Shown here: piece after piece, positions 1 to 15,902 of the stretch
Position numbering within the stretch: position 1 is the stretch's first letter
Layout of the letters: the number at the start of each line of letters is the position of its first letter
Assembly (NCBI RefSeq): GCF_006345805.1
Contig: NW_021825336.1
Location: 1-15,902 of the forward strand
Length of the DNA: 15,902 bases
Source of the DNA: Octopus sinensis
Lineage: Eukaryota
Reading direction: 5' to 3'
Made by a program: the position numbers and the translations under genes
Notes under the pieces: model-generated
Databases searched by the model: none
Seen by the model: the letters and a program-made list of their open reading frames with translations, nothing else
Told to the model about the DNA's origin: nothing

Positions 1-166
1 ATAGCAGGCCTGTTTTTTAATTGAAGCCAAACTTAAGAACAGCTGCAGTGCCTTTTAAAAAGCATAACACAGTCTAAAATAAACTTGGAAAGGTCAAAAA
101 AAAAGAAATGGTTGGTTGTTATATGGTTTTTCTAGTGTTATTCCTCTTTCTTCGACTCAATCATAA

Positions 167-436
167 ACACACACACACACACACCACACACACACACACA
201 CAATGACAGCAACAACACCATAAAGCTATAACTTGAAATTGTTTTTAACTTTCCAAACTTGTGACTCAAAGATAGAAAAGTAAAATAGACGGCGTGGAAG
301 GGATGGGGGGGATGAAGAATGAGGTGGGGAAAAGAGAAGAGAATGGGAAAAAAATTTTTTTTTAAAGAAAGGAAAAAATATTCTTATTTTGGGAAAGAAT
401 CTGTTCGAAATAAAAATGTCTAGAAAGAGGGAAAAA

Positions 437-491
<55 letters not shown>
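167..491. repeat. (CA)n at about 167-201 and (TA)n at about 437-491
   Basis: Directly visible dinucleotide runs. Confidence 0.95.
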
Positions 492-493
<2 letters not shown>

Positions 494-978
494 GAGTAAA
501 TGGAACATGTTTAATAGGAAAATATTAAAGAAGTACCACAACAGCTCCGACATTATCAACGGTCGGGTGGCAGTAATGGGGGTTGTGTAGCCCTAGGCAA
601 GCCAGCCTCCACCCTTCGCCCCACGAGACAAACAGGCGGCATTTTGATTGTAACCATAAAGGCTACCCAGTAAAAGTAGTGGGTTTTAAGGAAGTAGCGG
701 TACGCTGAAGTCCATTAGGACAATGTTGGTAAAAAAGGAGAGTAGACGCTTTAAGATACTTCCACCACTGCGAACTGATGTTCTTTCCTTCCAAAACGAC
801 AGTGGAATGTAATTTGAAAGAACTTCGTTGTTATTTCTAGCAAGTCGATTGTCTTTATATAGCACTGGTTCTCAAACACCCATTTTTTTTAACCTTTTTT
901 TTTAACCCTTTTGATCCGTATTTTATTTAATGAGACCTCTATAGCCATTTGCTGTATTCTTTTAATCTTTTATTTCTT

Positions 979-1092
979 TCAGGCATTTGACTGTGGCCAT
1001 GCTGGAGCACCGCCTTTTAGTCGAACAAATCGACCCTAGGACTTGTTCTTTGTAAGCCTAGTTACTTATTCTATCAGACCCTTTTGCCAAGA
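979..1092 (-). mobile_element. SINE family A, 3' fragment only
   Basis: catttgactgtggccatgctggagcaccgccttttagtcga... matches 4340-4445 of the full-length copy and is the reverse complement of about 3730-3830. Confidence 0.85.
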
Positions 1093-1109
1093 GATCCCTG
1101 AAGACTGTT

Positions 1110-1330
1110 GTAATAATATCGATTTCGGATTTTGGGACAAGGCCAGCAAATCCAGGGGAGGGGTAAGTCGATTACATAGACTCCAATGCTCAAGTGTTAT
1201 TTTTATCGACCCTGAAGGATGAAAGGCGAAGTCGACCTCGGTGGAATTTGAACTCAGAACGTAAAGACGGATGAAATGCTGTTAAGCATTTTCACCAGCA
1301 TGGTAACGATTCTGCCAGCCCACCACCCTG
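1110..1330 (-). mobile_element. SINE family B, near full-length, diverged
   Basis: Shares the core gtcgacctcggtggaatttgaactcagaacgt and ggatgaaaggc with eight other units in the window. On the minus strand it has B-box GAGTTCAAATTCC and A-box-like TGGCAGAATCG. Confidence 0.85.
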
Positions 1331-1354
1331 AACCCTTCATAATAATATTAACCA

Positions 1355-1722
1355 GGAGGCGCAATGGCCCAGTGGTTAGGGCAGCGGACTCGCGGTTTCG
1401 ATTCCCAGACCAGGCGTTGTGAGTGTTTATTGAGCGAAAACACCTAAAGCTCCACGAGGCTCCGGCAGGGGATGGTGGTGAACCCTGCTGTACTCTTTCA
1501 CCACAACTTTCTCTCGCTCTTTCTTCCTGTTTCTCTTGTACCCGTATTTCAAAGGGGCCAGCCTTGTCACACTCTGTGTCACGCTGAATATCCCCGAGAA
1601 CTACGTTAAGAGTACACGTGTCTGTGGAGTGCTCAGCCACTTACACGTTAATTTCACGAGCAGGCTGTTCCGTTGATCGTATCAGCTGGGAACCTCATCG
1701 TCGCAACCGACGGAGTGCTCCT
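1355..1722 (+). mobile_element. tRNA-derived SINE family C (possibly OR1/OR2-like octopus SINE)
   Basis: Head GGAGGCGCAATGGCCCAGTGGTTAGGGCAGCGGAC with A-box TGGCCCAGTGG and B-box GTTTCGATTCC. The first ~200 nt are homologous to the inverted copy at 5805-6103. The family name is an inference. Confidence 0.85.
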
Positions 1723-1744
1723 ATCTATCTATAAATATAAACCA

Positions 1745-1775
1745 GAACAACAACAACAACAACAGCAATAATAAA
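1745..1775. repeat. (CAA)n tract just inside the intron downstream of the FUT8 exon donor
   Basis: aacaacaacaacaacaacaacagcaataata. Confidence 0.9.
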
Positions 1776-1794
1776 GTATCAACAAGGTACTCAC

Positions 1795-2032
1795 GTCCCC
1801 AAGTCCGGATGGAGTTTCCACTACGATCTGTGCAGCTATCACTGACAGGTTGGAAGACAGTCTCCCAGCCGCGTGTGGCGTAGCGCCAACCTTTCGATTC
1901 CAGCACCAAAGTTCGCTTGGTTGCGTAGGCCACGATTAGACAGTAGGTCACGTGATGTAATTGGCATCCATAACCACAGCCTTTGCTCAAGTTGCAGACT
2001 AACTTTTTAGCAGTTTTGCAATTGCGGGGATT
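1795..2032 (-). CDS. FUT8: Internal coding exon (238 nt, phase 0 start, phase 1 end) of alpha-(1,6)-fucosyltransferase, core fucosyltransferase family GT23
   Basis: Translates [79 protein letters not shown]. This aligns without gaps to human FUT8 [72 protein letters not shown] (recalled from memory). Acceptor TTTATTTTCAG|AAT at 2033/2032; donor GGAC|GTGAGT at 1795/1794. The ATG-started 111-aa ORF in the track runs into intron on both sides. Confidence 0.96.
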
Positions 2033-2054
2033 CTGAAAATAAATAAATAAAAAC

Positions 2055-2055
<1 letters not shown>

Positions 2056-2090
<35 letters not shown>

Positions 2091-2160
2091 TAATGATAAT
2101 AATAATAATAATAATAATAACAACAATAACAATAATAATAACAATAATAATAATAATAAT
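2056..2160. repeat. (AAT)n microsatellite of about 105 nt with AAC/GAT interruptions, next to the FUT8 splice acceptor
   Basis: Directly visible. Confidence 0.95.
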
Positions 2161-2548
2161 AAGGCGAAAGAATTTGACAAGCTCAGAAAATATAAAGACT
2201 TGCCCATTGAGGCGGTTACAATACCAGTGCTCGTAGGAGCACTAGGAATGATCAAGAAGGGAACCGAAAATTATATCAGAATGATCCCTGGCTTACCATC
2301 CCTGCAAGAAGTGCAAAAGATTGTCTTAACTGGTACATCACACGTATTGAGAAGAGCATTGTCGATGTGAGAACTATTACTACCCATGTATTTTAATTTA
2401 ACTTTATTCCTATAAAAAAAAATGAACGAACTAGTGAGTTTAGTTTAATGGCCTACCAATGTATACAATGAGTTTCTTTGCCCTGGGAGTCGGGAAGACA
2501 CTTGGCAAGAAATGGAAGCAAATTTGAAAGAAGAAGAAAAACCCATAA
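2161..2548 (+). mobile_element. 5'-truncated non-LTR retrotransposon 3' end with restriction-like endonuclease C-terminus, R4/Dong-like
   Basis: Stop-free frame 2161-2370: [69 protein letters not shown]. It has the K..KY-DL, PV-VGALG and QK..L.GT..LR motifs typical of RLE-type LINE C-termini. A 3' UTR follows, and (AAT)n lies on both sides, the known target of Dong/R4 elements. Confidence 0.85.
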
Positions 2549-2733
2549 ATAATAATAATAATAATGGCTTCAAATTTTGCCACAAGGGCAGCAGTTTTGG
2601 GGGGAGGGAATGAGTCGATTATATCGACCCTAGTGTTCAACTGGTACATATTTTTATCGAATCCAAAAGGACGAAAGGCAAAGTCGACCTCGGTGGAATT
2701 TGAACTCAGAACGGAGCGATGGGCAAAACACCG

Positions 2734-2738
<5 letters not shown>
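2549..2738 (-). mobile_element. SINE family B, 5'-truncated, with (ATT)n tail
   Basis: Family B core at 2615-2715; tail cttcaaattttgccacaagggcagc ending in (AAT)n. Confidence 0.85.
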
Positions 2739-2769
<31 letters not shown>

Positions 2770-3443
2770 ACCACACCGTAGAAAATGAATCACTGATAAA
2801 CAAATAATAGAACATATGGGGGAAAATAAGTTTCGTTTTGGGACCTGCTAAGTTGTGTTGAAGATTCAATGGGCATAATGGATGGCCGCGGGGTCATACT
2901 TTTGTAGTACTAGCAGAATCTTTCAGTGATCGCTGACCCATGTTACCAGAGATCAATTCGTGTAAAAAAAAACGTGACTCGGTTCGCAATTTGTGCACCG
3001 TGTTATTCTCAGATCAGTGATAAATAAATCAGTGATAAACAAGTATGCATGTGTAAGTCTTATTTTTATTGAAGAAAATATACAACTCATCGTTGTCTGT
3101 TGCCAGGAACTTGTTTAATATGTATATTGGTGTATTGGTTGTGTTAACACGGCTAAAACTAGTGGGGTATTTAAGCAAAGTGTTCGTGGATGGTTAATAA
3201 GTTGATGTGCTCTGATGACAGAATAACTCTCGAAATATGTATATACATCTGTTACTTATTTTTTTCTATCTTTGATCACATTGTTTCCATATACGGATTC
3301 ATTTGCGAAACATTGTAAATTTCAGAGCTGGCTCTAAATTCTACGGAAAATTTATAGAGAAAAGCTAAGACAGACGATTGCTTTCTTCTTTGGAAAATCG
3401 TTTGGATCTTTTCGGTTTCACAGTCCAGATCCAAACTTTTTTG

Positions 3444-3852
3444 GGAGTGGCTGTGTGGTAAGTAGCTTGCTAACCAACCACATGGTTCCGGGTTCAGTCC
3501 CACTGCGTGGCATCTTGGGCAAGTGTCTTCTGCTATAGCTCCGGGCCGACCAAAGCCTTGTGAGTGGATTTGGTAGACGGAAACTGAAAGAAGCCTGTCG
3601 TATATATGTATATATATATATATATAAGTGTGTGTGTACGTGTTTGTGTGTCTGTGTTTGTCCCCCCTAGCATTGCTTGACAACCGATGCTGGTGTGTTT
3701 ACGTCCCCGTCACTTAGCGGTTCGGCAAAAGAGACCCGATAGAATAAGTACTGGGCTTACTAAAGAATAAGTCCCGGGGTCGATTTGCTCGACTAAAGGC
3801 GGTGCTCCAGCATGGCCGCAGTCAAATGACTGAAACAAGTAAAAGAGTAGAG
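3444..3852 (+). mobile_element. tRNA-derived SINE family A, full-length
   Basis: Head GGAGTGGCTGTGTGGTAAGTAGCTTGC...GGGTTCAGTCCCACTG (A/B boxes), internal (AT)/(GT) tract and AAAAGAGT-type tail. Near-identical to the inverted copy at 4305-4715. Confidence 0.92.
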
Positions 3853-3857
3853 TGGTG

Positions 3858-3932
3858 AAGGCGTGGGTGTGTGGTCAAGATGCTTGCTTTCCAACCACAT
3901 GGGCCGCAGTTCAGTCCCACTGCATGGCACTT
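3858..3932 (+). mobile_element. SINE family A, head-only diverged fragment
   Basis: ggcgtgggtgtgtggtcaagatgcttgctttccaaccacatgg...gttcagtcccactgcatggcactt parallels 3444-3515. Confidence 0.75.
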
Positions 3933-4024
3933 TACAAAAATTACTCGAGGAAACAACTGGAAGGGTTGAGCATATTTCTTTGATCTCAGTAACACAAACT
4001 ATTTGAGTGATAATAATTAGTATC

Positions 4025-4057
<33 letters not shown>

Positions 4058-4304
4058 AGAAAAGAGAGAAAGCGAAAGAGAGAGAGAGAGAGAAACCGAC
4101 CTCCGCAAGCACGAAGCAGGTCGTTGACATTCAGGATTAAAAAAGAAATCGTCTTTAAAAGCATTGATATTTTCTAGCAATCTTGGGAAATATACGAGGG
4201 CGGAATAAACATGAACACACACACATATATATATGCACATACACACACATATATGAACATATACATATTCATACATATATACACATACACAAACAATTAT
4301 ATAT

Positions 4305-4715
4305 ACTCTTTACTCTTTTTACTCTTTTACTTGTTTCAGTCATTTGACTGCGGCCATGCTGGAGCACCGCCTTTAGTCGAGCAACTCGACCCCGGGACTT
4401 AGTCTTTGTAAGCCCAGTACTTATTCTATCGGTCTCTTTTGCCGAACCGCTAAGTGACGGGGACGTAAACACACCAGCATCGGTTGTCAAGCAATGCTAG
4501 GGGGACAAACACAGACACACAAACACACACACGCATACATATACATATATACGACAGGCTTCTTTCAGTTTCCGTCTACCAAATCCACTCACAAGGCATT
4601 GGTTGGCCTGAGGCTATAGTAGAAGACACTTGCCCAAGATGCCACGCAGTGGGACTGAACCCGAGACCATGTGGTTGGTAAGCAAGCTACTTACCACACA
4701 GCCACTCCTGCGCCT
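4305..4715 (-). mobile_element. tRNA-derived SINE family A, full-length
   Basis: Reverse complement begins AGGCGCAGGAGTGGCTGTGTGGTAAG and ends in (AAAAGAGT)n. About 95% identical by eye to 3444-3852. Confidence 0.92.
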
Positions 4716-4719
4716 ATTT

Positions 4720-4963
4720 CATCATCATCATCATCGTTTAGCGTCCGCTTTCCATGCTAGCATGGGTTGGACGGTTCAACTGGGTCTGGGAAGCCAGAAG
4801 GCTGCACCAGGCCCAGTTTGATCTGGCAATGTTTCTACGGCTGGATGCCCTTCCTAACGCCAACCACTCCATGAGTGTAGTGGGTGCTTTTTATGTGCCA
4901 CCGGCACGGGGGCCAGGCGAGGCTGGCAACGGCCACGAACGGATGGTGCTTTTTACGTGCCAC
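4720..4963 (-). mobile_element. Retroposon 3' portion (RTE-type tail) ending in (GAT)n
   Basis: Minus strand: GGTTGGCGTTAGGAAGGGCATCCAGCC ... AACCCATGCTAGCATGGAAAGCGGACGCTAAACGATGATGATGAT. It contains an internal duplication of GTGGCAC(G/A)TAAAAAGCACC. The RTE affinity is an inference from the 3' hairpin plus tandem tail. Confidence 0.65.
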
Positions 4964-5422
4964 TTGTGTGCATATATATATATGTGATTGTGTGTGTGTG
5001 TATCTCTTTTGCAATAATGAAGCTCATATAAGTAAACAATGATGCATTGCTAAGACAGTGGAATGTTGGAATATTCCTTGCAGCAAGAGCAGCAAACGTA
5101 GAAATGTCACTGCTACAGACTTTCAGCGAATGTCACATAATTTCCACCTGTTTTGGCAACAACCAATCAAATACAGACTTCTTCCTTGCGAACAAGAAAC
5201 CTCGCAACTTGCAATTCTTTAAACAAATTTTTGCTGCTTTTTATTTTATAGCCGACGAAGTCTGTTAATGTGTGCCGAAGAGTTGAGAAGTTTTACTTGG
5301 CAATCCACGAAGGAGCCGGGTTCAATCCTGCTGAGTAGTGACGCACATTTTAATAAATGCTTTCTATCATATTTATAGCCTTGGAGAGACCCCCACCCCA
5401 AACACCGTAAGTGTAAAATAAC

Positions 5423-5460
5423 AGGCGCAGGCGTGGCTGCGTGGTAAGAAGTTTGCTTCT
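5423..5460 (+). mobile_element. SINE family A, extreme 5' head fragment
   Basis: caggcgcaggcgtggctgcgtggtaagaagtttgctt matches the head at 4680-4715 (reverse complement). Confidence 0.7.
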
Positions 5461-5804
5461 GATCCACTACATTGGGTGGGGTGGTACAATTTTTCAGCAG
5501 GTCAACACTATTCAATCCATCCTTTTTTTCTTCTTATTCAGACAATATGTGACTTGAAGAAAATTTAGTGTTATTTCAAGCAAGGTGGAGCGACCATGAA
5601 AAAGCACCATTTCATTCTTTTCAGAAATCTTCTGCATAACATCACTCGAGTATATTAAACATTTTATGAAACGAAGCATTTCTTACAAATAGAAAATAAT
5701 TACATTGGTCTGAGATTATGAGGTGGTGGTTCATGAGGTGCAGTGTGAGAATGATGATAATAGTGGAACAGGGGTGCAGTAGTGGTAATGTATGGAGAGT
5801 TATT

Positions 5805-6103
5805 GTTGTTTGTTCCTTCTCGAGCCATTCCTGGCTCATAAGGGCCGTTTTTTTGGCGTATAGGTTCCCCACCTGGACGGGATGCAGGTCTGTCGCAGGT
5901 GAGCTGCAAGATGCAGGAGGAAAGAGTGAGAGAAAGTTGTGGCGAAAGAGTCAGCAGAAGTTCTGCCATTACCTTCTGCCGGAGCCGCGTGAAGCTTAGG
6001 TGTTTCGCTCATAGACACACATACATCGCCCGGTCTGAGATTCGTACCCGCGATCCCTCGACCGCAAGTCCGCCGCTCTAACCACTAGGCCGTGTGCCTC
6101 CAC
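5805..6103 (-). mobile_element. tRNA-derived SINE family C with an alternative 3' tail
   Basis: Minus strand GGAGGCACACGGCCTAGTGGTTAGAGCGGCGGACTTGCGGTCGAGGGATCGCGGGTACGAATCTC. Homologous to 1355-1530, then diverges to a different tail ending in AACAACAATAAC. Confidence 0.85.
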
Positions 6104-6349
6104 TAATGTACAGAGAGACAAAAAAGAAAAATATGATGCAGTTACTCGTTTAATTCTGATTGAAGGGCGTATAGTCCCACCTGTTTACCTCAGTTTAAAT
6201 ATACCCCTTTACAGTAATATATGCGTAGATAAACAGAGAATCACACACAAACATGCAGGTGCACGAAAATGTGCATACACACACAGACGTTTCTCCTCAC
6301 CCATACACACGTTTTATTACACACTACCTCATTTGCTCTTCCATGCTTT

Positions 6350-6376
6350 CTCTCTATATATATATGTATGTATGTC

Positions 6377-6409
<33 letters not shown>

Positions 6410-6440
6410 TGTATGTAGTATGTATATGTATGTATGTGTG

Positions 6441-6526
<86 letters not shown>

Positions 6527-6566
6527 GTGTGTATATAGATATAAGATATATATATGTATATATATG

Positions 6567-6612
<46 letters not shown>

Positions 6613-6659
6613 GTGTGTATATATATATATTATAGATAATATTGTATATATATGTGTGT

Positions 6660-6700
<41 letters not shown>

Positions 6701-6790
6701 GTATATATATAACGTAAAGGAAGATATATTATTCTCTATTCTCCTTTCTGAGGTCTTGATTACATATACAATATATATATATATATAATG
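6350..6790. repeat. Compound (AT)n/(ATGT)n microsatellite block
   Basis: Directly visible; source of the IY/VCM pseudo-ORFs. Confidence 0.95.
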
Positions 6791-7129
6791 TTTCAGTCAT
6801 AGCACTGCGGTCATGCTGGAGCTCTGTGTGTTTGTGTGTGTATTTGTACACACGTACACACACGCGTGTATGCCCACGTAATACAAACATATTCTAATCC
6901 GTATGTGATAAAAAAAAACACATAAACATAGCCATAAACACACACAAACACAAGACGTTTGAAACAACGGGCTTTTACACAACAAGTTCTTTGGAAGAGG
7001 AAGAAAAATTTACATATCTGGATTATTCTAAGCATGCAAGGACATCAGCTGCTGTTGGTTGTTTATCGTTTGTTATCAACCATAAACTAATGTCATTACC
7101 GCACAGAGATACGCGCACATGTGATTAAG

Positions 7130-7149
7130 GGCGTGCGTGTGTGTGCATT

Positions 7150-7180
<31 letters not shown>

Positions 7181-7737
7181 CTGTATTATGTGCATTTGCC
7201 TTATTTGGTCTGAGAATATTGTTTGTATTAGGCGGTTATATGCGTACGTGCGTGAGCATAAAAATGTATGTCTGTGTGTGTGAATGAATGTGTGTGTGTG
7301 TTATGTGTATGTATGTGTGTGTACATATGTGTGTGTACGTGCATATGAAATGGATGTGTGTGTGAATTAATGTGTATGTGTGCACAAGCATATAAAATGT
7401 AGGTTTGTATGTGAATGATTGTGTATGTATGTATGTATGTGTGCACGTGCATATGAAATGTGTCTGTGTGTGTGAATGAATGTATGTATGTGTGCCTATG
7501 AAATGCGTGTCTGTGTGTGTAAATGAATGTGTATGTAAATGTGTGTGTGCACAAGCACAAGCATATAAAATGTATGTCTGTATGTGAATGTGTATGTATG
7601 TTCGTATGTATGTATGTGTGCACGAGCATATAAACTGTATGTGTGTGTATGTATGTGTGCACGAGCATGTGAAATGTGTGTTTGTGTGTGTGAATGAATG
7701 TGTATGTGTGCATGTAACGATATATATGTGCACAAGC

Positions 7738-7777
<40 letters not shown>
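7130..7777. repeat. TG-rich degenerate minisatellite with recurring GCATAT(A/G)AAATG and GTGTGAATG anchors
   Basis: About 9 anchor motifs spaced 40-70 nt apart in (TG)/(TATG) filler. Confidence 0.85.
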
Positions 7778-7778
<1 letters not shown>

Positions 7779-8142
7779 TAACTATCGGATAATACCAAGT
7801 TTGTCAAAGTTCAGCGGAGTGTATGTAATATCAGCGACGTTATCAGACCACAGGGAGGAAAAAAAAATAATAAAAGGGAGATATCTCCAAGCGATATCAA
7901 CCAATAACCAACAGGAGGAAGGATGTCAGTCGAAGATTTAGCTTCCAGAGAGATAGAATTCCACCTACCAACACCACCGCTGAGCACCACCACCGCTTCT
8001 CTCTCTCTTTCTCTTCTCTCTGATCCTTCTTGAATTTTCCAGAGATAAAACACGAAGCTCCAAGAACGTAGAGAATGGTTGAAGGTTTTTCCTTTTTTCT
8101 TTTTAAATCTAATGTGACTTCTCTTTTATTTTTACCAAAGAG

Positions 8143-8520
8143 GATGATGGTGATGATGGTGGTGGTGGTGCTCAGGGTGACGAGAAATACAGCGGCAGCG
8201 ACGATAATGACGATTACAATGATTGGGGTAGTGGTGGTAGTAGTATTAGTAGTAGTAGTGGTGGTGGTTGTGGTGGCGATGGTAGTAGTCGTGGTCTTAG
8301 CAATGGTGGTGGTGGTGGTAGTAGTAGTGGTGGTGATGGTAATAGTAGTGATAGTGATGATAGTAGTAGCCGTGGTCTTAGCAATGGTAGTGGTGGTGGT
8401 AGTAGTAGTGGTGGTAATAGTAGTGTTGGTGGTAGTAGTAGTAGTGATGATGGTAGTAGTCGAGGTCTTAGCAGTGGTAGTGGTGATGGCGGTAAATGAT
8501 GAGGATGATGGTGACGAGCG
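8143..8520. repeat. Compound GGT/AGT/GAT trinucleotide tract with three copies of CG(T/A)GGTCTTAGCA(A/G)TGGT
   Basis: Motif at 8290, 8371 and 8461 (periods 81 and 90 nt). Confidence 0.9.
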
Positions 8521-8610
8521 TGAGCAATGAAATTGTTTTGTTTTTGTTTTTAAACACGTGCAAGGGACCCTTGTGAAATCGGTCCCAGGATCTGATTCAT
8601 TTTTTTAATC

Positions 8611-8760
8611 TCTTTCACTTGTTTTAGTCATTAGATCGCGGCCATGCTGGGGCACCACCTTGAAGAATGTTTAGTCTAAACGAATTGACTCCAGTACTTA
8701 TTTATATTTTAAGTCTGGCACTCATTCTATCGATATCTCTTGCTGAACCGCTACGTTAGT
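8611..8760 (-). mobile_element. SINE family A, old diverged 3' fragment
   Basis: cacttgttttagtcattagatcgcggccatgctggggcaccacc...gaaccgctacgtta parallels 4325-4455. Confidence 0.7.
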
Positions 8761-8914
8761 TATTTTATCAAAATTACAACGCAATGACAGCAGTTGGAGT
8801 GGAGAGGCATCACTCAATGAAATCCACTCCAATTAATTATCGATCTTAGACGAAACGAAAATGCAGAAAAGTCATTTGTTCGATGTGCTAACGATTACAG
8901 AAGGCCATCGATTT

Positions 8915-9292
8915 TGAGAGGAAGAGATTAGCTGATACCATCGATTTGCGGTACTTGACCGGTACTTTATTTTATCGACCTCGGAAGGATGAAAAGCGAA
9001 GCTGACCCCAGCGAGACTTGAATCCAGGAAGTAAAGCGTCTAAAGAAATACCTATTTCTTTACTACCCACAAGGGGTTAAACACAGAGGGGACAAACAAG
9101 GACAGACAAACGGAATAAGTCGATTACATCGACGCCAGTGCGTAACTGGTACTTAATTTATCGACCCCGAAAGGATGAAAGGCAAAGTCGACCTCGGCGG
9201 AATTTGAACTCAGAACGTAACGGCAGACGAAATACTAAGAAATACTGCAAAGCATTTTGTCGGTGCTCTTACGATTCTGTTAACCCACCGCC
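8915..9292 (-). mobile_element. Nested SINE family B: diverged host (about 8915-9051 and 9236-9292) interrupted by a less diverged head-less unit (9052-9235)
   Basis: The inner unit matches the other B copies closely while the flanks are much more diverged. TAAAGAAATAC (9041-9051) and TAAGAAATAC (9236-9245) bracket the inner unit. Confidence 0.75.
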
Positions 9293-9311
9293 CTGCTGTT
9301 GTTGCTGTAAA

Positions 9312-9506
9312 CAAGCCAGTAATTGCGGGGATGGGGTTATGTCGATTACATCGACTCGACACCCCGGGGATCAACTGGTACTTATTTTATCGATCCGAAA
9401 AAATGAAAGACAACGTGACTCATTGACCTCGACGGCATTTGAACTCAGAACGTAAAGTCGGAAGAAATGCTACTCAGCATTTTATCCGGTGTGCTAATCC
9501 ACCGCC
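9312..9506 (-). mobile_element. SINE family B, diverged near full-length
   Basis: gtcgattacatcgac...caactggtacttattttatcgat...gacctcgacggcatttgaactcagaacgtaaag...ccaccgcc. Confidence 0.8.
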
Positions 9507-10364
9507 ATGATAATGATGATGATAGTTTCTATCGGTGACGAAGGTCTAAAAAAATACAAGGATGTAATGCAAAACAAGGTACATAATTTGAGTAAAAAAG
9601 AGGCCAGGAAAAACAAACAAAAAAAGAAAGAAAAGGAAATATAACAATAAGATTTCAACAAACTTTCCCTTACAGAAGGGAGAACCATCAAGGGTGATTC
9701 AGGGATAAAACCCACAAAAAAAAAAAAGATCCAAATTACTCTACCATATATCCAAGCCATCAAATGAAATGCTTTTTCTCAGTTTTCCCCAACTCCGTAA
9801 AGCATATTCAGGGTGAACCCATTTGATACTCACTAATCTCTCCCCTTTCGTTCCACACAAAAATCAGTACCTCCTTCCCCCTCTACTCTCACCTTCCTCT
9901 TCAAGAAGTTCCATGAGTGCTTGGCCAGATTGGAAAATACCTGTCTTCAAACTTCTCAAACGAATCCACCAAGCAACGCCACAGCCACGAAAACCGAGGA
10001 AGACTGACCACCCCTTAGCTGCCAAAGGTCGATGGCACGTTGATTCGTCCTACACGTAACAGTAGCTGATCAGCACTAGCCTACATATCGCTAATACACA
10101 GACACTGAACGATAGCGTACACCTCACATATCTCAGACAGGTTATGCCCCAACCTCACTGAAGCACTGCTATGTCAAAGACTTTTGGGAGTTGTACATAA
10201 TCTTCGACTTGAAAGTCCACCGAAAGAGAGCTCAGACTATTCATGTCAACACCCTGAGTCACTCCCAGGACATCGTCGCTCATATCTTCAACAAACACGT
10301 TATTGAAATCCAAAGTTGTCTTCCTATCGATGGCATTGTCTAGCTGTTAAATTAGAGGAGCCTA

Positions 10365-10758
10365 CGGGGTGGGTCTATACAGAAGGCATCTACTTACAGG
10401 TGTCAATCTATCCAATAAGCATCTATCAAGTGTTGGTCTATTCACTAGGTATCTAACGACAGCTGTTGGTCTATCCAGAAGGCATCTGTCTACTAGTTTT
10501 GCTCTATCCAATAGGTATTTATCTACAAGTGTTGGTCTATCCTATAGACATCTATCTACAGGTGTTGGTCTATCCTATAAGTACCTATCTACAGATACCA
10601 GTCTATCATGTAGGCATGTATCTACAGGTGTTAGTCTATCCCACAGGCATCTATCTACGAATGTTGGTCTACCTACAGATGTTGGTCTATCCAATAGGCA
10701 TCTTACTGAGAGCTGTTGGTCTATCCAGACATTATCTATCGACAGTTCTTGGTCGATC
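10365..10758. repeat. 33-bp minisatellite, about 12 copies, consensus GTGTTGGTCTATCCAATAGGCATCTATCTACAG
   Basis: Units aligned by eye: mostly 33 nt, with one 30-nt, one 18-nt and one 34-nt unit. A further degenerate unit lies at about 10867-10900. Confidence 0.92.
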
Positions 10759-11849
10759 CAGTTGGAAATTTTCTACAAGTGTTTATGAATTACAGATATG
10801 TAAGCAGTACCATGGTCATACTCGATTTTTTTTTCAAAAGATAACAATCTGCATGATTATGATGAGGTGTTGGTCTATCATTAAGATTACTACAAGTTGA
10901 TGGTCTTATTCTTGTCAACCAACAGCTTTACAAGGGGCATGGTGAACCATTTCCACATTTCTGAAGAACAGAAGATTCTTGGAATATTGCAATAATACTG
11001 GGAGACAAGATACGGAGATAGATCGATAGACAGACAGATGGATATATGGACAGAGAGAGAAAGAAAGAGAGAGGATGAAAGAGCTGCAATATTTGGGTGA
11101 TATCATAATAACACGGCACAGGAAATGACTGCGGTCAAAATATGGATGTCTTCTGAATCTTAATAACACAGGAAATAAATAAATGAACGAAGAAATGATG
11201 ATGATGATGATGATAATGATTTTACAGAAAGAGAAAGTGAAAGTAAAAAAAAAAAAAAAAGAAAAGAAATTTGAATAAAATCAGGCCCTTGCCAAAGACA
11301 GTCTTTTCTGATCTGATATACTGAATCTTATAATTAAAAATAGAAGGGGCCTGAGAAAACGAAGGGGGGAAGTGATGGTGGAGGAAAGCGAATTTGCAGT
11401 GTAGTGGGTGAGGGCGATGTGGTGAGATGAAGAAAGGTTTAGGAGGAAAGAGAGCGGGAGAGAGTGAGAGAGAGAGAGAAGTAAAAATGAAGTCTGTATA
11501 AAAGATAAAGAGATATTTAACATAACAAAATGTAGAATCAATCATTTATCAAGCTAGCAATTTGCGAAAGTCATTAAGATTTATAAGCGAAGGAAATAAG
11601 GAGAAGAAGAAAGAGAACGCGGTGGTGCCAAAGTGGTGGCGATGGCGGCAACGCTACGAAGAAGATGGTGGTATGAGAGTGACACGGGAGGAAGGCGGAA
11701 AAACTTGAGAGAGAGAGAGAGAGACAACAGCGAGGTCGGTGGAGCAGAGAGAGAGAGAGAGAATCTATGTTGTCTAAATTGGCAAGGTAAGTGGGTGGAT
11801 GGGGAGACACATACAAAAATAAGAAAAAAATACTATAAAAATGCACGAC

Positions 11850-11851
<2 letters not shown>

Positions 11852-11896
<45 letters not shown>

Positions 11897-12245
11897 CCTT
11901 TCTACTAAAAAGTCACGAGGCCTGAAATTCTGGGGTTGGGAGCTAGTGGATTACATCGACCCCAGTGTTTCACTGGTACTTGATTTATCGACCCCCGAAA
12001 GGATGAAAGGCAAAGTCGACCTCGGTGGAATTTGAACTCCGAACATAAAGACAGACGAAATACCTATTACTTTACTACCCACACGGGGCTAAACACAGAG
12101 AGGACAAACGGATTAAGTCGATTATATCGACCCCAGTGTGTAACTGGTACTTAAGTTAATCGATCCCGAAAGGATGAAAGGCAAAGTCGACCTCAGCGGA
12201 ACTTGAACTCAGAACGTAATGACGGACGAAATATCGCTAAGCATT
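11852..12245 (-). mobile_element. Composite SINE family B: host 3' part with (ATT)n tail (11852-12063), head-less unit (12064-12234), short host head remnant (12235-12245)
   Basis: Two B cores in tandem joined at gacgaaatac|ctattactttactaccc. Confidence 0.85.
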
Positions 12246-12269
12246 GTGAATAGATTACCATGTGGTACA

Positions 12270-12410
12270 CAGATTGTTGTGATGCATGTGCGTGGTATAC
12301 CCTTATCAGACGGGTAGTCATGATGGGTATACTGGGCTGCGTATATTTTACCCGAGTGTCCCTTTGATGGCATGCACTGCTCTCTCAATAATAATAATAA
12401 TAATAATAAT
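12270..12410 (+). mobile_element. Probable 3' end of an unclassified retroposon terminating in (AAT)n
   Basis: Non-repetitive segment ...gatggcatgcactgctctctcAATAATAAT. Single copy in this window; it resembles repeats I recall from octopus DNA. Unverified. Confidence 0.35.
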
Positions 12411-12625
12411 ATTGTCTACTATAGGCACAAGGCCTGAAATTTTTTTTGGGGGGGGGCAGTCGATTGGATCGATTCCAGTACGCAACTGGTACTTATATTA
12501 TCGACCCTGACAGGATGAAGGGCAAAGCCGACTTCGGTGGAATTTGAACTCAGAACGCAAGGACGGACGAAATGCCGCTAAGCATTTCGTCCGGCGTGCT
12601 AACGATTCTGCCAGCTCGCCACCTT
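12386..12625 (-). mobile_element. SINE family B, full-length
   Basis: Minus strand AAGGTGGCGAGCTGGCAGAATCGTTAGCACGCCGGACGAAATGCTTAGCGGCATTTCGTCCG...GAGTTCAAATTCC...ATTTCAGGCCTTGTGCCTATAGTAGACAAT(ATT)n. Confidence 0.9.
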
Positions 12626-12789
12626 AACAACAACAACAACAACAATGATAATAACCACAATAAATAAATAACTTCCGTGGTTATGAATATAAATAATAAA
12701 ACCAATATCTTTTATTATTTAATCAGTGACTGGTTTTCTATCGGGTATTTTGGGTAGGAACGGTAATAAGGGGGTGGGGGGTAGTGGAA

Positions 12790-13445
12790 TGGCATAGTGG
12801 CGGCGGCGGTGGTGGTGTAAATGATTGAAGTGATAGTTGTTGTTGTTGGTGTAGTGGCGGGGTGGTGGTGGTGGTGGTGGTGGGTGTAGTGGCGGGGTGG
12901 GGTGGTGTGTGTAGTGGCGGGGTGGAGGTGGTGTAGTGGTGGTGGTGGTGGTGGTTGTAGTGCGGGGTGGTGGTGGTGGTGGTGGTGTGTGTGTAGTGGC
13001 GGGGTGGTGGGTAGTGGCGGGGTGGAGGTGGTGTGTGGTGGTGGTGGTGGTGGTGTAGTGGCGGGGTGGGGGTGGTGTGTGTAGTGGCGGGGTGGAGGTG
13101 GTGGGGTGTAGTGGCGGGGTGGAGGTGGTGGTGGTGTAGTGGCCGGGTGGTGGTGGTATAGTGGCGGGGTGGAGGTGGTGGTGGTGTAGCGGCGGGGTGG
13201 AGGTGGTGTAGTGGCGGGGTGGAGGGTGGAGGTGGTGGTGGTGTAGTGGCGGGGTGGTGGTGGTGGTGTAGTGGCGGGTGGGGGTGGTGGTGTGTAGTGG
13301 CGGGGTGGAGGTGGTGGTGGTGTAGTGGCGGGGTGGAGGTGGTAGTGTAGTGGCGGGGTGGAGGTGGTGGTGTAGTGGCGGGGTGGAGGTGGTGGTGGTG
13401 TAGTGGCGGGGTGGTGCTGGTGGTGGTGGTGGTGTTTGGTAGTAG
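12790..13445. repeat. G-rich variable-unit minisatellite, about 20 copies of TGTAGTGGCGGGGTGG plus (AGG/TGG)n
   Basis: Core counted about 20 times between 12850 and 13415; unit length about 20-42 nt. Confidence 0.93.
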
Positions 13446-13639
13446 TAGTAGTTAACGATACTTAATGGTAACGAATGAAACGGTGGACGAAGATGTTTTT
13501 GTTTGTTGTTTAAGCAGACATATATGTATATGATCAAAGACATGATTCCAGCCATGACCTTCTCGTCCTTTTAAGGCTTATGTCTATAGTAACCTCATCA
13601 TCAAATGTGTCCAGAAGCCAACGTATTGATGTTAGCCAC

Positions 13640-13860
13640 GACTAGTAGTAGTAGTGGTGGTGGTGGTTGTAGTAGTAGTGTTGGTAGTAATTGTAGTAGT
13701 GGTAGTGTTGGTAGTAGTAGTAGTAGTAGTAGCGGAGGATTGGGGGTGGGGAACCTCAGCAGGATGGGTAAAGTCAAATAAAAGGACATTTACGACGATT
13801 CGATACAGAAAGTTATGAGGCAAGGAAAAAAAAACAAGCGGCTGCGATTTCCAATTAATA

Positions 13861-13909
<49 letters not shown>

Positions 13910-14139
13910 TACACACACTGCATTTCTGGAGATAGAGAAGTAAAAAAAAAAACAACTATGCACAAAAACATACAAGGAGAAAAAAGAATAATGCAGAAAA
14001 AAAACCTCAAAGATAAAAAAAAAACCCCAGCTAATTTGTTGTCGATATCGTAGCATTTATTGCAGTAAAAAGAAATGACAAAGTCTTTGATAAGCAATAC
14101 CAACATAAAAACTACATATATATATGCACACACACACAC

Positions 14140-14184
<45 letters not shown>

Positions 14185-14222
14185 GTGTGAGTATATATAT
14201 ATATTGCACATATATATATATG

Positions 14223-14263
<41 letters not shown>

Positions 14264-14420
14264 GCATATATATATATATGCACACACGTATATATATGCA
14301 TACATATATATATATATATATTTGCACACACATATATATATATATATATATGTGCATATATATATATATGCATATATGTGTGTGTATACATACACACACA
14401 AACGTGTGTATACCCACACA
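13640..14420. repeat. Microsatellite cluster: (GTA/GTG)n about 13640-13735, (CT)n(CA)n about 13865-13918, (CA)n/(AT)n about 14110-14420
   Basis: Directly visible. Confidence 0.92.
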
Positions 14421-14464
14421 CATAAAAGATGTACTCTATTTTATTCTTTTACAAGAATGGTTTT

Positions 14465-14531
14465 GATACTGACTTGGAAGTTTCGGTCTACTAGCCTTCA
14501 TCAGGCCGGAACTTCGAAGTCTCTGTCAGCA
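14465..14531 (-). ncRNA. Minimal hammerhead-ribozyme-like motif (Penelope-like element type), possibly degenerate
   Basis: Minus strand CTGATGA-AGGCTAGTAGACC-GAAAC-TTCCAA-GTC. Core CUGAUGA/GAAA, a GG..CC-closed stem II, a 2-bp stem III with a near-palindromic loop and a GUC triplet are present. Stem I is not evident in cis. Confidence 0.5.
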
Positions 14532-15022
14532 CTATTGTAAAAATAGGTCTATGTATTGTGTGTAGCTACACATATAATAGACAATAGACAAAAACGCGCT
14601 TCATCAATGGCATGTCTTAACGAAACAAACAAAAAGGCAAGAGGTGTATGTCAAAAAAGTGCTCAATAGTTCATTGAAATTAAAGCTATCGGGTCTATGA
14701 CAAAGGCTATGTGCAAAAAAGAGGAGGGAAAACTTAAGAATCTCGAATATACTATCCATATCTATATATATATATATAATATATAATATATAATATATTA
14801 TATATATAATATATATAGATATATATATATATATATTATAAGCCATAGACACGCATTATGCATTGTTATAAATCCGTCGAATAAAGGCCCGAAACATATG
14901 TACCGCTGAATCCTTGCATCATGTTTTTATTTTGATATATATGATATATATATATGTAGGTCCCGGGTTGAGTCGGGGTAAACCACAGTAAATAAGGTAC
15001 TCATACATAGCAGAGTAAAGTA

Positions 15023-15141
15023 ATTTATTTTATAGAAGGAGCTTCTACGGACTAGAACTGTTCATTCATATGAAATCTTCCTGAAGATTTCATCTGAATG
15101 AAACAGTTCTAGTCTGTAGAAGCTCCTTCTATAAAATAAAT
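15023..15141. repeat. 119-nt near-perfect inverted repeat (58/59-nt arms, 2-nt spacer)
   Basis: Arms 15023-15080 and 15083-15141 differ by 2 substitutions and a 1-nt indel. Confidence 0.95.
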
Positions 15142-15160
15142 ATATATTATATATATATAG

Positions 15161-15204
<44 letters not shown>

Positions 15205-15479
15205 AAGTGAGATAGGGGTTGTGAATGTACCCACTATGGATAACATTTTATCCAATATACTGGCAGTAAAGTACACTCTTATCTACAGCTGAAACAGCTT
15301 AAGATCCATTTTATATTATATGTTTGTTCTTATGGTATTATCTTACTCATTGATGTGTACAGTTTTATTCTGTTTCATTCTCTCTGGATGCTCCTAAATA
15401 ATTAGTTAATAAATTATATGAATTGGTATTATCTAGTAGTTGATGATTGATAAAAATCTATTCCTCCATTTTCTTATTT

Positions 15480-15521
<42 letters not shown>

Positions 15522-15548
15522 ATAATGATATACGGTGAGTGATTAATA

Positions 15549-15770
15549 GACTTAATCCTTTGTCTGTCCTTGTTTTGTCCTCTCTGTGTTTAGCCCCTTG
15601 TGGGTAGTAAAGAAATAGGTATTTCGTCTGCAGTTACGTTCTGAGTTCAAATTCCGCTGAGGTCGACTCTGCCTTTCATCCTTTCAGGGTCGATATAATC
15701 GACTTAAAACGTTTGTCTGTCCCTGTTTGTCCCCTCTGTGTTTAACCCCTTGTGGGCAATAAAGAAATAA
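15549..15770 (+). mobile_element. SINE family B tail + head-less unit + tail (about 70-nt terminal direct repeats)
   Basis: Tail GACTTAA...GTGGG(T/C)A(G/A)TAAAGAAATA at 15549-15617 and 15701-15769, with junction AAAGAAATA|GGTATTTCG. Confidence 0.88.
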
Positions 15771-15902
15771 ATATATATATATATGCCTGTATGTATCTAT
15801 CACCTGTATCGATCAGACTATAGGACGTTGTTACACGTTTCCTCCAATTCTTTCTCGACTGCATCCTTCTTTTTCGGTACAGATTGACTAAATAAATCGT
15901 CT

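Follow-up and report, generated by a model that had tools for sequence, protein, structure and literature searches.

Why should the 3' end of one SINE be fused to the same internal nucleotide of another at three separate places? The joint, GTAGTAAAG(A/T)AATA|GGTATTTC, occurs three times in the window (the whole stretch of DNA analysed, 15,902 nt of Octopus sinensis sequence), where none would be expected. The 22-mer GTAGTAAAGWAATAGGTATTTC has three exact copies, at 9045-9066 (-), 12057-12078 (-) and 15604-15625 (+), and gave no match in 200 dinucleotide-preserving shuffles. Hence, the observation that started this work, an identical tail-to-body joint at three loci, held. Alignments and an nhmmer map place SINE sequence on both sides of the joint: to the left a 3' module, tail-2 (...GTTTGTC..CCCCTTGTGGGTAGTAAAGAAATA), and to the right the family body from GG(T)ATTTCG onward. 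No bases are added or missing at any of the three joints. They fall into two kinds, a nested insertion at locus 1 and head-to-tail pairs at loci 2 and 3. The sample is very small, about 11 SINE copies in this single 15.9-kb window.

The family is represented in full length by copy A (12406 to 12625, minus strand), which has A and B boxes, a 13-bp head hairpin, tail-1 and (ATT)n. The hairpin, CGGACGAAAUGCU-UAGC-GGCAUUUCGUCCG (arms at 12564-12575 and 12582-12593), gave a stronger fold than 200 of 200 shuffles (z = -3.36), and the joint breakpoint is the first base of its 3' arm, GG(C/U)AUUUCG. The initial annotation put the breakpoint between the A and B boxes, about 40 nt into the head. The first part is correct, the flanking elements in copy A being A-box-like TGGCAGAATCG and B-box-like GAGTTCAAATTCC, but the distance in that intact copy is about 48-50 nt. 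There is also a likeness between the breakpoint motif and the sequence in which the family itself ends (..AAAGG-ATT.., ..AATAGG-TATT..), and tail-2 aligns with ordinary tail-1. Ordinary family copies have (ATT)n ends and flanks of ATT, GTT or ATC trinucleotide repeats. Pile-ups in which same-orientation copies lie head to tail are common in the window (D followed by the locus 1 host, E followed by K).

The 5' ends of the truncated copies are clustered. In head-model coordinates they lie at 19 (K), 40 (G), about 46 (C) and 50-51 (F, H and J), with I beginning in the body; five of the seven fall within 12 nt at the hairpin apex (p ~7e-6 for a pre-specified window). Copy C (2561 to 2735, minus strand), which starts at AAGCGG, is one of these, truncated in the hairpin loop. 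Three of the seven start at one nucleotide (rough p ~7e-4), in agreement with the earlier argument that random 5' truncation did not produce the shared breakpoint.

Locus 1 is a genuine insertion, marked by a target-site duplication, of a single head-less unit into an older family member in the same orientation. The insert, unit F (9052 to 9235, minus strand), is 184 nt long, exactly one period, and runs from GTATTTCG through tail-2b to AAAGAAATAG. It differs from the family consensus at 5 of 120 non-CpG positions (4.2%) and has lost 1 of 22 CpG bases. The old host consists of a head (9246 to 9293, minus strand; nhmmer head model 9294-9237, E 2e-17), with 8 mismatches in 47 non-CpG positions and 4 of 11 CpG bases lost, and a remainder, unit E (8888 to 9051, minus strand; nhmmer 9052-8888, E 6e-36), with 32 mismatches in 120 (26.7%). 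Unit F is significantly less diverged than either the remainder (Fisher p = 1.3e-6) or the head (p = 0.009). The values of 4% and 17-27% confirm both the conserved 184-nt unit in a diverged host that was first described and the difference in divergence between insert and host. In the host head the A box is degenerate (TAACAGAATCG) and the hairpin has decayed in its 5' arm and loop. Unit E ends in a shortened tail-1-like sequence, immediately after which comes a further old head fragment, K (8859-8896).

The repeats that bracket unit F, TAAAGAAATAC (9041-9051) and TAAGAAATAC (9236-9245), are one T apart; in SINE orientation the left copy (9236 to 9245, minus strand) reads GTATTTCTTA and the right copy (9041 to 9051, minus strand) GTATTTCTTTA. 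Both contain a host-specific CTT(T)A where the family has CGTCC or CGTCT, and so are two copies of the same host positions, as in a true target-site duplication. The proposal that they are such a duplication is thus upheld, with copies of 10 and 11 nt. An inverted-repeat search showed that the right copy and the tail end of unit F form a 10-bp palindrome, TAAAGAAATA-GG-TATTTCTTTA. The insertion site is among the two or three most T-rich 11-mers of the host sense strand, and at the 5' joint, CTTA|GTATTTCG, an available 7-nt homology was left unused.

This arrangement bears on the first of two earlier models, in which A-box-less unit-length RNAs, or tail-2 elements in general, target one site in the heads of resident SINEs, immediately 5' of GTATTTC, and a Pol III unit is rebuilt from the host A box and the B box of the insert. 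Locus 1 has the order that such a parasite would leave: host head, duplication, one unit, duplication and host remainder, all in one orientation. The nicked bottom strand, TAAAGAAATAC, is also nearly identical to the tail-2 end with which it forms the palindrome, a hint of some relationship between tail and target. However, the model fits one locus of three. Units H and J are head-less yet have no host head before them, so that one head-less unit in three lies behind such a head; upstream of the tail-2 elements at loci 2 and 3 (units G and I) there is neither a host head nor a duplicated GTATTTC motif, and four other family heads in the window (A, B, D and K) are unoccupied. At locus 1 itself the host A box is now degenerate, and the RNA 3' end (..AAAUAG) would not be complementary to the primer strand (..AAATAC-3') unless transcription read through into a following unit. 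Moreover, the site is a very T-rich stretch like the AT-microsatellite targets usual for the family, and given the (ATT)n-type flanks of other copies an ordinary target preference can explain it. Hence, the model agrees with locus 1 but as a general account we regard it as unlikely.

At locus 2, unit G (12064 to 12245, minus strand; 5.0% diverged) has its 5' end in the head hairpin, within the 5' arm at AATGCTTAGCG, and its tail is tail-2a (...GTAAAGTAATAG). Although this unit had been described as head-less, part of the head is still present, as far back as AATGCTTAGCG at ~12245. It is joined to unit H (11897 to 12063, minus strand; 5.9% diverged), a head-less copy with a GTATTTCG start, an ordinary tail-1 end and a 3' (ATT)n microsatellite (11850 to 11896, minus strand; Tandem Repeats Finder: period 3, 15.7 copies, 100% matches). 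At locus 3 the upstream partner, unit I (15544 to 15618, plus strand), is a 5'-truncated remnant consisting of the body end and tail-2a only. It is followed by the head-less unit J (15619 to 15769, plus strand), which has the GTATTTCG start, an internal deletion of 41 nt between two GTCGAT repeats, and tail-2b followed by (TA)n. As the tail-2 of unit J adjoins non-SINE DNA, tail-2 is able to act as a 3' terminus. No duplications bracketing the entire composites were recognisable at loci 2 and 3 because their flanks are microsatellites. Units F, G, H and J are each about 4-6% diverged, which places them in one burst.

Neighbouring units differ. Body identity was 86% between G and H at one locus and 95% between F and J at different loci. 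The tail subtypes (2a in G and I, 2b in F and J) are common across loci and never within one; G and I also have CCTCTC and TTTAGCCCC in common. The direct repeats of locus 3 that had been called LTR-like are tails of the two subtypes, just 88% identical, with two differing sites at which each matches, site by site, the tail of another locus. These data also bear on tandem formation at the DNA level, by unequal crossing-over, gene conversion or replication slippage between neighbouring or dimeric SINEs. Family SINEs lie head to tail in one orientation throughout the window, an arrangement that favours misaligned recombination. However, units are less alike within one locus than between loci, and homologous exchange would leave no 10-11 nt host duplication at locus 1 and would not put a 4%-diverged unit into a 17-27% diverged host with both boundaries exactly at unit ends. 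Such events are very unlikely to have made the joints.

The same differences between neighbours weigh on the second earlier model, in which the ~184-nt unit RNA circularises tail-to-GGUAUUUC and rolling-circle reverse transcription yields concatemers in the manner of retrozymes. Unit F is exactly one period long, the unit 5' UAUUUC can pair with the 3' GAAAUA in the predicted fold, and 7 nt of the locus 1 primer strand would pair with GUAUUUC if the template were circular or multimeric, which would explain the seamless 3' joint there. But adjacent units come from different templates (at locus 2 one partner ends in tail-2 and the other in tail-1/(ATT)n), and in the window there are one or two units per locus and never a longer array. 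Joint-bearing stretches gave no match to hammerhead, twister, HDV, hatchet or pistol ribozyme models even at E<=10, and none to a tRNA model; the predicted fold of the unit RNA is no stronger than that of shuffled sequence (z = -0.59). The within-locus differences, lack of ribozyme or tRNA matches and ordinary fold disfavour a circular intermediate, and we consider circle-to-concatemer copying extremely improbable; were a unit-length RNA real, its back-spliced form would span AAAUAGGUAUUUC. Retrozymes are non-autonomous retroelements that carry hammerhead ribozymes and pass through circular RNA intermediates. The octopus units are likewise short and non-coding, one locus is repeat-unit-repeat-like and one insertion is of unit length. 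Unlike retrozymes, they lack a ribozyme match and a rod-like fold, their flanking repeats are not identical, and the insertion signature is of the LINE type (10-11 nt duplication), not the LTR type.

Most likely the joined copies are a by-product of repeat copying, not a new kind of mobile element. The reading we favour, with confidence about evenly balanced, is that the joints are products of LINE-mediated retroposition with a 5'-end hot spot, giving one nested insertion as well as composite SINEs. On this view, copying would tend to stop at the apex of the head hairpin in the SINE RNA, in three copies exactly at the first base of the 3' arm; the RNA loop could be broken, or the reverse transcriptase could dissociate or switch there. 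If the cDNA end were then joined to target DNA, the outcome would be a head-less insertion with a target-site duplication, as at locus 1, where the target would be the breakpoint motif of an older copy, decayed and rich in T, and the insert would take the orientation normal for the family at (ATT)n-like sites. If instead the cDNA were extended on a second SINE RNA, from a 3' end with the tail-2 terminus, the product would be a composite of two SINEs, head to tail, in which the joint AAATA|GGTATTTCG is constant; loci 2 and 3 may be examples. A copy inserted precisely where a resident tail-2 ends would give an equivalent result, and the composites could later be recopied as units. The sequence itself shows the joint shared to the base, the nested insertion with its duplication and age difference, the hairpin with the breakpoint at its apex, the clustered 5' ends and the unlike neighbours; template switching in preference to tail-directed insertion, the cause of the hot spot and the share of joints that would be new, not inherited, are matters of inference. 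One point against this reading is that a hairpin should stall a reverse transcriptase at its base, whereas the observed ends lie at the apex, a position that the reading does not explain.

Two features of the joints also fit less comfortably. The zero extra or missing bases at the joints are easier to explain by a single composite source than by repeated switching, and the upstream partners, both with tail-2a, are also compatible with such a source copy. Under a possible though less probable explanation, a complete SINE and a 5'-truncated one were fused by chance on a single occasion, or on very few, to give the joint, and the source copies so formed then multiplied. The sources would be head-unit-tail-2a-unit-tail; loci 2 and 3 would be 5'-truncated dimers, and F would be truncated at or near the joint. 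Inheritance would account for base-identical joints at all three loci and for three of the four tail-2 ends in the window being followed by a unit, as if tail-2 were mostly an internal linker. The similar divergence of G and H (5.0% and 5.9%, Fisher p = 0.78) is also as expected, and complex dimeric SINEs are well known (PMC3531059). Against it, the right-hand partners are unlike, namely H with its tail-1 and (ATT)n, J with tail-2b, and the old, unrelated host E, so at least two source types are needed. Tail-2 is also a working 3' end and not a linker only, F and J being counted as ending beside non-family DNA. The start of F exactly at the joint, its end exactly at the tail-2 terminus and the hairpin-apex starts of other truncated copies (C and G) are left unexplained.

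Complex SINEs, formed by fusion of two SINEs, are a recognised class that SINEBase defines as dimeric or trimeric (e.g., Alu, B1-dID and Twin SINE) (PMC3531059). As in these, the octopus pairs are two SINE-derived modules head to tail in one orientation, the right module without a complete promoter. Like known composites, the octopus pair would be retroposable as a unit, and it is a candidate for amplification as a family. Unlike complex SINEs, the octopus right module is cut at one exact hairpin-apex nucleotide, the cut end also occurs as a free-standing insertion, and the left terminus is joined to at least two different right-hand partners.

The hot-spot reading has precedents in template-switch chimeras, of which U6-L1 chimeras and R2 end-to-end template jumps are examples. 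In these, as would be the case at the octopus joints, synthesis of a 5'-truncated cDNA passes to a second RNA at its natural 3' end, the two parts share one orientation and the acceptor 3' terminus is constant. In known cases the donor truncation point varies whereas at the octopus joints it is fixed. A single duplication around the chimera is the hallmark of one event, and in the microsatellite flanks of octopus loci 2 and 3 none was recognisable. It is accepted that chimeric SINEs can arise when a LINE reverse transcriptase switches template, and PittSINE originated as such a chimeric retrocopy (PMC5729268).

For LINEs of the RTE, CR1 and L2 types, pairing of the RNA 3' microsatellite with the nicked target is an established feature (PMC6007223). 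Unlike the microsatellite-tailed SINEs that these mobilise, the octopus family yielded no LINE partner with either of its tails within the window. It resembles them in its 3' (ATT)n tail and ATT-like flanks, and the locus 1 duplication, 10-11 nt long, begins much like the tail repeat, with (G)TATTT.

The window is AT-rich animal DNA laden with microsatellites and dense in SINEs. An exon of FUT8 (alpha-1,6-fucosyltransferase) at about 1790-2035 (-) was recognized by Pfam PF19745 (FUT8_N_cat; E 6e-43). Its best database relatives were at most 80% identical, and no database record was found for its open reading frame. As this is the single FUT8 exon present, the remaining DNA of the window is intron or flank. 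We located the copies of one SINE family, family B, by profile search across the window. Those on the minus strand are copy A (12406-12602, with its head extending to 12625), which is the full-length reference, copies B (1116-1306), C (2561-2744), D (9297-9497), F (9052-9235), G (12060-12258) and H (11892-12064), an old host copy interrupted between its head (9246-9293) and the rest of it, called E (8888-9051), and an old head fragment, K, found with the head profile (8859-8896). Only I (15544-15618) and J (15618-15774) lie on the plus strand. The family is short and interspersed, has (ATT)n tails and is represented in the 15.9 kb by about 11 complete or fragmentary copies, and all of the results below rest on these roughly 11 copies from one window. 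Its core pattern found no match in genome and viral collections, which apparently do not include octopus assemblies.

Intact copies A and B contain an A-like box, TGGCAGAATCG, and a B-like box, GAGTTCAAATTCC, spaced by about 50 nt. These boxes, picked by eye against the consensus, give the family a putative internal Pol III promoter in which the A and B boxes have tRNA-like spacing. The head is without recognizable tRNA likeness: ARAGORN found no tRNA in the window and the Rfam tRNA model gave no match to the SINE head at a threshold as loose as E≤10. The dominant feature of the head is a 13-bp hairpin, CGGACGAAAUGCU-UAGC-GGCAUUUCGUCCG, the arms of which, 12 nt each and perfect, lie at 12564-12575 and 12582-12593 in copy A. 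The fold has a z-score of -3.36 and no shuffled sequence folded as well.

The 5' flanks of copies A, B and D are ATT/GTT/ATC trinucleotide repeats, and (ATT)n forms the 3' end of copies A, B, C and H. Family members also stand head-to-tail in one orientation, the host head coming immediately after D, and K immediately after E. SINEs that depend on a LINE partner that pairs the 3' repeats of the RNA with a nicked target insert in this manner (PMC6007223), and by analogy the insertion pattern of the family is that of such SINEs. The stretch 8859-9520 (-) is a same-orientation pile-up, in which the tail of D runs into the host head and the truncated host tail runs into K; beyond K lies a SINE of another family (about 8580-8790). 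The pile-up suggests that tail-directed integration is general in this region.

The initial annotation described a tail fused to the same nucleotide of a family-B body at three loci, and this was confirmed: the joint, GTAGTAAAGWAATAGGTATTTC, occurs three times in the window versus zero expected. The loci are the old host copy holding F (locus 1), the G-H pair (locus 2) and the I-J pair (locus 3). On its upstream side the joint has a 3' module, tail-2, that can be aligned to the ordinary module, tail-1 (..GGCCTTGTG.CTATAGTAGAAAGG followed by (ATT)n), but has extra GTTTGTC repeats. Downstream is the family body beginning GG(T)ATTTCG, the first base of the head-less units being the first base of the 3' arm of the hairpin. 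The breakpoint falls between the A and B boxes as first described, although about 48-50 nt into intact copy A rather than about 40 nt. Tail-2 terminates in ..AAAGWAATA(G) in all cases, where the expected RNA 3' end is AAAGAAAUA(GG), and J has the same end beside non-SINE DNA. Two non-CpG sites divide the four tail-2 sequences into subtypes 2a and 2b: the G and I tails have CCTCTC plus TTTAGCCCC, and the F and J tails have CCCCTC plus TTTAACCCC. F, I and J share an internal duplication of 14 nt in tail-2, TGTCCTTGTTTGTC, that tail-2 of G (12100-12115) lacks, and a stretch of 41 nt between two GTCGAT direct repeats is deleted from J (15690-15700). When metagenome contigs were scanned for exact matches to the end of tail-2, only four chance bacterial matches were obtained, and a conceptual antisense peptide spanning the joint had no protein match.

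The 5' ends of the truncated copies are clustered. In head-profile coordinates K begins at 19, G at 40 (window 12245), C at about 46 (2735-2745) and F, H and J at 50-51 (9235, 12063 and 15619), whereas I begins in the body. Five of these seven ends are within 12 nt of the hairpin apex (p about 7e-6, given the window) and three fall on one same nucleotide (p about 7e-4), values that are indicative only because the copies are few. Copies C and G begin near the apex though they are outside the reported joint. Even so, the pattern points to a 5'-end hot spot of the family rather than to something special about the three loci.

At locus 1, one unit is genuinely nested within another by insertion. 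Measured against the family consensus, copy F has 5 mismatches in 120 non-CpG positions (4% diverged) and has lost 1 of 22 CpG bases, whereas E has 32 differences in 120 (Fisher p = 1.3e-6) and the host head has 8 in 47 (17% diverged) with 4 of 11 CpG bases lost (Fisher p = 0.009). In SINE orientation F is flanked by GTATTTCTTA and GTATTTCTTTA, both of which have the CTT(T)A of the host where the family has CGTCC/CGTCT. Therefore, host positions of about 49-59 are present twice, which is the signature of the staggered nicks of target-primed reverse transcription. The view that a conserved unit sits within a diverged host and is bracketed by a target-site duplication thus held, the left copy of the duplication being one T shorter than the right. 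A reading in which the host head and F together make up a single young element carrying an internal duplication of 10 nt was excluded by the difference in age (17% versus 4%). DNA-level events are very unlikely to have made the joints, as homologous recombination or gene conversion would not yield the duplicated host positions.

The insertion site, GTATTTCTTTA, is the decayed 3' arm of the host hairpin and is among the two or three most T-rich, (ATT)n-like 11-mers of the host sense strand. The orientation of F is that predicted from a preference for such sites, and hence no special targeting is needed to account for the site, although a single case is too little to decide against it. The joint of locus 1 is a perfect 10-bp palindrome (TAAAGAAATA-GG-TATTTCTTTA) and thus the primer strand at the nick has almost the sequence of the tail-2 end, not that of its complement. 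Primer-template pairing would occur only if the RNA ran on into a following GUAUUUC, as in a multimeric template. We also considered homology-guided joining at the 5' joint of this locus, but that would collapse the duplicated GTATTTC, which is uncollapsed.

At loci 2 and 3 the joint is of another kind. In the G-H pair of locus 2, G retains its head back to AATGCTTAGCG (12245), has tail-2 as its 3' end and is followed by H, which starts at GTATTTCG and ends with tail-1 plus (ATT)15. At locus 3, I is reduced to tail-2 and is followed by J, the tail-2 of which lies beside (TA)n. Each locus consists of two complete or nearly complete SINE modules arranged head-to-tail, the right module being without its first 50 nt or so. 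No target-site duplication bracketing either pair could be recognized among the microsatellite flanks: locus 3 sits between (TA)n tracts, and locus 2, which ends in (ATT)15, has no recognizable repeat upstream. Neither a family head nor a duplicated GTATTTC motif was found upstream of G or I; a by-eye 12/14 match to an old host head upstream of G was unsupported, since homology to the head profile begins at 12245. These findings bear on the proposal of a SINE-targeting element that enters SINE heads and borrows the A box of the host. The proposal predicts that loci 2 and 3 resemble locus 1, whereas the same target with flanks and duplication on both sides is seen at locus 1 only. The proposal therefore fits locus 1 and fails for the other two, and such an element seems unlikely. 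A variant in which a processed, promoter-less unit-length SINE RNA, extending from a hairpin-loop cut at GGUAUUUCG to the tail-2 terminus, serves as a retroposition intermediate and preferentially re-enters SINE heads at this motif, so regaining an A box and parasitizing other SINE copies with the chimeras as by-products, is likewise improbable. If the head motif were truly targeted, this would be a rare dependence of one non-autonomous element on another.

Comparison of the unit bodies gave identities of 0.95 (F-J), 0.91 (F-G), 0.89 (F-H), 0.86 (G-H) and 0.86 (H-J). Assignment of H to an older tail-1 group was rejected because its body is closest to that of F (0.89). The two tails of locus 3 are only 88% identical and of different subtypes, each matching a tail at another locus, and thus the LTR-like direct repeats ascribed to this locus were not upheld. 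Units of the same locus are not copies of one template. The initial annotation had also suggested a unit-length circular RNA reverse transcribed into concatemers, as in retrozymes. Retrozymes have a hammerhead ribozyme within flanking direct repeats, a highly base-paired unit RNA and identical repeats. In contrast, no ribozyme family matched at E≤1 in the window or at E≤10 at loci 1 and 2, the fold of the unit RNA is unremarkable (z = -0.59), and units within a locus differ while tail subtypes are shared across loci. These data argue against rolling-circle concatemers and retrozyme membership, and we regard a circular intermediate as extremely improbable.

The two-module head-to-tail structure of loci 2 and 3 is also that of complex (dimeric) SINEs. 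One or two composite source copies could have passed on the joint, which would then not have formed repeatedly, as the joints are base-for-base identical, the left partners are both subtype 2a and a unit follows three of the four tail-2 ends. In a multiplied dimeric family, many copies would share the joint together with diagnostic changes on both sides, each copy within its own duplication. Against inheritance, the three right-hand partners differ, tail-2 is clearly functional as a 3' end in F and J, and the length of F is exactly that of one unit. Inheritance is possible but less likely than the mechanism that follows.

Template switching is an accepted origin of chimeric SINEs (PMC5729268) and fused SINEs are a recognized class (PMC3531059). 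In a template-switch chimera the natural 3' terminus of one element is joined to a 5'-truncated part of another in the same orientation, as is the case here. The most likely mechanism, to which we give about an even chance, is that cDNAs ending at the hairpin apex meet one of two outcomes. SINE cDNAs would often terminate at the apex, owing either to a broken template or to dissociation of the polymerase. Locus 1 would then result where an apex-ended cDNA is joined to the target, and loci 2 and 3 where it continues on the 3' end of a second SINE RNA that carries tail-2. The sequence GG(C/T)ATTT resembles the family terminus (..AAAGG-ATT, ..AATAGG-TATT), which could favor joining at exactly that point. 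A polymerase stop at the apex of a hairpin, as opposed to its base, is unusual. A fixed breakpoint there would mark the stop or template-switch point of the reverse transcriptase of the partner LINE and would explain the origin of new composite SINE families in this lineage. Where such composites are annotated as separate fragments or families, copy counts and ages will be wrong.

No description of this joint structure was found in the available octopus repeat papers or by full-text SINE-sequence searches, and the composite may already be an annotated consensus in a repeat library. The original paper on octopus SINEs (the OK, OR1 and OR2 SINEs) is reportedly that of Ohshima and Okada in 1994. 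Octopus SINEs have been linked to genome reshuffling and neural transcripts. SINEs comprise roughly 4-12% of octopus genomes (PMC12988792, PMC13282606).

Other features of the window were noted. At 2057-2370 (+) an (ATA)35 microsatellite precedes a 69-codon open frame that resembles the C-terminal end of a LINE protein, and gave no Pfam match. The 3' untranslated stretch of this frame ends in (AAT)n (about 2545-2565), adjoining the tail of copy C. Two copies of a different SINE family (3444-3849 and 4320-4708) form a large inverted repeat with arms of 90-100% complementarity, separated by a spacer of about 470 nt that is rich in microsatellites. A 40-nt inverted repeat between (AT)n tracts (15023-15062 and 15102-15141; 98% complementary, 39-nt spacer) may represent a small foldback element or the paired ends of a MITE. 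Minisatellites are found at 12867-13428 (a 28-nt G-rich unit, about 21 repeats), 10372-10671 (a 33-nt unit, about 9 repeats), 7309-7770 (a TG/TA-rich array with units of about 106-173 nt) and 8231-8489 (a GGT/AGT-rich array). A third SINE-like family, the start of which resembles a tRNA (GGAGGCGCAATGGCCCAGTGGTTAGGGC...), is represented on both strands, at 1360-1720 (+) and 5800-6110 (-).
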